Virus record (IMG/VR): IMGVR_UViG_3300035670_000145 | Coordinates: 9,811-73,810 of that record | Strand: one strand, 5' to 3' | DNA from: a virus | Length of the DNA stretch: 64,000 nucleotides | In this document: positions 1-64,000 of the stretch, in pieces | Layout: each line of letters begins with the position of its first letter | How positions within the stretch are numbered: the stretch's first letter is position 1 | Made by a program: the position numbers and the translations under genes | Notes under the pieces: model-generated | Seen by the model: only the letters and a program-made list of their open reading frames with translations | The model's database searches: none | What the model was told of the DNA's origin: nothing

Positions 1-25
1 AGAAGCTTGCGCTGATTTTCGCTCA

Positions 26-418
26 TCAATCTGCCCAGAAAAATTTCTTCGGCCTCACCGTTGCCAATGGCGCGGCAACTACCATCTTACTGCCTCCAAG
101 AAAAAGACAATTGCTTTCGTCCGCTACTACTGCCATTGCCAATAAAGATTTTGCGCCCGGCAGGTAAAAAACGGCCCCAGGACGAGGATCGTAAATAATT
201 TCCCCTTGAGAAAGCAACCAGCGCAAAATTTTGCGAATGGTAAGTTGTTCTTCCGTGTAGTCTTCGTACACCCAGGCAAACTGCTCTCGACAGTGCTTCA
301 AGCCAAGCCTGCGTCGTACCTCCATACATAACAACCAGCAATCTGTATAACCTTCGCCGTCCTCTGGCGATGCAGCATATTTATGCTGCAAGCCAATTAA
401 ATCGTTATAGTTGATCAT
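26..418 (-). CDS. Tail-tip NlpC/P60-like protein (lambda gpK-like)
   Basis: LIGL..Y...DCW.L motif of NlpC/P60-type tail proteins; lies after gpM/gpL-like genes and tape measure. Confidence 0.65.
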   Translation of the reverse strand: MINYNDLIGLQHKYAASPEDGEGYTDCWLLCMEVRRRLGLKHCREQFAWVYEDYTEEQLTIRKILRWLLSQGEIIYDPRPGAVFYLPGAKSLLAMAVVADESNCLFLGGSKMVVAAPLATVRPKKFFWAD

Positions 419-966
419 CGCAAGGAAATGTCAGCGCTCAATGGAAGCAATCCTACAAGATTGCGCGTAAGTTTTCTTGCGGGAAACTGGCTTCCAACGC
501 TATCCATGGCGCTGCGAAATCGAAGTTCAATGGTAGTGTCAGAGAATGCTGCTCCAATGCCAATGTAGCGCTCTTCGTACACCTTGATCGGAGCTAGTGC
601 TTCATTCATCCATACCGTCGTAAGCTTGAGCCTGCTTAGCCTGTTTCCATTGCCTTGCTGAACCAAGCGCACCGCCACTTCTACATTGGGAAACAACACT
701 TGTACCATTCCATTGTCACCGCCTAATGTCGAAATGGTACCTTCTACCATAAATGGGGCAAACGCGTAAAAAAGACCAGCCGATGCCTGAGGCCATCGAA
801 CTGTTTCGTTGACAAAATAGTTTTGATAGCGATGAAAAACCGTGCCAGGTTCCGAGCCTAAAGTAATCGTGTCTTTCTGATTGGAGCCAGCAAGGGAACT
901 GGCTGTAGCAGCACTACCAGTAAAAGCTAAGAGCTCAAAATATTGAACAATGCGAATAGTGCTCAT
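415..966 (-). CDS. Minor tail protein (gpL/DUF1833-like)
   Basis: Synteny after tape measure; C-terminal LD.V...FPAR pattern typical of gpL-like hub proteins. Confidence 0.55.
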   Translation of the reverse strand: MSTIRIVQYFELLAFTGSAATASSLAGSNQKDTITLGSEPGTVFHRYQNYFVNETVRWPQASAGLFYAFAPFMVEGTISTLGGDNGMVQVLFPNVEVAVRLVQQGNGNRLSRLKLTTVWMNEALAPIKVYEERYIGIGAAFSDTTIELRFRSAMDSVGSQFPARKLTRNLVGLLPLSADISLR

Positions 967-1370
967 TACTGCCTGAACTCGGAAACAAGTTTAACACTGA
1001 TAGTACTCAAGTCTCTTTGCGTGCTTTCGACAGACGGAGGTTCAGCATACACCCATTCAGTGCTGTCAGCGAAAGGGCTGCCATTTTTCAGGCCTCGCAC
1101 TGTCGTAGAGGAAAGGGATAGTCCCGCCCAAACTTCGTCAGGTAAAGCAAAACCAACAGTGGCCCCTTGTTGCGTGTGGTAATGACTGTAAATTGCATCT
1201 AGCGTTGCTTGCTTAACGTTTTCAAATACAAGCTCCAAGGACGCGCCGTAGGGACGATTGCCAAATGAACGTCGAACTGTTTTGCCGGATAATGACCGAT
1301 AAGTCTTGACGGGGTATTCCCCTAAGGAGAAAGAGCGTTGCGTAGGCTTGATTGACGGAAAAGTTGCCAT
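966..1370 (-). CDS. Distal tail / gpM-like minor tail protein
   Basis: First gene after tape measure; MATFPSIKP start, G...F.LP and W.Y.EPP patterns. Confidence 0.6.
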   Translation of the reverse strand: MATFPSIKPTQRSFSLGEYPVKTYRSLSGKTVRRSFGNRPYGASLELVFENVKQATLDAIYSHYHTQQGATVGFALPDEVWAGLSLSSTTVRGLKNGSPFADSTEWVYAEPPSVESTQRDLSTISVKLVSEFRQ

Positions 1371-1372
1371 AG

Positions 1373-4300
1373 TTAGCGCATTCCTATGCGTCGGCGCGTA
1401 TTAGGACTTTGCTGAAGCTTGTCAATAGCAAGACTTGCGCCTCGCACTGAGCCCTCCTTGACGGCAGCCCTGCGTGTTTCCATCATAGCCGCCTCTAATT
1501 GCTCTCTACTTACATACTCCACTCCATTGATAGAAGTAGTTTCAAAGCTCATAGAAAGGATGGGAGACGATGGGGAAGAGCCGTAATTGCCTCCCATTTT
1601 GTCGCGAATGCTTTCGCCCTGCATTTGCACGGGGATCGAGCGGCCGTCAGGCAGTGGCACAATCGCTTCGTTGTATTTGCCTTCGCCCACAAGGCCGAGA
1701 GTGGGGCCCTGAACAATTCCTCCATTGGCAAACGCTTGAAAACCGCCTTCCCATACGGCTCCATTAGCTGCAAGTTTGGGCATTTTCAATGCATCAGAAA
1801 AACTGGTACCGGGAGTGCTGCCAAATGCACCGCTGTAATTTGCGCCCGTACCACCCCCAACGCCTCCCATCACGCCCAAAGCTTTCAAGATGATGCCATA
1901 AATCATCATTGTGATTTGCTGAGCAATGATTTGCGCGGCCATATCTAGGAAGTGGTCGGCAATGCTTTGCATCATGTTTGCAAGGGCTTCCTGGGCGCTC
2001 ATTGATCCAGAGGCAATATCCTTGAAGGCTTGCCCAAAGGCGCTTCCAATTGCTTTCGCACCCTCTACTGCCTGGAATCCCCAGTTTGTAAGCTTGTCAA
2101 GTTCTCCTCTGGCGCTACCAGCAGCATCCTTAATCAAATCCATCGGTCCTTTAGCGGCCTCTCTTGGCACTCCAGCCTCTGCGGCGCTACCGGCCTGCGC
2201 TATTCCGCCCCTGACTGTCTTTAAGCGTTCAAGCTCTTCTCGAAGTTTTTTAGTTGCCTCGCTAGACCCCTCTCTTGCTTCACGCTCTGTAATAGCAGTT
2301 TCGGCCTGGGAAATGGACAGGTCAAGAGTTTCCATTTGCGCACGCACCAACTTGCGCACTTCTGCAACTTGCCTTGCCCTTTCAGGTAACATGCCTTCCG
2401 ACATTAAATCTTTGACATCCTTTTCGTAGCGCAATTGCTCGCGCTGGCTAGCAAGCAAATCTTTGATTGGTTGCAAGGCATTTTCACGAACGCGCTGCAT
2501 TTCTTGTTCTAAAGTTAAAGAATTTTGTGCGCTTTTGATGCGTGCCGTTTCAGTGATGCTTTGTTTTTCTTTCTCGCTTTTGGCTTCTTTCAATGCTTGA
2601 TTTAACTCGCGCCGAATAGTAAGTTCTTGGCTCGCGAATTCCGCAAAAGTTTTGGCAACAGGGTTAGTGGCTTGCATCACGGACAGCCGCTGCTGCTCCG
2701 CAAATAAAGCATCGGAAGCTGCCTGCGCTTGTTTTGCGATTTCTTCGGCCAAGCGCTTGGCCTCGTTGGCCGCTTTATCGGCCTTTGCTTTTGCTGCTTT
2801 TCCGTTTCCACCACCTATAGGTATATTGCCCAACGCTCCTCCCGCTTGTCGCTGCGCAAGTTGAGCCTGGGTCGGATTAAGCCTGGCCCCCGTCAAAACG
2901 GCCTCTTGGACTTGCTGCATTGCAAGTCTTGCTCTCAGCTCCTCGTCGCGGCCAGTAATCAATCCTCGCGCAGCCCCAAGCGGGCCGGAGAATTGCGCAA
3001 GCTCCTTTCTTGCTTGAACTTGGGATCTCCTATTCACAATAATGCGACTATTTACTTCTTCCCTGCTCAGTCCCTTGACTTGTTTTTGATACTCCTTAGA
3101 GCTAAATCCAGCTATATCATCAAGAGATTTTTTAAGTCGATCAATTTCCGACATTCCACTTATGGCCACCTCAATAGCAATTGCAATGAGGCCAAATCTG
3201 GCAAGCCCAACCAATGCCACTTTTAATGCAGTCACTGGTCCAGTCGCGGCAGTAGCGGCACCCGCAAGTAATCCCATTTGGACTTTAGTGCCAGCCAGTT
3301 GAGTGTTTGCGATAGTTGCAGACCTACTTACTGCAATAAATTGAGCATTAAGAGCAATAAATTTGGAAACTGTTGCGCCAATGCTGGCAACAAGTCCCAA
3401 AAGAATTTTGCCCCCTAACATGGTAAAGACAGTGTTGACCAGTAAAACATTGGCGTATATTTTTAGTAGAAATCCAGTAACTGGATTGCCAGCAATACTT
3501 GCCAAAACTTTGCCAACATTCAACAGGATATTTCCAAAGAGCTGAAATGCGGGAACTAGCTCCCGGAGGTTTTGGCCGATACCTTCTAGCGATGGCCTGA
3601 GCTGGGCCAGTTCTTTTGCAAGAGCAGCGCCTCCTGCGGTCTTGGCCTGAGTACCAGTAAAAAATGTATTAAAACCGTCCGTGACAACTTTAATTCCATT
3701 GGTAAGCGGCACAACGACGCTATTCAAAAAACCAACCGCCACCGGCTCGAAGCTTTCATATAAAAGCTTCATTGAATTTTGAAGTCGATTAATTACACCT
3801 TGGAATGTTAAAGCAGCTCCTTCCGCACCCGCGCCAAATTCTTTCCGCATGATGACGCCAACATTCAAAAGCAATTGCTTCATGGCGTCGCCTTTGTATG
3901 CTCCATCTTCAAGAGCTTTGGAAAACTTAGAGATGGCTTCGGGGCCCTTGAACCCAGCGGCTTCTGTAAATATCGCCATTGCGCCTGGTAATACGTCGCC
4001 CAGTTGCCCTTTAAGCTCTTCGCTCATTACTTGGCCTTTGCTGGCCATTTGAGCAAATGCGTAGTTAACTCGATCAACTTTATCCGCGCTCATTCCAAAT
4101 GTTGCGGCCGCCTGGCTGATTCCAGTAAACAGCCCTCGAATTTCTTCTCCCTTAAATCCGGCAGGGCTCATCGAAGCGTAAAGCTTCGTGAAACCATCGC
4201 GTGCGGACTGCAATGGAATGTTATATCGATCAACGATGCTAAGAATGAATTCGTTTGAAATTGCGGCCTCTCTGGCTGTTGGCGAAATGGCAGACAAAGT

Positions 4301-5839
4301 GTTTCTAAAGCTTTGTAACTGCCCCACTGCCGCCCCTACTTGAGAGGGAAAATCTTGCAAGAAAGCAAGTAATTTATAGGCTTGCCCAAACAACAACACT
4401 TGTTTTGTGGCAAAAGCAAACTCAGAGCCAAGCTCTCTAATCATTCCAGAGCCAGGAAGCCTCATATTTGCAAATGCGCGGGCAAACTCGCCAGCTCCTC
4501 CGCCCCCACTGGGAGGGCGGCCGCCGCCACCTCCTCCGGTGCCACCGCCGCCACCGCTGCGTGGCTGTGGCACAATTGCCCCAGGGGCAGCATAGGGAAC
4601 AATGGAAGAAAGCGGACGAGGGGATCTGTATGCATAGCCATAAGGAGAAGGAGTTCGCACTCCTGCGCCCGCCATTACATCGGCTTCTCGAAGCGCCGAC
4701 CGCATACGTGCTTTTCTTTCACGACGCGCAAGCATCTCTTGGCGACTTTCCCCATCGCGCTCCAAGCGTCCAGTAGCGTAAGAGGAAGGTGTTCGTCCCA
4801 CGCCCGGAGGAAGCAAGCCCGCGATGCGACCAGGGGCTAATGCCGCTCGTACTGTATTGCCAAGATCTTTTACGTTGACACTGCGAATGGCCGCGTTCAA
4901 CTCGGTGCGCACGGCATCAACAAAAGAATTAGCAGCGTTGCGCAATGCGTCTTTTAATGCCGGAGAAAGAATATCTCCAGTCAATCTTTTTTGACTGGCA
5001 AAACTAGCACCAGGAAGTTCCGCGAACGATCGACCAGCCGGCAGCGCTCGCGATGAAACTGTCGAAACTCCAACAGGAGTGGGCCTAGTCGCCGTCCAAT
5101 TAATCTCTGGGAGTCTTCTTCGTTCTGCTTCTCTTGCTCGAATGGCAGCAGGATCAACGCCAGCCATAAAGAATATTGCACGAGCAATTTGGTCAAGCAA
5201 AGTGCGCTGAGGCTGAACCCCGCCAGGTTCTCTCATCCGCATTTCCATGCCAGACGCAGTCTTCCCGACCATGCCCTGCGTGCGCATGTACTCCATAAGA
5301 TTCAGAAAATCTTGTGGTGGCGCAGAACCACTGGCGGCTCCTTTGACATTTGCCTTGACGTTTACGCTGATGTCCCCTAACGATTCCTTTACAGCCCTCT
5401 TGAAATCCGCAACATCAGCTTTGGTGATTGACGGTTTAATGCTGACGGGAATGCGAATTTTACCACCAGTGTCCTCTAATGCGCTTGATCGAATGGTTCT
5501 ATAAATATCGGCTACGACAGATTTAGCGTCTTTCTGTGTTGTTCCGTTTTTGACAGAAACCCCAATGGCAATTTTTTCGTTTGCAAGTAGTGCCAGGCTG
5601 GTCTTTGCTGTTTCGAGGCGCCTGGCAAGCCCTTCCAACTGAGAATCGTTAATTTTTAAGCGAATTTCTTTGCCGAGATCTTTTAACTGTCTGTCAAGCT
5701 TTTGCTTGTTAATTGAAAGATTGATTGGGTAATATTGGGCAGACGCGGCTTTTGATGCTTGGGCTAATTGTGCGCGAAAGCCTGCGAGATCAAGCGTAAC
5801 GCCAAGCTGAAGACGAACATCACCTGCGCCCGCTGCCAT
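1373..5839 (-). CDS. Tail tape measure protein
   Basis: 1488 aa, Ala/Gly-rich helical; tape-measure signature AFAQMASKGQVMSEEL.GQL.D.LPGA; C-terminal FANGG/GPTLGLVGEG..EAIVPL. Confidence 0.95.
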   Translation of the reverse strand: MAAGAGDVRLQLGVTLDLAGFRAQLAQASKAASAQYYPINLSINKQKLDRQLKDLGKEIRLKINDSQLEGLARRLETAKTSLALLANEKIAIGVSVKNGTTQKDAKSVVADIYRTIRSSALEDTGGKIRIPVSIKPSITKADVADFKRAVKESLGDISVNVKANVKGAASGSAPPQDFLNLMEYMRTQGMVGKTASGMEMRMREPGGVQPQRTLLDQIARAIFFMAGVDPAAIRAREAERRRLPEINWTATRPTPVGVSTVSSRALPAGRSFAELPGASFASQKRLTGDILSPALKDALRNAANSFVDAVRTELNAAIRSVNVKDLGNTVRAALAPGRIAGLLPPGVGRTPSSYATGRLERDGESRQEMLARRERKARMRSALREADVMAGAGVRTPSPYGYAYRSPRPLSSIVPYAAPGAIVPQPRSGGGGGTGGGGGGRPPSGGGGAGEFARAFANMRLPGSGMIRELGSEFAFATKQVLLFGQAYKLLAFLQDFPSQVGAAVGQLQSFRNTLSAISPTAREAAISNEFILSIVDRYNIPLQSARDGFTKLYASMSPAGFKGEEIRGLFTGISQAAATFGMSADKVDRVNYAFAQMASKGQVMSEELKGQLGDVLPGAMAIFTEAAGFKGPEAISKFSKALEDGAYKGDAMKQLLLNVGVIMRKEFGAGAEGAALTFQGVINRLQNSMKLLYESFEPVAVGFLNSVVVPLTNGIKVVTDGFNTFFTGTQAKTAGGAALAKELAQLRPSLEGIGQNLRELVPAFQLFGNILLNVGKVLASIAGNPVTGFLLKIYANVLLVNTVFTMLGGKILLGLVASIGATVSKFIALNAQFIAVSRSATIANTQLAGTKVQMGLLAGAATAATGPVTALKVALVGLARFGLIAIAIEVAISGMSEIDRLKKSLDDIAGFSSKEYQKQVKGLSREEVNSRIIVNRRSQVQARKELAQFSGPLGAARGLITGRDEELRARLAMQQVQEAVLTGARLNPTQAQLAQRQAGGALGNIPIGGGNGKAAKAKADKAANEAKRLAEEIAKQAQAASDALFAEQQRLSVMQATNPVAKTFAEFASQELTIRRELNQALKEAKSEKEKQSITETARIKSAQNSLTLEQEMQRVRENALQPIKDLLASQREQLRYEKDVKDLMSEGMLPERARQVAEVRKLVRAQMETLDLSISQAETAITEREAREGSSEATKKLREELERLKTVRGGIAQAGSAAEAGVPREAAKGPMDLIKDAAGSARGELDKLTNWGFQAVEGAKAIGSAFGQAFKDIASGSMSAQEALANMMQSIADHFLDMAAQIIAQQITMMIYGIILKALGVMGGVGGGTGANYSGAFGSTPGTSFSDALKMPKLAANGAVWEGGFQAFANGGIVQGPTLGLVGEGKYNEAIVPLPDGRSIPVQMQGESIRDKMGGNYGSSPSSPILSMSFETTSINGVEYVSREQLEAAMMETRRAAVKEGSVRGASLAIDKLQQSPNTRRRIGMR

Positions 5840-5877
5840 TGTATTTCAAGTACTATTATTTTGCATTGTAGCCAATG

Positions 5878-6348
5878 TCAAGCTTGCTCACGCATTGACG
5901 CAGTTTTGATTTCGTCAGCGAGCATGCCAACAACTCGCCCATCCATTTTCTTGGTTTTTAGTAAACGATGGAGAACGGCAATGCTTTGCGGCGTGATTCC
6001 TTGCTCTTTTTCGATAAGTTTTGCATCGAATGGCAGAAAATCAGTTGGCTTCACTTGGCTTTTTTTGCCGTTTATCATTCCAGCAACCATTGTCCCCAGC
6101 TTTGCTATGGCAATGCTGTTGATGTTGTGCTTGGCAATATCATGCTTTTCTAAATACTTCAGAGCGGCCTTGACATCCGCCACTGGCTGCTTTGCGAAAT
6201 TTGCTGCAGTCCATCGTTCATCGTTGAAGTCGGAAGAGACAAGGCGAAAATAAAGTTCATTCCAATTGGTCAGACTTTTTAGCAATAGCCTTGCCTCATG
6301 CTCTAGGCGTTCTGCTGCTGAGGAGAATTCCTCTTTGGGGTTTTTTTT
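5878..6348 (-). CDS. Tail assembly chaperone, -1 frameshift extension (gpT-like)
   Basis: The -1 frame stays open from the A-AAA-AAA site (6341-6348) through NPKEEFSSAAERLEHEARLLLKSLTNWNELY to the stop at 5878; directly upstream of tape measure. Confidence 0.8.
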   Translation of the reverse strand, partial: KKNPKEEFSSAAERLEHEARLLLKSLTNWNELYFRLVSSDFNDERWTAANFAKQPVADVKAALKYLEKHDIAKHNINSIAIAKLGTMVAGMINGKKSQVKPTDFLPFDAKLIEKEQGITPQSIAVLHRLLKTKKMDGRVVGMLADEIKTASMREQA

Positions 6349-6851
6349 GCTGTATTGTTTGCCTCCTTCATTTCTGCTTCTTGTTCTGCGGAAATGAATT
6401 CAACCACCTTTGAGATGATGGCACGGGGCAGTCCTTTAGTGTCCTCAACGTCCCAGTCGGCCAAATCGCGCCACTCGTCATCAATCAAGCCTTGCCCTCG
6501 CGATCGAATGAAGGCGGTAACCATCCGAGCGTTTGTGGCCTCTACTGACGTGCCACTAGTGATCATGCCAAGGGTTTCCTCGGTAAAGTCGGACAATAGC
6601 TCGGCCTCAGTGATAGCGCCTCCACCTTGCAACAAGCTAAAGGCTTCGTCAAGAGGAATGTCTTTAGCAGTAGCAATGCGTTTTGCCAGTTGAACAGCAC
6701 GGATTGTCGCTTGACTTTGCAGCTTGCTGATTTCTTCTTGTTCAATTGCCTCTGCAACTAGCCACCCGCCGTATTTTTTCATGCGAATGTCGGGCAAAAG
6801 TTCAAAATAATCAGTTGCCTTGGTTTCGAGGAGGAAGCTGTATTTGCTCAT
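6303..6851 (-). CDS. Tail assembly chaperone (gpG-like)
   Basis: Position upstream of tape measure; slippery GCA AAA AAA near its 3' end; ATG at 6851 preferred. Confidence 0.75.
   Translation of the reverse strand: MSKYSFLLETKATDYFELLPDIRMKKYGGWLVAEAIEQEEISKLQSQATIRAVQLAKRIATAKDIPLDEAFSLLQGGGAITEAELLSDFTEETLGMITSGTSVEATNARMVTAFIRSRGQGLIDDEWRDLADWDVEDTKGLPRAIISKVVEFISAEQEAEMKEANNTAKKTPKRNSPQQQNA
6341..6348 (-). promoter_or_regulatory. Programmed -1 ribosomal frameshift site A AAA AAA
   Basis: 8-A run in frame gcA-AAA-AAA; a -1 shift fuses the two chaperone ORFs. Confidence 0.8.
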
Positions 6852-7077
6852 GGCGAAGGATGTTAAGGACAACATTAAAGGCTTTCACTCTCTCATGATT
6901 AGAGCGCACCTCTTGAGGAAGCTCTACCAGAAAAGCGTGATTTTCATTGCAGATTCTAATAGTGAGCTCGCTGCAGGAAATAAGACAAAGGATGCCCACT
7001 TCCATGGCCGACTGCTGAACTGTGCAATTGATGGCATGCACCTTGCCGTCTTCACTTGCCAGTAGATCAATTTGCAT
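6811..7077 (-). CDS. Hypothetical protein in tail module
   Basis: 88-aa ORF tightly packed between tail genes. Confidence 0.55.
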   Translation of the reverse strand: MQIDLLASEDGKVHAINCTVQQSAMEVGILCLISCSELTIRICNENHAFLVELPQEVRSNHERVKAFNVVLNILRHEQIQLPPRNQGN

Positions 7078-7522
7078 GAAGCGAGTCTAAGGCCTTTTGC
7101 ACCTGGCGAACTAGCGCCATTCCCGGTGCTTTTCTTAAAAAAGAAGATGCAATGGCGATATCATCAGTGAATGGACGAGCCTTTGTAAGCTTTGTTCCAT
7201 AGTGAACATAATAAGCATACTCTTGCCCTGATGAGTTAACGGCTCCCCAGCGCCAACTAGCCTCTGCCTTGGCGCTGTTTTTAGAAAAAGAATATTCTTT
7301 GCTGTCGTACAACGTACCGAGATCGTAGATATCCCGAGGGCTTCCAACGGTCTCTCCATTGCGGCGCCGTGTCTCACCAGACCAGCGCCATTTACCCGTG
7401 TCCCTAAATTGATCATCCCAATGGGCATCATCAATGTCCTCTTCTGCCCATTTTTGAAAAGCATTTCCCAGTGCCGCTATTAGCTTTTCTGAATTAATTA
7501 TTCTTGCGGGAACGTTTTTCAT
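7067..7522 (-). CDS. Tail completion/neck protein (HK97 gp10-like)
   Basis: PRDIYDLG.L..S and YAYYVHYGT....RPF motifs. Confidence 0.7.
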   Translation of the reverse strand: MKNVPARIINSEKLIAALGNAFQKWAEEDIDDAHWDDQFRDTGKWRWSGETRRRNGETVGSPRDIYDLGTLYDSKEYSFSKNSAKAEASWRWGAVNSSGQEYAYYVHYGTKLTKARPFTDDIAIASSFLRKAPGMALVRQVQKALDSLHAN

Positions 7523-7926
7523 GCTGTAATTAACCTCCGAATTTCTCTATCGGGAATAATAATACGACAACGCTCATAGGCAACATCATCCCCAGGTAAG
7601 TAGCGAAAATCTGCATCAGGAAAGCGCCTGCTCATCCTGTCCATTGCAGAAGCAATTTCAGAGCCGTCAGGATTGTATTGCATCAGCACCACTTCCCATT
7701 GCTGTAGCACGTCCACAACTCCTACGCCAGCCCTAGGAAGCACTTCTGGGTATTGTCGCATTGTCACTTCCAGTCCCGTCACCTTCCATTCAGAAGGCAC
7801 GCTTTTTTGTCCCACCACATACACAGCGGGAACAGTGGTACCATTCGGAAAAATATACGAGCCGATTAAATTAGGGCTAGCGCTCAAGAGCGTTGTAATT
7901 ACATCTCGCAACTGTGAAATGTTCAC
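7519..7926 (-). CDS. Putative tail terminator protein
   Basis: Size and synteny next to the major tail and gp10-like genes. Confidence 0.5.
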   Translation of the reverse strand: MNISQLRDVITTLLSASPNLIGSYIFPNGTTVPAVYVVGQKSVPSEWKVTGLEVTMRQYPEVLPRAGVGVVDVLQQWEVVLMQYNPDGSEIASAMDRMSRRFPDADFRYLPGDDVAYERCRIIIPDREIRRLITA

Positions 7927-7927
7927 A

Positions 7928-7955
7928 ATAAAAAAGCCTGCCGTATAGGCAGGCT
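7928..7955 (-). terminator. Intrinsic terminator after major tail gene
   Basis: AGCCTGCC-5 nt-GGCAGGCT stem followed by a U-tract on the minus strand. Confidence 0.8.
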
Positions 7956-7981
7956 AGCAAAGAAACAATGGGAAAGAGCAA

Positions 7982-8560
7982 TCAGCTATTGGGAGCCGAA
8001 GGAATCAGGCTTCCAGTGTTTTCAGCGTTCTGGTGGATGCCAATGCGACCACGGCTGATAATGTCAAAAGTTACTTCGACAAGATTGTCAGCAGGATAGC
8101 TTTCGTTGTAATTCATCACTCGACCCGTGTAAGCCACGCGATCGTAGTAATAGGTGGTGCCGGAAGCGCCCAGTTGCTTATTGATCTCCACATAAACTTC
8201 GCTGTTCTTGTTGTAGCGCGAAGCACTAATCACCTGGAAAGCTTCATCAAAGCTGTTTGGCAGGAACACCGTGCCATCGACATCTTTCTGGAAGTAGGAA
8301 GTAATCGAGGCAGTCGCTTGAGAGGTGACAATAACGCTGTCAGAGAAGCCGCCGCCGCCCAGGAGGTAGAACTCAGTGTTGCCGTCGTTAAAGGCCACAG
8401 AAGCCGTTGTAGCGGCTTGCAGGGTGTAGAGGGTAGGAGCGCCGCTAACCGTGAATGTAGCGCCGCTCTGCGTGATTACAGGGCGAGCAGTGCCGTCGAT
8501 GGAGCCAACACGCACAATAACGTCCTGGCTTTTCACTAGCTCAGTGGGATGATAGAGCAT
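7982..8560 (-). CDS. Major tail (tube) protein
   Basis: 192 aa, beta-rich, strong C-ending codon bias like the capsid gene, followed by a terminator. Confidence 0.7.
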   Translation of the reverse strand: MLYHPTELVKSQDVIVRVGSIDGTARPVITQSGATFTVSGAPTLYTLQAATTASVAFNDGNTEFYLLGGGGFSDSVIVTSQATASITSYFQKDVDGTVFLPNSFDEAFQVISASRYNKNSEVYVEINKQLGASGTTYYYDRVAYTGRVMNYNESYPADNLVEVTFDIISRGRIGIHQNAENTGSLIPSAPNS

Positions 8561-8595
8561 TTGAAGATCCTCAATGGAGAGAAAGTGTTTTAGCG

Positions 8596-8985
8596 TCAGG
8601 CGTTCTGTACGCTTCCTTTGCCAACCAGTCTAAAAATACCTCTGATCGGCGTGCCGAGAAATTGCCAATAATGCTCAGCAATTTGTTCATTTGGCAATAG
8701 CTCAAACCGTCCTTCTCTCCCATTGATTGTTGCAGCAGCAGAGGTTCCAGGAGTGATACCAGAAAGGGCCAATGGTCCAGTCAATCGTCCCTCCATGTAA
8801 ACGGCTGTATTATCTGCACCGAGCAAATAATCAAACCGTGGGTTCTGCTTTTGCTTCAGGCTCGCGTAATATGTGACGCCAGTGGAGGTAGCCACATAAT
8901 TATCAGTGCCGCTTTCAACCACGTAGCCCGATGCAACTTGCCAAACCAAAGTGGCATTAGCAAGAGGAGCGAGCACGTTGGTCAT
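8596..8985 (-). CDS. Head closure / head-tail joining protein
   Basis: Synteny between the DUF4054-like gene and the major tail gene. Confidence 0.5.
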   Translation of the reverse strand: MTNVLAPLANATLVWQVASGYVVESGTDNYVATSTGVTYYASLKQKQNPRFDYLLGADNTAVYMEGRLTGPLALSGITPGTSAAATINGREGRFELLPNEQIAEHYWQFLGTPIRGIFRLVGKGSVQNA

Positions 8986-9296
8986 ACGACGAAACCAATG
9001 GAAGAAGCACCAGCGACGGTTTCAAGCATTCGTTTGAACTCTTGGCCATACTGAGTGGCTTCGAGCCCTTTGCCATAAACCTTGCCCTCTGTAGCTCCAA
9101 TTTGGATGCCCATTTGAGCAAGTTGAATGGCAATAATGTGAGCAGCAAGATGCTTAACAGCTCGGTCAGTTTGACTGCCAAACACATCAGCACTTGCGTC
9201 TGCTGTTGCCTCGTCGATGGCCCCATTCACAATTCCTGATGGATGAGGGGTGAATTCGGGGAAGCGGTCAAGAAAATTGGCGTAGGTGACGGTCAT
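8982..9296 (-). CDS. Head-tail connector (DUF4054-like)
   Basis: F..RFPEF, L.AH and T.YGQEF motifs. Confidence 0.8.
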   Translation of the reverse strand: MTVTYANFLDRFPEFTPHPSGIVNGAIDEATADASADVFGSQTDRAVKHLAAHIIAIQLAQMGIQIGATEGKVYGKGLEATQYGQEFKRMLETVAGASSIGFVV

Positions 9297-9298
9297 GA

Positions 9299-9685
9299 TC
9301 AGACCTGCCCTGCGCGAATGGCTTCAAGACGCTTGTTAATGGCGTTACGGATGCGCACTCGCCCTTCTGCCTTTTTCCAATCCTGGAGCTGATCTTCATC
9401 GTGCATAATTTCAATCATGCGCAATGCATCAGTAAGAGGCAGTTGAGCGAGCGTGGACACTTTTGTCGGAATGTCCTGCACCGTAGGGGTGTCTTTCAGC
9501 TCTTCAATGGCGCCAATCGCCATGAGACGTTTGACAGTGCCATTGTTGCGTGCCTGAGCCCACTTGGTCTCTGGCACGTCTGAATTTACCCCTGGACTGA
9601 GCTGGATCATCCCAGCATCAGTGATAACACCAAGACCACCTTCGCGAGGCGGGTTTTCGAGGTCGGGGCGATAAGCAATCAACAT
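9299..9685 (-). CDS. Hypothetical head-associated protein
   Basis: Directly after the capsid gene; LSPGVN and E.R..IR.AI..R patterns. Confidence 0.6.
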   Translation of the reverse strand: MLIAYRPDLENPPREGGLGVITDAGMIQLSPGVNSDVPETKWAQARNNGTVKRLMAIGAIEELKDTPTVQDIPTKVSTLAQLPLTDALRMIEIMHDEDQLQDWKKAEGRVRIRNAINKRLEAIRAGQV

Positions 9686-9729
9686 AGTGTTCAAAGGAAC
9701 TGCTTTCAAGCTTAACGCCCCAATTACGC

Positions 9730-10635
9730 TCAGTTATCCTGCACGTAAATGACGCTCTTGGGATAGTAGAGAGCCACGCCACCAACGCGAGCATGGGCGG
9801 GAACAATGAATTCCAGACCACGCTGCTGGGGCGGGAACAGCTCAAGAGGTTGAGGGATGTGCAGTTGCACCTTGCCGGGATCGCGCTTGTAGACGACCAT
9901 GCGGTTTTTGCCAATCGAGCTATTAGCACCGGCGAGCTGGTTAATGGGCTCGACGTTGCGGATGTAGGGATTGGTGCGCAGGAAATATTCCAGGACGGTC
10001 ACGTCCGAAGAATCGCTATTGCGGGTGGTGCTCACCTTGTTATAGTCCTCATAAGCCATGAGGATGGTGTCAGGCTCTTCCTTCATTTTCGAGGCGCTGA
10101 TGATGGCAGTCACGCCATAGTTCAGCAGCTCGAGCATGTCCTGAGCAGTAGTGCCACTATCAGTGAACCACTTGTCAGCGATGACGAGATCAACCGTCGA
10201 ATTATTGAAGAAGCCGGCCAGGCCCACCGAGGACTCACCGAACATTGCCACTGCTTCAACCTTCTCTTCGTAAGCACGACGAACGGCATTAGCACGGCGC
10301 TGCTCAAGAGCAATGTTTGCCATTTGAGCGGCACGCAGTTCCTGAACGGTGTAGCCAAAGCTGCCCCCGAAAGAGCGAATATTGATGCTCTTTTCGGTTT
10401 GGCTGATGTCGGCACGAGGCAGATCATCGGCGGCGTCAGCAATCAGACGGAATTCACCCGTGGCATCCATGATGCGGTAGGTGAAAGTTTGTGCACCAGG
10501 GCCAGCTTCGCTGGTCACAGGCAGAATAGTAGGGTACTTGATGTCAGCGTAGGTGACTTCAAACACTTGCGGGCGAATGTACTCAAGCTGACGCTCAAGA
10601 AACAGACCCGCTTCATCCATGCGAAAATCAGACAT
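9730..10635 (-). CDS. Major capsid protein (DUF2184, HK97 fold)
   Basis: FL.RQLEYI, Y.Y..QEL.AA, GGV...YP motifs; follows protease and decoration genes. Confidence 0.92.
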   Translation of the reverse strand: MSDFRMDEAGLFLERQLEYIRPQVFEVTYADIKYPTILPVTSEAGPGAQTFTYRIMDATGEFRLIADAADDLPRADISQTEKSINIRSFGGSFGYTVQELRAAQMANIALEQRRANAVRRAYEEKVEAVAMFGESSVGLAGFFNNSTVDLVIADKWFTDSGTTAQDMLELLNYGVTAIISASKMKEEPDTILMAYEDYNKVSTTRNSDSSDVTVLEYFLRTNPYIRNVEPINQLAGANSSIGKNRMVVYKRDPGKVQLHIPQPLELFPPQQRGLEFIVPAHARVGGVALYYPKSVIYVQDN

Positions 10636-10649
10636 TGGAGGGCCTCCTA

Positions 10650-11210
10650 TCAGGTGTCAGCGGTGAGGGTGAACGAAGGACCGTTCAGCTCAACGATCGC
10701 CAGGCCGGAGCCGGTGACAGAAGTGAGATAACGGGCATTCGACAAGAGAGCAGACTTGTTCGCAATGGCTTCGCCAGTGAACTGACCTGCATACTTGACG
10801 CCAGTGGCAGTGTGAATGACGCGCACTGCAGTGGCAGGGGTGACATCGCCGTGAACATACACAGCAACAGCGCCTTCATTAGCAACGTTCAGCACTTGTT
10901 CATTCTTCACGCCGGGACGGCTATTGGAGTCAAGAGCGGTCTCGTCCACGTAGGTGAGAACGTTCAGGCCAACAACGGTTTCGCCCGTGTCGCCGAGAGT
11001 CTTAGCAGAATTAGCAACGGTGCCGCCGCTGGCATAAGCAACGACATTGCCGAAAGCAATGACAGCATCCGTCTCGTTGACGTAGGTGCCAATGGTGTTG
11101 TCGCGAATGTCGGACAGTTGGCCTTCCAGGAGGGCGGTCAGCTCAAGAGCGTAGCTCTGCTGAACACCACCTGCAGCAGCCGTGCCCGAAGGGGTGAAAG
11201 TAACGGCCAT
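10650..11210 (-). CDS. Capsid decoration/cement protein
   Basis: Sits between the DUF2213 protease and DUF2184 capsid genes; small-residue-rich, G.V.V motif. Confidence 0.75.
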   Translation of the reverse strand: MAVTFTPSGTAAAGGVQQSYALELTALLEGQLSDIRDNTIGTYVNETDAVIAFGNVVAYASGGTVANSAKTLGDTGETVVGLNVLTYVDETALDSNSRPGVKNEQVLNVANEGAVAVYVHGDVTPATAVRVIHTATGVKYAGQFTGEAIANKSALLSNARYLTSVTGSGLAIVELNGPSFTLTADT

Positions 11211-11213
11211 GGA

Positions 11214-12407
11214 TCAGCGCTCCTTGGAGATGGAAAGAGGAGCCTTCCAAGCATTCTGCAGGCGCTCCATGTAGGAAGCAGGAGCAGAAGCGGGAGAGGC
11301 GATGGAAGCAACGGCTTTGCGCAGCTCGTCAGTGGCAGCCGAATCAGCCCGAGGCAGTTCAGCCAGAGTGTCGAACATGGCTTGCACGTAATCGTCGGAA
11401 CGCTCCGACAGATCAAGAATGTCGCCACGGACTGCTTTAATAGCAGCCTCCATGACTTCACGGGCACTCTTGCCAGAGAAATCAAACTCACTGTCCAGAG
11501 TGTTGCGAGCTTTGTCGATCAGCGCAACGCGCTCTTCGACCAGCGAGTCGAGATTGATTTCCTTGGCGGAGTCAAGCTCGGCACGTGCAGCTTCAAGCTC
11601 TTGCTCAAGAGCATCGGCGCGACCCTCGGCGGCATCGCACTTGCCCTTCATATCCTTTTGCATGGCATCCATTTCTTCCTTCATTTTGGAAGCTTCTGCC
11701 ATCATCTCATCGTATTTCTTTTTCATCATGTCAAGATTTGCCTTGGCATCTTCGCGCTCTTTGGCGATAGATGTTGCAATGCCCTCCGACACTTCAAAAG
11801 AAACACCATCGAAATTGACTTGAGCAGTCATGGGTGTGTCCTCGTTATGGAGAATTAAAGACGGATCGGCGGCATCTAGACGATCTAGATGAAGCTTCAC
11901 CTGCGGGCCTGCCCGGCCCCTGCGAACCACTGCAATGTGATTACCGTCGATCATCCGCTGGATGCCGTCGTAATGTTCACCATTGTCCGCAACGCCAGGC
12001 GTGGGGTCAAATTGAACCCTGTAACCAGCGCTAACTTCCTTTGCATCGCCCCGCATGATCCGCTCAATTGCGTCCTTGTCTGTGATGGTCATGACGGCAC
12101 GGACAAAGCCGTTGTCATAAACCACTTCAGTGCCTGAAAAACCGATTTGATAGTCTTTCGTATTGGCGCTATCGAGAAGAGCAGGGGGGTGCTCGAAAGT
12201 TACAGCCTTGCCCGCAAACGAAGCGAGGCTCTCTGGTGAGCCCACTTCTTCCTCGGGACGATATTCACGCCGAACCCCACCGCCCGCATCGGTGTACATT
12301 TGTACGCCAGTGCGAGCAATAGTAGCCCAAGTGCGAAGATAACCCTCGGGGGTTAGTTCGTACTTTTCTATGGGCGCGACATCGTAACGAAAAGAAGTTT
12401 CGCTCAT
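11214..12407 (-). CDS. Prohead protease/scaffold fusion (DUF2213)
   Basis: TPEGYL, ARTG.Q.Y, VT.EHP, E.SAGY, NHIAVV.RGRAG motifs plus coiled-coil C-terminus. Confidence 0.93.
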   Translation of the reverse strand: MSETSFRYDVAPIEKYELTPEGYLRTWATIARTGVQMYTDAGGGVRREYRPEEEVGSPESLASFAGKAVTFEHPPALLDSANTKDYQIGFSGTEVVYDNGFVRAVMTITDKDAIERIMRGDAKEVSAGYRVQFDPTPGVADNGEHYDGIQRMIDGNHIAVVRRGRAGPQVKLHLDRLDAADPSLILHNEDTPMTAQVNFDGVSFEVSEGIATSIAKEREDAKANLDMMKKKYDEMMAEASKMKEEMDAMQKDMKGKCDAAEGRADALEQELEAARAELDSAKEINLDSLVEERVALIDKARNTLDSEFDFSGKSAREVMEAAIKAVRGDILDLSERSDDYVQAMFDTLAELPRADSAATDELRKAVASIASPASAPASYMERLQNAWKAPLSISKER

Positions 12408-12446
12408 ATAAATAAACTAACAATCAAAAGCAATCATGTATAATAA

Positions 12447-12764
12447 GTGTTCCAGAAACGAAACACCGTGCGCCTGGTTTCCAGCAAGGTCAACGCCTTC
12501 CGAATGCCTCACCTACAGCGACGCACGCTTGTGGCCAATCGCATAAAAGAGGCTCGCCTTAATAGCGGCTTATCACAAAGAGACGTGGCAAAAGAGCTGC
12601 ACATAGGAGCCGCCACTTACTGTCGAATGGAAAAAGCAATGACAGAACCTTCTGCTGTGCAATTGGCAACCCTGAGCGGTCTCTATGGTCTATCTGTACT
12701 ATGGCTGCTGGGAATGCCCAGCTTTGTTGTCAATGCGGCTCAGTCTTCGTCGTCTTCGTCTTGA
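12447..12764 (+). CDS. XRE-family HTH regulator
   Basis: RIKEAR..SGLSQRDVA..L.I....Y.R.E....EPS...L..L...YG.S..WLLG. Confidence 0.85.
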   Translation: MFQKRNTVRLVSSKVNAFRMPHLQRRTLVANRIKEARLNSGLSQRDVAKELHIGAATYCRMEKAMTEPSAVQLATLSGLYGLSVLWLLGMPSFVVNAAQSSSSSS

Positions 12765-13051
12765 ATGGAGCGAATTTGCTCTTCTACTCCTTCCATGACA
12801 TATGCCTTGGCGATTGCCTCCGCCTCAAAAGTAAGCATCTTCACGGGCTCAAAATGCTCGTCCGGCTTTTCGTAGAAGCTTTCCACGAAAATATGCGTTT
12901 CGTCAAGGCGACCATTCTTGAAATGTTGCCTTTCGACCAAGCGCCAATGAGAAGTGCTGCGATGCTCATGGGCCGAAAGAATGGCCAGAGCTTTCAAAAC
13001 GCCAATGCCGTCTTCTTCTTCCTCTTCAATCACGCGCACATATTCGCTCAT
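12740..13051 (-). CDS. Hypothetical acidic protein
   Basis: 103-aa ORF co-oriented with the head module. Confidence 0.65.
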   Translation of the reverse strand: MSEYVRVIEEEEEDGIGVLKALAILSAHEHRSTSHWRLVERQHFKNGRLDETHIFVESFYEKPDEHFEPVKMLTFEAEAIAKAYVMEGVEEQIRSIQDEDDED

Positions 13052-13078
13052 TGGTCCCTTTTGCGGCTTTCCACCATC

Positions 13079-13735
13079 TTAACGGTCGGCCTTCGGGATG
13101 CACTTCCGCCCTCTCTGGTGTTGTTTCATGTTCCCCATGGTGCCCTTGATTTGAGCACCACACCTATTGCATGTTCTTGCCACTTTCCCTTTTTCCTTAT
13201 TCAACCACGCATTCATTTCTTTGTTGCGAGCTTTTGCTCTTTCACTGGAAGCTGCGCGTGCTTCATCCGAAGATAATGGATGATTGCCTTCTTCTCGCCA
13301 CCTTTGCTGTGTTTCTTTGGTCGCCTTTGAAATCTTTTGACGCCCTTCTTGAGAAATGGTCCAACCTTCTGCGATACGCCTTTTCATCTGTTGAGAAAGG
13401 AAAGCTCTTCCTTCTGGAGTTTTGGTCCAGTTGTGCTCGCTAAGAACACGCCTGAGCCTTTCAAATTTGCGCGAGTTCATCCGAGGATCGCGCTTGGACA
13501 TGCAAAGCAATGCCGCAACCGTTCCTTGACATGGAAACATTTTGAACAAGAGGCGATGGGCAATCCAATGCTCCCTCAACGTAAGAGGAACAATTTTCTT
13601 GTTTTCTTTCCTGTCGCTCCAAAAGCAAATAGGAAAGTAATGATGCCATTCGTATTTTTGGTTTAGGTCTAAATTGTCTTCCGCCCTTTCTTTTGCCCTT
13701 TCGATCAAGCGAACATACGCCTGCCTATAATCCAT
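13079..13735 (-). mobile_element. Free-standing HNH homing endonuclease (MobE-like)
   Basis: YEWHH..P...LT.REH..AH.LL motif, basic helical C-terminus and a terminal Zn finger; TATAAT at 13762-13767 upstream. Confidence 0.8.
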
Positions 13736-14291
13736 CTTGCTTCTGTCGCTCAACTCGCTCGATTATAGAGCGAGCCCACTTCTCTCCACTCTTCCCGCCC
13801 CATAGCAGCATTGATACGAATCCCGCATCATCTTCCCCTCCAGCGAAATTTTTGCGATGTCTCGAAAAGAACGCCGCCATGCGCTTGATGGTTTCATAGC
13901 TCACTGCTTCTCCATTGGCCAGGCTCGTAGCCCTTGCCACGCCGCTGCCAATGCCTTCTTTGCCGGCTTCTTGCGTGGTCAAGCCACCTTTGCCATGCTT
14001 CTTGCGAAGCTCAAGCCCGCGACGCGCTGCAGATCGCACTGACGATGGAGGGGAAAATGATTCGGCGTCTTCTTTGTCCTCTTTTTCTGTAGCCAGCTCA
14101 TTCATGAAGGCCATATAGTATTCGTCGCCCATGTCCTTTTTAGGCTTGCGAGACAGGCCAGCTTCGGACAGGGCAATTGCGAGAGCCCGTTGAGCGCTTT
14201 TCACTGTTTCGCCGCTGCTGCTTTTCAGCTTGCCAGCTTGGAATTCGCGCATGACAAAAGCCACTTTGGCTTGCTTTTCTTTCGCTGTCAT
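13725..14291 (-). CDS. Hypothetical head-module protein (two small basic domains)
   Basis: KVAFVMREF.AGKLKSSSG...ALAIALSEAG domain plus PP.SVR.AARRGL...GVARA..L..G..VS..TIKRM..FFSRH domain. Confidence 0.7.
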   Translation of the reverse strand: MTAKEKQAKVAFVMREFQAGKLKSSSGETVKSAQRALAIALSEAGLSRKPKKDMGDEYYMAFMNELATEKEDKEDAESFSPPSSVRSAARRGLELRKKHGKGGLTTQEAGKEGIGSGVARATSLANGEAVSYETIKRMAAFFSRHRKNFAGGEDDAGFVSMLLWGGKSGEKWARSIIERVERQKQDGL

Positions 14292-14311
14292 GGCAATGGT
14301 TTTCTTTTAGT

Positions 14312-15037
14312 TTAGGGGCCGAAGAACTGAATGGGAGCAGTTTCAATGGTCATGCCATGCCACACTTTGTCTCGATGGAGAACGAGGGCTGTCATGATGC
14401 GCTCGGCCAAGAAAGAAATGTAGCGGCAGTTATAGCCTTCAATTTGCATAATTTTCTCTTTCCCATCGTCCCATATCGGCCACATGCAATCAAGAAGCGT
14501 TTGCATAAATTGACAGTAAAGCTGATGAGGGCCGCGAGCCATGATGTGACCATAAAAAACCTTTTGCTCAAAGGCGGCTTCTAGATTTTCCCTCGAGAGA
14601 GGCAGCTCTCCTCTGTCTGCAGCGGCCAGCGCTTGATCAATTCCATCCATTCCTTTATGCCCGCCTGCGTATTGTTCGGCCACTGAACAGTGAAAATACT
14701 CTGGTTCTGGAATATACAGCACAGACGGCGATGACGGCTCCAAGCCATCGTCTCTCCATTTACGCCTGTATTGAGCATTGCCAATGAAATCATAAGGCGA
14801 ATTATTGACAATCCAGTAAATGCCAGTCAGTTCAGACCACCATTTATTCAGTTCGGAAATACTGCGCCCTTGATTATCAAGAATCCATCCACTATGCGCC
14901 AAGTCAATTTGATCATAAACGCTCAACTTTTCAGCTCCTAATCGCATTCGATGCATCGTTGCAAGTGTGTCATAGCGAGGCAAATTATCGCCATGACACA
15001 TCACATAAAGATGGTGGTTTTTAGCCTGCGTAGACAT
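14312..15037 (-). CDS. Putative glycosyltransferase (DUF4422-like)
   Basis: IS.LN.WWSELTG.YW, IG..QYRR, R...FLAER motifs. Confidence 0.75.
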   Translation of the reverse strand: MSTQAKNHHLYVMCHGDNLPRYDTLATMHRMRLGAEKLSVYDQIDLAHSGWILDNQGRSISELNKWWSELTGIYWIVNNSPYDFIGNAQYRRKWRDDGLEPSSPSVLYIPEPEYFHCSVAEQYAGGHKGMDGIDQALAAADRGELPLSRENLEAAFEQKVFYGHIMARGPHQLYCQFMQTLLDCMWPIWDDGKEKIMQIEGYNCRYISFLAERIMTALVLHRDKVWHGMTIETAPIQFFGP

Positions 15038-15731
15038 TGCGAGCGGCCCAAAGTTCGTTGTAATTATTCACTCCTTTAGCCCCTACTCCCGTTAAGTCAC
15101 CACCGCCAGAAGGCTTACTCCAGGCCATGATCGTTCCATCGGGAAGAACAAATGCCCTATTCTTTTGCTCGTGCGTGGGGGTCAGCTCAAGATAGTCGCC
15201 ATAGACAAAGTCCGACTGTCCCTTGTTAATTGCAAGTGCCTCTCCCAAGAGCGTGGGGCCAGTGGGACACAATGGGGTGATGCCATAGTATTGCTCGTGG
15301 CAATTTTTGACAATCAGCCCAATGGCAGTGACCAATGCAGGATTGTTGGGCTGCGAATAAAGAACCGTCGTAGCACAGGCCCAAGAGGTGAAGCTAAACC
15401 GTTGAATGTCACGAAAAGCCAGCATCTTAATTCGTGGCCCAATCTCCACTGGATTGACCACCCTGATGGCAATGTCAAAATACCATCCGCCCAGCTTGTT
15501 CAGCAAGCAAAATCGACCCAAATCGGCTTTGTACGAATAGGGCTTGAGCGTGTCATAAGCCCAAAGCACTTCCGTGCCGTAATTGTCGGCAATAAATTGT
15601 CTCAGGCTTTCTTTGTTGTAGACGGTGTGGTTCGCGCTAGGAAACGCAGTTTTAACAGTGCCCGTGGCATGTTGGAGAAACGGCGAAAGCTCATCGCTTA
15701 CGTCGCTCAGAAAGATTTGCGAGATTTCCAT
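15021..15731 (-). CDS. Glycosyltransferase, DXD sugar-binding (GT32/Och1-like)
   Basis: YKADL.R.CLL...GGWY.DI and TGP.LL motifs; ATG at 15731 preferred. Confidence 0.85.
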   Translation of the reverse strand: MEISQIFLSDVSDELSPFLQHATGTVKTAFPSANHTVYNKESLRQFIADNYGTEVLWAYDTLKPYSYKADLGRFCLLNKLGGWYFDIAIRVVNPVEIGPRIKMLAFRDIQRFSFTSWACATTVLYSQPNNPALVTAIGLIVKNCHEQYYGITPLCPTGPTLLGEALAINKGQSDFVYGDYLELTPTHEQKNRAFVLPDGTIMAWSKPSGGGDLTGVGAKGVNNYNELWAARNVYAG

Positions 15732-15733
15732 GG

Positions 15734-16957
15734 TCAAGCGATGCGAGCGGGAGTGCCAAAACCTTTGAACTCTACAGGAGCTTCCTTTTGTTCTAGCGTT
15801 TTCTTCACGATGCCTAGCATTTGCTTTTGCACAAAAGGCCAAGTGAAGGGCTCTTGATGGATGCGTTCATGGCACCACTCTCCAGCCATTTGCAGTTCTT
15901 CCCGATTGTGGTAATAATGGTCCAAGATATTGGCCAGCTCTGAAGGAGATGGCTGTCCGCGTTCAAGGCCATAGTTCCTATCGGTTTCCCAGCTCTCAAC
16001 GGGAATTCGCTTCACGCCATCGAAAATCTCTTTCAAGCTTGTGTGATCAGGCACCACTTGCGCCACGCCAGTAGCAGCGTGCTCAGTATTCACAAGCCCC
16101 CATCCCTCGCCAATGCAAGTGTTCACTCCTACGTCACAAGCGTTGTACACCTTGTTCAGTTGTTCAACGGGAAGGCAGTTATGGGTTGAAAATTGCGGAC
16201 TGGTCAGAATGAGCTTGCCGGTGGCATCGTAACCCTCGTCTCTGGCCACACGCTTGAACAGCGGAACAAGCTCCCACCCCATGTCCTTGCTGCCCATATT
16301 GAGCCAAAGTCGAGCATCGGGCTTGTCCTTGGCAAATTTTATAAAGCCTTTAATTGTCAAGTCAATGCGCTTGCGCGGTTGATTCCTGTTGCCGTTGAAG
16401 ACAATAAATACGTCTCCTGGCACTCCAAGCTCCTTACGGCATTCTTGCTTATCAATGGGAAAAAAATGAGAAAAATTGGTGCCGTGGCCAACTGTGTACA
16501 CATGTTTGTCGTAGCCAATTTTCTTGATTTCTTCTTTTGCAAACTGTGTGTAAGTGATGAGCGTATCCCACTTGTCAATCGCAGGAAGCAGCCCCGGAAA
16601 CAATCCATAGGAATCAATGGGAGTGTAAATAGCAGTTTTGAAGCCAATGCTCTCTTTGAACGGAGCAATCTTGTCCATCAGACCAATTGCCACCCAAATA
16701 TCGTTTACGACAAATACAAGGTCAGGCTTGATAATCTGCACAAGCTCTCCAATGCGATGAGAGCCGAACGGATCAGAGCCATGAGCCATGGCTGGATACA
16801 TGCGGCAATGCTGCTGCATTTCGTTTGGGTCGCCATGCCAATTCACTGCCAAGGCATGCACTTCATGCTCTGCTGCCATTGCGGGAATCAAATATTCGGC
16901 CACTCGCCCGAATCCCGTTTGCACTCCAACGTCGCCGCAATAAAGAATGGTAGCCAC
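15734..16957 (-). CDS. GT-B glycosyltransferase (GT4-like)
   Basis: TGFGRV, NRNQPRKR.D, YNACD.G.NT..GEGWGL...E motifs. Confidence 0.9.
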   Translation of the reverse strand: MATILYCGDVGVQTGFGRVAEYLIPAMAAEHEVHALAVNWHGDPNEMQQHCRMYPAMAHGSDPFGSHRIGELVQIIKPDLVFVVNDIWVAIGLMDKIAPFKESIGFKTAIYTPIDSYGLFPGLLPAIDKWDTLITYTQFAKEEIKKIGYDKHVYTVGHGTNFSHFFPIDKQECRKELGVPGDVFIVFNGNRNQPRKRIDLTIKGFIKFAKDKPDARLWLNMGSKDMGWELVPLFKRVARDEGYDATGKLILTSPQFSTHNCLPVEQLNKVYNACDVGVNTCIGEGWGLVNTEHAATGVAQVVPDHTSLKEIFDGVKRIPVESWETDRNYGLERGQPSPSELANILDHYYHNREELQMAGEWCHERIHQEPFTWPFVQKQMLGIVKKTLEQKEAPVEFKGFGTPARIA

Positions 16958-17026
16958 GAAAATTTTGAGACTGGCCTCATCTTAGGGACGCTTTTAGACT
17001 GTGACAAAGGCTAGGGCGGTGCGGCA

Positions 17027-17998
17027 ATGAAGGTGGCGATCATCGGAGCAGGATGGGTGGGGTGTCATTTGGCCTTAAGTTTGAGCAGCGATTATGAAGT
17101 GGTGCTTTTCGATCCGTTTCCATTCAAGGGCGCGTCACTCCTAAATCAAAACCGCCTTCACATGGGCTATCACTATGCCCGAAACCATGCCACTAGAGAA
17201 CTGTGTCAAAACACCTTTAATGCCTTCATGCGTGACTACGGTTTTCTAACGGAAACAGTGGAGAACAATCTCTATGCCGTGCCAAGCGAAGAAAGTTTAC
17301 TGGATGCGAAGACAGTGGAAACCATTTTCCCTCCATTGTCATGGCACCACGAGAGAATGGAAGCTCCGTTCCTGCGTGACACTGAAATGGTTTGGCGCAC
17401 ACAAGAACGATATATTTGTCCCTTAAAAACTAAAGAATTTATGCTGCAGCAATTGTCCCCTGTGCTACGCCGCGAACGCATTAGCAAGGCGCAATTACCG
17501 GCCTTGCAGCGAGACTGTTCACTGATCATTGACTGTACAAACAATACCTTGCTACGTCCTCGCACTAATGAATATTTTGAAGCGGTGGCGATGTTCATTT
17601 ATGACATCGTAAAACCACTTCCGTTTGGAGCACTTACTTATATTGATGGCCCTCTCTTCTCCATTTACCCCTTCCACGGCGGCACCATTTCTTTGAGCCA
17701 TGTGGTACATAGCGTCATCCATTCGTCTGTCGTACCCATTGCTTCAGATGATGTCAAGGACGACGGCGAAGCAAGGCGCCAGGCAGAGCTTCACGCTCGC
17801 CTTTACTGGCCAAGTTTTTCAGACCACCTCTCATTCTCAAAAACAGTGTATTCGACAAAGAGCAAACGCTCCAATGCAAGCGCCTACAGAGCCCCTCTGT
17901 TCAAGCAAAATGACAATGTGCTTTCGTGTTTCACTGGCAAAATTCAAGGCATCTATTTGATAGAAGCCAAGGCCCGAGAAGTGCTGGCTGGCTTGTAA
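17027..17998 (+). CDS. FAD-dependent oxidoreductase
   Basis: IIGAGW.G Rossmann motif; AS..NQ.RLH.GYHY.R, DGP..S.YP and GKI motifs. Confidence 0.85.
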   Translation: MKVAIIGAGWVGCHLALSLSSDYEVVLFDPFPFKGASLLNQNRLHMGYHYARNHATRELCQNTFNAFMRDYGFLTETVENNLYAVPSEESLLDAKTVETIFPPLSWHHERMEAPFLRDTEMVWRTQERYICPLKTKEFMLQQLSPVLRRERISKAQLPALQRDCSLIIDCTNNTLLRPRTNEYFEAVAMFIYDIVKPLPFGALTYIDGPLFSIYPFHGGTISLSHVVHSVIHSSVVPIASDDVKDDGEARRQAELHARLYWPSFSDHLSFSKTVYSTKSKRSNASAYRAPLFKQNDNVLSCFTGKIQGIYLIEAKAREVLAGL

Positions 17999-18696
17999 AG
18001 GTGGGCGAAGTAATGATATTCTCCGGGATGATTTTTGGTTTTTAACATTTCCCTGACAACTCCGCCAGAATAGCCAGTTCCGCGCAGTGCGTCTGCAAAT
18101 CGCTCGTGCTTGATTTGTTCCGTGATTGGACCAATTTTTTCATCGCTTACATGTACATGAGCGATATAGGGAAAATACTGCATCAACACTTCTTCTGGCA
18201 ACTGATCTTCAAGCCAGGCGCTGTTTGTGTCAATCATTGTTTGCACGCGAGGCAGTGAATATTCGGCCAAGCTCTGAACAATTTCTTCAACTGTAAAGAA
18301 ATAGTTACCGCCATACTGCCTGGCCACTGGTTCAATGCAGATGGTACATTCCGCTTCCTCTAGCTGCTGATGACAAGCGGCAAGTCCATCCATTAGATAG
18401 CGGCAATCGCCTTGCCTTAGCCCAGGGCTGCCGAGAATCATGCGCTTCCACCCAAGAGCCTTGGCTTGGTTGATCAGCAGAGTAATGCACTTCCGAAGGC
18501 CAGGTTCGTCCCAGAAGGCTTCAATGTCCATTCCATAGAACAATGATTGCGCCGAATATTTTTGCAAGTAGCCAGAGAAATGGCTATGCCTCTTGAAAGG
18601 CACCGCCTCCAAAAGCTCAATGCCATCAGGCAAATGCAAAACAATATCTGCATGGTCCTCGGCTTCCCAGCCAATAGCGCTAACCCCGAGCTTCAT
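17953..18696 (-). CDS. Sugar-phosphate isomerase/epimerase (xylose-isomerase-like TIM barrel)
   Basis: S.I.W, QSL.YG, GSP..R, CIEP....YG..., D.., H.HVS metal-ligand pattern. Confidence 0.85.
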   Translation of the reverse strand: MKLGVSAIGWEAEDHADIVLHLPDGIELLEAVPFKRHSHFSGYLQKYSAQSLFYGMDIEAFWDEPGLRKCITLLINQAKALGWKRMILGSPGLRQGDCRYLMDGLAACHQQLEEAECTICIEPVARQYGGNYFFTVEEIVQSLAEYSLPRVQTMIDTNSAWLEDQLPEEVLMQYFPYIAHVHVSDEKIGPITEQIKHERFADALRGTGYSGGVVREMLKTKNHPGEYHYFAHLYKPASTSRALASIK

Positions 18697-19429
18697 TGAT
18701 AAATTCTCCAATCAGCGTGAGATTGTCATTACGCCCTAGCGGCCAATAACCGCTGTTTGTATGCATTGTAAAATGATTGTATTCAATTCTCTCGCCCATC
18801 GTTTTCTTTACGGAAGGAAAAAATTTGTCCATAAGTGTTTCAGTTTCAATGGGAGCGGGGAATAAATTGGCGATGCCGTGAGCCGGGCACTTGCGCAAAT
18901 CGCGCCAGAGATTGTTTAGCGGATACCACTGATAACAACTGTTGGCATTAATTTTTTCCACTTCATGATCGTTGATCAAATCAAACAAAATGTTCTTCTT
19001 GATGAGTCGATGGTAAAGGGCGGGAAGGCGGACAACTTGCAAGGAGTTGCACCAAAGCCTTTCCTTCACAAGCCCCTCAAACAACAAGCGATTTGATCCA
19101 TAGCTTGGCTTCTTCAGCGCCGGCGTCACAATTTCATCCATGAACGCAGATTCCGGGCCGTACACGTCAATTGTCGAAATAAGCGTCACGTGATCGGCGC
19201 AAATGCTTGACAAAATATCAACAATGGAAAAGATATTTTGTAAATCAGTTAGCGGATCTTGATTAACCTTCCACTTAGAAGCGGGCAGGCAGCAAAGGAC
19301 CAAATGATCTATTGGCCAGCTTTCCGTCATGATTTGATGGAAATCCTTGGACGAATAAGTGCGGTCGAAGCTAGTTTGCTCCTGCAGCGCAGAGCCGACT
19401 AGTCCAGTGCTGCCAACGAGAACCTTCAT
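18680..19429 (-). CDS. NAD-dependent epimerase/dehydratase (SDR)
   Basis: LVG.TG.VG, PA.KW..N, LISTIDVY, YG.NR, RLP.L....KKN motifs. Confidence 0.85.
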   Translation of the reverse strand: MKVLVGSTGLVGSALQEQTSFDRTYSSKDFHQIMTESWPIDHLVLCCLPASKWKVNQDPLTDLQNIFSIVDILSSICADHVTLISTIDVYGPESAFMDEIVTPALKKPSYGSNRLLFEGLVKERLWCNSLQVVRLPALYHRLIKKNILFDLINDHEVEKINANSCYQWYPLNNLWRDLRKCPAHGIANLFPAPIETETLMDKFFPSVKKTMGERIEYNHFTMHTNSGYWPLGRNDNLTLIGEFINEARG

Positions 19430-19450
19430 GGCAAAGACGCAATAATGCCA

Positions 19451-20128
19451 CTATACAGGCACTGTTGGCGCTTGCTGTCTGTAATAACGAACACTACAGC
19501 GGCACCTTGCCCCGCACTCGCAACGCTGGCCGGGAAGAGGAAGTGTACCAATGGACACTATTCCCTGGTCTGCATATCTGAGGCAGTCCTCGCAATGCTG
19601 GGCCTGGCTGTCCAAAATGCGTCGCATGAGACTATATCCTTGTCGCTGCTGCCGAAGTTCGGCACCCTGCCAGTAAGATCCGCGAACGCTTTGAGCATAT
19701 AAGCCAATGCGAGCCAGAGCCATGGGAGCAGAAAGGCGATTGCTAAGCAAGTCGGAAACAAAACGTTGGAGATAAGCATATTCCTCGCGAAGGCGCTGAC
19801 CGATGCGGCCGTATTCCGCACTGCCCATGCCGGCTCGACCACCATGGCCCACAATTGCTGCCTGAATATGAGCAGCCTTAAGCAATTCGCGGATACTCCC
19901 CTGCCACTGATCAAGCGTGATGGATCCATTGATCAACATGCGCGTAAAGCGCCGTAAACTTGCGTCCAGTTTATCAATGCGCTTGTCCACAAGCTTTTCG
20001 ATCGACGCTTTACTAAGGAACCGCCCCTTTTCGTCGCGATAACGACCGCTGTTCTGGTCATAAGACCATTCAGCGTCCATCCTGCTGGACAGAATAGTTT
20101 CACTGAAGCTTTCGATATTATTCAGCAT
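19451..20128 (-). CDS. Head morphogenesis protein (MuF/gp7-like)
   Basis: Directly after portal; HC.DC...PG..C.C...CRC terminus. Confidence 0.75.
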   Translation of the reverse strand: MLNNIESFSETILSSRMDAEWSYDQNSGRYRDEKGRFLSKASIEKLVDKRIDKLDASLRRFTRMLINGSITLDQWQGSIRELLKAAHIQAAIVGHGGRAGMGSAEYGRIGQRLREEYAYLQRFVSDLLSNRLSAPMALARIGLYAQSVRGSYWQGAELRQQRQGYSLMRRILDSQAQHCEDCLRYADQGIVSIGTLPLPGQRCECGARCRCSVRYYRQQAPTVPV

Positions 20129-22190
20129 TATCAGCTTCTAGTAGGTCCTTAAATTTTTCGGGAGCCTCTTCCTTCCATTGCTGCAGTGCTGCGTCAACGT
20201 CCGCCTCGCTAATAAAAGCAGCCTCGTCAATGCCTCCAAGCATTAGCCCTTCCACTTGCACGGGCTCAATCGCATCCACTTTGCTGCTGACCATTTTTGC
20301 TGGCCCTTTTCGATCTGGATTAGGGTCGGACTTGCGCTTGCGGGCCACAATTGTCTGCCGCTCCTCTTTGCTCATGGCTTTAGCTTTTGCCTTGGGCAAG
20401 CACTTTGGCTTTCCTTCTCTCTCTTCGCGCCCTCCACATTCACCAAGAATTTCTCCGTTAGCGCCAATCCTCACCCATTCTTCCTTGAACCATTTATCAA
20501 GATCATCGTGGTTCACGTCGCCATTATCCCCCTTAAAGCCACTGCCGCCACCGTGCTTTTTCTTATAGAGTTCTTTGTACTTCTGCACCATGTAGGCGCT
20601 GGCATAAGCACTAGGCCACACCTTGAATTTTGACTTGGCGGCGGCAATTGCTTGCTGATGCAGGTCTTTGTCTTTGAACTGCACATCGCCCCGCACTTTT
20701 TCGAGGTCACGAGGCAAGAACAATCCTGCGGCGTCTTCTACTTCCCTGCTTCCATCCATTGGCAAGGTGCCGTTCTCTTCGTTCATGGGATCGCGTCCGC
20801 CAGGAGGCACGGCCAATCCACTCGCTTTCTGAGTGGAACCACCCCCTCCCTGAGTAGGAAGCTCGCGCACCACAGACGGATCGAGAGTAAGCTCCATCGA
20901 CCACTCGGAGCCGCCGTAACGTGCGTCGGCCACCTCTTTGGGGCTCAGTACTCCGAGCTGAATGTAGCGCCCGTCTACGGCCGCCACGCGAGCCCTCACG
21001 TCGGCTTTCTCTCTTTCGTTCAGCTCGAACAAATCGTTGAATTTGATGCGCCACGATTCCGGCACTCGCCCATTCGTCGGTCCAGTCTTGCTAAGCATGA
21101 TGTAGGTCATCAGCTTTTTAAGGGGACGATGGAAAGTGGATTGTTGGTAGTCGGCTAGCGTCTTAGCGAAATCTCTCTCTTCGCTTCGCCCAGTAGAGCC
21201 AAGGCCGCTGGGGCTTTCACCAAACAAAACTGTATGGGGAATTTTTGATGCGCCAATAATATCAACGCGAGTTTTTTCTAAGATTTCACCAACTCCGCCA
21301 AAGTTCCTACTGATAAAAGCAAGCTCTTCCTTCTCAGCGTCAATCGCATAGCCACGATAAACACTTTTGCTCATGTCGTTAAGGACAAGACGATCTCTCA
21401 CGTCTTTTTCTTTGCCTGCAGCAAGCATTTGTGCTAGGCCACGAATTTTGTGGACAAAAATATCAAACTCACTCAACAGGGTGGCGGCGCTATTCAATCC
21501 AGTCCAATAGTGCTTAAAGCTTTCATAGACAGTCTGTAAACTGCTCATTCCCCATCCATAGTTCCTCTGCCTAATCCGATAAGGAAGCCAATCGCCATCA
21601 AAACGCAAAATCCTGTCTTTATGGATGTAGGTGAGTTGCGGCTGCCGAATCAAATCGCCGGAAATAATTTGATAGTAAGTTGCTTTGGAGTAGTCGTACA
21701 GATTTTCTTCATTGATCACTGGTGCAATTTGCCAGCGATCCAGCACTTCCATTCCTTCCACGGAATAAATGCGGCTTCTGTCAACTGGCTGATCTGCTGG
21801 CCTGCCGTCATCAATGTACAAAAGAATTACGGCCCCTCCATAAAGCCTCGAATTTTTAGAGGCAAGCATAAAGTTTTCAAGGATATACAAATCTTCAATC
21901 ACCTGTTCAATGCCTACCACTTCTTCAGCCGCCGCTCCTTCTCCGCCAAACAACACCTTGAAGCCCCTTCTTGTGGCTTGCTCTGCATAGATATCCACAA
22001 TGCGGCGAGGCAGCCATTCGCCGTAGAGCGCTTCCAACTCTTCTTGCGCAAGAAAGATGATGGGCTGCGCTTGCGTGGATAAACTTTTGTCCCTGCCAGA
22101 GATGCCCATGCCAGTGAGGGCATTGGCAAGACCATCATTGCGCAGTCCGTCCGCAGTGGCATGCCCCAAGTCAACTGCTTCTTCCGACAT
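20118..22190 (-). CDS. Portal protein (DUF1073-type) with C-terminal extension
   Basis: R.YGG, IH.DR.LRFDG, WG.S.L, IP.T.LFG.SP.GL..TG motifs; about 250 extra C-terminal residues. Confidence 0.9.
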   Translation of the reverse strand: MSEEAVDLGHATADGLRNDGLANALTGMGISGRDKSLSTQAQPIIFLAQEELEALYGEWLPRRIVDIYAEQATRRGFKVLFGGEGAAAEEVVGIEQVIEDLYILENFMLASKNSRLYGGAVILLYIDDGRPADQPVDRSRIYSVEGMEVLDRWQIAPVINEENLYDYSKATYYQIISGDLIRQPQLTYIHKDRILRFDGDWLPYRIRQRNYGWGMSSLQTVYESFKHYWTGLNSAATLLSEFDIFVHKIRGLAQMLAAGKEKDVRDRLVLNDMSKSVYRGYAIDAEKEELAFISRNFGGVGEILEKTRVDIIGASKIPHTVLFGESPSGLGSTGRSEERDFAKTLADYQQSTFHRPLKKLMTYIMLSKTGPTNGRVPESWRIKFNDLFELNEREKADVRARVAAVDGRYIQLGVLSPKEVADARYGGSEWSMELTLDPSVVRELPTQGGGGSTQKASGLAVPPGGRDPMNEENGTLPMDGSREVEDAAGLFLPRDLEKVRGDVQFKDKDLHQQAIAAAKSKFKVWPSAYASAYMVQKYKELYKKKHGGGSGFKGDNGDVNHDDLDKWFKEEWVRIGANGEILGECGGREEREGKPKCLPKAKAKAMSKEERQTIVARKRKSDPNPDRKGPAKMVSSKVDAIEPVQVEGLMLGGIDEAAFISEADVDAALQQWKEEAPEKFKDLLEADNAE

Positions 22191-22255
22191 TGTTCACACT
22201 ATTGGCGTGCCTCCATTCTAAACGTGGCTATGATGGCGACGACGTTCTTTTAGTT

Positions 22256-22741
22256 ATGCCCACTCCCATTGAATTTGTCTTCTCCGAAGAGGAAAGGAAG
22301 CAGGCGATGGAGGAAGGACAACGACGCCAGTCTGTGAACGAAACGAAAGGGCTTCGAGGGCGCAATAAAGGCGCGGCCCGTGGTGATCAAGCTTTGTCTA
22401 TTCACTTGCTTGGCGCCGCAGGTGAAATGGCAGTGGCATCTTTCATGGGCCTAAAGCACGAGCTTTACAAAGAAAGCGAGGCAAGGCGCGGGTCCGATGA
22501 TTTGCCGGGAATTGACGTAAAAACTCGATCAAAACATTCCTACGATCTCATTGTGCAAAAGAACGAAGACCCCGGAAAAAAGTTTGTTTTGGTGACCATT
22601 GAAAACCAAAAAACTTTCATTCATGGCTGGTGCTACGGAAAGGAAGCAATGGAGGAACGATTCTGGGCCGATCCCGCGAGAGGTAGGCCAGCTTATTTTG
22701 TTCCTAAAGAACAGCTTCGCCCCATGTCAACTTTGCAATGA
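22256..22741 (+). CDS. PD-(D/E)XK-like nuclease-fold protein
   Basis: GE.AVA ... D..... DVKT motif; ATG at 22256 after TATGAT. Confidence 0.55.
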   Translation: MPTPIEFVFSEEERKQAMEEGQRRQSVNETKGLRGRNKGAARGDQALSIHLLGAAGEMAVASFMGLKHELYKESEARRGSDDLPGIDVKTRSKHSYDLIVQKNEDPGKKFVLVTIENQKTFIHGWCYGKEAMEERFWADPARGRPAYFVPKEQLRPMSTLQ

Positions 22742-24120
22742 GCAGTTCTCTCAAATGCAGCGACTTTGCCAGGCATGTATTAAAGCTTGAGCTTTGGCCT
22801 GAGCAAAAGCGCATTCTTGACGGCTACTTTGGCGGCAACAAAACTCATGCCGTGTGGGCGCTTGGGCGACGCTGCGGCAAAACGCTTATGGCCGCTATTG
22901 CAGCCCTGTACGCCTGCTTTGTCTTGGAAGATCAATACAGAAGGCGCGTGCGAAAAACGGAAAAGTGGTACATTCTTACCATTGCAAACGATCAAAGCCA
23001 GGCAAAGCTAGCGCTCAATAATATTCGCCAGCTTCTAATGGACAGTCCTCTTGTTGATGAAATCACAAGAGAAACTGCCACTGAAATTGAAACTAGTAAT
23101 AATTGCGTGTTCCAAGCCATTCCTGCATCGGCCCGCGCTTCTCGTGGTAAGGCCGTGGTGATGTTAATCATGGACGAGCTTTCCTTTGCTATTGAAGGCG
23201 ATGCCAACCGTGGCGCAAAAGCCATCTACGATGCGCTTTCCCCTTCCATTGCACAGTTCGGGCAGCACGGACGCATCCTTGAACTATCTTCTCCATGGCT
23301 CACCGATGGCCTGTTCTATCAGCACTATTGCGAGGCAAAATCTGGAGAGTTTCCCTTTATGCAGGCAGTGAATCTCCCAACTTGGGAGGTGAATGTTAAT
23401 TTGCCATGGGGATGTGCATTCCTTGACGCTGAACTAAAACGTGATCCCGATAAGTTCTGGGTGGAATATGGAGCTCAGTTTGCTAAAAACAATTCAGCAC
23501 TATTGGCCACTGAAATTGTCGAAGCTGCCATAAGCAAGGAGCGGGGAGTACTGTTTCCCGAGAAAGAATTTACTGGCACTTATGTGCTTTCCCTGGACCC
23601 CGCCCGAGGCGGTGTGGGACGAGACGATTACACCGCTTGCATTGTTCATTATGAGGGCGAAAGGCTAGTGGTGGACAAGTTTCACGCCTTCGAACCAGAC
23701 TTTGAAATTGGTGGCAAGAAAGAAGTGAACATGGCGAAAGTGGAAGAGTGGATCAAGGAACACCATCGCATTTATGAGTTTCAAAGTATCGTGCTTGACC
23801 AATTCAATAGCAGCTTTATCATTCAGAATCTTTCTAAGGATTTTCCTATTGCAGAATTAGCCTGGTCAGTTAGCACAAAAATGAAAGCCTTCAGCAAAAT
23901 GAAAGAGCTCTTTAATGCTGGCTTAATTGAACTTTATCCTCACCAAAAAGCAATCACTCAGCTTAAAAATTTGAGCGTTATTTATAGAGCAAGCGGACAA
24001 TGGGCCGTCACTGGAGGAAAGGAAGTGGGGGTTGATGACTATGCGTTCGCACTTGCGGCGGCGATTCTTGAGGCATCCAAGGATAATGACATCGACTGGT
24101 TGAATAGTCTTGTTCGATAA
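22738..24120 (+). CDS. terL: Terminase large subunit
   Basis: Walker A GRRCGKT, Walker B LIMDE, SSP coupling motif, nuclease LDPA...D and C-terminal DD. Confidence 0.93.
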   Translation: MSSSLKCSDFARHVLKLELWPEQKRILDGYFGGNKTHAVWALGRRCGKTLMAAIAALYACFVLEDQYRRRVRKTEKWYILTIANDQSQAKLALNNIRQLLMDSPLVDEITRETATEIETSNNCVFQAIPASARASRGKAVVMLIMDELSFAIEGDANRGAKAIYDALSPSIAQFGQHGRILELSSPWLTDGLFYQHYCEAKSGEFPFMQAVNLPTWEVNVNLPWGCAFLDAELKRDPDKFWVEYGAQFAKNNSALLATEIVEAAISKERGVLFPEKEFTGTYVLSLDPARGGVGRDDYTACIVHYEGERLVVDKFHAFEPDFEIGGKKEVNMAKVEEWIKEHHRIYEFQSIVLDQFNSSFIIQNLSKDFPIAELAWSVSTKMKAFSKMKELFNAGLIELYPHQKAITQLKNLSVIYRASGQWAVTGGKEVGVDDYAFALAAAILEASKDNDIDWLNSLVR

Positions 24121-24170
24121 TTACGCTTAGAATTTTCAGCAATTGCTGAAACTTTCACTTTTTTTGAAAA

Positions 24171-24347
24171 ATGATTGGTATTGAAATTTCTAGCAAGGAG
24201 CTAGCCTTTTTACTAGCGCTCCTGGAGGCCGACAGGCAAACGGCGCTTCAGCTTCTTGCCGCCGAGCATGCTTATAAGCCCACGCTACTGCCAAAACTGC
24301 GAGAGGCAGAGAAAGTTGTTAAAGCAATGAAAAATTTGGAAGGATAG
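24171..24347 (+). CDS. Small hypothetical protein (58 aa, not in ORF track)
   Basis: MIGIEISSKELAFLLALLEADRQ...NLEG*, preceded by TAGAAT. Confidence 0.5.
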   Translation: MIGIEISSKELAFLLALLEADRQTALQLLAAEHAYKPTLLPKLREAEKVVKAMKNLEG

Positions 24348-24372
24348 ACTAAACACATTCCTCCTCTTTGCC

Positions 24373-24588
24373 ATGGCATCGTCCTTCACCGCAGAAGAAG
24401 CCCTTGCTTGGGCCATGAAGGCTGCAGAAGCCGTAGAAGAAGCTGGCAAAAGCTTTGGCCCCATGAGCGAAGAATCGCGGCTCGCAAGGGCTGCTTTTGA
24501 GCATCTCATGGACGATTATCGCGAGCATTGGAGCAATGCCTGCGAAAGCCGGTTTGGCCATCAAGGATGCAAAGAATACGACGTGTGA
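24373..24588 (+). CDS. Hypothetical protein
   Basis: 71-aa ORF with TAGACT and a pyrimidine-rich leader. Confidence 0.6.
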   Translation: MASSFTAEEALAWAMKAAEAVEEAGKSFGPMSEESRLARAAFEHLMDDYREHWSNACESRFGHQGCKEYDV

Positions 24589-24729
24589 GCAATGGTTTGC
24601 TTGTGCTACAGCCTCCATGGCCAGCGGCATGAAATCAGAGTGCCATTTCACGAAGCGCGTTTTGTCAATAAGCGTTTGTTCCTGGAGGGAGCCGCCGTGT
24701 ACTGGACCTTTCTCTGTTAAGCTTTCAAA

Positions 24730-24942
24730 GCTTCCTGCAGGAGCCCGTTGGCCAACGGCTTGCCAGTATCCTCGTCAATGCTGGCATCATCGTGGATTCC
24801 GTTCACTGTCTTAAGTGAGTTGAAGCACTTAAGACGCTTGGCAGAATGTCAGGGCCGCACCCTGTTTATTTCCTGATGCGGAAACATTCTGCCGCTTGTC
24901 TCTTCTGATGATGAAAGCTGGTTTGATTCCAGCAGGAGACCT
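24730..24942 (+). ncRNA. Structured ncRNA ending in a tRNA-like acceptor/T-arm module
   Basis: -10 TAAGCT at 24718; perfect 10-bp stems 24808-17/24826-35 and 24840-49/24884-93; GTCTCTT/AGGAGAC stem plus GCTGG-TTTGATT-CCAGC arm. Confidence 0.7.
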
Positions 24943-24946
24943 TTCG

Positions 24947-25159
24947 CTATTTATTTCTGTGCCCAGCTTCTTCCGTTGCGTGAATGTAGGTTTTTAGCTC
25001 ACGCACATATTGTCTGAGCAAGGCGGCCTTCTCCAGATGCCAAGGATCACGATGGAGAAAGTAAAGCTCCATGTGGTTGTCAATGGCTTTTAGGCAATTG
25101 TGAATAGGCGCGTTCCATTGCGAACGAACTGGCGTATCAAACGTCCGACGCTCGTCCAT
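24947..25159 (-). CDS. Hypothetical protein
   Basis: 70-aa ORF coupled to the phosphoesterase gene. Confidence 0.6.
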   Translation of the reverse strand: MDERRTFDTPVRSQWNAPIHNCLKAIDNHMELYFLHRDPWHLEKAALLRQYVRELKTYIHATEEAGHRNK

Positions 25160-25697
25160 TGGCCTTGAAATAAGCCTTGATGTCCTCTAATGCTACCGGC
25201 TCAAAATCGTTTCTTTCTAAACAGGCATTGAAATAACGCCCGTCTACTTCCCCATCGTCCGTCAATACAAGATGACAATGGAGATGGCCGTGGACGTTGC
25301 CAAGATAATGCCCCTGCAAAATACTGGGATGCACTGGAATGTGCGTGAAGATTAGACCTCCCGGCATGGTGCTATCACCCCCACGAAAAAATGCTCCTCG
25401 AATGTCTTCAAAATACGGAAGATAATCTTGAATTTTGTAAATATCATGATTCCCTTTGACGAGAATCTTCTTCCCATTGAAACGATTGAGAAGCTGCAGA
25501 CCACTTCTGGGAATTGCCACGTCGCCCAAAATGTAAACGCGATCTTTCTCGTGGATCTTTTTGTTCCAACGCTCAATGAGCGTTTCGTGCATTTCTTCAA
25601 TGGAGGAGAAAGGACGAAGGGGTTCTCCGTCGGGACGCACGAAATCCAGCATCTTGGCATGGCCGAGGTGCAAATCTGATGTGACAAAAGCGCTCAT
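25137..25697 (-). CDS. Calcineurin-like metallophosphoesterase
   Basis: SDLH.GH, LGDV, GNHD, HIP and HGHLH motifs. Confidence 0.92.
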   Translation of the reverse strand: MSAFVTSDLHLGHAKMLDFVRPDGEPLRPFSSIEEMHETLIERWNKKIHEKDRVYILGDVAIPRSGLQLLNRFNGKKILVKGNHDIYKIQDYLPYFEDIRGAFFRGGDSTMPGGLIFTHIPVHPSILQGHYLGNVHGHLHCHLVLTDDGEVDGRYFNACLERNDFEPVALEDIKAYFKANGRASDV

Positions 25698-25702
25698 AGT
25701 AA

Positions 25703-25903
25703 TCAGTGCTTTTCGTAAACTACTTTTCTTTGCACGGGATCAGGACGATCTTCCAGCTCATGCAAAAGATCAAGAGCCTGATCAAATGTGCTAAACCAGC
25801 CCCTCTCGTCCCAGATGAAAGGACAGATGCGCTCTTGTACTTCGTAGAGCGGCTCCCATGGATGCACGGCGCTTGGACGTTGAACAATGCGAAATCGCGC
25901 CAC
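25703..25903 (-). CDS. Hypothetical protein
   Basis: 66-aa ORF starting MARFRIV, co-oriented with neighbours. Confidence 0.55.
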   Translation of the reverse strand: MARFRIVQRPSAVHPWEPLYEVQERICPFIWDERGWFSTFDQALDLLHELEDRPDPVQRKVVYEKH

Positions 25904-25950
25904 AGCAAAATTTAGAAGGCAAGCCTTAGTTTAGTACGGTTCGGAAGAAA

Positions 25951-26020
25951 GGGCTCCTCCAGGAATCGAACCCGGCATTCCAGGCTATCTGCCTGACGTG
26001 TAAACCAACACCAAGGAGCA
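25951..26020 (-). tRNA. Non-canonical tRNA-like element (Ile GAT-like loop)
   Basis: Cloverleaf GCTCCT/AGGAGC, GTGT/ACAC, TCAGG-CAGATAG-CCTGG, CCGGG-TTCGATT-CCTGG; A33, 1:72 mismatch, short D-loop, no CCA. Confidence 0.7.
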
Positions 26021-26137
26021 AGTGACCCCCAGGTTTGAGCATCGTTGAGAGGCTTAGGGGGTGTTAAACGATGGAGCAAGCGTGAGGGTCATCCGGGATT
26101 TGCCCCCAGTGACGCACAGAGGCTTGCCCGCCGTCGC
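26021..26137 (-). ncRNA. Structured RNA 5' of the tRNA-like element
   Basis: -10 TATAGT at 26143-26148; nested stems GCAAGC/GCTTGC, GTCA/TGAC, CTGGG/CCCGG; C5/G5 hairpin; CATCGTT/AACGATG complementarity. Confidence 0.55.
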
Positions 26138-26143
26138 TTGATA

Positions 26144-26653
26144 CTATAGCACCACTCTCGGCCGCAAGCCAAGGCGCACCCTGTTCTCCTCAATGCTTTC
26201 TCCGACAGATCTGCCTATTAAATACATTGCCGCGTCAAATAATGTATTTGCATCATCTTTTGCGTTGCCAAGCATTAAGTTACAGGAGCCGCATAAAATT
26301 CCTCTGACATGATTTAATGAATGGCAGTGATCCACGACAAAATTTCCGCTTGCGTGATTTGGCTCTGTAGTGCCACAAATTGCACAGCAATAATTCTGCT
26401 TGGCGAATAATTCATTCCACTGTTCAACGGTCATTCCATAATTAATCTTCAAGCTTTGCGCCCTGGATTTTTGAGCGCAATATTTCTCCTTTTGCCTTTT
26501 AAGTACATCCTCTTTTCTCTGCTCATAGCTAGAAGATGCGGCGGTTTTTGTGCATAATCTGCACCTTGCAGTAAGGCCGTCTTTTACTCTTTTTTCCTTG
26601 TAAAAATCGCTAGCCTGCTTAAGCTCACCACACATGACGCATTGTTTTTTCAT
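26144..26653 (-). mobile_element. Endonuclease VII-type homing endonuclease
   Basis: N-terminal CxxC..CxxC; YG.T..Q...CAIC...VDHCH....RG.LC..CN..LG motif; follows nrdB. Confidence 0.85.
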
Positions 26654-26703
26654 GGCAGGATGGGCTCGAAAAATAAAATTCTAGCCCATCCCACAATTAA
26701 AAC

Positions 26704-27441
26704 CTAGCGCCCGTAAGAAGGCAGGTCGTAATTTGCGCTTTCGAAAAACGCCAAACTCCGCGCCCTACGAGTGTCGGCCATTTCAGGGGCCTTGCCAGTA
26801 AAGAACAAATTTTCAGACTGGCGCATCCAGAAATCTTTATCCAGCCATTGATTAGAGGAAGATCCAAGCTTGTCAAATAGCCACGCGGCAGTAGCCTTCC
26901 GAAGTTTATTCAGGCTTTGGGAATCTTCCTCTCCAAGCTCTTTCGCCACCATCCCATGCACTGCCGTATGAACCCGTTCATCGCGAGAAATATCGGCTGA
27001 GACAGTGCGCATACCAATATCGCCGTTCTGCCTAAAGAATGGCAAAGCGACAAAGAAAACGCTCCGTTCAAGAATGGAGGCTTTATGGATGGGGTGGGCG
27101 GGATGCTCCATCCACGCCTTCAAAATGTTCATCACCTCTTTTTCTGCTTTGGCATCCGTGCCATGAGCAGCGGCGATGTAGCTCAATGCTTGGTCGTGAC
27201 GTTCTTCATCTTCCTGGTTTGAACGCAAAGCCTCAATCACTCCAGGAGTAGAGGGAAGATCGCGATGCAAACCTTGCTCTAGTAATTCTTTCACCGGAAG
27301 TTCAAGATGACGCAATGCCAAGGCACGAAAAATTGTATCTTCACCGCCGCATACAACGGCACCTTTTCCGACTGGAACGGCCTGCCAAGGGCGTTTTTTT
27401 GCAATGGTAGACAAATAGGGAGAGTCTGCAACGGCGACCAT
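26704..27441 (-). CDS. nrdB: Ribonucleotide reductase small subunit (Cyano-SP-type, ferritin-like)
   Basis: E, DE.RH, E, DE.VH carboxylate/His pattern; directly downstream of the RNR alpha gene. Confidence 0.8.
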   Translation of the reverse strand: MVAVADSPYLSTIAKKRPWQAVPVGKGAVVCGGEDTIFRALALRHLELPVKELLEQGLHRDLPSTPGVIEALRSNQEDEERHDQALSYIAAAHGTDAKAEKEVMNILKAWMEHPAHPIHKASILERSVFFVALPFFRQNGDIGMRTVSADISRDERVHTAVHGMVAKELGEEDSQSLNKLRKATAAWLFDKLGSSSNQWLDKDFWMRQSENLFFTGKAPEMADTRRARSLAFFESANYDLPSYGR

Positions 27442-27467
27442 TTTAGTAATGCAATGGGGAAAGAATG

Positions 27468-27491
27468 AAAAAGGGGGAGTAAGTCCCCCTT
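27468..27491 (-). terminator. Terminator-like hairpin between nrdA and nrdB
   Basis: AAGGGGGA-5 nt-TCCCCCTT followed by a U-tract. Confidence 0.6.
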
Positions 27492-27514
27492 ATGAACGAA
27501 TTGTGGAGGGCTTT

Positions 27515-28963
27515 TTATTCAGCGCAGGCGCTGCAGAAGCCAGCGTCCAAACTGCAAGAGACAGTTTCCTCCTCGGCCTCGCTGTCATCAAGGCCAAACA
27601 TGGTCTTAAACGAGTCGTCCAATGCCGCGTAGGCGTCGTCTTTGCGCTGCGTTTCAGGCGTCACCTGAAGAGCATAGTAAAGACTTGTCTGAGGAGATTC
27701 TAGCCAAGTCCGAAGGAACTCTTTGCTATAAATAACTTGATCACTCCAGTGGTTAATCGAATACCCATGGAAAAGACCAGTGTTTTGAAATAACTTAACA
27801 ATATTATTTGCCACCTTAAAAAATGCCTCCCATCCTACTTCTGCCGCAATTTCCACTTCCCCATAGTCAAAACTTTCCACGCCAAAGGTGCCAGAGTCCC
27901 TGTCAACAAGCCGTCCGATGGGAGGGGCAATTTCAGGGGCAGTGGTGAAACCTTTCTTGTCGAGATAGCGATAGGAGCAGGAAGCAGTGGGAGCAATGCA
28001 GAAGGCCCGTTCCATGCCGTGCTCACGAGCAATCTTCGCTGCTGCTTCAATGCCATCGCGAATGGCCTTTGCAGCCCTTCCAGCGGGCTGCTCGTGCCAG
28101 TAATGGCACCATGGGTGGGGATCGTCCTCATTCAGGGCTTCCAGGGCCTTCCCGAAGTCTTTGTAGGAAATGCCATGGAGGGAAAGGAAGTTGGCAAGAC
28201 CAAGCATGCCAAGACCCACTTGCTTATCAATAGAAGGGGGAAGGTATTCGCCAGTGTCACCAACGCCTGTGTTGGGATGGAGCTCGCACAATTGCTTCAT
28301 GCCCTCGACAAAGGCTTCCTCTACTTCATCGATGTCGCAAGCACCCATGTTGACGTGCTGAAGAAGGCAAGTGCCACGGTGAGGAAGATAAACTTCAAGG
28401 CAGACATTGGCACGGATGCGCTTTCCTTCTTGATCGTACCGAATTTTGTTAAGCCAGATGTCGCCAGAAGCAATGCCTTTTAGCAGCTCATCAATAAGCT
28501 CTTGAGAAGAGTTCTCAATAAACTGTTCATCCACATTCACACACCTCTTCACCCATGGAAGCTCTTGACGAGAAGCTTTGATGAAATCAAGAATGTCAGG
28601 ATGCGAATAGTCAAGATGAAGCACTACGGCCCCATTTTTATAGCGTCCGCCTCTGCGAAGAATTTCATTGAGCGTGGAATAAATTTTGCCGAAGCTAATG
28701 GGACCACTTGCAACAAGGCCTTTTCCATTTTCATCGCCTTTGCCACGCAGCTCAGACAAATGCACTGCTACGCCTGCACCATTGCGCAGGCCATGAGAAA
28801 CAAAACGCCACGATGCTTCAATGCCATTTTCCCCCTCCATTGAATCATCCACGACGAAGACCGTGCAGCTTACGGGCAGTCTTCCGTCTGCTTCGTCAAG
28901 CCAGCTTTGCACACGACCGGTGCGAGCAATCTTTTCACACTTCGCCTGTTCCTTGAGCTTCAT
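27515..28963 (-). CDS. nrdA: Ribonucleotide reductase large subunit (compact Cyano-SP-type class I)
   Basis: VSC, NVCLE, IAPTASCS, the LYY tyrosine pair and C-terminal CxxC; only 482 aa, no ATP cone. Confidence 0.9.
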   Translation of the reverse strand: MKLKEQAKCEKIARTGRVQSWLDEADGRLPVSCTVFVVDDSMEGENGIEASWRFVSHGLRNGAGVAVHLSELRGKGDENGKGLVASGPISFGKIYSTLNEILRRGGRYKNGAVVLHLDYSHPDILDFIKASRQELPWVKRCVNVDEQFIENSSQELIDELLKGIASGDIWLNKIRYDQEGKRIRANVCLEVYLPHRGTCLLQHVNMGACDIDEVEEAFVEGMKQLCELHPNTGVGDTGEYLPPSIDKQVGLGMLGLANFLSLHGISYKDFGKALEALNEDDPHPWCHYWHEQPAGRAAKAIRDGIEAAAKIAREHGMERAFCIAPTASCSYRYLDKKGFTTAPEIAPPIGRLVDRDSGTFGVESFDYGEVEIAAEVGWEAFFKVANNIVKLFQNTGLFHGYSINHWSDQVIYSKEFLRTWLESPQTSLYYALQVTPETQRKDDAYAALDDSFKTMFGLDDSEAEEETVSCSLDAGFCSACAE

Positions 28964-29035
28964 AAGACAACAAAAGCCCGCCTAGCGGGCCAACGACCAA
29001 CCAAAGCAGACTAGCGCAAAAACCTTTGCCCTCAG

Positions 29036-29224
29036 TCAATCACACAAGCCTTCAGAATCACTTCCGCTTTGAGCATCCTTTGCAAACAGCACAGCCTCGT
29101 TGCGAGAGCGAAAATAATAGGGCCGTCCTTCGTGAGCAATGAACCAGCTAAAGCCAGGCCGGCTATGAGCTGGCCACACCTTAATGCTGCCCACCATAAA
29201 AGGCATTGGCAAATCATCAAACAT
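29036..29224 (-). CDS. Hypothetical protein
   Basis: 62-aa ORF followed by a GCCCGC/GCGGGC hairpin near 28976. Confidence 0.55.
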   Translation of the reverse strand: MFDDLPMPFMVGSIKVWPAHSRPGFSWFIAHEGRPYYFRSRNEAVLFAKDAQSGSDSEGLCD

Positions 29225-29309
29225 GGCTTGATGGCTATGATTTCTTAGGCTACTAGAAAAATAAAATACAAACGGTAAAATAGACTACGCAAAAGAAAAT
29301 TTTTATTTT

Positions 29310-30281
29310 TTGGCCGTGTACATCGCTCTTCTCTTCTCTGGCCATAAGCGTTCTTTCTTTAAGCATGTGGGGCGATGGAGAGAAATGATAAAAGAGCTGG
29401 AAGACGGAGGAGCTGTTGTTAATTGCTTCTTCCATTCATGGACTGTTGATTGTCATGCTGAGATGAAAGGCAATCGACGCATTGAAGGCTCCTATGTGAA
29501 AAGCCCGCTAGAAGACAAAGAGGGCATGATAATGGCATTGCCGTTTCGCAATTATTTCTTTGAAAACGAAGAAGAGCAAGAGGCTCTTTTGCAGCTTCCC
29601 GAAAGAGCATTTCTCTTAGACAAGCAAGCAGCGAAAAAGCACATTGGCATGCAACTCTATTCAATGCAGCGCAGCTACGAAGCAATGCTTCAATGGGAAA
29701 AGGAAAATAATATCGAACACGATACCATTGTTAAACTTCGTTTCGACATCTCTCCTGCCAGATGGAACGTCCGGGAATTTTTCCTCTCCACTGACCATCG
29801 TTTCCAAAATTTACTGATTGCTGCAAACGAAAAGGCTCACCCTCACCCCGGCGGAGGCGGTGGCTGTCTCCAATGCAATCGCTTGCACACTGAATGGTGG
29901 GAAGATCAATGGAAAGGAAAAAAGGAGGGGCCAGAACCTACCACTGAACTGTGGCTGCATGAAGGCGCCCATGCAAATGACATTTGCGACCTTTATGCCA
30001 TTGGCAACAGGAAAACAATGTCTCGCTATATGACTGTCTACAGCAGGGCTGTTGAACTATATTCGCCAGATCTTTTTGAGCGCTCTTATTACTGTTGGCA
30101 CAATGAAAAAAGAAAAGGAGCAATTACTTGCTCCTATGACAGTGCTGATTTAAGGATTAAAGCTTCAGGAAAAGAAATGGAAGACGAGCGCATTGCTTGC
30201 TTCTACCCTGAACGACTACAGCGTCTTAATTTAGAAGGTTTTGCAGTGTTGCATGCTGCTTCTGTTTTTTATCGAGACTAA
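29310..30281 (+). CDS. Putative glycosyltransferase-like protein
   Basis: IALLFSG..R, F.HSW, YS......E....HD..VK.RFD, D.YA.G and PE motifs resembling a viral GT-like family. Confidence 0.55.
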   Translation: MAVYIALLFSGHKRSFFKHVGRWREMIKELEDGGAVVNCFFHSWTVDCHAEMKGNRRIEGSYVKSPLEDKEGMIMALPFRNYFFENEEEQEALLQLPERAFLLDKQAAKKHIGMQLYSMQRSYEAMLQWEKENNIEHDTIVKLRFDISPARWNVREFFLSTDHRFQNLLIAANEKAHPHPGGGGGCLQCNRLHTEWWEDQWKGKKEGPEPTTELWLHEGAHANDICDLYAIGNRKTMSRYMTVYSRAVELYSPDLFERSYYCWHNEKRKGAITCSYDSADLRIKASGKEMEDERIACFYPERLQRLNLEGFAVLHAASVFYRD

Positions 30282-30658
30282 TCAAGAACACTGGGCTTGA
30301 CATAGGAGGCAAAGCGCTCTTCCAAGAAGTCGATGGTAGTACCAGCGAAGCCTTCTTCAATAAATTCTTCCTTGAGCCAAAGAAATACAAGCCCCATGAT
30401 GATTTCTGTAGTTTCGCACGCATTAGTGGCAGGGTGTTCAATGGTGGCAAACACCCTGTCGAAGATGGTGGTCTCTTCAGCGGCGTTTTCTTTTTCTTGA
30501 TCGCGCATGGCAGCAAGGTAGCCAAAGGCAGCAGCAGTGGCCATGTCTTTACAAATGGAAAAGCCTTTAAAGCGCTTCTTCAGGGCAGGAAGCTCAGGAC
30601 CGCTCGTGTGGTCCATGGCAAGGGCAAACAGTTCTTCGTCGAAGGGCATGGTGATCAC
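30278..30658 (-). CDS. Hypothetical protein
   Basis: 126-aa ORF coupled to the upstream ORF. Confidence 0.6.
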   Translation of the reverse strand: MITMPFDEELFALAMDHTSGPELPALKKRFKGFSICKDMATAAAFGYLAAMRDQEKENAAEETTIFDRVFATIEHPATNACETTEIIMGLVFLWLKEEFIEEGFAGTTIDFLEERFASYVKPSVLD

Positions 30659-30897
30659 CAGTCGGGATAGGAGAACGGTAGCTGGTCTTCGCCTTTTGTC
30701 AATTCCCAGCTCATTAAGGTCATTTGATGGCCTTGCTTGCCCGTGTATGTTCCTGGCTGGTAGTAGATGGTCCTCTCTGGCCTGATGGCCTTCTCAAGCT
30801 CTCTAACTGCCTTGTCCCAAGAACGCTCAGAAGGCACATACACCCTCCATTGCTCTCTCACTTCCACTAAGTCGCAACGACTGTCTGTGTAGGCCAT
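30655..30897 (-). CDS. Hypothetical protein
   Basis: 80-aa ORF. Confidence 0.6.
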   Translation of the reverse strand: MAYTDSRCDLVEVREQWRVYVPSERSWDKAVRELEKAIRPERTIYYQPGTYTGKQGHQMTLMSWELTKGEDQLPFSYPDW

Positions 30898-30904
30898 GGA
30901 GGAA

Positions 30905-31543
30905 TCAAACAGAAAGAGACCTCACGCTTTTACGAGGAGCCCTTGGCTTGATGAGCATAGCGTAGTGGGCCTCTCCCTGTTCTGTCAGCTCATAAAGCCC
31001 CTGCTCTGGCCGCCTAACTATGCCTTCCGCTAAGAGCTTGCCAAGCGTGTTATAGATGGTTTGAAGGGGAATGGCTGCTCCTGGCAAGGCATGAAGCGTA
31101 GATGGGGCGCAGGGTTCCTGGGACTGCCCTAGAAGTTCGATAATCACTTCCTTTGCCGTGGGCATTGCCTTTTCATCACCACTTGGCCTCCATAGCAATC
31201 TTCCCCTGCAGCGGCCGATAATGGCACGAGCTTGTCTTGTGGAGCAAGGCAGTTCCCTGATGAAGGCCTGCAAAGCAGCATTGTTTTCGTGCCAACAGGG
31301 AGACACTGGCGATTTTGATGGCGCAAGGTCCTCTATATGAGTGGTAAGTCGTTTTTCGTCTTCTAGCGAGGCTTGCACCACTTTTAGGACGATGAGACGA
31401 CTCGGACAGCAATGGAGGAAATTGTGAAGGGTTTCGTTGACGGCGGCGATATTGGTGCGCCATGAGCAGTGGACAAAGGCTGGAATACCTTCCCACTGCA
31501 CGAAAAAGAACTGACCGTCGCTGTGCTCCCAGTCCAGGGACAT
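30905..31543 (-). CDS. Putative DNA-binding protein (degenerate T5orf172-like N-terminus, winged-helix C-terminus)
   Basis: C-terminal TIYN.L.KL..EGIV.R...GLYELT..G; upstream TTGACA-N16-TATGGT. Confidence 0.55.
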   Translation of the reverse strand: MSLDWEHSDGQFFFVQWEGIPAFVHCSWRTNIAAVNETLHNFLHCCPSRLIVLKVVQASLEDEKRLTTHIEDLAPSKSPVSPCWHENNAALQAFIRELPCSTRQARAIIGRCRGRLLWRPSGDEKAMPTAKEVIIELLGQSQEPCAPSTLHALPGAAIPLQTIYNTLGKLLAEGIVRRPEQGLYELTEQGEAHYAMLIKPRAPRKSVRSLSV

Positions 31544-31772
31544 GGCTTCTAAGGGGCTTACCAAAGCACCATATCACTTACCAGCTCATTGTCAACTCAG
31601 GAATTCCCTCCTCTTTGCTCGCACTTACCACCATAGGCAAATTACAATAGCTGTATGGCGCAGCGTATGTCCTCTGACAGGCAACGCAGCCACGAAAGGA
31701 CCGTCACGAGCAGCTCAGCTCCCTTCGCCTGAGCCGCTTCGAGCGGGAGCAGCCGCCTTGGCGGCGTGTCAC

Positions 31773-32131
31773 GAAGGCCGCAACGCGCCTTAGCCCCCAA
31801 GGCGAACGAACCTAGCGGCCTTCTGCCCCCAGCGACCTTGTCATAGCGGCTCTTCTCAACAACCCTCCTCTCGACTGCTTCTTTTAAGAAACCTTTGCCA
31901 GGAGCCCGTTACGAGCAATAGCCCCCAAGGCGTACGATCCTAGGGCTCCCTCCTAACCACCTTCTTTTCAACTATTTCTTTTCTGACAGTAGTGTGATCG
32001 CCCATGGTGTGCGCAGCTACCGCCAGTCTCATTGTTTTCTCATTTGAGACTAATTTGAGACAATATTGAGACTAAAGAAGGGGCACGAACAACGCCGCTT
32101 GGGGCGGCTCCTGAACATAGGCCCCTTCTTT
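31773..32131 (+). repeat. Cluster of stem-flanked GCCCCCAAGGCG-type elements
   Basis: Elements at 31773-31823, 31901-31949 and 32074-32131, each closed by a different perfect 7-11 bp stem. Confidence 0.7.
32043..32075 (+). repeat. Three 11-bp-period TTGAGAC direct repeats
   Basis: tttgagactaa tttgagacaat attgagactaa, preceded by inverted GTCTCA/TTCTCA half-sites. Confidence 0.7.
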
Positions 32132-32495
32132 GCACAATTCAACATTCGGGCACTATCTTGCGCTCGGGAACGATCTTAGTGCGCTCACTCCTTCTCGTAA
32201 GCTTTAGATCGTTCGCGCAGTGCGCACTAGCCTTTCGCCCATAAAAAATAAACGAAAAAAAACGCGGAAAAAGGAAAAAAGTCGTTTAAAAATTGCGTCG
32301 CTTTAAAAAGGGGTGCCCCCGCCCCAATCCACTCCCATAGCAGGCGCTACTGCTCCCTGTCTGTATCCGTTGCTACCGTTTGGCGGATTGTCACGTAAAG
32401 TTACGTTCAAATCTGGCCGCAAATTTAGGGATTGTCTCTCTAAACCACGCAACAATAGGCGCCCACTATGAAGCAGACGCCCTGTTGATTTCAAC

Positions 32496-32660
32496 CTATT
32501 GTTCTTCAGCGCCTATGATTTCACTAGAGACAATAGCTTCATGGTCGAAACTATAGTCTGCATCCGCTACCACCTCGTGAGGATTTGCGGCCCCTGATAT
32601 AACCAACTTAACTGTAACGTAGACTGTAGCCTGCGCAGTGTGATTGTAACGTTGCATCAT
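32496..32660 (-). CDS. Small hypothetical protein
   Basis: 54-aa ORF overlapping the stop of the upstream gene; VV.D.DYSF.H..I...EI pattern. Confidence 0.5.
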   Translation of the reverse strand: MMQRYNHTAQATVYVTVKLVISGAANPHEVVADADYSFDHEAIVSSEIIGAEEQ

Positions 32661-33256
32661 GCCACCTCCCGAATCATGCGGCGCCATGTGCACCATGTGA
32701 TAGCCTGAACTTGCGCCGGCTTATAGTTTGTGCCCATAATGCCGTTAATTTGTGATGCTGCAATGGTAAAGTCTGCAGCGATTGCAGCGTAAAGTTTAGG
32801 ACTGATCTTAGGCGTTTTAGTTGTTGACACTCTATCGCCCAGCCAAAGACTGTAGGCATGACCGTCAACACAAACAACGTCGTAATTTCCCATAATGCAA
32901 TCATAAAAAGCGCGCACTTTCAGACCGCCCAGTATGTCAAGCGGCGCAAGTCCTGCCAGGATTTGCAATGCTTTAGCCTTATTTGCGTTGTACGTGCTGA
33001 CTTTCAGCGCTGCGCAATCACCGCCGGAAGCGTACAACTTGCAAAGTAAATCAGCGTCTACGATGTTGCGCTCCCACCGATTGTTTGGACTCAGCGCTGC
33101 AATCACGCCCGCTACAGTCTGCAGACTGAGACCATGGTTGTTAGCGATTGTCTGCGCGATTGTTTGCGCCTGATTGTACCATTGACTGCCATATTGTATT
33201 TCAGCATGATTTGCGCTGAAATAGACCGCGAGAATAGCGCCGTGTGAAATTTTCAT
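32657..33256 (-). CDS. HhH DNA-glycosylase-like phage protein (DUF7178-like)
   Basis: WY..A, IAALSP...W..N, G.KV.AFY, V.VD.H, QVQA..W motifs. Confidence 0.65.
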   Translation of the reverse strand: MKISHGAILAVYFSANHAEIQYGSQWYNQAQTIAQTIANNHGLSLQTVAGVIAALSPNNRWERNIVDADLLCKLYASGGDCAALKVSTYNANKAKALQILAGLAPLDILGGLKVRAFYDCIMGNYDVVCVDGHAYSLWLGDRVSTTKTPKISPKLYAAIAADFTIAASQINGIMGTNYKPAQVQAITWCTWRRMIREVA

Positions 33257-33260
33257 GGCC

Positions 33261-33302
33261 GTTTGTTTGTGATTGTTTGTTTGTGATTGTTTGTTTGTGA
33301 TT
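33261..33302. repeat. 14-bp tandem repeat x3 (GTTTGTTTGTGATT)
   Basis: Three perfect copies fill the intergenic gap. Confidence 0.9.
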
Positions 33303-33303
33303 G

Positions 33304-33762
33304 TCAGAACGCTTTGATTAGTTTCTGCGGCTGAAATTCGCCATGATATAAACATGCTGCAGCTTGTAAAATTATTTCAGAATGCAGCAGCCACCAGATA
33401 TCTCTAGGCGCTGATTTGCGCGCCATTTTATAGCTGAATATTTCACCGCTCAGAGTAGAGTCAAATCCGCCGCTTATGTGGTGCCAATCATGCACAGCGC
33501 GAAATTTAGCATTGTCAGCAAAGCTAAGAAATGGGTGATTGTTGTGCAGCACGCTGATAGCTAGGACGTTTGATTGCCGATATATCCGCTGCGCAACAGA
33601 TAGATCTACCTCCTGATACCAGAAATCAACGTGGCATGGCAGACGATCGAATTCGGCGCAAATCCACGTGCGCAGCGCTGCGCGCTCGGCTTCGGTGGGA
33701 TCGGTAGGCGCTGCAGCGTAGAGAGCTGCTAGGCGCGCTGCTAGGCGTGATTGATGGACCAT
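33304..33762 (-). CDS. Hypothetical protein with N..FRAVHDWHH motif
   Basis: His-rich motif plus GE and L.SE patterns suggest a metal-binding protein. Confidence 0.6.
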   Translation of the reverse strand: MVHQSRLAARLAALYAAAPTDPTEAERAALRTWICAEFDRLPCHVDFWYQEVDLSVAQRIYRQSNVLAISVLHNNHPFLSFADNAKFRAVHDWHHISGGFDSTLSGEIFSYKMARKSAPRDIWWLLHSEIILQAAACLYHGEFQPQKLIKAF

Positions 33763-34087
33763 TTGCGGATTGCTAGTGAAAATCGCTGCATCGCTGCAGC
33801 AAACAAACAATAGGCGCAAGCGGCCAGAATGCTAGGTCACATAGGGAACACTGATCGCGGCAGACTGGTCATGCGTCAGATAAGCGGATACGCTTATCAG
33901 TGGAGGTTTCGGGATCCAACCATGAGTCACGCTGATCAGTCAACCGCCGCGGACGCCGCCCCTACCATGAGACTAGAGAGACTGAGCCGGATTGTTGCAA
34001 ACGGTCACATTTGCGCTGCTGATATCAGGAGTGCTAATGTTAAGAAATATTTTGTAACATTAGCAATATTGATATAAGCAACACTCA

Positions 34088-34300
34088 TGCAACGAAATGT
34101 GAAGAAATGTTAATTATTAAGAATTGTTAAGAAATGTTAATTATGAAGAAACGTTAAGAAATGTGAAATATTGCGAAATGTTAAGAAATGTTAAGAAATG
34201 TTACAAAATGTGAAGAAATGTAAATGTTAAGAAATGTCAAGAAATGTTACAAAATATAAATGTTAAGAAATGTTGCAAAATGTGAAGAATTGTTACAATA
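34088..34300 (+). repeat. Array of 10-bp TGTTAAGAAA/TGTTACAAAA/TGTGAAGAAA units (HLR1-like)
   Basis: 18 full 10-mers plus five 6-7 nt truncated units, counted directly. Confidence 0.9.
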
Positions 34301-34316
34301 GTACAAATGTACTATT
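34297..34316. promoter_or_regulatory. Cyanobacterial LexA-box-like palindrome
   Basis: AATAGTACA-AA-TGTACTATT; core AGTACAAATGTACT fits RGTACNNNDGTWCB exactly. Confidence 0.65.
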
Positions 34317-34348
34317 GATGCGTCTATGTGCATAGGCTCATAAAAACA

Positions 34349-34367
34349 ATTGAGAATGATTCGCAAT
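34349..34367. promoter_or_regulatory. Fur-family box-like palindrome
   Basis: ATTGAGAAT-G-ATTCGCAAT, a 9-1-9 palindrome with one mismatch. Confidence 0.55.
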
Positions 34368-34379
34368 AGCAATACGCTT

Positions 34380-34457
34380 CCAGCCGGATCCAATACGACG
34401 CCAGCCGGATCTTGATACAACCTTAGCCGTGTCCGATAGAGCTCTGGCCGGATCTTG
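34380..34457 (+). repeat. Four 21-22 bp imperfect direct repeats (cagccggatc core)
   Basis: Units start at 34380, 34401, 34423 and 34444. Confidence 0.75.
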
Positions 34458-34479
34458 TCAATTCTTTTGCTTTGTGCTG

Positions 34480-35010
34480 TCAACACTTCACAATGATCCT
34501 GCCATCATTTTCGTCCCATCGAAAGATTGCCCATTGTTGATACAGCCTCCCCAGCTCAATAGCCTGCTCTTCTGATATGCCGTAGATGGCCCAACTAGGC
34601 TCTTGCCAGCTCCCATCGACAGACTGCCCCACCACTTCTTCACAGGATGCCCCTGAGAGCCCATCAATGCGCCTGCGCAAGCTTTCATGCAAAGGCTCGT
34701 CAAAAAGACGATGAAGCGGGGTGTTTTGGCTGAAAGGACAACAAGCAGAAACAATAAAACAAGGCAATGAAGATGGCGCCCAGGCATAGCCTTCTGTCGA
34801 AACAAGCACTGCTTCGTCGAAGAGTTCCAGAGGAGCAATCGTCTTTTCAATCCTGAATTCAGCTAAGGCATCTCGCAGGAAATCAACAAAATGCTGTTTG
34901 TGAATGTTTTTGAAGATATTGTCCACATATTCTTTAGTGTCAGGATCGTAAAGCACCATGCCTCTCCACCAATCGTTAACAAAGTGCAAAAGCTGATCAT
35001 CGTCAATCAT
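34480..35010 (-). CDS. DUF3293-like protein
   Basis: C-terminal G.S.DGSW.EP.W......A..LG..Y.Q.AIF. Confidence 0.65.
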   Translation of the reverse strand: MIDDDQLLHFVNDWWRGMVLYDPDTKEYVDNIFKNIHKQHFVDFLRDALAEFRIEKTIAPLELFDEAVLVSTEGYAWAPSSLPCFIVSACCPFSQNTPLHRLFDEPLHESLRRRIDGLSGASCEEVVGQSVDGSWQEPSWAIYGISEEQAIELGRLYQQWAIFRWDENDGRIIVKC

Positions 35011-35459
35011 GAGAATTCTCCAATAATGTAGTCAAAAGGGCCGTCACCACCATGGCCAATACAATGGCCAGGATACAAAGCATGCCTAGCAAGTCCGTAG
35101 GGGCCAATAATGGCATGATTATCTTTTAACCATTGCTTGTCACAAAGCTTTTCTGGCCGTCCTTTCCTGTCCCAAACAATGGAGAAGAAAAGGGCAGGAT
35201 CAACAGGGTCGCCATACTCATTTTTAATTTCATAGCCTTCTTCTTCTGTTTTGTGGTGGATGTAGCTCCACATATCGCCCCAATTGTGTAAATCTTTTTC
35301 GGGATACACATGCAGGCCGAAGCACCATCCTGACGAACTTTTGCCAAGATGCAGGGGCTCTTCTGCTTCTTTGCCGCAATGCAAGCATTTAGGAGCATGT
35401 AAATAATAGTTGGCTCCCACGGTCAAGCCCTTTTGAATTTGGAAAGGTGCATGTTCCAC
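35007..35459 (-). CDS. Conserved phage hypothetical protein
   Basis: NYY...C..CG...LH.GKSS.GW.F, I.NEYG and terminal EFS motifs. Confidence 0.65.
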   Translation of the reverse strand: MEHAPFQIQKGLTVGANYYLHAPKCLHCGKEAEEPLHLGKSSSGWCFGLHVYPEKDLHNWGDMWSYIHHKTEEEGYEIKNEYGDPVDPALFFSIVWDRKGRPEKLCDKQWLKDNHAIIGPYGLARHALYPGHCIGHGGDGPFDYIIGEFS

Positions 35460-35728
35460 ATTCCCCTACTCATGTCGCCTGGTCGATAAAGCACGTAACA
35501 GGAAGGTTCTTGCACTAGCCCTCCTTCCCCATCGCTAACCGCTTCGGCCTCATCCACCCAGAAGCCTTTGCACTGTCCATCTTCGTCAAACACGCCCATT
35601 TGATAATCACCATCTTCCATGCACAGTCTGATGTGGAAGATAAGCTCTTTGAGGGAACTGGCTTGATAAACACCCTGCGTAGGAGGAAAATAGGGGCCGT
35701 TGTCAGAATAGTTGCGAACGGTGATCAT
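35423..35728 (-). CDS. Hypothetical early protein
   Basis: 101-aa ORF in the minus-strand small-gene run. Confidence 0.6.
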   Translation of the reverse strand: MITVRNYSDNGPYFPPTQGVYQASSLKELIFHIRLCMEDGDYQMGVFDEDGQCKGFWVDEAEAVSDGEGGLVQEPSCYVLYRPGDMSRGMWNMHLSKFKRA

Positions 35729-35882
35729 TGATCTTCTCCTCTGACGAGCTCAATGATGGAATAGTTGGTGCCAGCTTGTTGATAAATTGCATGGAGCTGA
35801 TCGCGCTCCTCTTCGGACTGTGCATAGTCTTCGTAGCCTTCGCTGTCCTTGAACAGCCAAACAATGGAAAGAGAAGTCATAG

Positions 35883-36068
35883 TCAGTCTTCAATAATGCG
35901 AAAGTCAAGATCGTTTGTTTTCTTTATCCATCGACATTGATTGAACTGCGGCAGCACGATGAACAGTTTATCGTGGTGATCTTGCTCAACAATGGCAGTG
36001 GTGATGGTGGCGCCGATGCGGCTACGACCTCTGTTGCTGATGGCCAGGATGTTGATGGTGTCTTGCAT
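35883..36068 (-). CDS. Hypothetical early protein
   Basis: 61-aa ORF. Confidence 0.55.
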   Translation of the reverse strand: MQDTINILAISNRGRSRIGATITTAIVEQDHHDKLFIVLPQFNQCRWIKKTNDLDFRIIED

Positions 36069-36389
36069 GGTGGAGCTGGTTGAGAAGTGCTTGTCTGCGG
36101 GCTCTGGCGGCCCTGAGAGCCTGAGGCTTGAGCCTCCGCTTAGGAGGCTTGCCTGAGTTGTGCTGGTGGTTAGGCACTTGCATGACGGAACACTGGTCGT
36201 ATCCAGTGGCGATTAGCAGGGAAGCACTGTTGCATTTCCTGCTGCCAGAGCAGGGCCTCTTCACGATCAGGGCCGGTGAAGCCACACTGGCGGATGGCAC
36301 CATCGGGAGTCTGCTCGAAAAGGCGGAAAAGGACGACGGTTTGCATGGTCTTGAGATCAAGGTGGAGAGCCTCGCGGCCCGTTGAAAGA

Positions 36390-36440
36390 ACAATAGAGCA
36401 GGAGAGGCCCCTGGAAAGGGGCCTGTAACAATGCTTCACA
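36390..36440 (-). promoter_or_regulatory. Early promoter cassette A
   Basis: TGTGAAGCAT-TGTTACA direct repeat, GC hairpin, -10 TATTGT. Confidence 0.75.
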
Positions 36441-36807
36441 CTGCATCAAGCCTTTCCGCTTCGCGCTCTGCCATGTGGCGCTGATTGGCAAGCCAGTTCC
36501 TAAATTCAACCCACGTAGCAGCAGGCACTGTGGCCATCGCCCAAGAGCTCACTGCTTGACGCCTGTCGCAATCTTCATTGCAATAGGAGATAGGAGCTTT
36601 GAGCATGGTCAACTTATGAGCAGCATGCTCGCAAAGATCGATGCCAGCGTGGTAGGAGCTGGGAAGCCATTCTAGAAAGGCCTCGGTAGTGCGCTGATTG
36701 GCGCAGAAAATGTGCGTGAAGAGCTCCTGTAGGTCGAGCATGTAAAGCTCGTGGCTGGTGGCTTTAGCCCAGAAGCCGTGGTCAGGACGATTGAAGGAGA
36801 TGGTCAT
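36436..36807 (-). CDS. Hypothetical early protein
   Basis: ATG at 36807 downstream of cassette B. Confidence 0.6.
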   Translation of the reverse strand: MTISFNRPDHGFWAKATSHELYMLDLQELFTHIFCANQRTTEAFLEWLPSSYHAGIDLCEHAAHKLTMLKAPISYCNEDCDRRQAVSSWAMATVPAATWVEFRNWLANQRHMAEREAERLDAV

Positions 36808-36848
36808 GGCTTGGAGAGTGGTGGAAGCTCGCGCCTCCGAACAAAGGA

Positions 36849-36899
36849 AGAATAGAGCAAAAAGGGGCTGTTGCCAGCCCATGAATCATTGGCTTCACA
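36849..36899 (-). promoter_or_regulatory. Early promoter cassette B
   Basis: TGTGAAG half-site, GC hairpin, -10 TATTCT at the same spacing. Confidence 0.7.
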
Positions 36900-36910
36900 A
36901 ATCGTTGCAA

Positions 36911-37048
36911 TCAGCGCCGTTGATCACAAATGCCGGCCAGCATTTCGCCCACGTGGGCATGGGCAGCACGAAGCTGGTCAAAGGCTTGATCGCGCTCCTT
37001 GCGGGCCTGGTAGTAGGCATCAGGGCCCTGAGGGTAGAAGTCGCGGCC
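36911..37048 (-). pseudogene. Orphaned original 3' half of gene 37569..37826
   Basis: Reads GRDFYPQGPDAYYQARKERDQAFDQLRAAHAHVGEMLAGICDQRR*; 30/44 identical to the upstream gene's C-half; no start codon. Confidence 0.9.
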
Positions 37049-37533
37049 TATATGTGTTGCCATATTTTGCGTAAAACAATTTGACTTATCAACGGCTGTG
37101 TTACATTAAATTTTCTCGCCAAAGTATTCGTCGATTCACCACCCGCCGCGTACAATTCTCTTATTTTTAGCACTTCTTTTTCTGTTAATTTTGCCTTGCA
37201 ATTTCTTTCACCTTTGGCGCTAGCAAAGATACGTCTTCCTCTTTCGACCATGTCATTGTAATTATCTTGGTCCGTGCCAAGTTCCAAGTGAAAAGGATTA
37301 CAGCAAGAAGGGTTGTCACACTTATGGCGCACCAGCATGCCAGTTGGTATTTCTCCAAAGGCAAATTCCCATGCTGCGCGGTGAGCCAGCATCTGTCTTT
37401 TGTTGACCGTGATTCTTCCATATCCAGACTTGAGTCTTGACTTGGACTTCCATTCCCAGCAAAGATCTACCGGCGCTTCGGTAACGCTTCCCCAAAGGCG
37501 CTGCCATGCCGGCACTTTATTCCATTGTGTCAT
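37048..37533 (-). mobile_element. HNH homing endonuclease
   Basis: CWEW....GYG...AHR......H.CDNP.C.NP.HL..GT...N motif plus C-terminal HTH; AT-richer than flanks. Confidence 0.9.
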
Positions 37534-37568
37534 GGGTTAAAAATCAACGACTGAGAGAGTCTAGCAAC

Positions 37569-37826
37569 TCATTGCTGGTTGCAGATACCTATCAGAACTT
37601 CTTCCACATATTTGTGGGCAGAGCGGAGACTGTCAAAAGCAGCTTGCCTTTCTTGGCGATGCTGGTAAAAAGCATCTGGACCTTGTGGATAAAAATCCCG
37701 ACCATTTGACTCGGCAGCGGCTAGAGCATCAATCGCCTTGTCAATGGCATCGTACGCAGCAGCGTAACCATCGCGCAGGTCGGTGAAGCCGGTGCCGTTG
37801 AGATGGATGGTGGGGATGGTTGCCAT
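37569..37826 (-). CDS. Early protein with swapped, recoded C-terminal half
   Basis: MATIPTIHLNGT...NGRDFYPQG; codon style changes near 37703. Confidence 0.75.
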   Translation of the reverse strand: MATIPTIHLNGTGFTDLRDGYAAAYDAIDKAIDALAAAESNGRDFYPQGPDAFYQHRQERQAAFDSLRSAHKYVEEVLIGICNQQ

Positions 37827-37864
37827 GGGAAAGAAAGGAAAGGGCGTTGCCGCCGGACAAAGGA

Positions 37865-37914
37865 ACAATACAGGCAAGAGGGGCCGAAACCCCTGCTTGT
37901 CACAAAGCTTCACA
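37865..37914 (-). promoter_or_regulatory. Early promoter cassette C
   Basis: TGTGAAGCTT-TGTGACA, GC hairpin, TATTGT. Confidence 0.75.
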
Positions 37915-38166
37915 AACAGCGTCAATCAGTTTCTTCTGTGCCACTCGCTTGCCATTAACCTTCCAAATCGTGGTGCTACTCCAGCGACCACGGCCCATGC
38001 ACCGAGGCACAATCCAGCAAGCTATTTCCTTTCCATTAAATTCTCCAGAAGCAAAACCTCCAGCGCTGCTTCCATTTTTGCAGCTCTGAGAAAATGCTTG
38101 GTCATAAAGCTTGCCAGTGAAGACAGTGGCGTCAGAAACAAGAAATAGAGCGTCCATGGTGATCAA
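37900..38166 (-). CDS. Hypothetical early protein
   Basis: 88-aa ORF. Confidence 0.55.
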   Translation of the reverse strand: MITMDALFLVSDATVFTGKLYDQAFSQSCKNGSSAGGFASGEFNGKEIACWIVPRCMGRGRWSSTTIWKVNGKRVAQKKLIDAVCEAL

Positions 38167-38402
38167 ACGTTGATGATGTTGTTGAAATACTGTTCAGCTT
38201 CCCACTTGTGATCGAACAGGCCGTAGGAAGTGTCGTGAATAGAAAGCTCAGTCAAGCGCTCCCAGCCATAGGCTTCCCATTTGACGGTGCCATCGGCACA
38301 GTGGAATTTGCGCACGCCATAGCCAGAATGCTGGGCTTGGCGGTCGGCTTCGAGCTTGGCGAGGTAAGGGCTCTCGCGGTGGCCTTCGATGGTGCGGTGC
38401 AT
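38163..38402 (-). CDS. Hypothetical early protein
   Basis: ATG at 38402 downstream of cassette D. Confidence 0.6.
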   Translation of the reverse strand: MHRTIEGHRESPYLAKLEADRQAQHSGYGVRKFHCADGTVKWEAYGWERLTELSIHDTSYGLFDHKWEAEQYFNNIINV

Positions 38403-38437
38403 GACTTTGGTGACGGTGGGCTCGCGCCCGTGATAGA

Positions 38438-38488
38438 ACAATAGAGGCAGGAGGGGCCTGGTCAGCCCCTCCGCAACAATTGTTTACA
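38438..38488 (-). promoter_or_regulatory. Early promoter cassette D
   Basis: TGTAAACAAT-TGTTGCG, GC hairpin, TATTGT. Confidence 0.7.
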
Positions 38489-38665
38489 AACGGTTCGGGC
38501 CTTGCATGCCCTGCACCACCATGAAGCTCTTAGTGGTGAACACGGCTTTGAGGCTTCGAGCCTGTCGTTCGAGGGCATTGCGGTCAGGACTGGAATCAAG
38601 CATGGTCCAATCCATGCCTGACTCTGCCCATAGGCTCCAAACGTCGCGATCAAGAACTGCCATGA

Positions 38666-39253
38666 TCAGTCCCTCACCATGACGGGCAACAGCAAGAACT
38701 GAAGCTCAGTGTCTCCTAGGCTTGTAGTGAGCAGCAGTGGCGAAGTGGAAGATTCTCCCATTCGCACCTTGATATTGACAGAATCTGCAAGCTTTGCGCT
38801 GATGTCGCAAATGGTGCGCATGTATTCGCTGTTGAGCACTATGGGCTTGGCCGGAGCATTTGCCATGCTGGCCGGATCTGGCCAGAGACTATCAAAGTGA
38901 GAAGGAAATTCACCCCTGTTGTCACCTACGCAGGGGCGAGCTTCTAGCAAGTCCATCACGCCTTCTTTCTTTCCTCCATAGAACCTTGATTCTCCATTGT
39001 TGATGATTGCCTTTTGTGCATAGGCCACTTTCTTTTTGAAGGTTTTTGCTGGTATCAATGCTTCTGGGCTTTGCATGAAACAAAGAGGACCAAATGGCAC
39101 CAGGCAGCGAAAAGCGAAGTGGCCATTAGTGGCGGCAATGCGCATGCCACGAGGAGTGCTTTTCAAGTGGATGTCAGTAATGGCACCTTTGTAGGCGTCA
39201 GGATGGACAAATTGTGCTGCGATGTGCAGCAGGATTGCAGGAGCTTCGATCAT
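38666..39253 (-). CDS. Beta-clamp-like domain protein
   Basis: I.ATNGH, G.FP, N..Y and terminal L.PV patterns of partial DnaN-like phage proteins. Confidence 0.6.
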   Translation of the reverse strand: MIEAPAILLHIAAQFVHPDAYKGAITDIHLKSTPRGMRIAATNGHFAFRCLVPFGPLCFMQSPEALIPAKTFKKKVAYAQKAIINNGESRFYGGKKEGVMDLLEARPCVGDNRGEFPSHFDSLWPDPASMANAPAKPIVLNSEYMRTICDISAKLADSVNIKVRMGESSTSPLLLTTSLGDTELQFLLLPVMVRD

Positions 39254-39288
39254 GATGATTGCAATGGAGGGGAAGGGAAAGGAAAAAG

Positions 39289-39567
39289 TCAGAACACCAG
39301 CTCTTTGCCATTGGCCTTGATGCTCACCACGCGCTCGCAATCAAACGAGCGCCAGGCACCTTGTCCTTCGTTGCGGGCGATGGAGAAATCACGACAGCGG
39401 ATGATGCTCACCTTGCGAGAAGGAGTGCCAGTGCCCTTAATTTCTTTGGTGTCGCGAGGGTTAAACTGCAGCTTGCGCACGGTGCCATCGGCTTTTATGA
39501 ACTGCACGCTGACGATGCTGCTGCCAGCTTCAAAGATGAATTTCTTGATGAAGGAGGTTTTGTCCAT
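39289..39567 (-). CDS. SH3/WYL-like protein (DUF2693-like)
   Basis: V.F.KADGT.R ... WRSF...V motifs. Confidence 0.7.
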   Translation of the reverse strand: MDKTSFIKKFIFEAGSSIVSVQFIKADGTVRKLQFNPRDTKEIKGTGTPSRKVSIIRCRDFSIARNEGQGAWRSFDCERVVSIKANGKELVF

Positions 39568-39601
39568 GGGAGAGGAGGAAGTGGGCTCGCGCCCTTGATG
39601 A

Positions 39602-39832
39602 CTATGATTGCTGGTCTGAGGCCTTTTGTGAAGCCCTTCGGGCATTAGCGTTGCTTATGGCCTTGTGCATGTCCTTTTCGGCATTGCGCAGGGCGCGATC
39701 ATCGCTTACGCTCTGTGGCGCCACGAACGTGGCCCCGTTTGGATGCTTGAAAACGAAGTGGCGCTTGGTGCGGGCGAGAATGAAGCCTAGGCTTGTGGCC
39801 ATGGCGACAATGCGCTTGTTTGCTTCTTTCAT
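39602..39832 (-). CDS. HicA-like protein
   Basis: GF...R...H..F.HP.G......S.SD.R pattern. Confidence 0.6.
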   Translation of the reverse strand: MKEANKRIVAMATSLGFILARTKRHFVFKHPNGATFVAPQSVSDDRALRNAEKDMHKAISNANARRASQKASDQQS

Positions 39833-40126
39833 TGGCCTAGGTGCGTGATGGCGCAATAGCGCTGCGGGTGAAGCTGCGTGCAAGCCTGATAGGCCTGACG
39901 ATCAGGCTTGGGGAGAGGCTCGGTCACATGGGACCACGCCAAGGCAGTCAGCATGGCTGAGAGCGATGCTAGGGCTAGAAGGTTCTGCATGAAAGAGAGG
40001 CGAACCAGCTCACAATACCGAGCCAGCCCGCCCCTGAAAATGCTTTGTTGCTTTTTGCAATACAAGGTCAGCCGGCAAAAGAAAAGCGCCCCTCGCGGAG
40101 CGCTCGTGGATTCTCGTTCTTCGGCA

Positions 40127-40489
40127 TCATGCCCTGGCGTAGCAGAGCCGCGCAACTCCTTGTGAGGGATTGGCCACGCGAGCAAAAGCACCGTAGGAAA
40201 GATCAAGAATGCGATCGCCATACCAAGGGCCTCGGTCGGTCACCCTCACCACCACTGACTTTCCATTGCGGGGATTGACGATGCGCAGGCGGGTGCCGAG
40301 GGGGAGCGATGGAGAAGCAACGGTGAGGCCGTAGGCATCGAAACGGCTACCATCAGCAGCTCTCTGGCCGTCGTAGCCATCTCCAATGCCATAGTGCGAA
40401 ACCAAGCCGCACGACGATCCAGCCTCCGCAGCGAATGGCACCAAAGCACCAAGGGCGACGGAAGCAGCAGAGAGAAAACGAAAAAGCAT
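40127..40489 (-). CDS. RlpA-like double-psi beta-barrel lytic transglycosylase
   Basis: Signal peptide; S.YG, LP.GT, V.VRV.DRGP....R.LDLS..AF. Confidence 0.9.
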   Translation of the reverse strand: MLFRFLSAASVALGALVPFAAEAGSSCGLVSHYGIGDGYDGQRAADGSRFDAYGLTVASPSLPLGTRLRIVNPRNGKSVVVRVTDRGPWYGDRILDLSYGAFARVANPSQGVARLCYARA

Positions 40490-40602
40490 CAGGAAGAGAA
40501 AGTAAGTAGCAGGGACCAGGGAGTCGCCTCCTGGCAGCCCTTACTGTACCAAAGTCGTCAAGCCTTTGTGCCGGGCGACAGTGAAGGTGCTATGCTTTGC
40601 AA

Positions 40603-40793
40603 GCTTGAGTTGGTCCTGAGCGAAAGCTCCGTCGTTGACGCCGTAAGGGTGGACGCTTCAGAACAGTGGGTGACTTCGCGAGAACCACCAAGGCAATGCA
40701 TGGGCCTGTAGGGCACTGTTCCCCTTTGTTGAGGGACCATGGAGCATCGGAAGCTCAAGCAGCGGGAAGGGGGAGCGAAAGCTCCCCTTTTCT
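40603..40793 (+). ncRNA. Multi-stem structured ncRNA with own promoter and terminator
   Basis: -10 TATGCT at 40591; closing stem 40603-11/40752-60; GAACAGTG/CACTGTTC; three GNRA loops; terminator 40767-40793. Confidence 0.75.
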
Positions 40794-41012
40794 ATTGCTT
40801 TGCAGGAGCAATAGGTGTTTTATCCGGCAGTGATAATTGCACTAAAAAGCGCCCCTTAATGGCGCTGTTGATTGCTGCTAGTCCAGGACGTATCGCCTGG
40901 TATGGGCTCCATACCAAATTCCCAATCGTCATAGTCAGGAGAGTTGCGCAGAGCCGCCTTTTCTTGCATTGAAAGGCCGCCTTTTCCTGCATTGGAAAGA
41001 CGGCCCTCTTGT

Positions 41013-41345
41013 TCAGAACTGGTATGGTTCGCTGCTGATTGCCACTGCATAAGCTTCAAGGTAAGCCATGAGATCATCTTCGGACGGAGCATCAGTTTGA
41101 ATTTCATCGTGCTGTTGCTTGTGCTTTGAGAGAGCTCCTTTGAGGCTGAAATAGAGCCTTTCCATCACAAGACGGTTGGCCATGTTTTCCTCGCGAAGCA
41201 TGGTCTCTTCCAATGTAGTGAGCCATTCTTCAAGGTCTTTAATGCGGAAGCTCCATGCAACGACAGGGTGGTTGCCGTTCATCACCAAAGAATTGCTCTT
41301 GGTGAAAGCAGAGGTGCCAAGCGAGTCGCGGTAGATGGTTGCCAT
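41013..41345 (-). CDS. Hypothetical protein
   Basis: 110-aa ORF with upstream TTGACG. Confidence 0.6.
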   Translation of the reverse strand: MATIYRDSLGTSAFTKSNSLVMNGNHPVVAWSFRIKDLEEWLTTLEETMLREENMANRLVMERLYFSLKGALSKHKQQHDEIQTDAPSEDDLMAYLEAYAVAISSEPYQF

Positions 41346-41416
41346 GGGAAGAAGAAAGGATTGATCGCCTGCTTAGTGTGCCGCTGTCCTCAGACCTTCG
41401 TCAAGCCTTCTGGCCA

Positions 41417-41782
41417 TTAGCGCTGCTTATCGTTGGTTTTCCATGCCATCGCTAGCATTCTTCCTTTGCCTACCGGCCTCAGCACCACATGCCTCCCTGC
41501 CCTGACAATCACATTTTGGAAGGCCTGCCGCTTAGCTTTGTTCAATGGTTCAAGAGGCTCTTCTAGCCAGCTCGAGGCCCAGTCAGCCAGTTCCTCAACG
41601 TCGCTTAGCTCAGACGTACGCAGAACGAAATGGCGCCCTTGCTGGGCCATCTTTTTCCATGCAGGATGCACCAGCGGCTCTTCTGCGGCCACGTATTCAG
41701 CTTCTTGCTTCAGGATGGGCGGAATGCAAATGGTGACCATGGGAGGCATGATTAGCGCAGGGGCTGGGGAGGTCATCGTCAA
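41417..41782 (-). CDS. Hypothetical protein
   Basis: 121-aa ORF. Confidence 0.55.
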   Translation of the reverse strand: MTMTSPAPALIMPPMVTICIPPILKQEAEYVAAEEPLVHPAWKKMAQQGRHFVLRTSELSDVEELADWASSWLEEPLEPLNKAKRQAFQNVIVRAGRHVVLRPVGKGRMLAMAWKTNDKQR

Positions 41783-41915
41783 AGCAAAGCAACAACAAAA
41801 GCAATGGGAAGAGAAATTGTTTGATAGGCAAGCGATCGAGCCTGGTTCTCGTTATAAGCCAAAAGGCACAGTTGCAAACCATTCTCAAAAGTAATCTTAT
41901 AAGGGCCTAGCCAAC

Positions 41916-42380
41916 TCATGATTCCCCTCCATTGAAAATATCTTCTACGCTACGGCCGCTTTCTTCAATTTGTTCAAGCACTGCCTGATTGATTTGCTTC
42001 TTCAGCACGTTTCGATAGTCCTCGTCTCCGCCAAACGACCCAATGTCTGAGAGAATGCGAAGTGCGGTGGTAATTTTTGATAAGTCGCTCATGGTAAGCA
42101 TGGCTTCTGCATAGCCATCATTGGCCAAATGCTCTTCAAGCATTTCTTGATGAGTGGAGGCCCATTTGCCAATGGCCACCATGCCCACTTGCTTTAAGGC
42201 TTCATCACCAAACTGTTCGTATAAATCTTCCAGGGCTGCTGCCATAGCCGGAGGCATGGCATAGGTGGATGGATCGTCAAGGAAAGGCTCGAGGTGTTCG
42301 TTAATGGCTTCCCTTTGCTTAGCCTTTGCGCCCTGCGCTTTGCGCAAGAAATCGCCAACGGAACCAAGCGAAAAATCCAT
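41916..42380 (-). CDS. Hypothetical protein
   Basis: 154-aa helical acidic ORF. Confidence 0.65.
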   Translation of the reverse strand: MDFSLGSVGDFLRKAQGAKAKQREAINEHLEPFLDDPSTYAMPPAMAAALEDLYEQFGDEALKQVGMVAIGKWASTHQEMLEEHLANDGYAEAMLTMSDLSKITTALRILSDIGSFGGDEDYRNVLKKQINQAVLEQIEESGRSVEDIFNGGES

Positions 42381-42460
42381 GGAAGAAAAGCAACAACACT
42401 AGCCTGACGACAAGCGAAGCTATTGTCAAGCCTTTAGAAGCTTAAGACAATGGAAGAAGA

Positions 42461-43201
42461 CTAAGGGGAATCATCTTCGGGCATGGTCAGCATTGGCCTG
42501 CTGTTGCCGGTGGGTTCGCCGTCGTCGTCAAACTCAGGCTCCACTTCTGCTTTTGCATCAATGGCAGAAGCTCTGAGTTCGGAATTGCTCTCAGCTTCTT
42601 TGATCTTTTTTACTTCCTTGGTGAGCGTATCCAGGAAGTTCTTGTAGCCGCTCTTTTCTGCCGTTTGAGGCTTGATGTCGAACAGGCCAATGAGCTTTGC
42701 TTGCTGTTCCAGACAACTGCGTGCAATGCCTAAGAAACCGCTTTCACCAGCGCTCTCCTCAATGCGCACAATTGTTTCGTCTTTGCTTTCGTTGTAAGTG
42801 GTGACTTTCTTGCGCTTGCTTTGCTCGAACGATTCCAGGGCTTTGTTCTTTAACTCGTCCTGTTCCTGCACCAGCCGTGCCCGCCAAGTGTCCTGGCTCT
42901 TCAGGATTTCATGAGTCCAGATTTGACGATTATGAATGCGATCGGAACTGACGGTCTCTTTTGACAGCAGCAACGCTTCAGCGATTTGCTTATTGCTCAT
43001 GCGAGCTGCAAGCAGCTCCTGCACCATGTAGCGCCGCTGTCCAGTGAGGTCTTTGTCGTAAGGGATTTTGCCAGGGCCTAGCCCCACTTTATTGCGAATG
43101 CGATCAATTTGCTCTGGTGTAAATCCTGCCTCTACAAGCACTTTCGTTGCATATTGCAACTGCTCTTCTTTAGAAGCAAAAGAAATCTCAGGAAGAGGCA
43201 T
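42461..43201 (-). CDS. HTH protein, candidate terminase small subunit
   Basis: N-terminal HTH (MSNKQIAEAL.LSKETVSSD) and G...FL......EQ.AKL.GL oligomerisation-type motif. Confidence 0.55.
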   Translation of the reverse strand: MPLPEISFASKEEQLQYATKVLVEAGFTPEQIDRIRNKVGLGPGKIPYDKDLTGQRRYMVQELLAARMSNKQIAEALLLSKETVSSDRIHNRQIWTHEILKSQDTWRARLVQEQDELKNKALESFEQSKRKKVTTYNESKDETIVRIEESAGESGFLGIARSCLEQQAKLIGLFDIKPQTAEKSGYKNFLDTLTKEVKKIKEAESNSELRASAIDAKAEVEPEFDDDGEPTGNSRPMLTMPEDDSP

Positions 43202-43545
43202 GGTCGTTCTTTGTTGGCCTCTATTCTAGAGGGGCATTTCCTTTGCCTATCAGGCTTCTGGCGAACAGGGCCGAAAAGCGCTCAAGCTTTTGTGGTGCCA
43301 CTGACGATGGAGAGGAGCTGATGGCATGAAGCAAACTTTTCATTTCATTCCATTCTTCCTTGGAAAGCAATGGAGAAGGATCAAAAGGAGCGCTCATTGT
43401 GCAACTAAATAGTAAAGAAAAAGAAGGGCTGCAACAATGCCGCCAAACGAAAGGAAGCCAATAATGCCACTAATCAAACCAATCCTAATTTCATGGCTTT
43501 TGATTTTGGCATCAATCATTGCAGCCACCTCTTCTTTGTCCATTG

Positions 43546-43863
43546 TCAAAACACTTCTTTAGGAAGGGTGAAGACAAGGCTTTCTTTAACTGACAAGATA
43601 GAAAAATTCCCCATGTCATCGGCCAGTTTTTTGGCTTCTTTCAAGGCAATTTCCATGCTCCTTATTTCACTCCCATAGTCCTTTCCAGAACGTCGTTGAA
43701 TACGAATGGTGCCATAAGGGCTGTCGCAATTTTCAGAGCCTTCCTCGCGCATTAGCTGGAAGATGTCTGCTTTGCATTGTTCTTCGCGAGCTGAAAGAGC
43801 TTTTTGATTGGTTTTGATTGTTTCCAGCTCTTTCAAGAGATCGAGCATTTCTTGCGAAATCAT
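43546..43863 (-). CDS. Hypothetical coiled-coil protein
   Basis: 105-aa ORF behind a sigma70-type promoter. Confidence 0.6.
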   Translation of the reverse strand: MISQEMLDLLKELETIKTNQKALSAREEQCKADIFQLMREEGSENCDSPYGTIRIQRRSGKDYGSEIRSMEIALKEAKKLADDMGNFSILSVKESLVFTLPKEVF

Positions 43864-43899
43864 AAGCCTGTCTCGTTAAGCAAGATGATGATCGAGCAA

Positions 43900-43928
43900 A
43901 TTATGACAGCCAAGAAGGCGATTGTCAA
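43900..43928 (-). promoter_or_regulatory. Sigma70-type promoter
   Basis: TTGACA-N17-CATAAT. Confidence 0.75.
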
Positions 43929-43933
43929 TGTTG

Positions 43934-44170
43934 TCACGAGGCCTCTCCACTTGCGACAAAATTGCGATTGATGAGAGAGACAATTTCCTCGTAAGTGCTA
44001 CGCCAGTGACGCTCACCGTCTTCGGGATTGCGGGCTCCGTAAAGCATGCGCGATCGTGGTGCAGCACCCCTGTCAGGCATTGAGAAACCATGGTGATGAA
44101 TGGCTTCAATTTTCACTCCCTGGTGTTCGAGCGTGGGGAGCTTGTCAGGAGCGAGAGGAGGCTTAGGCAT
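43934..44170 (-). CDS. Hypothetical protein
   Basis: 78-aa ORF, first leftward gene from the 44.2-44.6 kb divergence. Confidence 0.55.
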   Translation of the reverse strand: MPKPPLAPDKLPTLEHQGVKIEAIHHHGFSMPDRGAAPRSRMLYGARNPEDGERHWRSTYEEIVSLINRNFVASGEAS

Positions 44171-44205
44171 TGTGCCAGTAAAAAGCCTTTGTAGTTTAAG
44201 AGAAG

Positions 44206-44266
44206 ATTGTTGAGAAGAGCGCTATGAAAAAGCTCGCCTGGGGGCTCGCCTGCTCGTACGCGCTCT
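44206..44266 (-). repeat. Inverted copy of the 31.8-kb stem-flanked element
   Basis: Reverse complement has ACGAGCA..AGCCCCCAGGCG..CATA inside an AGAGCGC/GCGCTCT stem, then TCTCAACAA, matching 31825-31864 and 31901-31949. Confidence 0.7.
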
Positions 44267-44631
44267 AGCAAGGGTTACTTAGCAGGATTCTCAATAAACG
44301 ACGCTTATCGAGAATCCAATTATTCCCCTCCATCGCTCTTTCCAGAAGAAGCGCCGCAGGGCTAGTGATGCAGCTCTGCGCGTGGTCATGCCGGCTTGCC
44401 CTAGGCGCGTAGATGCGCATGGTCAAGCCTCCGGACGATTGTAAAACTTGCCGCAAGCTCAAATGTGCCAGTTCAGAAATTGGCACAATGGAAAAGAGCA
44501 TGGTTGACGCTGGTGTACCATGACGAAGTCCTCGGCCATGCCATGCCCATGCTTCGTGACATTTGGCTCATTGCAGCGCTCTACTGGAGCGTCTGTGCTT
44601 TGTTGATTTTTCTTGCTAGTAAAATCCTTCC

Positions 44632-45036
44632 ATGACTTACAAAGAAATGCACGAGCAGTGGAAGGCAGACGCAGCTCGCTGGCCAGAGGCCATCCTGGAA
44701 CTTCGCGCCAGGGTCGAGGCGCTGACAATTGCTAATACGGCACGAACAGTAGAAATCCTGTGCCTAACCAATGCTGTTGCCAATCAGGTGCCAGACAGAA
44801 CAAAACTGTTCGTGGATGCAATGGTTGACGACAATGATTATCAGCCATCTTCTAATTCCTCCCAAAATGGGAGTTCGCTGGTTGAGCGAGTGGAAGATGC
44901 TTTGATGCACGAAGTAGGCTTGCGCCCCATGGCTTGCGCCGCGATCCGCGAGGTGGCGGCGTGGATGACCAGCAATCCCGATGTTTACTTTCCACCTGCG
45001 CTTGTCTTTGCCCTTGAGCAAGAGACTGAGCGATGA
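44632..45036 (+). CDS. Hypothetical protein
   Basis: LELRARVEAL and AAIREVAAW modules. Confidence 0.6.
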   Translation: MTYKEMHEQWKADAARWPEAILELRARVEALTIANTARTVEILCLTNAVANQVPDRTKLFVDAMVDDNDYQPSSNSSQNGSSLVERVEDALMHEVGLRPMACAAIREVAAWMTSNPDVYFPPALVFALEQETER

Positions 45037-45257
45037 CCCCTGCCGAAGCTGGCTTCAATGGACAAACGCTGTACGGGCCAGAAGGGTTTGTATTTATGCT
45101 CAAGCGAGGCAACAAGCCTCCTAGTGACTATCCAGAGCATAAATTCGCTAAGCAGTTGATCTGGTATTGTCCGGAAAATCAAAATGCTTGCTTGCTTTGG
45201 TGCAATGCCGACAATCAATGGTTCAATCTGACTTTTTCTTTCATTGAAAAACCATGA
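45033..45257 (+). CDS. Hypothetical protein
   Basis: ATGA-coupled 74-aa ORF. Confidence 0.55.
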   Translation: MTPAEAGFNGQTLYGPEGFVFMLKRGNKPPSDYPEHKFAKQLIWYCPENQNACLLWCNADNQWFNLTFSFIEKP

Positions 45258-45598
45258 CAAAAGAATTTCCCATCACCCCACCACCAGAACTAATTGAAGA
45301 CTGGATTGAAATTGCTAAACCTGAACCGTGGAAGCGTCCGCCTGATCCAAATGTACTTTGTACGCTTGCCGCCCAATGGGGCGCAGACCAGGAGCTGGAG
45401 GCGTGCTGTGAGCTTATGGACCGCGCTTTCATGGCTGGTCCCTCCGACCTCCGAGCCGCCCGCCGCCCCAAGCCGCCGAGCTTGAAGAAGCAGGCGCTGG
45501 AAGCGTTCAAGCGTTTCACCAGCGGCAACAACGGCATAGTTGATGACATGCGAGACGGCGGCATCATCCGCCGCGCTTTGGAGTCAATTAATGACTAA
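45254..45598 (+). CDS. Paralog family protein (ITPPPEL / WGADQELEACC / RRPKPPSLK)
   Basis: Shares blocks with 45591..45971 and 50856..51203. Confidence 0.7.
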   Translation: MTKEFPITPPPELIEDWIEIAKPEPWKRPPDPNVLCTLAAQWGADQELEACCELMDRAFMAGPSDLRAARRPKPPSLKKQALEAFKRFTSGNNGIVDDMRDGGIIRRALESIND

Positions 45599-45971
45599 CA
45601 ACAAACAACATTCAATCACCCCACCGCCGGAGCTGGTGCAGCAGTGGATAACTGAATACACAGAAACCAAGGCAAACTGCCTCGGAACAGAGTTCATCGC
45701 TAGCCGCGCCGCACAATGGGGCTATCAGCAGGCCCAGCCGGAGAAGGCGCATTATTACATCGCCTGGATTTTGTTTGAGGCTGACGGCAAGCTCCGTCCA
45801 GAGGCGTTTGAGGTTTTGGCGGCCTGTGGAATAATCCCGGCCGCCCGCCACGGCAAGTCGTCGAACTTGAGGGAACAAGCGCTAGCGCTTTTAACCAAAA
45901 ACCCGTCGCGCATACCCAATGCACAGGAATGGGACACCATCCGCCGCGCACTGGAGCAACTTGATGACTGA
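45591..45971 (+). CDS. Paralog family protein
   Basis: ITPPPEL, AAQWG, LREQAL and IRRALE blocks. Confidence 0.65.
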   Translation: MTNNKQHSITPPPELVQQWITEYTETKANCLGTEFIASRAAQWGYQQAQPEKAHYYIAWILFEADGKLRPEAFEVLAACGIIPAARHGKSSNLREQALALLTKNPSRIPNAQEWDTIRRALEQLDD

Positions 45972-46329
45972 ACAACCCACTAACTGCATCACGTTTCACG
46001 AATCTGGCTACGAGCCAGGCAAAGAAGTCATCCGCCTCGACAAAGAAGGCTTCCACTACCGGGGCCAGTTTATTGCTGACGCTGGTGAAGCCCACCGCTT
46101 GATGGTGGAGTTTCTCAGGCAGCAGACCCAGTCAGAGCCGCAGGGGCCGACGGATGAGGAGCTGTTGGATCTCATGCCTAAAACCATGCGGGATGATTTC
46201 AGCTATGCGGCCAAGGTCAGTAGTGATGCGACTGGCGGCCAAGTCAAACCCGGCATTTTTCGCGTGGCGCTCAACACCGCAGCTCTGGAGTATGCCCAAG
46301 CCGTCCTTGCTCGCTGGGGGTGCCAATGA
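45964..46329 (+). CDS. Hypothetical protein
   Basis: PTDEELL ... A.AVLARWG modules. Confidence 0.6.
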   Translation: MTEQPTNCITFHESGYEPGKEVIRLDKEGFHYRGQFIADAGEAHRLMVEFLRQQTQSEPQGPTDEELLDLMPKTMRDDFSYAAKVSSDATGGQVKPGIFRVALNTAALEYAQAVLARWGCQ

Positions 46330-46553
46330 CTAACGACTCAATGTCCCCCGCTGCGCAAGCAGTGTTGGATGGCTTTCGTGCTGTGCCAAGTCTCATGGAT
46401 GCACCGTCTATTGCAGGTGCCCTGCGAGCTGCTGCGGATCAGGTGGTGCCGGAGGTTAGGACCCCGTGGAACTCCACCCTGACTCCTATGATTTCAGCAG
46501 GGGAAGTGCGCGCTTGCATCCTCGCCATCGCCGCCGAGCTGGAGAATCAATGA
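46326..46553 (+). CDS. Hypothetical protein
   Basis: SPAAQAVL ... ALRAAADQVVP ... LAIAAELE. Confidence 0.6.
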   Translation: MTNDSMSPAAQAVLDGFRAVPSLMDAPSIAGALRAAADQVVPEVRTPWNSTLTPMISAGEVRACILAIAAELENQ

Positions 46554-46925
46554 CTCAAGAAATGGACTACAAACGTGCCTATTTGGAAATCGTCGAAATC
46601 ATTTCGCCTCGCTTTCCAGAATGCAGTATCAGCACTATTGACTTAGTGCGTATGCTTGCTTTTGAAAACGACACTTTGCGCATTGCTCTTAAGCTTCCCC
46701 ATCCTTCCGACGTGGTTAAAGCCAACGAACAAAGAGAATCGTCCTTTGAAAAAGATTTCTTCTCATGACTCCTTCAGAAGAACCAAAGATCATTCGCCTT
46801 CCACGCAATGGCCCTAAGCCAGGGCAATCAACAAGCGCTTGGCTTTATGGAAAGCAACGTTCAGAAGAAAAAGCTCTTGAACGAGAACGATGGAAAAGCC
46901 TCAGGAAAGATGCTAGTTGACTCTT

Positions 46926-46948
46926 GCCCTCCTTTCGGAGGGCTTTTT
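46926..46948 (+). terminator. Intrinsic terminator
   Basis: GCCCTCC-TTTC-GGAGGGC-TTTTT. Confidence 0.8.
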
Positions 46949-46974
46949 ATTGCTTGAAAGCTTCACTCACTAGT

Positions 46975-48954
46975 TCAGAAAATATCTTCGAGCGCGGGCT
47001 CTTCGGCCACAGCAGGGACAATGGAAGCGGACGGAACAAAGGGCTCGTCATTGTCAAGGGGCTCTTCCCACTCCCAAGCATGGTAAAGACGCTGCTTTTC
47101 TCCATTGGGACCATTAATGAAACTACTAGTGATCAAGCCTTGGCGCCTGGCCACTTCGAGCATCTTACCAGTGGAGGAGGTTTCAAAATTGCCACAAAGC
47201 ATGGCTGCCTGCTGCTTCGTGAATCGTTCGGTCTTGCGCATGTTGATGGCATTGACCACCCTGTCAAGCTCCTCAAGACTGCCACCCATTGGTCCCGTAT
47301 AGCGCCAGCCATAATTAAGCGCATCACGCTGTAGCGAATGCTTGCCAGTGAGGCCGCTCCTGCTCTTCAGCCATTCGAGAATAAATTGATTGGGGTCGTA
47401 ATTTTGCTCGTCGCGGGTGAGCTTCACCACTTCGCTAACGTTGTCAACAAAACTAGTACTGTCTCGCAGGCCTCCGCTTTTGTTCAAATGGTGAAGAATG
47501 AGAATAGAACAGCGATAAGTGTTGGCAATATCCCTGAGGCCGTAAATTACATCACCAGCATTACTCTTAATCAAATCAACGTTCATGCCAGCAAGGCAAG
47601 CAGTGAGGGAGTCAATGGCAATAAACAAGGGGCGATGCTTTCTCACATGGTCCTCAAGCTGTTTCATGTGGGCGAAGCGCCAGTTCTCCCAGAAGCTGAT
47701 GGTGCCAGGAGCGAGGCCTGCATCTTCATAGCCAATCACGCCCAGCTTCTCGCTGGTGTCCACAAGAGGCTCGTCGCTTTGGATGATTAGGCTCTTGCCC
47801 TTCATGCACCTTCTGCCACTCCATGGCTGCCCCAGCGCCACGTTGAGAGCCCAGTTGTAAGCCACAGTACTCTTGCCGGTGCCGCCTGATGCGGCCAGGA
47901 GCATCACGCTTCCCAAGGGAATGATGCCAGCAATCAACCATTCTCTGGCCTTGTCAGAGCCTGCAATGGTGAGAGCGTCAATCGTTTCAATTTCTTCTCT
48001 GCCATAAATGCGAGCCTTGGCTTCATCAATGATTCTGTCAATGTTTTGTTGGCTCATCTTCAAGCCATGCTGTTCCATCCACAGCACGGTCTCGTAAGCC
48101 ACGCGAGCATCATTGGCATAAAGGCCAACAAAGTTTTCAATGGTGGAAACAATTTCTTCGTAAGAAGGTTTACCATCACGTCCTTTGTGACGACAGGCTC
48201 CAATGGAAGCAAGAAGATCGTCTTTAGTGGCACCCTCTTCGATGTAGTCAGCTAAGTCGTAGCCGTTGCCAGGCGGCAGATTGTCCCATTCCCAACTACG
48301 AGGGTCGGCATAGAGCCACTGCGCCCCTGGATTATCAGTGGCCACTTCTGCCATGAAGGCCACGCCTTGTTGATCCCTGTCAGGGCAAAGCACCACTTGT
48401 TTGTTACGAAACAAGCCGGAATAGTCTCCATTGGTGCGATATTGTTTGCTGCCTCCTAAGAAGGTCACGCAAGGAATGTCAAGAGCCCACACCGCTTGAC
48501 AAGTGAGTTCTCCTTCGACAATGAAAATGGGCAAGCCAGTTTCATTGCTCTTCTCCATCGCCTCTTTGTATTGAAAAGGCAAAACATTTGCCTTCACTTC
48601 TTGAAGCTGAGTTTTATGATTTTCGCTGGTTTTAATCGTCGGAAAGTCTTGCCAAATGCGCTTTGAGCCAGAGGAATCGTCACGATGGACAATAACTACT
48701 TCCTTGGCTTCGTTGTTGTAATAGGAGAAATGGTGCAGGCCGGCTTCGCGGGGTGGCTTCTCCCATCGAGAAAGGGGAGCAAGGGCGTCCCTGATTTCAG
48801 CCCTGTGCATTGGCGAGGGGTCGTGCCAGCAGTTGTAGCCGCCAGTCGTCTTGTTGACTGTAAAATCATTGCCGCCACACGCAGGGCAAACGAACTTGCC
48901 CGGCTCGTTACTGGGCTCGAGCTGCTCAAGGTGGTCAAGGATGGAGAACGCCAT
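46975..48954 (-). CDS. Primase-helicase (Zn-binding + TOPRIM + RepA/AAA_25-type helicase)
   Basis: CPACGG..C; IVEGE and PD.D TOPRIM motifs; Walker A GGTGKS, IDSL, LHHLNK. Confidence 0.9.
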   Translation of the reverse strand: MAFSILDHLEQLEPSNEPGKFVCPACGGNDFTVNKTTGGYNCWHDPSPMHRAEIRDALAPLSRWEKPPREAGLHHFSYYNNEAKEVVIVHRDDSSGSKRIWQDFPTIKTSENHKTQLQEVKANVLPFQYKEAMEKSNETGLPIFIVEGELTCQAVWALDIPCVTFLGGSKQYRTNGDYSGLFRNKQVVLCPDRDQQGVAFMAEVATDNPGAQWLYADPRSWEWDNLPPGNGYDLADYIEEGATKDDLLASIGACRHKGRDGKPSYEEIVSTIENFVGLYANDARVAYETVLWMEQHGLKMSQQNIDRIIDEAKARIYGREEIETIDALTIAGSDKAREWLIAGIIPLGSVMLLAASGGTGKSTVAYNWALNVALGQPWSGRRCMKGKSLIIQSDEPLVDTSEKLGVIGYEDAGLAPGTISFWENWRFAHMKQLEDHVRKHRPLFIAIDSLTACLAGMNVDLIKSNAGDVIYGLRDIANTYRCSILILHHLNKSGGLRDSTSFVDNVSEVVKLTRDEQNYDPNQFILEWLKSRSGLTGKHSLQRDALNYGWRYTGPMGGSLEELDRVVNAINMRKTERFTKQQAAMLCGNFETSSTGKMLEVARRQGLITSSFINGPNGEKQRLYHAWEWEEPLDNDEPFVPSASIVPAVAEEPALEDIF

Positions 48955-49118
48955 TCAGCGGCAAGAGGGGAAGCGCCCTCTATCATGGCAGTCCTAGCCA
49001 CTGGCTGCAAGCGAAATAGCTGATGCTTAAGGCGCTGTTCATAAGCAACGCTAATCGTTCAAGGCCTTGTGCAAGGGCATTGTGGGCTTAAACTCAGGGA
49101 GTCCTTCGCCAATGGCCA

Positions 49119-49346
49119 TTGCCAAAAAGCCTTTACAAGGGCGGCAAAAAGCGTCGCCACTTTACGCTTTCGGACCAAGCCCATGAGCATCTGTGCCGAT
49201 TGGCACAAGAAGCTGGCATTTCCAAAAGCGAAGCCGTTGAGCGCCTCGTGCGCTGTCAACATCTTTCCGAAGGTCGCTTCACTCTTTCTGATGAAGTGTG
49301 GCCTGAAGTGACTGACTTTTCTCTTTCTTCTTATGAAACTCTCTAA
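49119..49346 (+). CDS. Ribbon-helix-helix regulator
   Basis: FTLSD.A...L..LA...GISKSE.VE.LVR; divergent from the primase gene. Confidence 0.75.
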   Translation: MPKSLYKGGKKRRHFTLSDQAHEHLCRLAQEAGISKSEAVERLVRCQHLSEGRFTLSDEVWPEVTDFSLSSYETL

Positions 49347-49575
49347 ACTTCGTGCATTGTGCGACAAAGCCATTGAAAAACATGGCGACATGGAAGTCGG
49401 CTCTTATGACAAAGATTATGCCTACGACATTGACAGTGCTTCCGATATGAATTCAATCAAGCTTCGCATTTTAAGCACTTCTGGTTCGTTGCCTGGTGAA
49501 TCCATGGATGGAGACGAAGAAGAAGCCTCTGGCACTCCCGCTTCTCACTTTGCTTGCATTTTTTACGAGGGTTGA
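49333..49575 (+). CDS. Hypothetical acidic protein
   Basis: MKLS.L......HGD.EV; weakly similar to the next ORF. Confidence 0.6.
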   Translation: MKLSKLRALCDKAIEKHGDMEVGSYDKDYAYDIDSASDMNSIKLRILSTSGSLPGESMDGDEEEASGTPASHFACIFYEG

Positions 49576-49578
49576 ATT

Positions 49579-49842
49579 ATGAAACTCGCCGCCTTGATTG
49601 ACACCCTGGACAAAGCTCGCCACCAGGCGGGCAATGATGCGGAAGTGTTTCTTTGCTTTGAAGAAACTGCTCTTGACGAAGGCTACGACGAAGCCTCCAC
49701 TGAAGGCATTAGCGACATTCGTCTTTTAGAAGACTGGCCGCTCCCCGGCAAAAGCTTGTGCTTTACAGAAGGCGAAAAAGCTCAAAAGGTGGTCATCTTT
49801 TATGACAACCATTACAAGCTTGACTCTGCCAAGCAAGCATGA
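49579..49842 (+). CDS. Hypothetical acidic protein
   Basis: MKL..L; LPG.S and IFY shared with the previous ORF. Confidence 0.6.
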   Translation: MKLAALIDTLDKARHQAGNDAEVFLCFEETALDEGYDEASTEGISDIRLLEDWPLPGKSLCFTEGEKAQKVVIFYDNHYKLDSAKQA

Positions 49843-50774
49843 ATTCTTCTCTTCTCTTTTACGATCCTGCCCATTTCCAAAACATGACTTTGCCCGTTAC
49901 TGCCGTAAACGAAGCCATGCTCACTGAGCGCATGCTTGGCCATTTTTCGCCCCTTGACATTTCTCCTGAAGCCTTCAAGAAAGCTTACGAACTTCCCATT
50001 GGCGATCACGTTGAGAAGAACTACAAAGGGCTGTCCTATCTGTCTTGGCCTTTTGCCTTCCGCTACCTTAACGAACAATTTCCTGGCGTGTTCGTGGCCT
50101 TTGAAGAAAAGGAAGCTGGTTGGCCAGTATTTGGCCGAGACGGCTGCTGGCTGCTGCGTCCTTATTTGACGGACGGCATTAGACGCACTCCTGCGTTGGT
50201 GTTTCCCGTGATGGACAACAAGCACAACGCAGTGAAGGAGCTGGATGCTCGTCAAGTGAGCGACAACATCCAACGTGCCAGTGTTAAATGCATTGCCACT
50301 TTCACTGGCCTTGGTCTGAAGCTCTACGCAGGGGAGGATGTTCCCAAGGCAGATGACGCCCCATCACTGCCTCTTCAGCAAGAAGCCCCAAAGCCTGCCC
50401 CTGCGGCCAAAACGGCTGCACCTTCGCCCAAGGAGGATATTGGTGGCATTTCTGAGGGAGGGTTCAATGGTAAAGAGGCATTGCTGACTTTCTGCAAAGC
50501 CAATCCTCTCGGCAAAGCTGATGAGCGTGCAAGTCTGATGCTGGGCAAGAATGCGCTGCAGGCCCTTGGCCTGGCGAAAGGCGAAGACATTCAGGATGCT
50601 GAAATGTTTGCCAATGTCATCAGCACCATGGTCACCTCATGGACAAAGGAAGAAGGCATCAAGATTACAAAGGTGGCAATGGCAAAAGAAATTGATTGCC
50701 TGCGTGCCGCTTGTCTTGATGGAGCTGATGCTGCCATTGAATGGGTCAAGGCATATGTGGAGGGAAAAAAGTAG
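49839..50774 (+). CDS. Single-strand annealing protein (DUF1071/Sak3-like)
   Basis: VEK...LSYLSW..A, PVMD...N, QR..VK.IA..GLGL.LY.GED.P. Confidence 0.85.
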   Translation: MNSSLLFYDPAHFQNMTLPVTAVNEAMLTERMLGHFSPLDISPEAFKKAYELPIGDHVEKNYKGLSYLSWPFAFRYLNEQFPGVFVAFEEKEAGWPVFGRDGCWLLRPYLTDGIRRTPALVFPVMDNKHNAVKELDARQVSDNIQRASVKCIATFTGLGLKLYAGEDVPKADDAPSLPLQQEAPKPAPAAKTAAPSPKEDIGGISEGGFNGKEALLTFCKANPLGKADERASLMLGKNALQALGLAKGEDIQDAEMFANVISTMVTSWTKEEGIKITKVAMAKEIDCLRAACLDGADAAIEWVKAYVEGKK

Positions 50775-50855
50775 ATAGAGCAGCAGCCAGGCTCGCAAGA
50801 AGTTTTGCGGGCCTGATTGCCTGCGACGAAGACGGAAATCCTCTCGATGAACGCC

Positions 50856-51203
50856 ATGAATCATTCTCATCCCATCAACCCTCCATCATTGGCAATAATT
50901 AAAAAATGGATCATTGATAACGGACTTACTGTATCAATCGCAGAGGCGTCTGCCATCGCATCGCTAGCGTCTCGCCTTGGCGCTGACCAAGAGCTAGAAG
51001 CCTGTTGTAAGTGGCTTGACGAGTATCTTCTGGCACCCAAGGGAGCACAGCTCCGCGTCGCCCGCCGTCCTAAGAAGCCAAGCCTAAGAGAGCAGGCGCT
51101 GCTTGCCATCGACACCGCTGTTACTGATGGACGCTTGTCTTCCGAGGTGAGCGACTTAGTCCGCTGTGCCTTTGACAAACTGGAGACAATGCCCCGTGAT
51201 TGA
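50856..51203 (+). CDS. Paralog family protein
   Basis: GADQELEACC.WL and RRPK.PSLREQAL. Confidence 0.7.
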   Translation: MNHSHPINPPSLAIIKKWIIDNGLTVSIAEASAIASLASRLGADQELEACCKWLDEYLLAPKGAQLRVARRPKKPSLREQALLAIDTAVTDGRLSSEVSDLVRCAFDKLETMPRD

Positions 51204-51382
51204 CGCAGTCATCCAGGTTAGGGTTCAAGGGTTTGAATGGCCATCAGTGCTTGGCCACTACAGTTTGATGGGTCCAGTCAACAGGCTAGGCTCTTGGCGC
51301 TGGTATGAACGCAAGTTTGACGGGATGACTCAGCGAGTCAAAGTTAATCATCTTCTTGAGCCGATCGACCTAAGAGCATTTT

Positions 51383-51634
51383 GTGATGACTCGTTTTGAT
51401 GAGCTGCAACATTGCCCTGAATGCGGCAGTCTCTGGCACGACCAGCCGATTCCAGGAGAAAGCCGTCATTTATTTGGCGGCTCCAAATGGTTCAGTCGCG
51501 TGATTCTCCTGTCGTCGTGGGAGACAGACCGTGGCTTTGCCTATCAATGCCCAGACTGCGGCACCACTTGGGACCGTGGCACTGGCGCGATTATTGACCA
51601 TCCCAAAGTAAGCCTTTCGTTTCCCCGACCATGA
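51383..51634 (+). CDS. Zn-ribbon protein
   Basis: CPECG ... CPDCG. Confidence 0.65.
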   Translation: MMTRFDELQHCPECGSLWHDQPIPGESRHLFGGSKWFSRVILLSSWETDRGFAYQCPDCGTTWDRGTGAIIDHPKVSLSFPRP

Positions 51635-51762
51635 AAATCGTTCTCATTTTCTTCTGCTTTTTGCCCATCGCTGCTGCAGCTTGCAATCAGCCCATCATCA
51701 AAAACGGCTCTTGCCCGCTTGGCTACTACAGCTCCGGCGGCTATTGCATTCCTAGTCGTTGA
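51631..51762 (+). CDS. Small exported Cys-rich peptide, possible lipoprotein (not in ORF track)
   Basis: MKIVLIFFCFLPIAAAAC-NQPIIKNGSCPLGYYSSGGYCIPSR*; ATGA-coupled. Confidence 0.6.
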   Translation: MKIVLIFFCFLPIAAAACNQPIIKNGSCPLGYYSSGGYCIPSR

Positions 51763-51802
51763 CGGTACAGTGGCTTGTCTAGACCTTTGTTTGGCAGCCA
51801 TC

Positions 51803-52567
51803 GTGCCTTCGTTTGAGCAGTTTGAGCCGAAGCGCATCAGCCTCAACGGCAAACGCCACTACATCAACGAAGGGTTTCCCAATGTGCCGGAGGGTATCGT
51901 CCTACCTTCCGTCACTACTTTCCTTTCGGCCATGGCTCCCGTGGCCAAGGTGATGGCCCTGATTAACTGGCGCAAGCGTGTGGGGGCTGATGAAGCTAAT
52001 CGCCGCACTCGCCTTGCAGCCAATCGTGGCACCTGGATGCACGGCGTGCTGGAAGATCATTTCGATGGGGAAGATATTGAGCACCACCTTGACAAAGCTC
52101 CCGACTGGCGTCCCTACTTTGAAGCAGTAGAGCCATTCTTGGAAGGCATTCAAGAGCCGCTGCTAGTGGAGAGTGCCGTGGCCTGGTATGACGCCGGCCT
52201 TGGCATTGGCTACTCAGGCACGCTCGATATGGTGGCGCAAATGACCGGCGGCGCCATTGCTCTGGTCGATTGGAAGACCAGCTACAAGGAAAAGCCTGAC
52301 TACCAACTGGCCGACTACAAGCGGCAGCTAGGTGCCTATTCCATGGCAGTAGAGCAAATGTATCAGCAGCCCATTGACGAGGCATGGTGCGTTATTGCCT
52401 GCTACGACCCCGAAAACGAAGAAAGCGAACCATCATTGCAGCTCGTCCACCTTGACGGCTTTGAGCTGATCAACCAGCAGCGCATCACGGCAGACATTGT
52501 GAAGAGATATTTCAAAGACCACTACCCAGGAGGCAAGGCATTTGCGCTCACCATGGATAGGGGGTAA
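51803..52567 (+). CDS. PD-(D/E)XK exonuclease
   Basis: PSVTT.L, RGT.MH..LE, E, G.LD, DWKT, QL.AY motifs. Confidence 0.88.
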   Translation: MPSFEQFEPKRISLNGKRHYINEGFPNVPEGIVLPSVTTFLSAMAPVAKVMALINWRKRVGADEANRRTRLAANRGTWMHGVLEDHFDGEDIEHHLDKAPDWRPYFEAVEPFLEGIQEPLLVESAVAWYDAGLGIGYSGTLDMVAQMTGGAIALVDWKTSYKEKPDYQLADYKRQLGAYSMAVEQMYQQPIDEAWCVIACYDPENEESEPSLQLVHLDGFELINQQRITADIVKRYFKDHYPGGKAFALTMDRG

Positions 52568-52614
52568 GATTGGCAGGCCCACAAAGGGCTCCATCACTCC
52601 TCAGGAGAAACACC

Positions 52615-52866
52615 ATGGCTGGAAAGCCTCCAATCACTGCTGCTATCGACCTCACGGTTGACGTTCTGAAGGCCCTTAAGGAAGCAGGCCCCAACGAGCG
52701 CGGCAACTATTCCCTCGACATGGCTGTCTGGCCGAACGAGCGCAAGACTTCCGACCGTGCCCCTGGCTTCACCGGCTCCGTCAAGGTGAAAGGCCAGAAG
52801 GAAGGCGCCAAGGGCTATGCCAGTCTTTGGGACAATCGCGAAGGCGGTTCTGACGATCTGTTCTGA
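52615..52866 (+). CDS. Putative ssDNA-binding protein
   Basis: W.N......P.F.G.V and acidic DDLF tail; next to the exonuclease and annealase genes. Confidence 0.55.
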   Translation: MAGKPPITAAIDLTVDVLKALKEAGPNERGNYSLDMAVWPNERKTSDRAPGFTGSVKVKGQKEGAKGYASLWDNREGGSDDLF

Positions 52867-52868
52867 CC

Positions 52869-53270
52869 ATGAGATATGATCGCGAATTTCCCGTCATGGC
52901 AGTAGTCACTGTCACGGGAGTTGTATTGGTCGCCTTTTTCTTGATTGGCGGTCCCCAATACAACGTATGGAGGGAAAGCCTCAATGGCAAGGCTGAACTT
53001 CAAAAGGCTGAATACACGCGGCAAGTAGCCGTTCTCGAGGCTCAAGCAAAAATGGATTCCGCATCCAGGCTTGCAGAAGCTGAAGTTGAACGGGCCAAGG
53101 GCGTTGCTGAAGCCAATCGCATTATTGGCGATAGCCTTAAGGACAATCCTCGCTACCTCCAATACTTGTACATTACAGGCCTTCAAGAAGGCAGCGAAAA
53201 AGGCAATCGTACCATTTTTGTCCCCACGGAAGGTGGCATGCCAGTGCCTACGCTGGACGCCAGCAAATGA
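52869..53270 (+). CDS. Membrane-anchored coiled-coil protein (SPFH/band-7-like C-terminus)
   Basis: N-terminal TM helix; RA.G.AEAN.I...SL...YL.Y..I; VPTE..MP. Confidence 0.7.
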   Translation: MRYDREFPVMAVVTVTGVVLVAFFLIGGPQYNVWRESLNGKAELQKAEYTRQVAVLEAQAKMDSASRLAEAEVERAKGVAEANRIIGDSLKDNPRYLQYLYITGLQEGSEKGNRTIFVPTEGGMPVPTLDASK

Positions 53271-53274
53271 CCAC

Positions 53275-53297
53275 AAGGGGCTTCGGCCCCTTTCTTT
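53275..53297 (+). terminator. Intrinsic terminator
   Basis: AAGGGGC-TTCG-GCCCCTT followed by a T-rich tract. Confidence 0.7.
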
Positions 53298-53312
53298 CTC
53301 TTCATTAAAACC

Positions 53313-53900
53313 ATGCTTCTCACTGATAAAGAAATCAGCAAACTTGCTGAAAACGACTTGCTCATGCCCTATGTGGGCGAAAAGCGGCGCAGGCTTGATA
53401 ATGGCATCAAAGCCATTTCCTACGGGCTTTCGCAAGCTGGTTATGACATTCGGCTTTCGGACAAGCAATTTCTGGTGTTTAATGGGAAAGCATACAGGGC
53501 TGCAGATCGCCCCATTCTCGATCCCAAAATGCTCGATTGCCAGCCTTACGAAGCTGTGTTGAATCATGGCGACGGAGAGTCTTGGTACATCCTGCCTCCC
53601 CATAGCTTTGGGCTTGGCGTGAGCGTAGAGCGCTTTACCATGCCCAACGATGTGTTTGCCTTGTGCGAGGGCAAAAGCACTTATGGGCGCATTGGTTTGA
53701 TTGCCAACATTCTTCCCATTGAGCCTGGCTGGACTGGTTATTTGACAATGTGCTTGGTCAATCCCACTTCTTTTCCGTTGAAGCTCTATGTCAACGAAGG
53801 TATTGCACAAATTGTCTTCTTTCGCTGTGGCACTGTTGACAAGCCCTACGAGGGACACTATCAAGACCAAGGCGCTAGGGTACAGCTAGCTGCCGTATAG
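53313..53900 (+). CDS. dcd: dCTP deaminase
   Basis: ISYGLS..GYDIR, GKSTY.R.G, EPGW.G.LT, NEGIAQ, YQ.Q. Confidence 0.93.
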   Translation: MLLTDKEISKLAENDLLMPYVGEKRRRLDNGIKAISYGLSQAGYDIRLSDKQFLVFNGKAYRAADRPILDPKMLDCQPYEAVLNHGDGESWYILPPHSFGLGVSVERFTMPNDVFALCEGKSTYGRIGLIANILPIEPGWTGYLTMCLVNPTSFPLKLYVNEGIAQIVFFRCGTVDKPYEGHYQDQGARVQLAAV

Positions 53901-53902
53901 CT

Positions 53903-54280
53903 TTGAGCGCTCTTGAAGATCAATTCCTGAGCCTCTGGCAGGCGCATTATCCTCAGCTTTCTCTAGAGCGAGAATATAGCGACATTGAAGCTTGGGAAAA
54001 AGATTTTCAAGAGCGTTATTCCCGCAGTAAACGTTCAAAAAGGTATCGTCTTGACTTTGCTCACCCCGACTCTCGCATTGGCATCGAAATACAGGGTGGT
54101 GTTTATAATCGTGGCCGCCACGTCACTGGCTCTGGCTATGAGCGAGATTGCCGCAAGTATAATCTCGCCTACACGAGCGGTTGGACGATTTTTCTGCTCA
54201 CTTCTACCATGGCCAAAGACTCCGCCTGGCTTTCGATGATTGCTGAGCATATTGCTGCACAGCTTCAGCGGCCTCGTTAA
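53903..54280 (+). CDS. Vsr/DUF559-like endonuclease
   Basis: YR.DFA....IEI.GG...GRH.....D..KYN....GW. Confidence 0.8.
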   Translation: MSALEDQFLSLWQAHYPQLSLEREYSDIEAWEKDFQERYSRSKRSKRYRLDFAHPDSRIGIEIQGGVYNRGRHVTGSGYERDCRKYNLAYTSGWTIFLLTSTMAKDSAWLSMIAEHIAAQLQRPR

Positions 54281-54506
54281 GCATTTCTTCGGCAGCGGCT
54301 AAATCGTTGTCTTTTTGTGCCATGGCCTGCCGAAGTTGGATGTTTTCAAGCATTAAGCTTTGAAAGCCGGTTTGCATAGAGCACCATCCCTGCAGCAAGT
54401 TCTTTGACACTTCCTTGAGCTGCTTCAAGTCGGTGCAGTCGTCAATGGCCCTTTTGTTGACTGTCAGGGCAAATTCCCTTTCTGCTGAATGCTCAAAGGG
54501 CCCCAT
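54204..54506 (-). CDS. Helical protein with NblA-like N-terminus and coiled-coil tail
   Basis: S.E.EF.L......I..C.DL..LK helix-turn-helix pattern. Confidence 0.45.
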   Translation of the reverse strand: MGPFEHSAEREFALTVNKRAIDDCTDLKQLKEVSKNLLQGWCSMQTGFQSLMLENIQLRQAMAQKDNDLAAAEEMLNEAAEAVQQYAQQSSKARRSLWPW

Positions 54507-54900
54507 AATCGCATGGAATGGACGATTATTGAATGTTAGCTCAACTGGCAAGCAAAATTTCATTGGCTTTCATCGGCGCTTCTTTAAGCTTAATCGCGCA
54601 TTAAGAATGACTATGGAAGAGAACCGAAAAGGAAAGGACGGCTTGCCGAAAAGCGCTGTCTTGTCTACAATTGCAAAGCGTTCGGTTCCCTGTAATGCTG
54701 AAGCCTGAAAAGACTACGGCTGAAAGGTGGGGAGAGGTTTTTGGCCTGTTCGTCACTGCTGCTATTGCTTCCGCCATTAACGGCTGGCTGCTGAGCATTT
54801 GCGCCGCATTCTTTTTCCCATCGTTCTCCCTCGCCTTTTGGCAGTGGTGGCTCACTGCTTTTACTTGGCGCTGCATGTTCAGTTCTTCCTCGAGCAACTA

Positions 54901-55611
54901 ATGCTTCTTCCCTCCATCGATCCCCTTCAAGACGGCACCAGCGAAGTGAGACTGCTTGATTTCATGGGCAATAGTTTGTCTGTGGTCAATGATGCCCGCC
55001 AAAGCTTTGAAAAAGCTTCCGCCGACTGGTCCGAAAAGGACGCAAAATTGTTGAACTATCTAGCCCGCGAGCACCATACAAGCCCCTTTCGAGGAGTGGT
55101 GTTCAAATGGTTCGTGAAGGCTCCATTGTTCGTCGCTAGGCAATGGTGGAAGCACACGATCGCTTGCACCTATGTAGATGACCAATTGGGCTGGAACGAA
55201 AAGAGTTATCGTTATTGCTCGGCTGAAGATGCTGAGTTTTACATGCCCAGCATTTTCCTGCAGCAAAGCGAAAGCAACCGTCAAGCCTCTGCAGGCCCGC
55301 TGCCCGACGAAGCGCAGGAACGGGCCAGGCTTGCCTATGCAAGCGGCTTGTGGGCGGCCAAGGCGGCCTATGAAGACCTTCTGACGATGGGAGTGAGTAA
55401 AGAGCAGGCTCGCGCTGTGTTGCCTCCGGCCATGTACACTTCTTTCGTCTGGACTTGCTCGTTGCAAGCCCTGCTTCATTTCATCAGCCTTCGGAAAGGG
55501 GCCGGAGCACAGGGAGAGATTGTCTCCTATGCCGATGCCCTTTTTGCCATTGGAAGGCCAGTGGCCCCTGAAGCCTTTGATGCCTTTGCTGCCAACAACT
55601 ATCAATTCTGA
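54901..55611 (+). CDS. thyX: Flavin-dependent thymidylate synthase
   Basis: VN.AR.SF, H.SPF, PLFVARQW.KH, WNE.S.RY, EQAR.VLP, AQ.EI. Confidence 0.95.
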   Translation: MLLPSIDPLQDGTSEVRLLDFMGNSLSVVNDARQSFEKASADWSEKDAKLLNYLAREHHTSPFRGVVFKWFVKAPLFVARQWWKHTIACTYVDDQLGWNEKSYRYCSAEDAEFYMPSIFLQQSESNRQASAGPLPDEAQERARLAYASGLWAAKAAYEDLLTMGVSKEQARAVLPPAMYTSFVWTCSLQALLHFISLRKGAGAQGEIVSYADALFAIGRPVAPEAFDAFAANNYQF

Positions 55612-55613
55612 CC

Positions 55614-55991
55614 ATGCACGACTCTGTTAATTCTCCCTTTCATTACTCCTGCAGCCCCATCCAATGTGTAGAGGCCATTGAAGCATCAATGAGCCTGGAA
55701 GCCTTTAAGGGCTTCTTGAAGGGTAATTGCATTAAATACTTGTGGCGTTATCAGCACAAAAACGGCGCCGAAGATCTCAAAAAAGCTCAGTGGTATTTGG
55801 GTCGTTTAATTGAGATTCGCGAAGGTGAAGAAGACAAGGCCAGGAAAATAATGGAAGCCAGCAAAGAGGTGGCCAGCTATATTGCCAACCACGATCCTGA
55901 TGACTACATGATTAGTGGGTGCCCTGATGGTTTCTGCCCGCTGCCAAGCGTGAGACAAGGCCCTGCAGAGGTGTTCAAGCCTATTGCTTAA
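55614..55991 (+). CDS. DUF3310 / T7 gp1.7-like nucleotide kinase domain protein
   Basis: D.VN.P.HY, GN.IKY.WR..HKNG.EDLKKA.WY. Confidence 0.88.
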   Translation: MHDSVNSPFHYSCSPIQCVEAIEASMSLEAFKGFLKGNCIKYLWRYQHKNGAEDLKKAQWYLGRLIEIREGEEDKARKIMEASKEVASYIANHDPDDYMISGCPDGFCPLPSVRQGPAEVFKPIA

Positions 55992-56476
55992 CCAGCTAGC
56001 CCTAATTGTAAAGAAAGCGGCCAAATGCGGGCCGCTTTTTCATGCGCCTCGTGGATGGGCACGATTCGTTGCGTTTCGTGCATCCAAGCCTCCCATTCTC
56101 CAATGGCAGTATGAGCGCTAACAAAACTATGGGCATAAATCCATGCCATCAAAGCATCTTCACGCTCTTGGCTCCAGAACTGCTGTGGACGCCACCATTC
56201 AAACAGCGGCAGATTACTTTTGGCAGCATTGCAACTAAGGCATGAAGGGGCACTGTTCCATTTTGCAAAGTGCGGCCCTCCCTTGCTTTTGGGCACAATA
56301 TGATCAATGGTTAGTTTTTCGTTCCATCGCCCGCAATAAGCACAGGCGCAATGGTTGAAAGGGCCTCGCAGCGGATAGTCTTCAAAGATGCTCTTGCGAA
56401 ATCGGCGCTTCGCCTCTCCAGGGCGTAAAACAGACAAAGAATAAAGAAGATTCTCTGGTCCATTGTCTTGCCGCAT
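55988..56476 (-). CDS. HNH endonuclease (McrA-type)
   Basis: CAYCG...LTIDH.VP.S.GG....N....C..CN..K. Confidence 0.85.
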   Translation of the reverse strand: MRQDNGPENLLYSLSVLRPGEAKRRFRKSIFEDYPLRGPFNHCACAYCGRWNEKLTIDHIVPKSKGGPHFAKWNSAPSCLSCNAAKSNLPLFEWWRPQQFWSQEREDALMAWIYAHSFVSAHTAIGEWEAWMHETQRIVPIHEAHEKAARIWPLSLQLGLAG

Positions 56477-56566
56477 AGCATCACAATGCTCGCTTGTCTT
56501 TAGCTTAGACCACGAAAGACGATGGAGGGGAGAATGTAGAATATAAGAAAAAGTGTCACTGCTCCA

Positions 56567-56776
56567 ATGAAAACTTGGCAAGAAAAGGCTGCCGATTTGG
56601 CGGTGACAGTTACGGCAGGCATGCTTCTTGCCACTGGTGGAACTATGGTTGCTATTGGCACGCAACAAGCTCGCATTACCACGCAAGTGGAAACCGTCAT
56701 TGAAAAACTTGACGCTCTCACGGAAAATATTAAAAGCCTAGAAACTCGTGTGCGCTCTTTGGAAATTGAGCGCTAA
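56567..56776 (+). CDS. Membrane-anchored coiled-coil protein (lysis module)
   Basis: Hydrophobic N-terminus and R...LE terminus; upstream of the endolysin. Confidence 0.55.
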   Translation: MKTWQEKAADLAVTVTAGMLLATGGTMVAIGTQQARITTQVETVIEKLDALTENIKSLETRVRSLEIER

Positions 56777-56799
56777 GCTGAAAGAAACGCTTAACTACT

Positions 56800-56943
56800 A
56801 TGACTTCGATTGAATGGTTTGTCGTTGGCGGCATTGTCATTGCTGCTGCTGACCAAGTGATTCAACACACCCCCTGGAAAAGTAACAACATTGTGCAACT
56901 GCTCCTGACTGGCCTGAAAGCAGTGTTTCGCGTGAAGGGCTGA
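56800..56943 (+). CDS. Holin-like peptide (47 aa, not in ORF track)
   Basis: MTSIEWFVVGGIVIAAADQVIQHTPWKSNNIVQLLLTGLKAVFRVKG*; TAAGCT upstream. Confidence 0.6.
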   Translation: MTSIEWFVVGGIVIAAADQVIQHTPWKSNNIVQLLLTGLKAVFRVKG

Positions 56944-56951
56944 AAAACAGA

Positions 56952-57509
56952 TCACAACCACTTCCAGTTCTGCCTGCGAACAATTTTATTGATAGCGGTG
57001 CTGTTTACGCCGTAAAGCGCCGCTATTTTTGTTTGTGCTAAGCCTTGGCCGTGTAGTCGGCGAATCTCGATCACATCGGCCTCCTTTAGTTTGGCCTTGT
57101 GATGAGCCTCTCCGATAATTACAGTTCCATCTCTCCACTTGTCTTGAGTATTCCGAGCGGGTGTTCCGTAGTATAAATTTTCCACGCTGTTGTCATTTTT
57201 TCCATTGGGGCCATGAAGCACCCACTGGCCTTCTGGCTTGGAACCAAGAAATGCCATCGCGACAAGTTTGTGGACAGTGCAAGGCCTCGGTTTTTCTTTT
57301 TCTTGCCAAGAAAAGCGAACCAGGTCGTAACCGTCAGTGTCTTTGCACGGTTTTAAGATTTTTTCCGGAACGGTTCTGGTTTCCGGTTTTCCATGCCTGG
57401 TCCCGCAAGAGACCACTCGTCTTAGGCTTTTAACCCGTCCCATATTGCTAACTTCGTAGCGGCCTTCTGCGCCAGGCACTGGCCGCCATTCTTCTGCGAT
57501 AATGTTCAT
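56952..57509 (-). mobile_element. NUMOD4-HNH homing endonuclease
   Basis: E.WRPV....YEVSN.GRV.S; VH.LVA.AF; H..G...N...NL..GT...N; antisense within the lysis module. Confidence 0.9.
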
Positions 57510-57619
57510 GATTGCTCGATAACGCGAGTGATTCACGGGCTCGGTGGAGGGAAACCACGCGGGCCCACCCCAATAATAGCCGTTAGACTGGCTAAAAGAA
57601 GCAGTGTCGAATAGATGGC

Positions 57620-58561
57620 ATGAACTCCTGGGCTCTCATTCAAAATTACGCAAGGAAATGTGGCGCTCGGTTCCCGGAGCTAGTAGCAGCGCAATGGGCG
57701 CTCGAGAGCAATTTCGGTCAACACATGTCCGGAAGAAACAACGTTTTTGGCCTGAAAAGCGATGCGGGCGATGGTTCTACCGTCTCGACGAAGGAGTTTT
57801 ACGATGGGCAGTGGGTGACAATTAGGGCGGGCTTTATTGATTTCCCTTCCATTGAAGCTTGCATCGAATATTTGGTCACTCGCTGGTATAAAGACTATCG
57901 CCATTTTAAGGGCATCAATAATGCCCCCAATCGCTATGCAGCGGCTCGCATGCTTTATCAGCAGAAATATGCGACGGACCCTGGCTATCCGGCAAAGCTT
58001 TCAAAACTGATGAAGCAATACGCTCCTGAATCTACCACTTCCACCATGATTGGCCCCAAGAAACGCCCGCAAGATTTTGGCTTTAAGCAAGGCGACTCAC
58101 ATCTTGTAGTGAATGACGCCAGTGAAACCATGAAAGCTTTTTCTTTTGAAGGGAAACTTTTATGGGAGATTCCTTGCTTGGCTCGCGGGCAGTACAGCGA
58201 TTTTGAATGGAAGCTGCAAAATTCTGATACACCGCCTGGACTGTATCGCATTGGCACGATTTATAAAGACTATGAAATCAATGGAGACAACGCAAAATAT
58301 GATCGCACGTTGATGGCCTATGGCTGGTACAGTCTTGATCTAATTGACCTCGAAGGTCAAGAGGGTGGCAATGGCAGGGCAGGTATCATGATTCACGGTG
58401 GTGGATCCGCGTGTGGATGGCCAGGGGCATGGGCTCCAAGGCAAAAGCTATTTCCAACTCACGGCTGCGTTCGCTGTAAAAATATTGACCTTCGAGACAA
58501 AATTTTGCCACTTACTAAAAAAGGAACAATCTGGGTGAGCGTTTGGCAAGAGAGTCAATGA
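57620..58561 (+). CDS. Endolysin: GH73 glucosaminidase + L,D-transpeptidase-like domain
   Basis: AQ.ALES.FG, NN.FG.K, YATDP.Y; C-terminal TPPG.Y, I.IHGGG, THGC.R. Confidence 0.88.
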   Translation: MNSWALIQNYARKCGARFPELVAAQWALESNFGQHMSGRNNVFGLKSDAGDGSTVSTKEFYDGQWVTIRAGFIDFPSIEACIEYLVTRWYKDYRHFKGINNAPNRYAAARMLYQQKYATDPGYPAKLSKLMKQYAPESTTSTMIGPKKRPQDFGFKQGDSHLVVNDASETMKAFSFEGKLLWEIPCLARGQYSDFEWKLQNSDTPPGLYRIGTIYKDYEINGDNAKYDRTLMAYGWYSLDLIDLEGQEGGNGRAGIMIHGGGSACGWPGAWAPRQKLFPTHGCVRCKNIDLRDKILPLTKKGTIWVSVWQESQ

Positions 58562-58965
58562 GCCAGCAGGAATGGTTCCTTGCGCTGTGCTACGAGCTAG
58601 CGCTTGAGCTGGCCAAGCAACGCCCTTCCATTGCCTCTAAATGGTGGTACAAGCAGCTTCTGGAATGGTGCAGGCCTGCATGGGTGGAATGGAAAACAAG
58701 GACCACTCTGCAAGCTGTTGACAAGCAGGCCGCTGCTTTGGTGGAACAATGGGAGAAAGATGAAAGGGAGCATCGCGCAGAAGCACTCGCCTCTAAGGCT
58801 CAAGAGCTTTTTCCTAAAGCTACAGTCACGCCATTGCCAGATGCAATTGTCCCCAGCGTGATGATCGTTCACGAGGCTCCAGACGACGCTAGCGATGCTA
58901 TTAAAGCCCTCGGTGCCGAACTGCGCATCACTTGGTCTCTTGATGGTCCAGGCCCTTCCCAATAA
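58558..58965 (+). CDS. Hypothetical protein after endolysin
   Basis: ATGA-coupled to the endolysin stop. Confidence 0.55.
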   Translation: MSQQEWFLALCYELALELAKQRPSIASKWWYKQLLEWCRPAWVEWKTRTTLQAVDKQAAALVEQWEKDEREHRAEALASKAQELFPKATVTPLPDAIVPSVMIVHEAPDDASDAIKALGAELRITWSLDGPGPSQ

Positions 58966-59230
58966 GGTTGTGCAGGGTCATGTAGTGATCTAGCCCATCC
59001 CCATAGTCCAAGCCAAAAATGTCATAAATGGCCCAGCGATAGGTGCCCCTGTCTTCCACTTCTGCTTTGTGCATCAGTTTGCAAATTTGACGAAAGGCTC
59101 TTGCTTTGTCTTCATGGTCAAGACTGTCCCACCAAGCATCGTCTTCTGCTTGCTGCTGCTTTTGAAAAGCTTGAAAAGATTGTCGAAGCTCTTTGATTTC
59201 TTCAGAATCCAACCAACTCGTCATTGCCAC
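58928..59230 (-). CDS. Hypothetical protein
   Basis: About 100 aa; WW.SL and G.YR..IY.IFG patterns. Confidence 0.6.
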   Translation of the reverse strand: MAMTSWLDSEEIKELRQSFQAFQKQQQAEDDAWWDSLDHEDKARAFRQICKLMHKAEVEDRGTYRWAIYDIFGLDYGDGLDHYMTLHNLIGKGLDHQETK

Positions 59231-59443
59231 CCTTCTGCCGCAGCAACTTTACCACGTAATGTCCGCCATTTTTGCACTTCCTTTTCGTGGTAAGACAACC
59301 ATTCATCAATGGCGGCGGCAATGGCATTGTGGGCTTGGTCGCAACTATCTTCGTTGCACATAAGCTCCCACAGTGCTTCGCTAATTGCTTCCTGCTGTTG
59401 CTTGAAATGGGTGTCCATGGAAAAGAATGGCCCGTTGGTCAAA

Positions 59444-60667
59444 TCATACCAGCTCTCTCCAGCCAATCAATCCTGTTGCTTCTTGTGAAGTGCTGCATTG
59501 AATGGTGAGAACAAGCACGTCGCTAACACCAGAAGCGTTGGTGCCAAGTGACAAGGCAAGGCCACTCTCGGGATTAAACTCAATATCGCTCCTTCCTGCA
59601 ATCAGTCCCCCTCCAACAATGGTGCCCCCAGAAAACGTGCCGCTGGCCATGGTCTCCACGTTACCCCTGCCGTTCTGAGCCGTTGTCCAAACGCCACTAA
59701 TTGTAGGATTAAGCCTTAGTCTCCATTGTGCTACCACATTCGTCCCAGGTACGCCACCAAGGGCTGCATCTATTTGCGCAGGTAAGATTACATTGTCCGT
59801 GCGACCACTTGCCATGCGGATGGCTGCCACCATAGTTTCCGTGGAAATAGCAGAGAAATTATCTACGCCGCGACCAGCAATATAAATGGGGCCAGACGGT
59901 TCATAACCTCCTTCGCTCATCACTGACGAACAAATTTGCTTCATCGTGGCAGACGAATTACCAGTGGCGCCAATGCGATAGGACAATGGCAAAATAGCTG
60001 TTGTCATATACACCTTGTCAAGCGCGTTGGCATGGTTGAATTCATGACAATAATAATGCTCTCCATCTTTAACAAAACCTACTCTCACTCTTCCCACGCC
60101 AAGCCATTCCAAATCGGCCAGGAAAATATTTGCTTTTGAAAAATCCAACCATGAAGCGATGTCAATATTCCAAGAGCTTTGATCAACAACTGTTTCAACT
60201 GCCGCTCCGCTTGTATAGCTGCGAATGACGAACTGAACCGTGGTGCCACTAGCGCGCAACATAACGCCATTGTTATCGTCAAACAGGCCTACTTCTTGGA
60301 TTAAGCCTTCCTGTAGAGCGTTGCCAGCAAAGCTTTGCAGGACCATCATCGACTTGCCTGGCTGATAAGGGAATCGCCGCTTTGTGCGCCTCAGTACGCT
60401 ATCCCCGGAAGCCGTGACACTCATTGCCACTGAACTTTCATTGATCAAGTGGGAAGACGTGCCACTGGCAGTGATAATTTCGTTCCATTTCCTTGCGTCA
60501 TCATTATGACGAAGAGTGCTATCAAACAAAGTAAAGGGCTCACTCACGCGAGCCCTTCCAAACGCATCCACTGCACCGCTATCTGGACCTTGTTTCAGAA
60601 TGCGCCCGCGATGATCCGCTTCAATAGTTGTTTCGAACTGTTCGCCGCCGGCAATAATCTGACCCAT
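59444..60667 (-). CDS. Virion structural protein (beta-sandwich/lectin-like)
   Basis: DAFGR.RVS.P.TLFDS, YQPGKS, EWLGVG.VR.GF, terminal W.E; typical of cyanophage structural proteins. Confidence 0.7.
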   Translation of the reverse strand: MGQIIAGGEQFETTIEADHRGRILKQGPDSGAVDAFGRARVSEPFTLFDSTLRHNDDARKWNEIITASGTSSHLINESSVAMSVTASGDSVLRRTKRRFPYQPGKSMMVLQSFAGNALQEGLIQEVGLFDDNNGVMLRASGTTVQFVIRSYTSGAAVETVVDQSSWNIDIASWLDFSKANIFLADLEWLGVGRVRVGFVKDGEHYYCHEFNHANALDKVYMTTAILPLSYRIGATGNSSATMKQICSSVMSEGGYEPSGPIYIAGRGVDNFSAISTETMVAAIRMASGRTDNVILPAQIDAALGGVPGTNVVAQWRLRLNPTISGVWTTAQNGRGNVETMASGTFSGGTIVGGGLIAGRSDIEFNPESGLALSLGTNASGVSDVLVLTIQCSTSQEATGLIGWRELV

Positions 60668-60669
60668 GA

Positions 60670-60924
60670 CTAATCATCTTTTCCTCCATTGTACTCTTTT
60701 TTATGATATGCCTCTTCATATTCAGAAGCAATGGAAAGCATCGCGTCAGTGATGCTTTGCGAGGCATAGCCACAGCCCACCATGAATTGATAGAAAGCTC
60801 TTGCCATCGCGGGGGCGGCATCGGCGCTGTAGGTGTGGTTGATTTCCTGATACGAACATGTATCGTGCATCACGCCATCATCGGAAAAGCGATGGGAAAA
60901 GGAAATTGAATTGACGAAAGCCAT
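60670..60924 (-). CDS. Hypothetical protein with own promoter
   Basis: TTGACA-N17-TACTCT at 60946-60974; F..F...CGY pattern. Confidence 0.6.
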   Translation of the reverse strand: MAFVNSISFSHRFSDDGVMHDTCSYQEINHTYSADAAPAMARAFYQFMVGCGYASQSITDAMLSIASEYEEAYHKKEYNGGKDD

Positions 60925-60979
60925 GGAAGAAGGGCGCTCTTTTCAAGAGTAGCCACGACAGGACCGCCTGTCAAGGACG

Positions 60980-62080
60980 CTAAGGAGCGAGGAGTCCGAG
61001 GCTTTGTAGCGCGACAATAATACCACTCACCGCTATTCCCACTTCGTCAACAGATGAGCCCCCGCTAGGAATGGTAATGCCAGATGGCTGTGTCACTGCG
61101 CTAGCCCCGAAAAAGCCTAGGGTCTCCAGGGCCGTGCCAAGCACAAAACCACTACCAGTGGAAGCAGTGCCAGAAAGTGTGGGACTGAGAATAGTACCGC
61201 TTGAGAGCGTAGAAGAATTGATAGTGGTGGAAGAAAGAACGCTCTCTTCTATCGTGCCTCCAGAGATGGTCGGAAGGGTGATAACACTGTCGAGAACGGT
61301 GCCTGACAAAACGGCCCCCGAAATAGTGCCGCCAGTCAAATTACAGCCAGAGATAGTAGAGAGATTAATCGTCACTCCAGACAGCACCGTCCCTTCCATC
61401 GTCCCTCCAGAGACAATGGGAGAAGTGATGGCGCTATCAATAATCGTGCCAGATAGTACAGCTCCTGAAATGGTGCCACCAATCAAATCACAGCCAGAAG
61501 CCGTAGAGAGATTGATTGTTACGTTGGAAAGCACTGCAGCCTGTACAGTCCCTCCGGAAATAGTGGAAGAAGTGACAACACTATCGAGAATAGTGCCCGA
61601 CAATGTAACGCCAGAAATGGTGCCGCCAATCAAATTGCAACCAGAAATAGTCGTCAGATCGACGGTACAAGCAGACAGCGCAGTGTTTGTAATTATCGAA
61701 TCTTCAATGCTTGAATTGTCAATGGTGCAATTATCAACAATGGCATTTGAAAGGGCAGTGCCGTCTGCAGTGCCGCTCGTTAGCGTAGCACTTGCAATCG
61801 TTCCATCGTTAATGGTCGGAAAAGAATAGATGCCTCCGCTAATTGTTGCATTATTGGTTGCATTGCCAGAAAAAACAGGAGCAATGAGCGTCAGGCCAGA
61901 AGCTTCTGATTCCCACAAGGCGTCATAATCAACAACGCTTTGCTTGACAAGGATTTGCCCTGCAGTGCCTCCTGAAGGCATGGTGTCGCCGCCAATCGGC
62001 CCTTGTACTCCAGGAATGGAAAGCGCAAGATCAGTGGTTTCGCCGCTAACAATGGTGATGATAATGTCGCTCATGATCAA
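60980..62080 (-). CDS. Ser/Thr/Gly-rich repetitive fibre protein (beta-helix-like)
   Basis: PG.QGP and GG..GQ.L.K.S..DYD..W fibre motifs; 49-aa repeats; C-terminal GFFG....QP and L..LGL. Confidence 0.7.
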   Translation of the reverse strand: MIMSDIIITIVSGETTDLALSIPGVQGPIGGDTMPSGGTAGQILVKQSVVDYDALWESEASGLTLIAPVFSGNATNNATISGGIYSFPTINDGTIASATLTSGTADGTALSNAIVDNCTIDNSSIEDSIITNTALSACTVDLTTISGCNLIGGTISGVTLSGTILDSVVTSSTISGGTVQAAVLSNVTINLSTASGCDLIGGTISGAVLSGTIIDSAITSPIVSGGTMEGTVLSGVTINLSTISGCNLTGGTISGAVLSGTVLDSVITLPTISGGTIEESVLSSTTINSSTLSSGTILSPTLSGTASTGSGFVLGTALETLGFFGASAVTQPSGITIPSGGSSVDEVGIAVSGIIVALQSLGLLAP

Positions 62081-62424
62081 TTCCTAGAACAAGTGCCTGA
62101 AATGGTGCAGGCTCCTTTGAGCCAGTAATAACGATCGCCAGATCCCGCCGTTGCGCTTACATCGTATTTATAAGATCCTGGTTCTAAGCCGCTTGTTGTT
62201 GCTGGAGGCAAAGTGAGCTGAAACACTCCACTAGCCGCGCTAATAATTGTTGGAATGAACGTGGCCACCTGCTCCCCATCAATGGAGCCGCAAATATCAC
62301 TGTCAATGGTATATCCGGAAAGATTAACGGGAGTGCCACCACTTTGCGTGACAGTTAGCTGCATTCTGTATGTAGCATTTTGCAACACTACAATGTCATA
62401 CGTGGCGGGATACAACATCGCCAA
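62077..62424 (-). CDS. Fibre/baseplate adaptor (Ig-like)
   Basis: P.NL.GYT, T..L..G.Y.YDV, L.G patterns. Confidence 0.65.
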   Translation of the reverse strand: MAMLYPATYDIVVLQNATYRMQLTVTQSGGTPVNLSGYTIDSDICGSIDGEQVATFIPTIISAASGVFQLTLPPATTSGLEPGSYKYDVSATAGSGDRYYWLKGACTISGTCSRN

Positions 62425-62464
62425 TGGCCAATATTTGATTCATTCTAACCTTAAGCAAAGCAAG

Positions 62465-62488
62465 AAAAAAGAGGGCTTTCGCCCTCTT
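62465..62488 (-). terminator. Intrinsic terminator
   Basis: AAGAGGGC-GAAA-GCCCTC-TTTTTT on the minus strand. Confidence 0.75.
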
Positions 62489-62492
62489 CGTT

Positions 62493-62633
62493 TTAGCCTT
62501 TTCCTTGACCTCTCAAGAGCTTGCGACCATGACTTGGCCGACTGTGCTGGCCATTACCTTGTCGCGTGCGCTTAGGGGTGCTGATGATGATGCGCTTGGA
62601 GCTGGATGCTCCTGCTTTGCTTTTGACTGCCAC
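62493..62633 (-). CDS. Small highly basic peptide (46 aa, not in ORF track)
   Basis: MAVKSKAG...PKRTRQG.G.HSRP...RK..RGQGKG*; fills the gap before the terminator. Confidence 0.6.
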   Translation of the reverse strand: MAVKSKAGASSSKRIIISTPKRTRQGNGQHSRPSHGRKLLRGQGKG

Positions 62634-62657
62634 AATGGGAAAAGAGAAAGGACTAGC

Positions 62658-62969
62658 TTAGCCTTGCCAAGGCACGCCAGCGGCTTTCGTGGGAGATTGT
62701 TGCTCGTCAATTTGCGCTTGAAGGGCGGCTTCAATTTCCGCTACTTTCTCTTCACCAAACTTGTCTTTCACCCATTGCACCACGATTTCTTCCGTGAGCT
62801 GACTGAATGGAATCATTTCGTCCTCAGGCCTCTCCAGTCCAAGACTGCCATAGGCGCCACTAGTGTACACACCATTGTCGGCATTAATGGTATAGTGCGC
62901 GGTAAAAACAAAACCGTCGGCCGTTTCCCTTTCGAGGTTGGCGATCGCCCATTTAAATGTAGTAGCCAT
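62658..62969 (-). CDS. Tail-fibre-associated small protein
   Basis: W.I..LER..DG.V..AH, IPF.QLTE..V..WV, terminal GVPW. Confidence 0.7.
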   Translation of the reverse strand: MATTFKWAIANLERETADGFVFTAHYTINADNGVYTSGAYGSLGLERPEDEMIPFSQLTEEIVVQWVKDKFGEEKVAEIEAALQAQIDEQQSPTKAAGVPWQG

Positions 62970-62994
62970 GGAAAATCAATTGACTTGAGACAGT

Positions 62995-63849
62995 CTACAG
63001 CACCGGCATCTCATATTCTTTTGTGGTGTTGCAATAGTGCTTGAAAATAATTTCGCTGGTATTGCCTGCCCAATTCGCTACTTGCGGCACAGGGATTCCA
63101 GCCTCAATCCATCGACTGATGGCAGTGTGTCGACAATCGTATGGCCTGTACAGGTGTGAGATTAAATCGCATTGATGCAGTGGCTGCAACTTTTTGCGAA
63201 AATAGCTCTGGAAGGCAAGCCTGTCCCATGGAAAAATATATTCTTGTTCTTGTGGGAGTTTCGATAAAATTTCTTGACACCTTCCGTTCAATGGCACCCA
63301 TCGTTTCTTGTTGGTCTTGGTGCTATCTTTTAAGCCATGGGTCAGCGTCCAATTTTGATGCACTAAGGCTTTGTTGTCCTTGATGTCACCCCAGCGCAGT
63401 GCTCGCACCTCGCCGGTTCGCATGGCCGTTTGCAACATAAACTCTGCATACCAAGCCCAATTCACATTTTTATAAGTTTGCTTCGCCTCCAGAGCGGCCA
63501 GCACAAGTCCGGTCTCATTGCGGGGGATCACAATGATATCCTCGTCCCTTTGTGGGGCTTTAGGCATTTTGAAGCTGACCAAGGGATTCCTGTCCAAATA
63601 CCCCACATCCTCTTGTGCGGCCCAACGAAACATAGTTTTAGTGTACATAGCTACGCGACGGCTTGATAACACGGGTTTTTCGCCCAGTACCCAGATCATA
63701 ATTTTGCGTGCCTCTGTTAGCTCTTGAATCGGACAGCGCTTCAACCACTTGGTTACCTGGCTGTAGTCAGAGGTCAAACTGGTGGGACATAAAGAAATTG
63801 AGCGCTCTTCCAAGAAGGCGCTCCAAAGCTCCGAAAGCGTAGTAGGCAC
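62995..63849 (-). CDS. Tyrosine recombinase (integrase/Xer-like, no arm-binding domain)
   Basis: T.MR.GE..AL.W.DI, TK, PY..RHT, GN......HY catalytic pattern; promoter TTGACG-N17-TAGTGT at 63874-63902. Confidence 0.9.
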   Translation of the reverse strand: MPTTLSELWSAFLEERSISLCPTSLTSDYSQVTKWLKRCPIQELTEARKIMIWVLGEKPVLSSRRVAMYTKTMFRWAAQEDVGYLDRNPLVSFKMPKAPQRDEDIIVIPRNETGLVLAALEAKQTYKNVNWAWYAEFMLQTAMRTGEVRALRWGDIKDNKALVHQNWTLTHGLKDSTKTNKKRWVPLNGRCQEILSKLPQEQEYIFPWDRLAFQSYFRKKLQPLHQCDLISHLYRPYDCRHTAISRWIEAGIPVPQVANWAGNTSEIIFKHYCNTTKEYEMPVL

Positions 63850-64000
63850 TGGTCGAGTTGCGCGACTTTAGGCACACTACTCAATCAAGCCAGCGTCGTC
63901 AAGCAACGCAGATCATTGAAGGTGACTAAGGGATTTTGCGGAAGTCATCAAGCTCGGCGTACAGAACCGCAGCGGCGTTCTCCCAATACTGATGATCATT

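Follow-up and report, generated by a model that had tools for sequence, protein, structure and literature searches.

What is encoded where two gene blocks of a phage genome run towards each other? In the 64,000-nt stretch of viral DNA analysed here (the window; bases 9811-73810 of a 73.8-kb IMG/VR virus record), a + strand packaging block with TerL (22738-24120) and small ORFs converges on a - strand block, which contains a 70-aa ORF, a metallophosphatase, tRNA-Ile, an abiF RNA and endonuclease VII. An initial annotation made from the sequence had read the interval between the two blocks as a modular structured RNA, in which hairpins sit on GCTT linkers behind a -10 element TAAGCT and which ends in a tRNA-like minihelix, and it had suggested either maturation by RNase P/Z-type recognition or a tRNA decoy against anticodon nucleases. 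The reading that we favour, and that we regard as fairly probable, is that of a new RNA gene with an extended -10 promoter, in which the minihelix would be a reduced tRNA serving as the processing signal that releases the core RNA (Table 1).

Table 1. Features of the locus and Glutamine-II riboswitches of related loci. Positions are those of the window unless a related locus is named.
Feature	Position	Strand	Remarks
42-aa ORF	24592-24720	+	Final gene of the packaging block; contains C..C and H..H residues
Predicted extended -10 element TGT-TAAGCT	24715-24723	+	TAAGCT at 24718-24723; overlaps the TAA stop of the 42-aa ORF
Core structured RNA, ~168 nt	24730-24897	+	Predicted +1 G24730; predicted 3' end after U24897
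H0, 5'-terminal hairpin	24730-24744	+	Contains palindrome TCCTGCAGGA (24733-24742); 98.6% of cells pair
H1, gapless 14-bp palindrome CCGTTGGCCAACGG	24745-24758	+	Loop GGCC; 100% of cells pair; 2 compensatory pairs
H2, 9 bp including one G-U	24761-24786	+	Loop CCUCGUCA; 7/9 pairs compensatory
Single-stranded segment GGAUUCCGU	24794-24802	+	Invariant in 21 aligned members
H3, 10 perfect bp	24808-24835	+	Invariant loop AGUUGAAG; 7/8 inner pairs compensatory
Three-way junction	24840-24893	+	Closing helix H4: 24840-24849 with 24884-24893 (10 bp); 7/10 pairs compensatory
H5, inner junction hairpin	24850-24864	+	Loop CCGCA, invariant; 3/5 pairs compensatory
H6, inner junction hairpin	24870-24883	+	Loop UGAUGC, invariant; 1/4 pairs compensatory
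tRNA-like minihelix, 43 nt	24898-24940	+	Acceptor 24898-24904 with 24934-24940 (7 bp); discriminator C24941
Minihelix linker	24905-24916	+	12 nt between acceptor 5' strand and T-arm
Minihelix T-arm	24917-24933	+	24917-24921 with 24929-24933 (5 bp); loop UUUGAUU
70-aa ORF	24947-25159	-	Converging; its end lies 6 nt from the minihelix
Glutamine-II riboswitch, L004	4105-4158	-	Rfam
Glutamine-II riboswitch, L351	1805-1858	+	Rfam
Glutamine-II riboswitch, L058	4160-4216	-	Rfam

The two genes that flank the element differ in what they resemble. The product of the 42-aa ORF has a near-identical counterpart in the related locus L004, the 3' coding part being kept with third-position changes, and Pfam gave no match to it; this conservation at the protein level (MVCLCYS.HGQRHEIRVPFHEARFVNKRLFLEGAAVYWTFLC) lies directly 5' of the RNA promoter. 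The 70-aa ORF on the opposite strand provides the sole similarity of the region to an isolate phage, namely to a hypothetical protein of Synechococcus siphovirus S-CBS4. Farther into the - strand block, the abiF RNA (RF03085, 55.7 bits; 26025-26061, - strand) lies 5 nt upstream of tRNA-Ile(GAU) (25951-26019, - strand) and forms a second small structured RNA fused to a tRNA within this genome; abiF RNA was found as well in L002, L003, L004, L016, L019, L058, L091, L098, and L276.

Homologues of the element were collected by gathering loci around the neighbouring metallophosphatase and 71-aa ORF and by scanning the viral collection with a conserved motif, for which GGAUUCCGU served as anchor, giving a set of 22 and later of 29 distinct sequences. 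Pattern scans of genome and metagenome collections returned mainly chance matches and 10 usable extra loci, and the covariance-model searches were run on the fetched loci. The comparison of these sequences decides whether the hairpins are more than a property of a single sequence. In the 12-sequence seed alignment, which was not fitted to a model, 97.2% of the cells pair and 17 of the 48 pairs are compensatory, compared to at most 6 in slid controls. The 29-sequence alignment was fitted to the model and leans slightly towards the structure for this reason; in it 95.9% of the cells pair and 30 of the 48 pairs are compensatory, compared to 38-46% pairing and at most 8 compensatory pairs in slid controls. 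Every helix of the core shows compensatory changes among the homologues, and the covariance model R1 built from the seed scores the window with 206 bits and a distant member that was not part of the seed, L108, with 57 bits. The proposal of a structured non-coding RNA is borne out by this covariation, which confirms 24730-24897 (+) as a conserved structured RNA of an undescribed family in uncultured, S-CBS4-related cyanophage-like siphoviruses.

The strand is assigned by the pairs themselves, since G-U pairs outnumber A-C pairs 52 to 9 in the alignment, pointing to the + strand as the structured one. Folding energies of the + strand are low compared to shuffled sequences (z -3.4 for 24718-24960 and z -3.7 for 24730-24897); the - strand likewise folds well, so that the energy of a single sequence is no guide to the strand. 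The good folding of both strands, together with the position of the element, which is flanked by the ends of a + ORF (24720) and of a - ORF (24947), would fit a cluster of hairpins that acts mainly as a bidirectional terminator or 3'-end stabiliser between converging late (+) and early (-) operons. We regard this as very improbable because the sole terminator-like site is the internal hairpin H5, with none at the minihelix or at either end of the element, because terminators need neither invariant loops and single strands nor covarying stems, because the + strand runs on into tRNA, riboswitch, and ORF in most relatives, and because the excess of G-U over A-C pairs argues against it.

The conserved RNA folds into seven helices, H0 to H6, including a three-way junction. 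Its stems vary, in contrast to the wholly or almost invariant loops and joining strands CCUCGUCA, GGAUUCCGU, AGUUGAAG, CCGCA, and URAUGC: the H2 loop is almost unchanged throughout the window-type family, and the H3 stem is as short as 5 bp in relatives, which keep its loop. Additional hairpins occur beside H1 in relatives and, in L461, also within H3. The stems and the T-loop lie where they were first placed, as do the GCTT words (24730, 24758, 24836, and 24894). The hairpins that the initial annotation listed are all supported, its inventory having missed the two at the 5' end, H0 and H1; its view of GCTT linkers as a principle of design does not hold, since the equivalent positions in relatives read TCTC, TTTT, TCAC, GCAA, and others. 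A long-range pairing of 24734-24745 with 24929-24939, which appears in the minimum-energy fold, was dismissed as it shows no covariation and clashes with H0 and the T-arm. The combination of about 45 invariant loop and junction nucleotides with seven covarying helices is usually met in ribozymes, ligand sensors, or ribonucleoprotein scaffolds.

A second RNA type resembles the window's in plan. Most of the 80 metallophosphatase loci carry at the equivalent site a sister RNA (L007-L081; for instance L058:4314-4467, - strand), which shares the promoter and the pair of palindromic hairpins at the 5' end, has an H2 stem homologous to that of the window type, and forms a three-way junction whose loops, GCCGAC and AUUGAAGCC, are related to those of the window type. 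The first covariance model gave weak matches to it of 12-21 bits, and the common plan was revealed by inspection; R2, a model made from 29 members, failed to detect this family. At least two subtypes of the sister RNA exist, and 8 of its 43 predicted pairs are compensatory in 19 sequences.

Neither RNA type is present in Rfam or in the isolate phages searched. The initial annotation recognised no family and named Rfam as the place to look; the search of Rfam 15, whose families include manA, wcaG, Yfr, Y RNA-like, phi29 pRNA, tRNA-like RNAs, and ribozymes, returned no family match at E values up to 10, as the only three matches within 24300-25300 were at chance level (E 5.9-9.8; snoRNA and PGK models). 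The weak matches to SNORD100 and sR20 rest on the linker UGAUGA, which is variable in relatives, and were set aside as chance. In 19 relatives, searched both in gathering and in E-value mode, Rfam reported nothing over the core, and it gave no match to the sister RNA. Blast searches of isolate phages with the window-type and the sister RNA matched the tRNA-Leu part only, and a search of the phage's own 73.8-kb genome for targets of the invariant loops yielded nothing convincing. Within one group of uncultured cyanophages from lakes, this undescribed RNA with its own predicted promoter is common. The related locus L276 is an 11-kb contig (JAIYDG010000287.1) that was binned as a Bacteroidetes MAG from a pond. 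It carries the minihelix and the riboswitch along with the window-type RNA, and also tRNA-Ile and abiF RNA; the contig probably belongs to a phage and was put into the wrong bin.

The start of the RNA gene is indicated by the DNA in front of it. Sigma-70 extended -10 promoters read TGnTAnnnT, with the TG at -15/-14, TAnnnT spanning -12 to -7, and transcription starting at a purine 6-7 nt farther on, and TGT-TAAGCT shows this arrangement if G24730 is taken as +1. Numbered from the first G of H0, the upstream positions T-15 and G-14 are conserved in 53 and 54, and T-12, A-11, and T-7 each in all, of the 56 unique upstream variants of the superfamily, for which the consensus is TGnTAWGMT; upstream of -16 the sequence is variable, being coding in some lineages and non-coding in others. 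A scan for two hexamers found no -35/-10 pair and no -35 box. With the TGnTAnnnT positions kept to this extent, the original assignment of TAAGCT stands, and it is very probably the -10 element of the RNA gene with G24730 as predicted +1. A hairpin formed by AAGCUU and AAGCUU (24719-24733) was considered for the same stretch and rejected because the conserved positions are those of TGnTAnnnT, which promoter DNA explains better.

The predicted start is closely followed by two palindromes, both perfect and gapless, namely TCCTGCAGGA from +4 to +13 and CCGTTGGCCAACGG from +16 to +29, which together occupy 24733-24758. In other lineages the palindromes read TTCGCGAA, TTCTGCAGAA, TCCGGCCGGA, ACGCTGGCCAGCGT, CCACTAGGCGCCTAGTGG, and CCTGTGCGCACAGG. 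Both are kept in 72 of the 74 variants, with six sequence variants for the palindrome of H0, whose centre is offset from that of the hairpin, and five for the one of H1. Their symmetry exceeds the need of a hairpin, the loop of which does not have to be self-complementary. The palindromes could be bound as DNA by a dimeric protein just past the start site or could serve RNA-RNA pairing between two copies.

These palindromes, kept without a spacer by compensating changes, are also what would recommend a function at the level of DNA, either as operators (+4 to +29) or with the region as packaging site, origin, or attP containing a tRNA 3' half; the element adjoins the terminase block, and a tyrosine integrase (PF00589, 49 bits; ~63019-63471, - strand, close to the record end) is encoded, so that the phage may be temperate. 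We give such a function very little credence. The other helices carry long, asymmetric, invariant loops and G-U pairs, as is typical for RNA. Regarding attP, the integrase lies ~38 kb away, a degenerate 24-nt pattern of T-arm and acceptor had 9 matches in 185,579 species genomes, none of them cyanobacterial, and both acceptor halves are present and covary, unlike in an attP core. An operator role of the palindromes, moreover, is compatible with the RNA.

Four nucleotides past the three-way junction begins the minihelix, the part of the element that resembles a tRNA. The tRNA hallmarks of a 7-bp acceptor stem, a 5-bp T-stem, and a 7-nt T-loop (UUCRANY, with G53-C61 closure) are found in it, and a cloverleaf with D-arm and anticodon arm is not; correspondingly, ARAGORN called no tRNA gene at 24898-24941 and Rfam gave no tRNA match at E values up to 10. 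The T-loop has the canonical sequence UUCGAUU in relatives and in the window a U where tRNAs have C56. The proposed fold is the minimum-energy structure, its energy being ordinary (z -1.6); for L083 the minimum-energy fold differs from the minihelix. Among nine distinct, related sequences, 5 of the 13 minihelix pairs are compensatory compared to at most 1 in slid controls, two of them in the acceptor stem, two in the T-arm, and one between linker and T-loop. All pieces of the acceptor/T-arm minihelix described initially are thus in place, and the covariation shows that the predicted fold is under selection. A minihelix pattern scan found one distant member, L461, in which the acceptor keeps the fold by a change from U-A to C-G. 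Length and both boundaries of the minihelix are exactly kept while the acceptor sequences drift and the discriminator can be C, A, or G; of the minihelices, all but those of the window and L002 have a mismatch at acceptor position 6, and position 3 is C-G in every variant.

The compensatory pair between linker and T-loop joins a linker purine to T-loop position 3, and in the nine related sequences it is G-C in six, A-U in two (the form of the window), G-U in one, and never A-C. Its behaviour is suggestive, and only suggestive, of the tRNA elbow pair G19-C56, which is contacted by many tRNA-binding proteins and RNAs (PMC4810234). Two other identities were tried for the 3' part. ARAGORN found no tmRNA in the window and the pair G3:U70 is missing, and a hammerhead-like CUGAUGA...GAAA at 24905-24916 has no stem II and a sequence that is not conserved.

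The origin of the minihelix is suggested by what relatives carry in its place. In L093, L098, and L346, a complete tRNA-Leu(UAA) called by ARAGORN and Rfam begins 4-5 nt after the junction, and in L374 one begins ~10 nt after it. Taking both RNA types together, the slot holds a tRNA, always Leu-UAA, in 39 of the 74 distinct variants, a minihelix in 12, and nothing in 23. With homologous flanks on both sides of tRNA-bearing and minihelix-bearing loci, the comparison shows the minihelix to be the positional equivalent of tRNA-Leu(UAA). The best alignment of the minihelix with 31 tRNA-Leu variants lies only ~2.3 sd above shuffles and is not significant, so that descent from tRNA-Leu is supported by position and not by sequence. 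The tRNAs of the slot come in lengths of 74-76 nt with a short variable region and of 82-90 nt with a long variable arm (L007, L013, L022, and others). The long variable arm is the usual build of tRNA-Leu, and the form with the short variable region is unusual for a leucine tRNA.

Downstream of the slot a further RNA follows in relatives. A Glutamine-II riboswitch (RF01704, above gathering score) lies on the same strand 12-20 nt after the tRNA or minihelix, in all minihelix-bearing relatives but L002 and in many tRNA-bearing ones, and it is succeeded by an ORF of 33-39 aa (in L058, MNPLALIKQQLEKAARLREAQMASLVYRGVAYVPKPHWF). This order of riboswitch and small ORF is known from cyanobacteria and cyanophages as the Downstream-peptide arrangement (PMC6212724, PMC6698751). 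Riboswitch and ORF being on the same strand, + strand transcription through the region is predicted, and the tRNA or minihelix thereby has an RNA module on each side. Riboswitch and ORF have been lost from the window and L002, where the minihelix abuts the converging gene.

The core may be real and the minihelix nonetheless a decaying, functionless remnant of a deleted tRNA-Leu gene, in which case the 3' end of the core would come from run-off into the U-rich stretch 24942-24958 or from exonuclease trimming to the junction stem. The empty slots speak for such a remnant: with 23 of the 74 variants having no tRNA module at all, the module is dispensable for the core, and these members have a U-tract, as in several of them, or a terminator-like hairpin after the junction. 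The mismatch at acceptor position 6 in most minihelices, the U that replaces C56 in the window, and the ordinary folding energy fit decay as well. Decay does not readily account for the five compensatory pairs in nine distinct sequences, with the distant L461 included, for the change of C56 to U being paired with a change of G to A in the linker, or for the exactly kept length and boundaries, and we judge a functionless remnant to be unlikely.

The features that were retained, acceptor, T-arm, and putative elbow, could alternatively be those by which the minihelix, with or without the core, lures away as a decoy or sponge some host factor recognising tRNAs at their acceptor/T-arm end. Such a factor might be a toxin of a defence system that acts on tRNA 3' ends by modification or cleavage, an SmpB/tmRNA-type factor, or a tRNA-modifying enzyme. 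The abiF antitoxin-type RNA fused to a tRNA ~1 kb away makes RNA-based counter-defence plausible in this genome. The minihelix has no anticodon arm, which excludes anticodon nucleases as targets and thereby the decoy as it was initially conceived; varying discriminator bases and drifting acceptors make a sequence-specific partner less likely, the element has no defence-related gene linked to it, and the slot is that of an ordinary decoding tRNA with another RNA module on either side. A decoy is, in our estimation, distinctly improbable.

We return to the processing signal. Acceptor and T helices stacked on each other, a T-loop, and an elbow-like contact are the features by which a tRNA is recognised by RNase P and RNase Z, by the CCA-adding enzyme, and by enzymes that modify the T-loop. 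The maturation of the RNA by RNase P and RNase Z, which had been considered from the beginning, is plausible and was inferred from two circumstances, namely that tRNA-Leu(UAA) fills the same slot and that the minihelix keeps the parts these enzymes recognise. According to this model, a host-type RNA polymerase would initiate at G24730 from TGT-TAAGCT, and the transcript would fold into the two palindromic hairpins at its 5' end, two more hairpins, the three-way junction, and then the minihelix. The latter would be a tRNA pared down to the needs of RNase P, RNase Z, and the CCA-adding enzyme, with D and anticodon arms gone. RNase P would cut between U24897 and G24898 to create the 3' end of the core, and RNase Z would cut after C24941 to free the downstream RNA; in relatives these cuts would, as in tRNA punctuation, part the core from the Glutamine-II riboswitch with its mini-ORF. 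The core released in this way would be a stable trans-acting RNA.

Bacterial RNase P and RNase Z are thus predicted to mature a phage small RNA by way of a 43-nt tRNA stub. Otherwise homologous loci with a full tRNA-Leu, a minihelix, or nothing in the slot can be regarded as a natural experiment on which features of a tRNA survive once decoding is no longer needed, and the association with tRNA-Leu(UAA) and a Glutamine-II riboswitch hints where the function of the core may be sought. A wider proposal we put forward tentatively, as possible rather than probable. The core would found a cyanophage RNA superfamily, consisting of the window type and the larger sister type with 74 variants in the fetched loci, that is made early from a host-type promoter and helps to take over the translation or the nitrogen metabolism of the host beside tRNA-Leu(UAA) and the peptide of the Glutamine-II riboswitch; its palindromic hairpins could pair two copies or be the operator of a protein; and the minihelix would be the first natural tRNA gene of a bacterial virus of which nothing but a signal for RNase P/Z and CCA addition is left, and would thus parallel mascRNA in prokaryotes.

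Phage non-coding RNAs with a tRNA as punctuation are of a known kind; new are the undescribed RNA family and the tRNA reduced to a minihelix. The species 1 and 2 of phage T4 (rnaC and rnaD), like other small RNAs within tRNA clusters of phages, are stable non-coding RNAs which are cotranscribed with tRNAs and released by host nucleases of tRNA processing. They share neither sequence nor structural similarity with the core described here, and they sit in a tRNA cluster, whereas here a single tRNA slot lies outside of clusters and is reduced to a minihelix in the lineage of the window. Among eukaryotic RNAs, tRNA-like elements mature the 3' end of MALAT1, and mascRNA/MALAT1 and MEN-beta (RF01684; PMC8457004) resemble the phage element in that a non-decoding tRNA-like fold directly follows a structured non-coding RNA; as in mascRNA/MALAT1, an RNase P cut on the 5' side of the tRNA-like part, predicted in our case, would give the upstream RNA its 3' end. 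These systems are eukaryotic and nuclear, and their cloverleaf has a small anticodon arm, whereas the phage minihelix has neither D nor anticodon arm and no Rfam match. Mitochondrial transcripts are likewise punctuated by tRNAs, including armless ones, so that a tRNA or reduced tRNA stands between functional RNAs and RNase P and RNase Z separate the neighbours (PMC3790967), a separation that is predicted for the phage RNA; the reduced mitochondrial tRNAs keep an anticodon arm and still decode, which the phage minihelix cannot do. The tRNA-like domain of tmRNA also combines acceptor and T-arm, and its D-loop analogue, unpaired over ~12 nt, makes contact with the T-loop, as is predicted for the minihelix; unlike tmRNA, the minihelix has C-G instead of U-bearing G3:U70 at position 3, no tag reading frame, and no helix between D-analogue and T-arm. 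A further comparison is with the Glutamine-II/Downstream-peptide loci (RF01704; PMC6212724, PMC6698751), in front of which, in the relatives, the new RNA and the tRNA are directly placed on the same strand. The window differs from them by the loss of riboswitch and peptide ORF, and the core, which is found also without these, is a separate module; the adjacency of the riboswitch in the relatives ties this RNA family to the nitrogen-related RNA islands of cyanophages.

Follow-up and report, generated by a model that had tools for sequence, protein, structure and literature searches.

A tandem array of HLR1-like sites beside a LexA box in the candidate control hub of a probably temperate cyanosiphovirus

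Introduction

The closest described counterparts of the locus reported here are cyanobacterial promoters controlled by the OmpR-family regulator RpaB, whose site, HLR1, consists of two direct 8-mers, (G/T)TTACA(T/A)(T/A), with 2 arbitrary bases between them (PMC6525291). Host promoters of this type (hliB, psbA, psaAB and psrR1; Riediger et al. 2019, PMC6525291) share with the phage units the half-site (G/T)T.ACA(T/A)(T/A), the direct repetition and the 2-nt linker, and single HLR1 occurrences in cyanophages have been mentioned (PMC6525291). RpaB activates from positions −66 to −45 (centered about −51) and represses at or near the transcription start site (TSS) (10.1101/443713). The phage would likewise use its sites in a position-dependent manner, at about −50 in promoter cassettes and over a predicted TSS in an intergenic region that we refer to as the hub. 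Whereas host HLR1 promoters hold 2–6 half-sites, the phage array comprises at least 18 predicted ones in tandem, with a position 3 of the type A/C.

Sites for host regulators have reportedly been found in cyanophages before, as Pho boxes upstream of phage pstS and phoA and as NtcA sites in T4-like cyanophages. Those phages likewise borrow a host two-component regulator to time phage genes; however, the earlier cases are single promoter sites before auxiliary metabolic genes of lytic myoviruses, whereas in the present phage a site occurs in every early-block cassette found and a dedicated intergenic hub combines arrays for more than one regulator. Host stress signals are also read by temperate phages through LexA switches (coliphage 186 tum, CTXphi and GIL01), in which a host LexA box over a phage promoter couples the phage to the SOS response. 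The present hub shares the LexA box over a promoter, here a predicted one, and differs in that response-regulator sites form arrays beside the box.

Two further classes of repeat locus bear comparison. Titration loci such as E. coli datA for DnaA and the P1 incA iterons for RepA titrate the initiator of their own replicon, and the phage array resembles them as a many-site cluster that could lower the amount of free regulator. Iteron-type origins such as lambda ori and P4 ori/crr share with the hub direct repeats spaced at two helical turns beside an AT-rich tract, in a module that is swapped among relatives, but in the present phage we found no adjacent initiator and the AT-rich tract itself is made of regulator-type sites.

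Results

The window, by which we mean the whole stretch of DNA analyzed, is 64,000 nt long and covers positions 9,811 to 73,810 of IMG/VR record IMGVR_UViG_3300035670_000145, a 73,810-bp virus rated complete; coordinates below are window positions. Kinship with S-CBS4, a siphovirus that infects Synechococcus sp. CB0101, is seen in a tape-measure protein that is 38% identical and in several early genes with about 74% DNA identity. One gene bears on lifestyle:

62995–63849: tyrosine integrase

Given the integrase, the phage is probably temperate, and we regard it as probably a temperate cyanosiphovirus akin to S-CBS4. Judged from sequence, its host is cyanobacterial, as indicated by this kinship, by a LexA box of the cyanobacterial type and by Pho boxes in one relative.

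The central feature of the locus is a run of ten-base units on the minus strand, to the left of which akin sites continue:

33994–34011, plus strand: isolated HLR1-like pair GTTGCAAACGGTCACATT, with 1+1 mismatches (consensus scan)
34037–34058, no strand: inverted (head-to-head) unit pair TGTTAAGAAAT / ATTTTGTAACA (read from sequence)
34087–34299, minus strand: array of 18 ten-base units and five partial units of 6–7 nt (repeat finding and parsing)

The original prediction had described 18 ten-mers in multi-unit blocks separated by partial spacers of 6–7 nt, and this description held up both with Tandem Repeats Finder and when units were parsed by hand and by script. Units begin at 34087, 34097, 34114, 34124, 34141, 34151, 34161, 34178 and 34188 (first nine) and at 34198, 34208, 34224, 34234, 34244, 34260, 34270, 34280 and 34290 (last nine), forming blocks of 2, 2, 3, 4, 3 and 4 with the five partial units in between. 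Tandem Repeats Finder placed a period-10 array at 34094–34295 (score 131) and detected two higher-order periods, one of 27 nt (score 188) and one of 46 nt (score 158). Read on the plus strand, the units take the forms ATGTTAAGAA, ATGTTACAAA or ATGTGAAGAA; read on the minus strand, they follow (T/G)T(A/C)ACA(T/A)T and then a linker T(C/T). The array is the 200-nt stretch of lowest GC content in the genome (22%), and within the genome the double-unit pattern is confined to it. Its final pair, TGTGAAGAATTGTTACA, had been noted as nearly identical to the upstream element of a promoter cassette, and it indeed differs from that element, TGTGAAGCATTGTTACA (36440–36424, minus strand), at only 1 of 17 positions; the pattern search behind this likeness gave 5 matches against 0.17 expected. 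The suggestion that the array sits at a phage terminus, by contrast, was not upheld. It lies internally, at about 43.9 kb of the 73.8-kb record, and a second complete genome likewise holds its array internally (25.0 of 74.1 kb), which argues against a packaging site or terminus. A putative terminase large subunit gene (22738–24120, assigned by synteny with S-CBS4 terL) is 10 kb away.

We compared the units with HLR1 position by position. On the minus strand, the base counts over the 18 units are T13/G5, T17, A11/C5, A17, C16, A17, T14/A4 and T17, so that 7 of the 8 HLR1 positions agree, the two degenerate ones among them; the sole deviation is position 3, where the array has A or C and the consensus has T. 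The linker counts are T17, then C13/T5, and the first linker base is invariant in the array, a constancy that HLR1 does not demand. Within blocks the period is exactly 10, as for an 8-mer with a 2-nt linker. The …AAGAA and …ACAAA unit types are distinguished by the (G/T) position and the linker alone, and thus become equivalent on the minus-strand reading. On the plus strand, most units agree with HLR1 at only 5–6 of 8 positions. The original prediction of RpaB/HLR1-like units is therefore sustained in sequence, in the 8+2 periodicity and in the link to promoters, but not in its plus-strand register, which the minus strand fits better.

The HLR1 scan that had been proposed along with that prediction was run in a consensus version, using the literature consensus across the 64-kb window and allowing up to 2 mismatches in 16 positions. 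It gave 12 matches in the hub against 0.18 expected from the hub's own composition. Outside the hub, the window gave 5 where 0.93 were expected, 3 of them in promoter cassettes and the remaining 2 at stray sites outside both array and cassettes. Half-sites of the kinds TTAACA, TAACAA and TTAAGA also occur among predicted Synechocystis HLR1 sites (PMC6331805). In a qualitative comparison, we found the same kinds upstream of psaA in small cyanobacterial genomes, where up to 4 HLR1-like units stand in tandem, mostly on the strand opposite the gene. Two other regulator classes were considered for the units and rejected: an NtcA/CRP-type site (GTA-N8-TAC), because these repeats are direct, with a spacing that would come to N9, and a Pho box (CTTAACAT, 7/8), because the period is 10 rather than 11 and the variant units fit poorly.

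Beyond the array, HLR1-like pairs recur in promoter cassettes of the early block. All four cassettes found there in this phage carry one:

36390–36442, minus strand: cassette with HLR1-like pair GTAACAATGCTTCACACT on the opposite strand, GC hairpin and TATTGT; 29 nt from pair to −10
36849–36911, minus strand: cassette with pair TTCACAAATCGTTGCAAT, 39 nt from TATTCT
37865–37916, minus strand: cassette with pair GTCACAAAGCTTCACAAA, 28 nt from TATTGT
38438–38490, minus strand: cassette with pair GCAACAATTGTTTACAAA, 29 nt from TATTGT

Each cassette runs from the site pair through a GC-rich hairpin, which doubles as a terminator-like structure of the preceding gene, to a −10-like TATTGT or TATTCT. 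We compared 19 such cassettes, drawn from five metagenomic relatives as well as from S-CBS4 and the window. In all 19, the best HLR1-like pair reads on the strand that runs against transcription and lies upstream of the −10 hexamer by 28–29 nt (13 cases), 39 nt (5) or 41 nt (1). Cassette sites, including those of the second complete genome (G152), have 0–3 mismatches in 16, compared with 5–8 mismatches to an HLR1 pair at control TATTGT sites elsewhere. With TSSs placed from the −10-like hexamers, the site centers near −50, or one helical turn farther, near −60, and this predicted spacing falls inside the activating range of RpaB.

The remaining hub elements lie on both sides of the array, with the LexA palindrome, a quasi-palindrome and four iterons following in that order on its right:

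33879–33898, no strand: palindrome GATAAGCGGATACGCTTATC, related to 49-nt repeats that fill the same position in relatives
34300–34313, no strand: LexA box AGTACAAATGTACT, perfect cyanobacterial type, abutting the array
34321–34326, minus strand: TAGACG, a weak −35-like hexamer followed after 17 nt by the minus-strand TACTAT (read from sequence)
34350–34366, no strand: operator-like quasi-palindrome TTGAGAATGATTCGCAA (TGAGAATCATTCTCA in relatives)
34376–34460, plus strand: four iteron-like direct repeats (A/G)GCCGGATC...ATAC, 21–22 nt apart

The cyanobacterial LexA box has been given as AGTACWNWTGTACT or RGTACNNNDGTWCB, and AGTACAAATGTACT is almost identical to boxes predicted at lexA and recA of marine Synechococcus and Prochlorococcus (PMC3091678). 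Within the 64-kb window, no sequence other than the box at 34300–34313 matches AGTACWNWTGTACT without a mismatch. A −10-like TACTAT overlies each half of this box, at 34303–34298 on the minus strand and at 34310–34315 on the plus strand. From TAGACG and the minus-strand TACTAT we infer a leftward promoter, a candidate that matches 8 of 12 consensus positions and scores under the promoter-scan threshold. A literature search on the quasi-palindrome motif found nothing relevant and gave no support to a 'Fur-like' label for TGAGAATNATTCTCA. A GAGAAT inverted repeat like the quasi-palindrome is also present at about 44294.

The iterons begin at 34382, 34403, 34425 and 34446, and outside the hub their motif has one exact match, at 38870. 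We rejected the possibility that the iteron region functions at the RNA level, as no RNA structure signal was seen there (z −0.2 and −0.6), and a search of Rfam returned nothing in the hub. Their spacing of two helical turns brings in the strongest rival to a regulatory reading, namely that the locus is a replication origin in which four to six iterons of 21–23 nt bind a phage initiator, the AT-rich 10-mers serving as an unwinding element or as sites for the primase-helicase, much as P4 ori octamers bind the alpha protein. In a variant of this proposal, RpaB sites would control when the origin fires, a role played at bacterial origins by sites for CtrA, MtrA or ArcA. Consistent with an origin, no other 200 nt of either complete genome is lower in GC than the array (21–22%), cumulative GC skew turns from falling to rising within 1–3 kb of the hub in both, the iterons are restricted to the hub save for the stray match, close relatives swap the hub as a module with different repeat sets in the manner of ori-initiator modules, and the phage encodes a primase-helicase with Toprim and AAA_25 domains. 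However, we recognized no initiator gene beside the hub, the replication genes are 12 kb distant, and some hubs have iterons without an array. The skew change coincides with a gene-module boundary and may be compositional, and an unwinding element leaves unexplained why the 10-mers recur at fixed promoter positions. On balance, we consider an origin unlikely.

We examined how the hub varies among relatives. The order of array, palindrome, quasi-palindrome and iterons recurs in IMG/VR and metagenome contigs L039, L063, L055, L025/L067, L248, L322, L290 and L292. By regular-expression count, most relatives have 8–12 units and L039 has 26. The LexA box is kept in L063, L055, L025, L248, L322 and L290, and the iterons are kept as 4–6 copies in relatives' hubs with or without the 10-mer array. 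Two close relatives, L080 and L083, whose early proteins are 80–95% identical, keep the iterons and lack the array, and the hub of L081 consists of wholly different repeat families; HLR1-like cassette sites persist in all three. S-CBS4 has neither array nor hub; the syntenic gap is where its record begins and ends, and nothing hub-like is found there. G152, a genome of 74,078 bp whose flanking proteins are about 43–70% identical in those compared, places 13 of its 17 HLR1 scan matches in its array and 3 in cassettes, one of the latter being a perfect 16/16 HLR1 site; the result is thus repeated in a second genome. Other matches of our pattern scans in genome and metagenome contig collections were mostly unrelated simple 10-nt repeats (for example in Microcoleus and Anabaena) that provide no evidence of function. 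The match in L314 was set aside as an unrelated minisatellite on a eukaryotic- or giant-viral-looking contig with XRN and F-box genes.

In L290, the slot beside the LexA box is occupied differently. It contains two runs of four Pho boxes, of the form CTTAACCC ttc CTTAACCT gtt CTTAACCT ttc CTTAACCC, that repeat every 11 nt on the strand that carries the HLR1 reading. A cyanobacterial PhoB/SphR site has three or more CTTAACCT boxes in direct repeat, each 3 nt from the next, and a TAN3T −10 follows after about 10 nt (PMC1906773). The L290 boxes conform to this description: no triple has more than 3 mismatches in its 24 positions, and the last box stands 10 nt from TACTGT, the classical geometry of a Pho promoter. 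The corresponding distance in other hubs, between the last HLR1-like half-site and the TACTAT within the LexA box, is also 10 nt. Neither the window nor any other locus that we scanned contains a run of Pho boxes. On this evidence, the hub resembles a slot around a LexA-controlled −10 that related phages fill with arrays for one or another host response regulator.

Variation among relatives also bears on how the array arose. It could be mostly a neutral minisatellite expansion, a functional cluster of 4–8 sites that grew by slippage or unequal recombination and whose extra copies have no function. The higher-order periods and block structure, the varying copy number among relatives and the presence in environmental DNA of unrelated 10-nt minisatellites with similar words (such as that of L314) all fit this account. 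Nevertheless, the invariant positions of the units are those that HLR1 specifies and its two degenerate positions vary alike in the array, position 3 being the one that deviates, and the units are conserved between genomes whose flanking proteins are only 43–70% identical. We therefore hold it to be very unlikely that expansion of this kind accounts for most of the array, although part of the expansion may be neutral.

Since cassette sites persist where the array is absent or the hub repeats are different, the protein that binds the 10-mers would not be specific to the hub; it would come either from the host or from the phage, in the latter case as a protein that the whole clade conserves. We found no OmpR-type (Trans_reg_C) gene in the phage. 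A phage-encoded regulator that binds cassettes and array alike, with the HLR1 likeness being convergent or coincidental, might be the 246-aa HTH protein encoded at 42461–43201. This homologue of S-CBS4 gp086, annotated there as 'Rnase E', has an N-terminus resembling HTH_23 and sigma70 region 4, with weak GerE and DNA-binding profile matches. Its gene lies upstream in the same transcription direction, and the protein is conserved in S-CBS4 (51% identity) and L063 (58%), wherever cassettes occur. Against such a binder, agreement with the host consensus extends to its degenerate positions and is perfect at one site in G152, and the predicted site positions lie within the published range of RpaB activation. 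The neighboring hub elements are of host type as well, namely the LexA box and the Pho boxes of L290. HTH proteins of this kind also usually bind inverted repeats rather than 10-nt direct repeats. Binding by a phage protein is accordingly an account that we rate as distinctly improbable.

We also characterized the genes that border the hub:

32657–33259, minus strand: DUF7178 gene (Pfam 1.2e-48)
33304–33819, minus strand: 171-aa ORF, the first gene left of the hub
34480–35010, minus strand: last gene of the early block, a small acidic N-terminal domain fused to DUF3293

Just upstream of the 171-aa ORF, at 33813, is a CTATTGT with a 5' hairpin. The listed DUF7178 ORF reaches 33355, whereas the roughly 200-aa length of homologues places the likely start near 33259; the protein has 1146 homologues. 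In its AlphaFold2 model (mean pLDDT 86), the DUF7178 protein resembles a glycosylase-like fold: all top Foldseek rows are 8-oxoguanine glycosylases, with weak E-values (3fhg, TM 0.50/0.55, E 0.17), and an atlas structure comparison gave TM scores of 0.56–0.58. On the other side, the stop codon of the DUF3293 fusion gene faces the iterons, and no terminator was seen there. None of the hub-flanking proteins received a DNA-binding assignment. A 219-aa protein at 30905–31564 shows weak wHTH hints only. Flanking genes vary among array-bearing phages and include the DUF7178, GP88 and DUF7227 families.

Discussion

We tentatively interpret the array as a multi-copy platform for a tandem-repeat-binding OmpR-family host regulator, most probably RpaB, situated in the central control hub of the phage, and assign this interpretation a probability of roughly 40%. 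The array itself is non-random, and sites for RpaB are very probably what it is made of. The virus would probably read the light and stress state of its host at this hub, and a mere soaking-up of RpaB is less likely. The array has a fixed place and orientation in a conserved hub, it usually has few units and close relatives do without it; a local role in cis therefore seems to come first.

Such a platform would most likely operate as follows. With a leftward promoter whose −10 (TACTAT) lies inside the LexA box and whose TSS falls on the last unit, the array would span about −8 to +205, a position from which RpaB represses. Under ordinary light, RpaB (up to 8–9 dimers) and LexA would keep the leftward genes shut, holding off the 171-aa protein and the glycosylase-like DUF7178 protein, and the bound proteins would also block read-through from the upstream early block. 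High light, in which RpaB binding is lost, together with DNA damage, in which LexA is cleaved, would then open the leftward genes; a light- or UV-induced repair-type enzyme, as the DUF7178 protein might be, would make biological sense. In the cassettes, RpaB would act as an activator from about −50. With about 13 dimer sites per genome copy, replication would also draw RpaB off host promoters, which we take to be a side effect rather than the primary function. The original suggestion that the array loads the activator for early promoters may also hold.

Several observations count against this platform interpretation. Spacing from the array to the hub −10 differs from the cassette spacing by 2–5 nt, and eighteen operators far exceed what repression would need. 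G152 has a bigger array and no LexA box, and some relatives have units on both flanks of the LexA box, so that a single fixed geometry fails for some hubs.

The number of sites raises the question of titration as the primary role. As phage genomes accumulate, the arrays would sequester RpaB, so that hli and psbA are derepressed, photosystem I is lowered or the phage's own early promoters are timed off. Many near-consensus sites are gathered in one place, the array is expanded here (18 units) and in L039 (26) relative to the 8–12 units found elsewhere, and the 27- and 46-nt periods show recent block duplication. There are also putative RpaB-dependent cassettes on which titration could act, and neither psbA nor hli was found among the genes examined in these siphoviruses. 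The arithmetic is plausible too, at about 13 dimer sites per genome copy against the roughly 170 RpaB-regulated promoters that Synechocystis is said to have. On the other hand, the position and orientation of the array are fixed within a cis-regulatory hub, typical arrays are short, and the array is missing from close relatives that keep their cassettes. The PhoB sites that occupy the same slot in L290, in canonical promoter geometry, argue for promoter control. Such a sponge would be new for phages; support for it is circumstantial, and we see little chance that titration is the primary role.

A broader proposal combines these elements into a modular 'sensory hub'. Swappable arrays for RpaB (light/redox) and PhoB (phosphate) and LexA boxes would converge on one switch promoter or origin and compute the light, nutrient and DNA-damage status of the host, while arrays of 18–26 sites would also act as a copy-number-dependent sponge for RpaB, reprogramming host photosynthesis genes and timing the shut-off of the phage's own early promoters. 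In this full form, we consider the proposal quite doubtful.

Cyanophage infection is light-dependent, and the induction of temperate cyanophages is poorly understood. The element described here offers a testable handle on both. Returning to the platform for RpaB, the four early-block cassettes appear to depend on the host master light/redox regulator, and the hub would join this light input with an SOS input and, in one relative, with a phosphate-starvation input. If this is true, a virus builds a multi-signal sensor wholly from the binding sites of its host, and light-dependent infection, and possibly the choice between lysis and lysogeny, in marine and freshwater picocyanobacteria would become open to study.

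Genes and intergenic stretches around the control region

Outside the central control region at about 34 kb of the window (the hub, with its array of ten-base units resembling HLR1, the published RpaB site), four loci are notable for their products or their setting:
34480-35010, minus strand, fusion gene facing the iterons of the hub
32657-33355, minus strand, DUF7178 gene, from a large phage-only family (1146 homologues)
37048-37533, minus strand, HNH homing-endonuclease gene, flanked by two promoter cassettes
26025-26061 and 25951-26019, both minus strand, Rfam hit to the abiF RNA (55.7 bits, exceeding the gathering score) and the immediately adjoining tRNA-Ile(GAT) gene

Residues 1-59 of the fusion product correspond to a small acidic protein that is encoded by a separate gene in the relatives L080-L084, L063 and L290, and the remainder is a DUF3293 domain present only in the window. 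The fold of the DUF7178 product resembles that of HhH-GPD/Ogg-type DNA glycosylases, with weak fold statistics, and the same position in relatives is taken by GP88 (PF17338) or DUF7227 genes. Because its homologues are about 200 aa long, we place the start of the DUF7178 gene near 33259; the first of the following features probably sits in the true intergenic gap, between a 171-aa ORF and the DUF7178 gene:
33261-33304, three perfect copies of the 14-nt repeat GTTTGTTTGTGATT
32042-32075, three copies of ATTTGAGACTA
32245-32280, A-rich tract
31650, 32458, 32496 and 32536, CTATTGT motifs, on both strands
43864-44631, divergent intergenic region 5' of the leftward early block

All but the first and last of these lie within 31565-32656, a 1.1-kb stretch containing no credible ORF; this stretch may have a regulatory role, as a second such region, or may encode RNA. 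The divergent region carries an inverted repeat, GGATTCTC…GAGAATCC, enclosing GATAAGC, in which two hub motifs recur. This region may be another operator region.

Similar arrays on other contigs and phosphate-type sites in a relative

Comparable tandem arrays occur on other contigs:
L015:300-400 (viral contig IMGVR_UViG_3300012983_003142, AT-rich and unrelated), about nine tandem units of CAGTTACAAA / CAGTTAAGAA
L284:5517-5690, L256, L296 and L264 (short marine metagenome contigs), long arrays in which AATGTTAAGA, AATGTTACAA or AATGTTGCAA is repeated from 10 to over 50 times
L290:1190-1290 (metagenome contig SXGQ01257923.1), Pho boxes of the canonical cyanobacterial type, arranged with an 11-nt period as two runs of four within a related phage's hub

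The L015 units share identical 8-mer cores with those of the window array but differ in the linker. The long marine arrays could likewise consist of regulator sites, or they could be simple minisatellites; that such minisatellites exist is shown by L314, a 10-nt one with similar words on a contig looking eukaryotic or giant-viral. In L290, the Pho-box runs are flanked by two LexA-type boxes and adjoin three HLR1-like units, an arrangement of motifs that suggests a phosphate input into the same switch as the LexA-type and HLR1-like sites.

Follow-up and report, generated by a model that had tools for sequence, protein, structure and literature searches.

A small gene in a cyanophage genome very likely carries, in the middle of its coding sequence, a homing-endonuclease cassette: a foreign allele of codons 40-85, a spacer and an HNH_3 gene, which together keep the phage gene whole while a presumed cleavage activity drives their spread. 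The native end of the gene is left stranded on the far side of the endonuclease gene. The window analysed here is a stretch of 64,000 nt (positions 9,811 to 73,810) of IMG/VR record IMGVR_UViG_3300035670_000145, a 73.8-kb cyanophage sequence that is rated complete and whose nearest named relative is the Synechococcus siphophage S-CBS4.

The hybrid gene, the HNH gene and the orphan tail

The gene, the HNH gene and the orphan lie exactly where a first-pass annotation of this locus had placed them, all on the minus strand. The target gene is an intact ORF of 85 codons (37826-37569). Its codons 1-39 (37710-37826), which encode a predicted first helix and the start of a loop, are native to the phage; codons 40-85 plus the stop codon (37569-37709), in frame with the native part, are attributed to the cassette. 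A 35-nt spacer (37534-37568) runs from the stop codon of this tail to the start of a free-standing HNH_3 homing endonuclease gene, whose product of 161 aa has an HTH-like region at its C-terminus (37048-37533). The HNH gene is followed by a second, start-less copy of the tail (codons 42-86 plus stop; 36911-37048), hereafter the orphan, which begins on the G of that gene's TAG stop. The cassette thus extends over ~660 bp, from 37709 to about 37049. On the far side of the orphan, a hairpin with a T-run (36865-36880, minus strand), a terminator-like site, appears to be the original terminator of the target gene, and the flank that carries it recurs behind the intact gene in two relatives (L005 and L011). 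The next gene downstream (36436-36807) has only one relative.

The hybrid reading frame is uninterrupted and stops before the HNH ORF, which has its own start, and a search for introns or other RNA families found no Rfam family at E<=1 within 36400-38500. Insertion into mid-gene without an intron or an intein, as originally proposed, is therefore upheld. So is the proposal that the protein is restored, since the hybrid is intact, retains 13 of the 14 tail positions that never vary among cassette-free alleles, and yields a confident helical-hairpin model. The model of the target protein has two helices (residues 14-37 and 52-83) joined by a loop, with a mean pLDDT of 84.5, so that the junction is predicted to fall in the inter-helix loop and the cassette to exchange helix 2. 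No significant match to this model was found in the PDB, no Pfam or PHROG family was assigned to the protein, and its matches in the protein atlas are viral hypothetical proteins only. In seven other loci (L033 and L063-L068), the allele of the target gene extends beyond the usual stop, giving products of 93-100 aa.

The two tails differ sharply in composition and sequence. In the window, codons 1-39 and the orphan both have a GC3 of 0.67, as against 0.35 for the upstream tail and 0.43 for the HNH gene; hence, the orphan does have the codon style of the gene's 5' half, as had been noticed from the sequence. The tails are identical at 30/44 residues (tblastn E 1e-19 in a local comparison), and their DNA matches at 79/132 bases (60%), with a longest exact run of 7 nt. 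Their synonymous sites are saturated and the remaining 14/44 residues are changed. Because the first nine codons of the tails are all synonymously different, which is correct, the upstream tail had been taken for a recoded copy. Recoding is not needed to explain this. Of the 30 codons whose residue is conserved between the tails, 20 are written differently, and the probability that at least nine such codons follow one another somewhere is 0.13. Twenty-nine cassette-free alleles encode the same nine residues, with a median of 6/9 codons different from the orphan, and the nine codons of the cassette differ from those of two HNH-free alleles (L015 and L019) at only 2/9, within standing variation. 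The upstream tail is thus a diverged, AT-richer natural allele, not a synonymous rewrite.

The HNH ORF matches Pfam HNH_3 (PF13392; E 5.7e-15, 55.1 bits against a gathering cut-off of 24.8) and PHROG HNH endonuclease families (E down to 2e-33), and the motif keeps its His, Asn and Cys in all of three HNH copies compared. Its C-terminal region matches the PHROG HTH DNA-binding family phrog_517 (E 6e-6, residues 99-154) and, below the cut-off, HTH_7 (E 0.009). No solved structural relative was found by sequence search with either the single protein or a three-sequence profile. The nearest HNH protein in a named phage, at 45.6% identity, is that of Synechococcus phage S-CBS4 (L095, 52130-52636), where the gene lies directly behind thy1 (thymidylate synthase). 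A survey of HNH flanks for protein-level duplications, as the first-pass annotation had suggested, covered 14 HNH-like ORFs with usable flanks in the collected loci and recovered such duplications only in the four carriers in which they were known; none is present at the S-CBS4 HNH gene behind thy1 or at the second HNH_3 ORF of the window. This second ORF (194 aa; 56952-57536, minus strand) sits at a divergent gene junction and adjoins another ORF (55988-56686, minus strand) in whose translation an HNH-like motif can be seen.

How is the HNH gene expressed? The mobile unit had been described as a recoded tail, a promoter and the HNH gene. Low GC3 in all six carriers supports the foreign tail and the HNH gene as parts of this unit, but a promoter could not be established in the spacer of the window. 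There, TGCTAGACT is a degenerate copy of an extended -10-like motif, TGcTATCAT, that is kept in other carriers (six spacers compared). A consensus scan of the window spacer found no sigma-70-type promoter and no terminator, so co-transcription of the HNH gene with the target gene is as likely as transcription from a separate promoter.

Some further features of the window lie outside the cassette. A repeated intergenic unit precedes small minus-strand genes at ~36810-36885, 37830-37895 and 38420-38480 (minus strand). It consists of a GC hairpin, a TTGCCTnTATTGTTC-like box and a second GC-rich hairpin, and is also found 3' of the target gene in related loci. Between gene blocks, positions 34000-34300 are very AT-rich (GC 0.23-0.29) with a strong positive GC skew.

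Cassette-free alleles, other carriers and footprints

Which of the two tails is native? A scan of viral contigs gave 80 loci with the target gene, 79 of them with no adjacent HNH gene, so the cassette can be compared with a large series of cassette-free alleles. The relatives with the closest 5' halves (L005, L006, L010 and L011) share 38-39 of 41 residues of that half with the window. Their tails match the orphan at 41-43 of 44 residues and the upstream tail at only 30-31, and for the nearest cassette-free loci overall the ranges are 40-43 and 28-32; thus, cassette-free alleles in which the 5' half is joined to an orphan-type tail, which had been predicted, do exist. When the window is aligned with L011 at the DNA level, 110 of the first 114 nt agree, and the similarity breaks down from nt 118 (codon 40) onward. 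With the orphan, the tails of L011 and L005 share ~93% of their DNA, a likeness that extends into the 3' flank with its terminator; dS between the orphan and L011 is 0.29. In a tree of tail DNA, the orphan groups with L005, L006 and L011 (support 99/97), and the upstream tail sits on a long branch away from native tails.

Native codons 40-41 are missing from the carriers, and L40-type alleles make up 40 of the 57 distinct cassette-free proteins. Since carriers have no native codons 40-41 to return, L40-type alleles cannot be deletion products of carriers, and the empty, cassette-free state is then the ancestral one. The event itself was an insertion rather than a deletion. The orphans, for their part, look unconstrained, which fits a non-functional remnant. 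The window orphan has Y73H at a residue that is invariant in the 57 distinct cassette-free proteins, and that of another carrier (L088) has Y46C; an invariant Tyr is thus changed in 2/4 orphans, as compared with any comparable change in 3/61 distinct cassette-free tail sequences.

The same cassette is found in other phages. A search with the HNH protein recovered five further carriers (L035, L086, L088, L090 and L091), with HNH proteins 74%-77% identical to that of the window, so that presence at this one site is patchy (six HNH carriers versus 79 HNH-free loci of the target gene). Three of them (L035, L088 and L090) have the gene, the HNH gene and the orphan, with a junction identical to that of the window: the G of TAG is the first base, and the orphan starts at codon 42. 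Their 5' halves and orphans represent three other phage backgrounds. In the tree of tail DNA, the four orphans lie on short branches, each among cassette-free tails from the phage background to which it belongs (support 99/97, 99/98, 100/97 and 84/95), and the cassette tails sit on long branches, although they were not recovered as a single clade in this tree, which is built on 129 columns. Composition follows the same division in all six carriers, with GC3 of 0.35-0.43 for the tails and 0.35-0.45 for the HNH genes, versus 0.56-0.67 for the 5' halves and 0.50-0.77 for the orphans. The old tail had been proposed to act as the downstream homology arm, and one junction in four backgrounds, with each orphan matching its own background, speaks for that proposal. 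Indeed, a shared junction with four background-specific orphans is what spread by homologous repair would predict, with the orphan as the right-hand arm. Repeated illegitimate insertion is disfavoured because it would be expected to leave differing junctions.

The other two carriers, L086 and L091, have the tail and the HNH gene with no orphan, the HNH gene there lying downstream of an intact gene; thus, the orphan is dispensable for persistence. In L086 (2983-3010), the HNH stop codon is followed by GACCAG, then by TTTGTAAAC and then by a hairpin, and this sequence resembles the last two codons of the target gene and its 3' flank. The orphan of L086 may have been deleted down to codon 83.

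The cassette lineage is old. The six cassette tails are only 55%-70% alike, with saturated synonymous sites, and HNH copies differ at 65%-86% of synonymous sites. Given this age, ordinary recombination in the flanks, instead of endonuclease-driven homing, could account for part of the pattern. The HNH protein has nevertheless been maintained: pairwise pN is 0.08-0.17 with near-saturated pS of 0.65-0.86 (five copies, L091 being left out), which indicates purifying selection in every carrier compared.

Alleles that lack the HNH gene can also carry pieces of the cassette. In L004, gene bases 115-198 match the cassette tail of the window at 83/84 positions, whereas the best cassette-free allele over this patch matches at only 68/84, and the regions on either side of the patch belong to another background. 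A second HNH-free allele, L051, follows the upstream copy of L035 as far as about codon 50 and then, starting at codon 51 and continuing into the flank, matches the L035 orphan at all but one base. L051 is probably an L035-type carrier that lost the HNH gene by exchange between its two tails, or else a product of short-patch repair. The symmetrical breakpoints of L035 and L051 had also raised codon 50/51 as a candidate cut site. This was dropped, since L051 makes better sense as a footprint or a product of loss, and the start of the L035 orphan, which resembles the native tails of L083 and L071, also disfavours it. Four of the six cassette tails have both Ser40 and His56, a pair that the 57 distinct cassette-free proteins show only in L004, L032, L043 and L044; L051 has Ser40 alone. 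The upstream tail and the orphan thus do recombine, even though their longest exact match in the window is 7 nt. The arrangement had been expected to resist deletion by recombination. In light of HNH-free alleles with patches of cassette tail (L004 and probably L051), that expectation fails in its absolute form and holds only relatively.

Proposed mechanism and alternative histories

Cassette-type DNA has its left edge at codon 39/40 in the window as well as in L004 and L088, and the orphans are native from codon 42. These edges suggest the following scheme. The HNH protein would nick or cut cassette-free alleles within about ten bases of codons 39-42, in the inter-helix loop, with little resection. 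The broken left end would then invade a co-infecting carrier in the homologous 5' half and copy the foreign tail and the HNH gene, and the right end, from about codon 42, would pair with the carrier's own orphan tail. The product would have the native 5' half, the foreign tail, the HNH gene and the recipient's native tail as an untranslated orphan. Such a product would keep the gene whole with no splicing of RNA or protein, and the former target site would be altered in both of its copies. The only consistent hints that the cassette tail is protected from the enzyme are Ser40, in four tails, and the loss of one codon from the conserved DFYPQG motif in the remaining two. The founding event was probably a one-sided illegitimate repair, with a donor whose HNH gene lay behind an intact gene, as in L086. 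T4 intron homing offers documented cases of one-sided illegitimate repair of double-strand breaks (PMC2988022). In the scheme given here we infer that the enzyme is active, where it cuts, that carriers are immune and that the founding repair was one-sided.

Could the same pattern have arisen without homing? The cassette may have entered once, long ago, by an illegitimate event and been inherited vertically ever since, its various backgrounds having been supplied by mosaic recombination in the flanks, with an HNH protein that is not the driver and may target a site elsewhere. Saturated synonymous sites in the HNH gene do make the cassette old, an identical junction in four carriers does point to one founding event, and the phage group is visibly mosaic (for example, the order of neighboring genes varies). 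This history is nonetheless unlikely. The orphans are far closer to local cassette-free tails than the cassettes are to each other (dS of 0.29 between the window orphan and L011, as compared with pS of ~0.8 between HNH copies). In three backgrounds, the exchanges to the left and to the right both map only a few bases from the junction, as expected of a break at this position, and the HNH gene is under purifying selection in every carrier compared. It is barely credible that the locus arose by local tandem duplication of the 3' half of the gene, with divergence of the copies and later landing of an HNH gene between them. The tails are direct repeats, in the same orientation and encoding the same part of the protein, as a duplication would leave them, but the upstream copy has the GC3 of the HNH gene rather than that of the phage gene (0.35 versus 0.67). 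Synonymous sites between the copies are saturated, and yet the orphan remains ~93% identical to the tails of relatives; moreover, a patch of the cassette tail is also found in L004, in a different background.

The orphan might instead be kept as a working part of the element, for example as a peptide of 50 aa translated from an ATG inside the 3' end of the HNH gene. All four orphans are indeed still open, and each has an in-frame ATG five codons upstream, which would give ORFs of 49-50 aa (36911-37063 on the minus strand of the window, 1193-1342 in L035, and at the HNH 3' end in L088 and L090). However, this ATG lies within the HNH Ile-Trp codons ATA TGG and follows from their conservation, and no ribosome-binding site was seen for the ATG-started ORF. 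With the invariant Tyr lost in 2/4 orphans, and with L086 and L091 persisting with no orphan at all, a working role is very improbable. Homing of a cassette with its own replacement gene end is thus the favored reading.

What are the implications of this reading? These natural intermediates show how a homing endonuclease can inhabit a phage protein gene without an intron or an intein, and cassettes of this kind carry halves of genes from one phage lineage to another. In annotation, a gene fragment that lacks a start and immediately follows an HNH gene can be recognized as a scar of this process, rather than as a pseudogene of unknown origin or an assembly error. The empty alleles, the four carriers with one junction, the two orphan-free carriers and the HNH-free patch alleles are concrete substrates for cut mapping or a homing assay. 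More tentatively, carrying a replacement gene end might be a general and so far undescribed route by which free-standing endonucleases of phages enter coding sequences, with a full cycle represented here, from invasion through footprinted loss to re-invasion. Because the break would fall in a loop between two helices, each round would swap half-proteins between lineages and so drive intragenic mosaicism; this wider proposal is possible but somewhat doubtful.

Relation to known mobile endonucleases

The mechanism itself is not new, in that homing inside a coding sequence with neither intron nor intein has already been described in fungal mitochondria (PMC3630166). Mobile endonuclease ORFs (mORFs) form gene hybrids there with atp6, atp9, cox2 and nad3 of Glomus sp., and further hybrids with atp9 of Rhizopus and cox2 of Mortierella (PMC3630166); a 1994 case in atp6 of Allomyces macrogynus is cited in the same paper. 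In Endoconidiophora, partial C-terminal duplications of cob and atp6 lie beside endonuclease ORFs (PMC6279837). The likeness to the window is close: a foreign C-terminal segment is in frame with the native core, and an endonuclease ORF comes next; the native C-terminus, left behind on the downstream side, resembles the gene of element-free relatives more than it resembles the inserted copy; and most differences between the two copies are synonymous or conservative. The enzymes of mORFs are LAGLIDADG or GIY-YIG proteins, whereas that of the window is an HNH_3 protein, encoded by a separate, unfused ORF, and the genome is that of a tailed cyanophage rather than mtDNA. The window cassette thus seems to work like an mORF but, given its enzyme and its genome, is not a member of the mORF lineages. 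The phage case also comes with a series of empty alleles, four carriers with one junction, orphan-free carriers and HNH-free footprints.

The nicking endonucleases of the I-HmuI type, from Bacillus phages SPO1 and SP82, are likewise small proteins with an HNH_3 domain; they are encoded in introns, unlike the free-standing HNH gene described here. A cut close to the insertion point is typical of I-HmuI, and a cut near the insertion point is also what the edges of the cassette suggest.

Intronless homing in phage T4 offers another parallel. The free-standing endonucleases SegB, SegF, SegG and MobE spread in this way (PMC2988022, PMC2790892, PMC2330249), and like them the HNH gene of the window is a patchily distributed phage gene, co-inherited with neighboring sequence of its target gene and presumably spread by double-strand-break repair between co-infecting phages. 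The T4 elements are intergenic and have no duplicated gene fragment, whereas the cassette lies inside an ORF in four carriers and brings a replacement for the part that it displaces. This layout is not described in three phage papers (PMC2988022, PMC10448857, PMC12724721), and a literature search of incomplete coverage found no published phage example of it.

Phage endonuclease genes are known in, or at the end of, coding sequences, with no intron or intein and with gene function kept, as in the window. In Aeromonas phage Aeh1, nrdA is split by mobE, as cited in PMC10448857, but the gene there works as two polypeptides and nothing is duplicated. In mycobacteriophage Omega, insertion of the HNH gene gp51 gave lysin A a new 3' end (PMC3706429). 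This is the published phage case that comes closest, although 35 bp of the target were lost there and no orphan copy is reported. Set beside these systems, the window cassette is a genuine natural case of an already known type of mobile element; its setting is new, and it is documented unusually well.

Follow-up and report, generated by a model that had tools for sequence, protein, structure and literature searches.

A predicted structured RNA gene with its own promoter and terminator in relatives of the Synechococcus siphovirus S-CBS4

The orphan RNAs raiA, ROOL, GOLLD and OLE in Rfam are complex, covarying multi-stem folds with constant junction nucleotides and no known function, and are often found on phages or prophages. 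The RNA described here resembles them in each of these respects, but it matches none of them in sequence or structure, is smaller than GOLLD, ROOL and OLE, and is limited to one cyanosiphovirus lineage. Complex conserved RNA folds of similar size have often proved to be ribozymes, riboswitches or the cores of RNA-protein complexes, and to our knowledge very few such folds have been described for cyanophages; our literature search found none for cyanosiphoviruses, and no description of the present RNA in work on S-CBS4 or on covarying cyanophage RNAs. The riboswitches carried by cyanophages, namely the glutamine glnA RNA, PhotoRC, wcaG and manA (Weinberg et al. 2010, PMC2864571), share with it a conserved core, a variable periphery, a terminator and, in many relatives, a gene thereafter, but the RNA is far bigger than the glutamine aptamer, has no Rfam match, no expression platform was seen to overlap its fold, and its downstream gene is absent or inverted in more than half of the loci. 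Its covariation and constant junction nucleotides are of the kind expected of an aptamer, but it is not consistently a same-strand 5′ leader: no plus-strand gene follows it in the window (the whole 64-kb stretch of DNA that we analyzed), and the small gene c3, which often lies at its 3′ end, is on the same strand in 25 of 54 loci.

Other stand-alone RNAs are less close. The phi29 pRNA (RF00044) is likewise a stable phage RNA of ∼170 nt, with its own promoter and terminator among early genes, but its model does not match the present RNA, S-CBS4 has an annotated large terminase, nothing ties the RNA to packaging, and pRNA belongs to phi29-like podoviruses with protein-primed replication. The 6S RNA (RF00013) is of similar length, stand-alone and closed by a stem of its 5′ and 3′ ends, but it is a rod with a central bubble, whereas the RNA is branched with three junctions, and its model too gave no match. 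In type III toxin-antitoxin systems (ToxIN, AbiQ/antiQ, CptIN), promoter, RNA, terminator and small gene follow one another on one strand, as they do in many relatives of our locus; c3, however, is a mostly disordered orphan of 37–65 aa rather than a ToxN/AbiQ-type endoribonuclease, and is often inverted or absent. Neither c3 nor the neighboring genes gave a Pfam, PHROG or PADLOC match to a ToxN/AbiQ/CptN-type endoribonuclease, no toxin family or defence protein was found adjoining the RNA (PADLOC gave nothing credible), and Tandem Repeats Finder returned 0 rows at score 30 for positions 40450–40950, where a type III antitoxin would be expected to show repeats. A type I system would call for a hydrophobic toxin and an overlapping mRNA; c3 is acidic and hydrophilic, and the two units have separate terminators ∼50 nt apart. 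The longest complementarity to the rest of the phage was 13 nt, about what chance would give. An initial annotation of the window had proposed a ribozyme, a protein sponge or an antitoxin-like RNA; none of these roles could be shown, and the antitoxin-like one is the weakest, because no antisense target, repeats, toxin or defence protein was found.

Searched against Rfam 15 at the gathering threshold, the whole window returned only abiF (26025–26061), and at E ≤ 10 the RNA region and two divergent homologues gave only weak matches on the terminator, which agrees with the failure of that annotation to recognize the family. We file the RNA as a new family within a known kind, the phage-encoded structured RNAs. 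The abiF motif (26061..26025, minus strand; RF03085, 55.7 bits) belongs to a second non-coding unit of the window (25951–26152, minus strand), in which a GTGCTATAGT box, like the promoter of the RNA of the TGnTAnnnT type, stands ∼80 nt before the motif, and tRNA-Ile(GAT) (26019..25951) comes directly after it. A phage abiF-type RNA beside a tRNA might serve as a decoy against abortive infection.

The window comes from a 73.8-kb IMG/VR virus record and holds a single copy of the RNA element. The phage that carries it is related to the Synechococcus siphovirus S-CBS4, which infects Synechococcus sp. CB0101: its ribonucleotide reductase is 76% and its RecA-family ATPase 58% identical to the S-CBS4 homologues, and the gene orders agree. 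When 50,697 phage records were searched by blastn, the RNA region matched none of them, and it took a covariance model to locate the copy in S-CBS4 (NC_016766, 64498–64734, minus strand; 83.7 bits), which is unannotated there and lies between gp093, a “lipoprotein precursor” that is the divergent DPBB homologue, and gp092, the homologue of c3. In the window, the plus-strand RNA gene is set in a run of leftward genes and stands back to back with the candidate promoter of an RlpA-like DPBB gene that adjoins it divergently in nearly all loci and whose product has a hydrophobic N-terminus, taken by eye as a signal peptide. Small minus-strand genes to which no function was assigned lie upstream in the minus-strand sense, beyond the 3′ end of the RNA gene, and end at a terminator facing it. 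We conclude that positions 40588–40797 of the plus strand are a predicted non-coding RNA gene of ∼200 nt with its own promoter and terminator, in which an extended −10 promoter is followed by a branched RNA domain of ∼160 nt and then by an intrinsic terminator. The elements of the locus are as follows.

40127 to 40489, minus strand: RlpA-like DPBB gene, divergent from the RNA gene (Pfam DPBB_1, 7.6e-18; PHROG 7930)
40543 to 40551, minus strand: TGgTACAGT, candidate extended −10 of the divergent DPBB gene, at a conserved position in homologues
40588 to 40596, plus strand: extended −10 promoter TGcTATGCT of the RNA (TG at 40588–89, TATGCT at 40591–40596), conserved as TGnTAnnnT
40764 to 40797, plus strand: intrinsic terminator with a 12–13 bp stem, GAAA loop and U tract, from a consensus scan (hairpin at 40764–93)
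40791 to 40815, plus strand: second terminator-like hairpin, CTATTGC...GCAATAG followed by TGTTTT, from a terminator scan
40848 to 40866, minus strand: terminator of the leftward unit converging on the RNA gene, from a terminator scan
40856 to 41107, minus strand: small orphan ORF with the c3 motif (LRNSPDYDDWEFGMEPIPGDTSW), converging on the RNA gene

Homologous loci were retrieved by four routes, using the DPBB protein, two DNA patterns in viral contigs, a pattern in metagenomes, and the conserved neighboring protein c2, and a covariance model built from 11 sequences was then used to recognize homologues, of which there were 129 distinct full-length RNAs of 173–259 nt. Among the 71 distinct RNAs found with the DPBB protein and the DNA patterns (alignment A5), 95.5–95.8% of cells were paired and 40–43 of 53 pairs showed compensatory changes; the figures were 95.0% and 43 of 53 for the 24 distinct RNAs found with a relaxed DNA pattern (A6), and 95.7% and 49 of 53 for the 55 found through c2 (A9). 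Since the search patterns force part of the motif invariance in A5 and A6, only A9, retrieved by alignment of c2 (43201..42461 in the window) and so independent of the RNA sequence, is free of this bias. All three alignments were fitted to the model, which favors the model; when partners were slid in A9, the fraction of paired cells fell to 48–57% and the covariation score from 0.689 to 0.09–0.17, and a MAFFT alignment fitted to no model still had compensatory changes in 33 of 53 pairs. The slid controls and the MAFFT result thus show that the covariation signal is not an artifact, and the check by homologue covariation that had been proposed for the fold bears it out but for one helix. Overall nucleotide identity to the window RNA was 56–72%, not above that of the DPBB gene. 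When one homologous locus (L005) was compared with window positions 40127–40760, the DPBB gene was 89% identical at the nucleotide level and the RNA core only 60%, a drop that suggests a mosaic (recombination) boundary between the two divergent promoters.

Upstream of the RNA, TGnTAnnnT is retained at a constant distance from the closing stem P1 in 68 homologues, among which the −10 box takes the forms TATGCT, TATGAT, TACGAT, TACTAT and TAAGAT. P1 begins seven bases past the box, and transcription is predicted to start at ∼40602–40604, at the foot of P1. The window contained 4 occurrences of the promoter-box pattern GTGCTAYNNT, not significantly more than the ∼2 expected. A conserved TGnTAnnnT-like box also occurs on the opposite strand, ∼45 nt further upstream than the −10 of the RNA; it lies between the RNA gene and the DPBB gene, and if it is the DPBB promoter, as we read it, the DPBB mRNA would start clear of the RNA gene. 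At the other end, all 12 of 12 terminator pairs covary and are 98.5–99.8% paired; homologues, too, carry the U tract on the plus strand. What looks like a sigma-70-type promoter and an intrinsic terminator thus enclose a non-coding stretch, as expected of an independently transcribed small RNA gene. The word GCAATAG, or (GC)TAGCTAG(A/T)CTC..AATAC, recurs just past the RNA terminator in four other loci (L111, L127, L275 and L092), and its copy in the window folds into a palindromic hairpin; the word might serve as an operator or promoter element for c3.

The plus strand of the window folds as a single sequence at −84.5 kcal/mol (z = −2.65; minus strand, z = −1.84). In the covarying fold, P1 leads into a three-way junction, of which one arm is the P2′ domain, always bearing the CC-GNRA-GG mini-hairpin P5 and usually P3 and P4, and the other is the long arm P6-P7, which splits into P8 (mostly with a GNRA loop), P9 and P10. 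Its parts, all on the plus strand, are listed here.

40603 to 40611 with 40752 to 40760, plus strand: closing stem P1, GCTTGAGTT/AGCTCAAGC, 9 bp; 5 of 5 modelled pairs covary, 99.2% paired in A9
40613 to 40616 with 40651 to 40654, plus strand: P2′, GUCC:GGAC, with eight covarying forms
40618 to 40629, plus strand: P3 hairpin, GAGC-GAAA-GCUC (GAAA at 40622–25), which covaries and is 100% paired; peripheral
40630 to 40640, plus strand: P4 hairpin, CGUC-GUU-GACG, of variable length; peripheral
40641 to 40648, plus strand: P5 mini-hairpin, CC-GUAA-GG, a GNRA loop (GTAA at 40643–46) on two C-G pairs; CCGYRAGG in 129 of 129
40655 to 40660 with 40740 to 40745, plus strand: P6; 6 of 6 pairs covary
40661 to 40668 with 40714 to 40721, plus strand: P7, an 8-bp stem, GAACAGTG/CACTGTTC, with 5′ strand GAACAGUG; 8 of 8 pairs covary, 98.6% paired
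40669 to 40689, plus strand: P8, a two-part hairpin with a GCGA loop (40678–81); loop GNRA in most clades
40691 to 40707, plus strand: P9 hairpin, loop AAUGCAUGG, with covariation at 3 of 3 pairs
40722 to 40735, plus strand: P10 hairpin, which differs in length between homologues, with covariation at 3 of 3 pairs
40746 to 40751, plus strand: AUCGGA, a constant unpaired stretch joining P6 to P1; kept in 128 of 129 distinct sequences

Much of this had been read from the window alone in the initial annotation. The −10 TATGCT, the closing stem, the 8-bp stem (P7) and the two hairpins that it encloses, the GAAA, GTAA and GCGA tetraloops and the strong terminator were all found where it had placed them, with covariation in both stems. 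Its pairing of GGTCC with GGACC did not stand: GGACC (40734–38) is absent from most homologues, and the covarying partner of GUCC is instead GGAC at 40651–54. This P2′ pairing occurs as GUCC/GGAC, GCCC/GGGC, GUUC/GAAC, GCUC/GAGC, GCUU/AAGC, GCCU/AGGC, GUUUC/GAAAC and CCCC/GGGG, and also with a few U.G wobbles. In A9, CCGYRAGG and AUCGGA are both kept in every readably aligned sequence except one (L391). The first covariance model had paired AUCGGA (CC with its GG, and GA with UC), a pairing that we rejected after finding zero compensatory changes; AUCGGA stays unchanged while the bases assigned to it there vary. The P8 arm is the weakest part of the alignment (∼71–75% paired as modelled), and the sequence of the P9 loop is common rather than universal. 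A permissive all-against-all screen of alignment columns for extra pairs or pseudoknots was dominated by G.U noise. P3 and P4 are wholly absent from five divergent members, which read GGUCCU-CC-CCGUAAGG-CU-GGAC, so we regard these two hairpins as peripheral. The five minimal variants (L352:8151–8328, L354:9235–9411, L347:8289–8472, L333:8834–9025 and L391:7904–8095, all on the minus strand) are 177–192 nt long including the terminator and would be useful as a natural minimal construct for experiments.

The excess of G.U over A.C cells (484 versus 11, and 177 versus 2) fixes the plus strand, and together with the conserved promoter and terminator it upholds the strand that had been inferred from GNRA loops and G-U pairs. 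The region contains no conserved ORF: length differences among homologues fall in all three classes modulo 3, an open stretch on the minus strand as long as the 65 aa of the window was equalled in 644 of 2000 shuffles, and the similarity of minus-strand peptides between clades breaks at every frame shift. A coding reading of the minus strand was accordingly rejected, its open frame being no longer than in shuffles and its frame not conserved, and the earlier view that no credible ORF is present agrees with all three tests. With promoter, covarying fold and terminator, the locus also matches the earlier description of a stand-alone, compact multi-junction RNA opposed to its neighboring genes.

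We found the RNA in 62 of 80 loci carrying c2, always opposite c2 and 1.2–4.5 kb downstream of it. Among the 18 c2 loci without the RNA, 16 end within 2.5 kb after c2, one lies on a rearranged contig of 106 kb with the RNA at another place, and the last may be a true negative; on these counts, the RNA is retained by nearly all sampled relatives of S-CBS4. The rearranged contig (L387/L099; IMGVR_UViG_3300027151_000002, 106,734 bp) is identical to a related 18-kb contig over the 2.4 kb that follow c2 but not beyond, so that an assembly chimera or a rearranged concatemer is probable. When 185,579 prokaryote genomes were scanned for the pattern, 100 stretches were returned, of which 3 were true, all on short MAG contigs with phage gene order, and no cyanobacterial chromosome in that scan had the motif. 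These three contigs (L139, L154 and L165) come from bins labelled Bacteroidetes, Rhodobiaceae and Aquiluna, and are most likely mis-binned cyanophage contigs. Viral contigs of low GC content, among them a 196-kb record, have DPBB genes with no such RNA alongside; these contigs were taken to be T4-like cyanophages from size and composition only. The protein c2 itself (42461–43201, minus strand) is conserved, 246 aa long, and matches PHROG 645; its S-CBS4 homologue gp086 is annotated “Rnase E”, a name that looks unreliable, and c2 shows no more than a weak GerE/LuxR-type helix-turn-helix (Pfam E = 1.7e-4, short of the cut-off), with a charged C-terminal part behind it.

What the RNA does can be approached through its surroundings and its core. 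Our favored guess, which we think stands about an even chance of being right, is an RNA that acts in trans and binds a protein or a small ligand at its constant junction. Host RNA polymerase would make a discrete transcript of ∼190–200 nt from the foot of P1, the two GNRA loops would lock a compact tertiary fold, AUCGGA, the P5 GNRA hairpin and P2′ would together form a specific binding site for the protein or small ligand, and the RNA would act in trans. This reading is favored because promoter, fold and terminator persist where no gene follows, because the terminators in the window are in tandem, because no conserved antiterminator was seen, and because a conserved structured core is combined with a dispensable periphery. 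Against it counts the layout of about half of the relatives, in which c3 follows the terminator on the same strand as it would behind a cis-acting leader.

The c3 family comprises S-CBS4 gp092 and the window ORF, within which the true start of c3 probably lies, together with relatives that are all orphan “hypothetical” proteins. Its members share the acidic, aromatic motif DPRNxxDYDxWxxGxEP[IL]PGDxxW (alignment A7) and have no Pfam, PHROG or PADLOC match, and the AlphaFold2 model (pLDDT 61.6) has one helix, at the N-terminus. Some clades carry the motif as the C-terminal tail of a longer protein. One could envision the RNA as a leader that controls c3 in cis, either like a riboswitch or as a protein-binding attenuator, in which RNA and terminator gate read-through and which has become an orphan leader in the window, where c3 is inverted. 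A conserved junction with a variable periphery is typical of aptamers, and the RNA has both. Within 250 nt of the RNA 3′ end, c3 was present in 55 of the 66 pattern-found loci (38 on the same strand, 17 on the opposite one), and it was near that end in 35 of the 54 loci of the unbiased set retrieved through c2 (25 and 10, respectively). Adjacency was also kept while the orientation of c3 switched at least 2 times on the RNA tree, albeit a tree from a short alignment without support values. In one clade (that of L033), only 26 nt, with the Shine-Dalgarno sequence AGGAG, separate the terminator from the c3 ATG, so c3 there must be read from the RNA promoter. However, 29 of the 54 unbiased loci, including the most divergent and the minimal variants, keep RNA, promoter and terminator without a same-strand c3; 8–12 variable nt separate the terminator from P1; inspection of the alignments revealed no antiterminator common to the clades; and in several other clades, the spacer between RNA and c3 is 43–84 nt long and includes a separate conserved element, so that in those clades c3 may be read from a different promoter. 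In the window, RNA and c3 are two convergent units, each with its own terminator. We regard a cis-acting leader as the main rival, though an unlikely one.

Alternatively, the RNA could be a ribozyme, self-cleaving or of other activity, with AUCGGA and the GNRA junction as its catalytic core. Several ribozyme classes are common in phage DNA, and the size, the multi-junction fold, the two conserved GNRA loops suited to tertiary docking and the few constant junction nucleotides would fit such a role, but the ribozyme families of Rfam 15 gave no match even at E ≤ 10, we saw no mark of a cleavage site, and the known small self-cleaving classes are much shorter, so that we regard this explanation as improbable. 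It is also conceivable that the act of transcription matters more than its product, the convergent unit insulating the DPBB gene from the leftward operon or interfering with that operon. The RNA gene does stand head-on to the leftward units on either side of it, and both strands carry terminators, but an insulator has no need of ∼50 covarying base pairs and constant junction bases across 129 variants, which makes this very improbable. Scarcely credible, finally, is a minus-strand signal (an element of the DPBB mRNA 5′ UTR, or a small protein) or a DNA element such as an origin or packaging site, for although the element lies ∼110 nt upstream of the DPBB start codon and has 65 open codons, pairing drops to 81–83% when the minus strand is read, the DPBB promoter-like box lies between the element and the DPBB gene, the frame is shuffle-like in length and not conserved, and G.U pairs favor RNA over DNA hairpins.

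A trans-acting RNA thus remains our preferred reading, and we tentatively entertain the further possibility that it is the first member of a new functional class in cyanophages, either a new ribozyme or a ligand-binding RNA that works as a free transcript. In the latter case, it might be an orphan aptamer for a host metabolite or signalling nucleotide, which it would sense or soak up, and in either case the active or binding site would be the junction of AUCGGA and CC-GNRA-GG. Because one of its carriers, S-CBS4, is in culture together with the host Synechococcus sp. CB0101, the role of the RNA is directly testable. The alignments are a ready seed for a new RNA family, which would correct the annotation of S-CBS4-like genomes.
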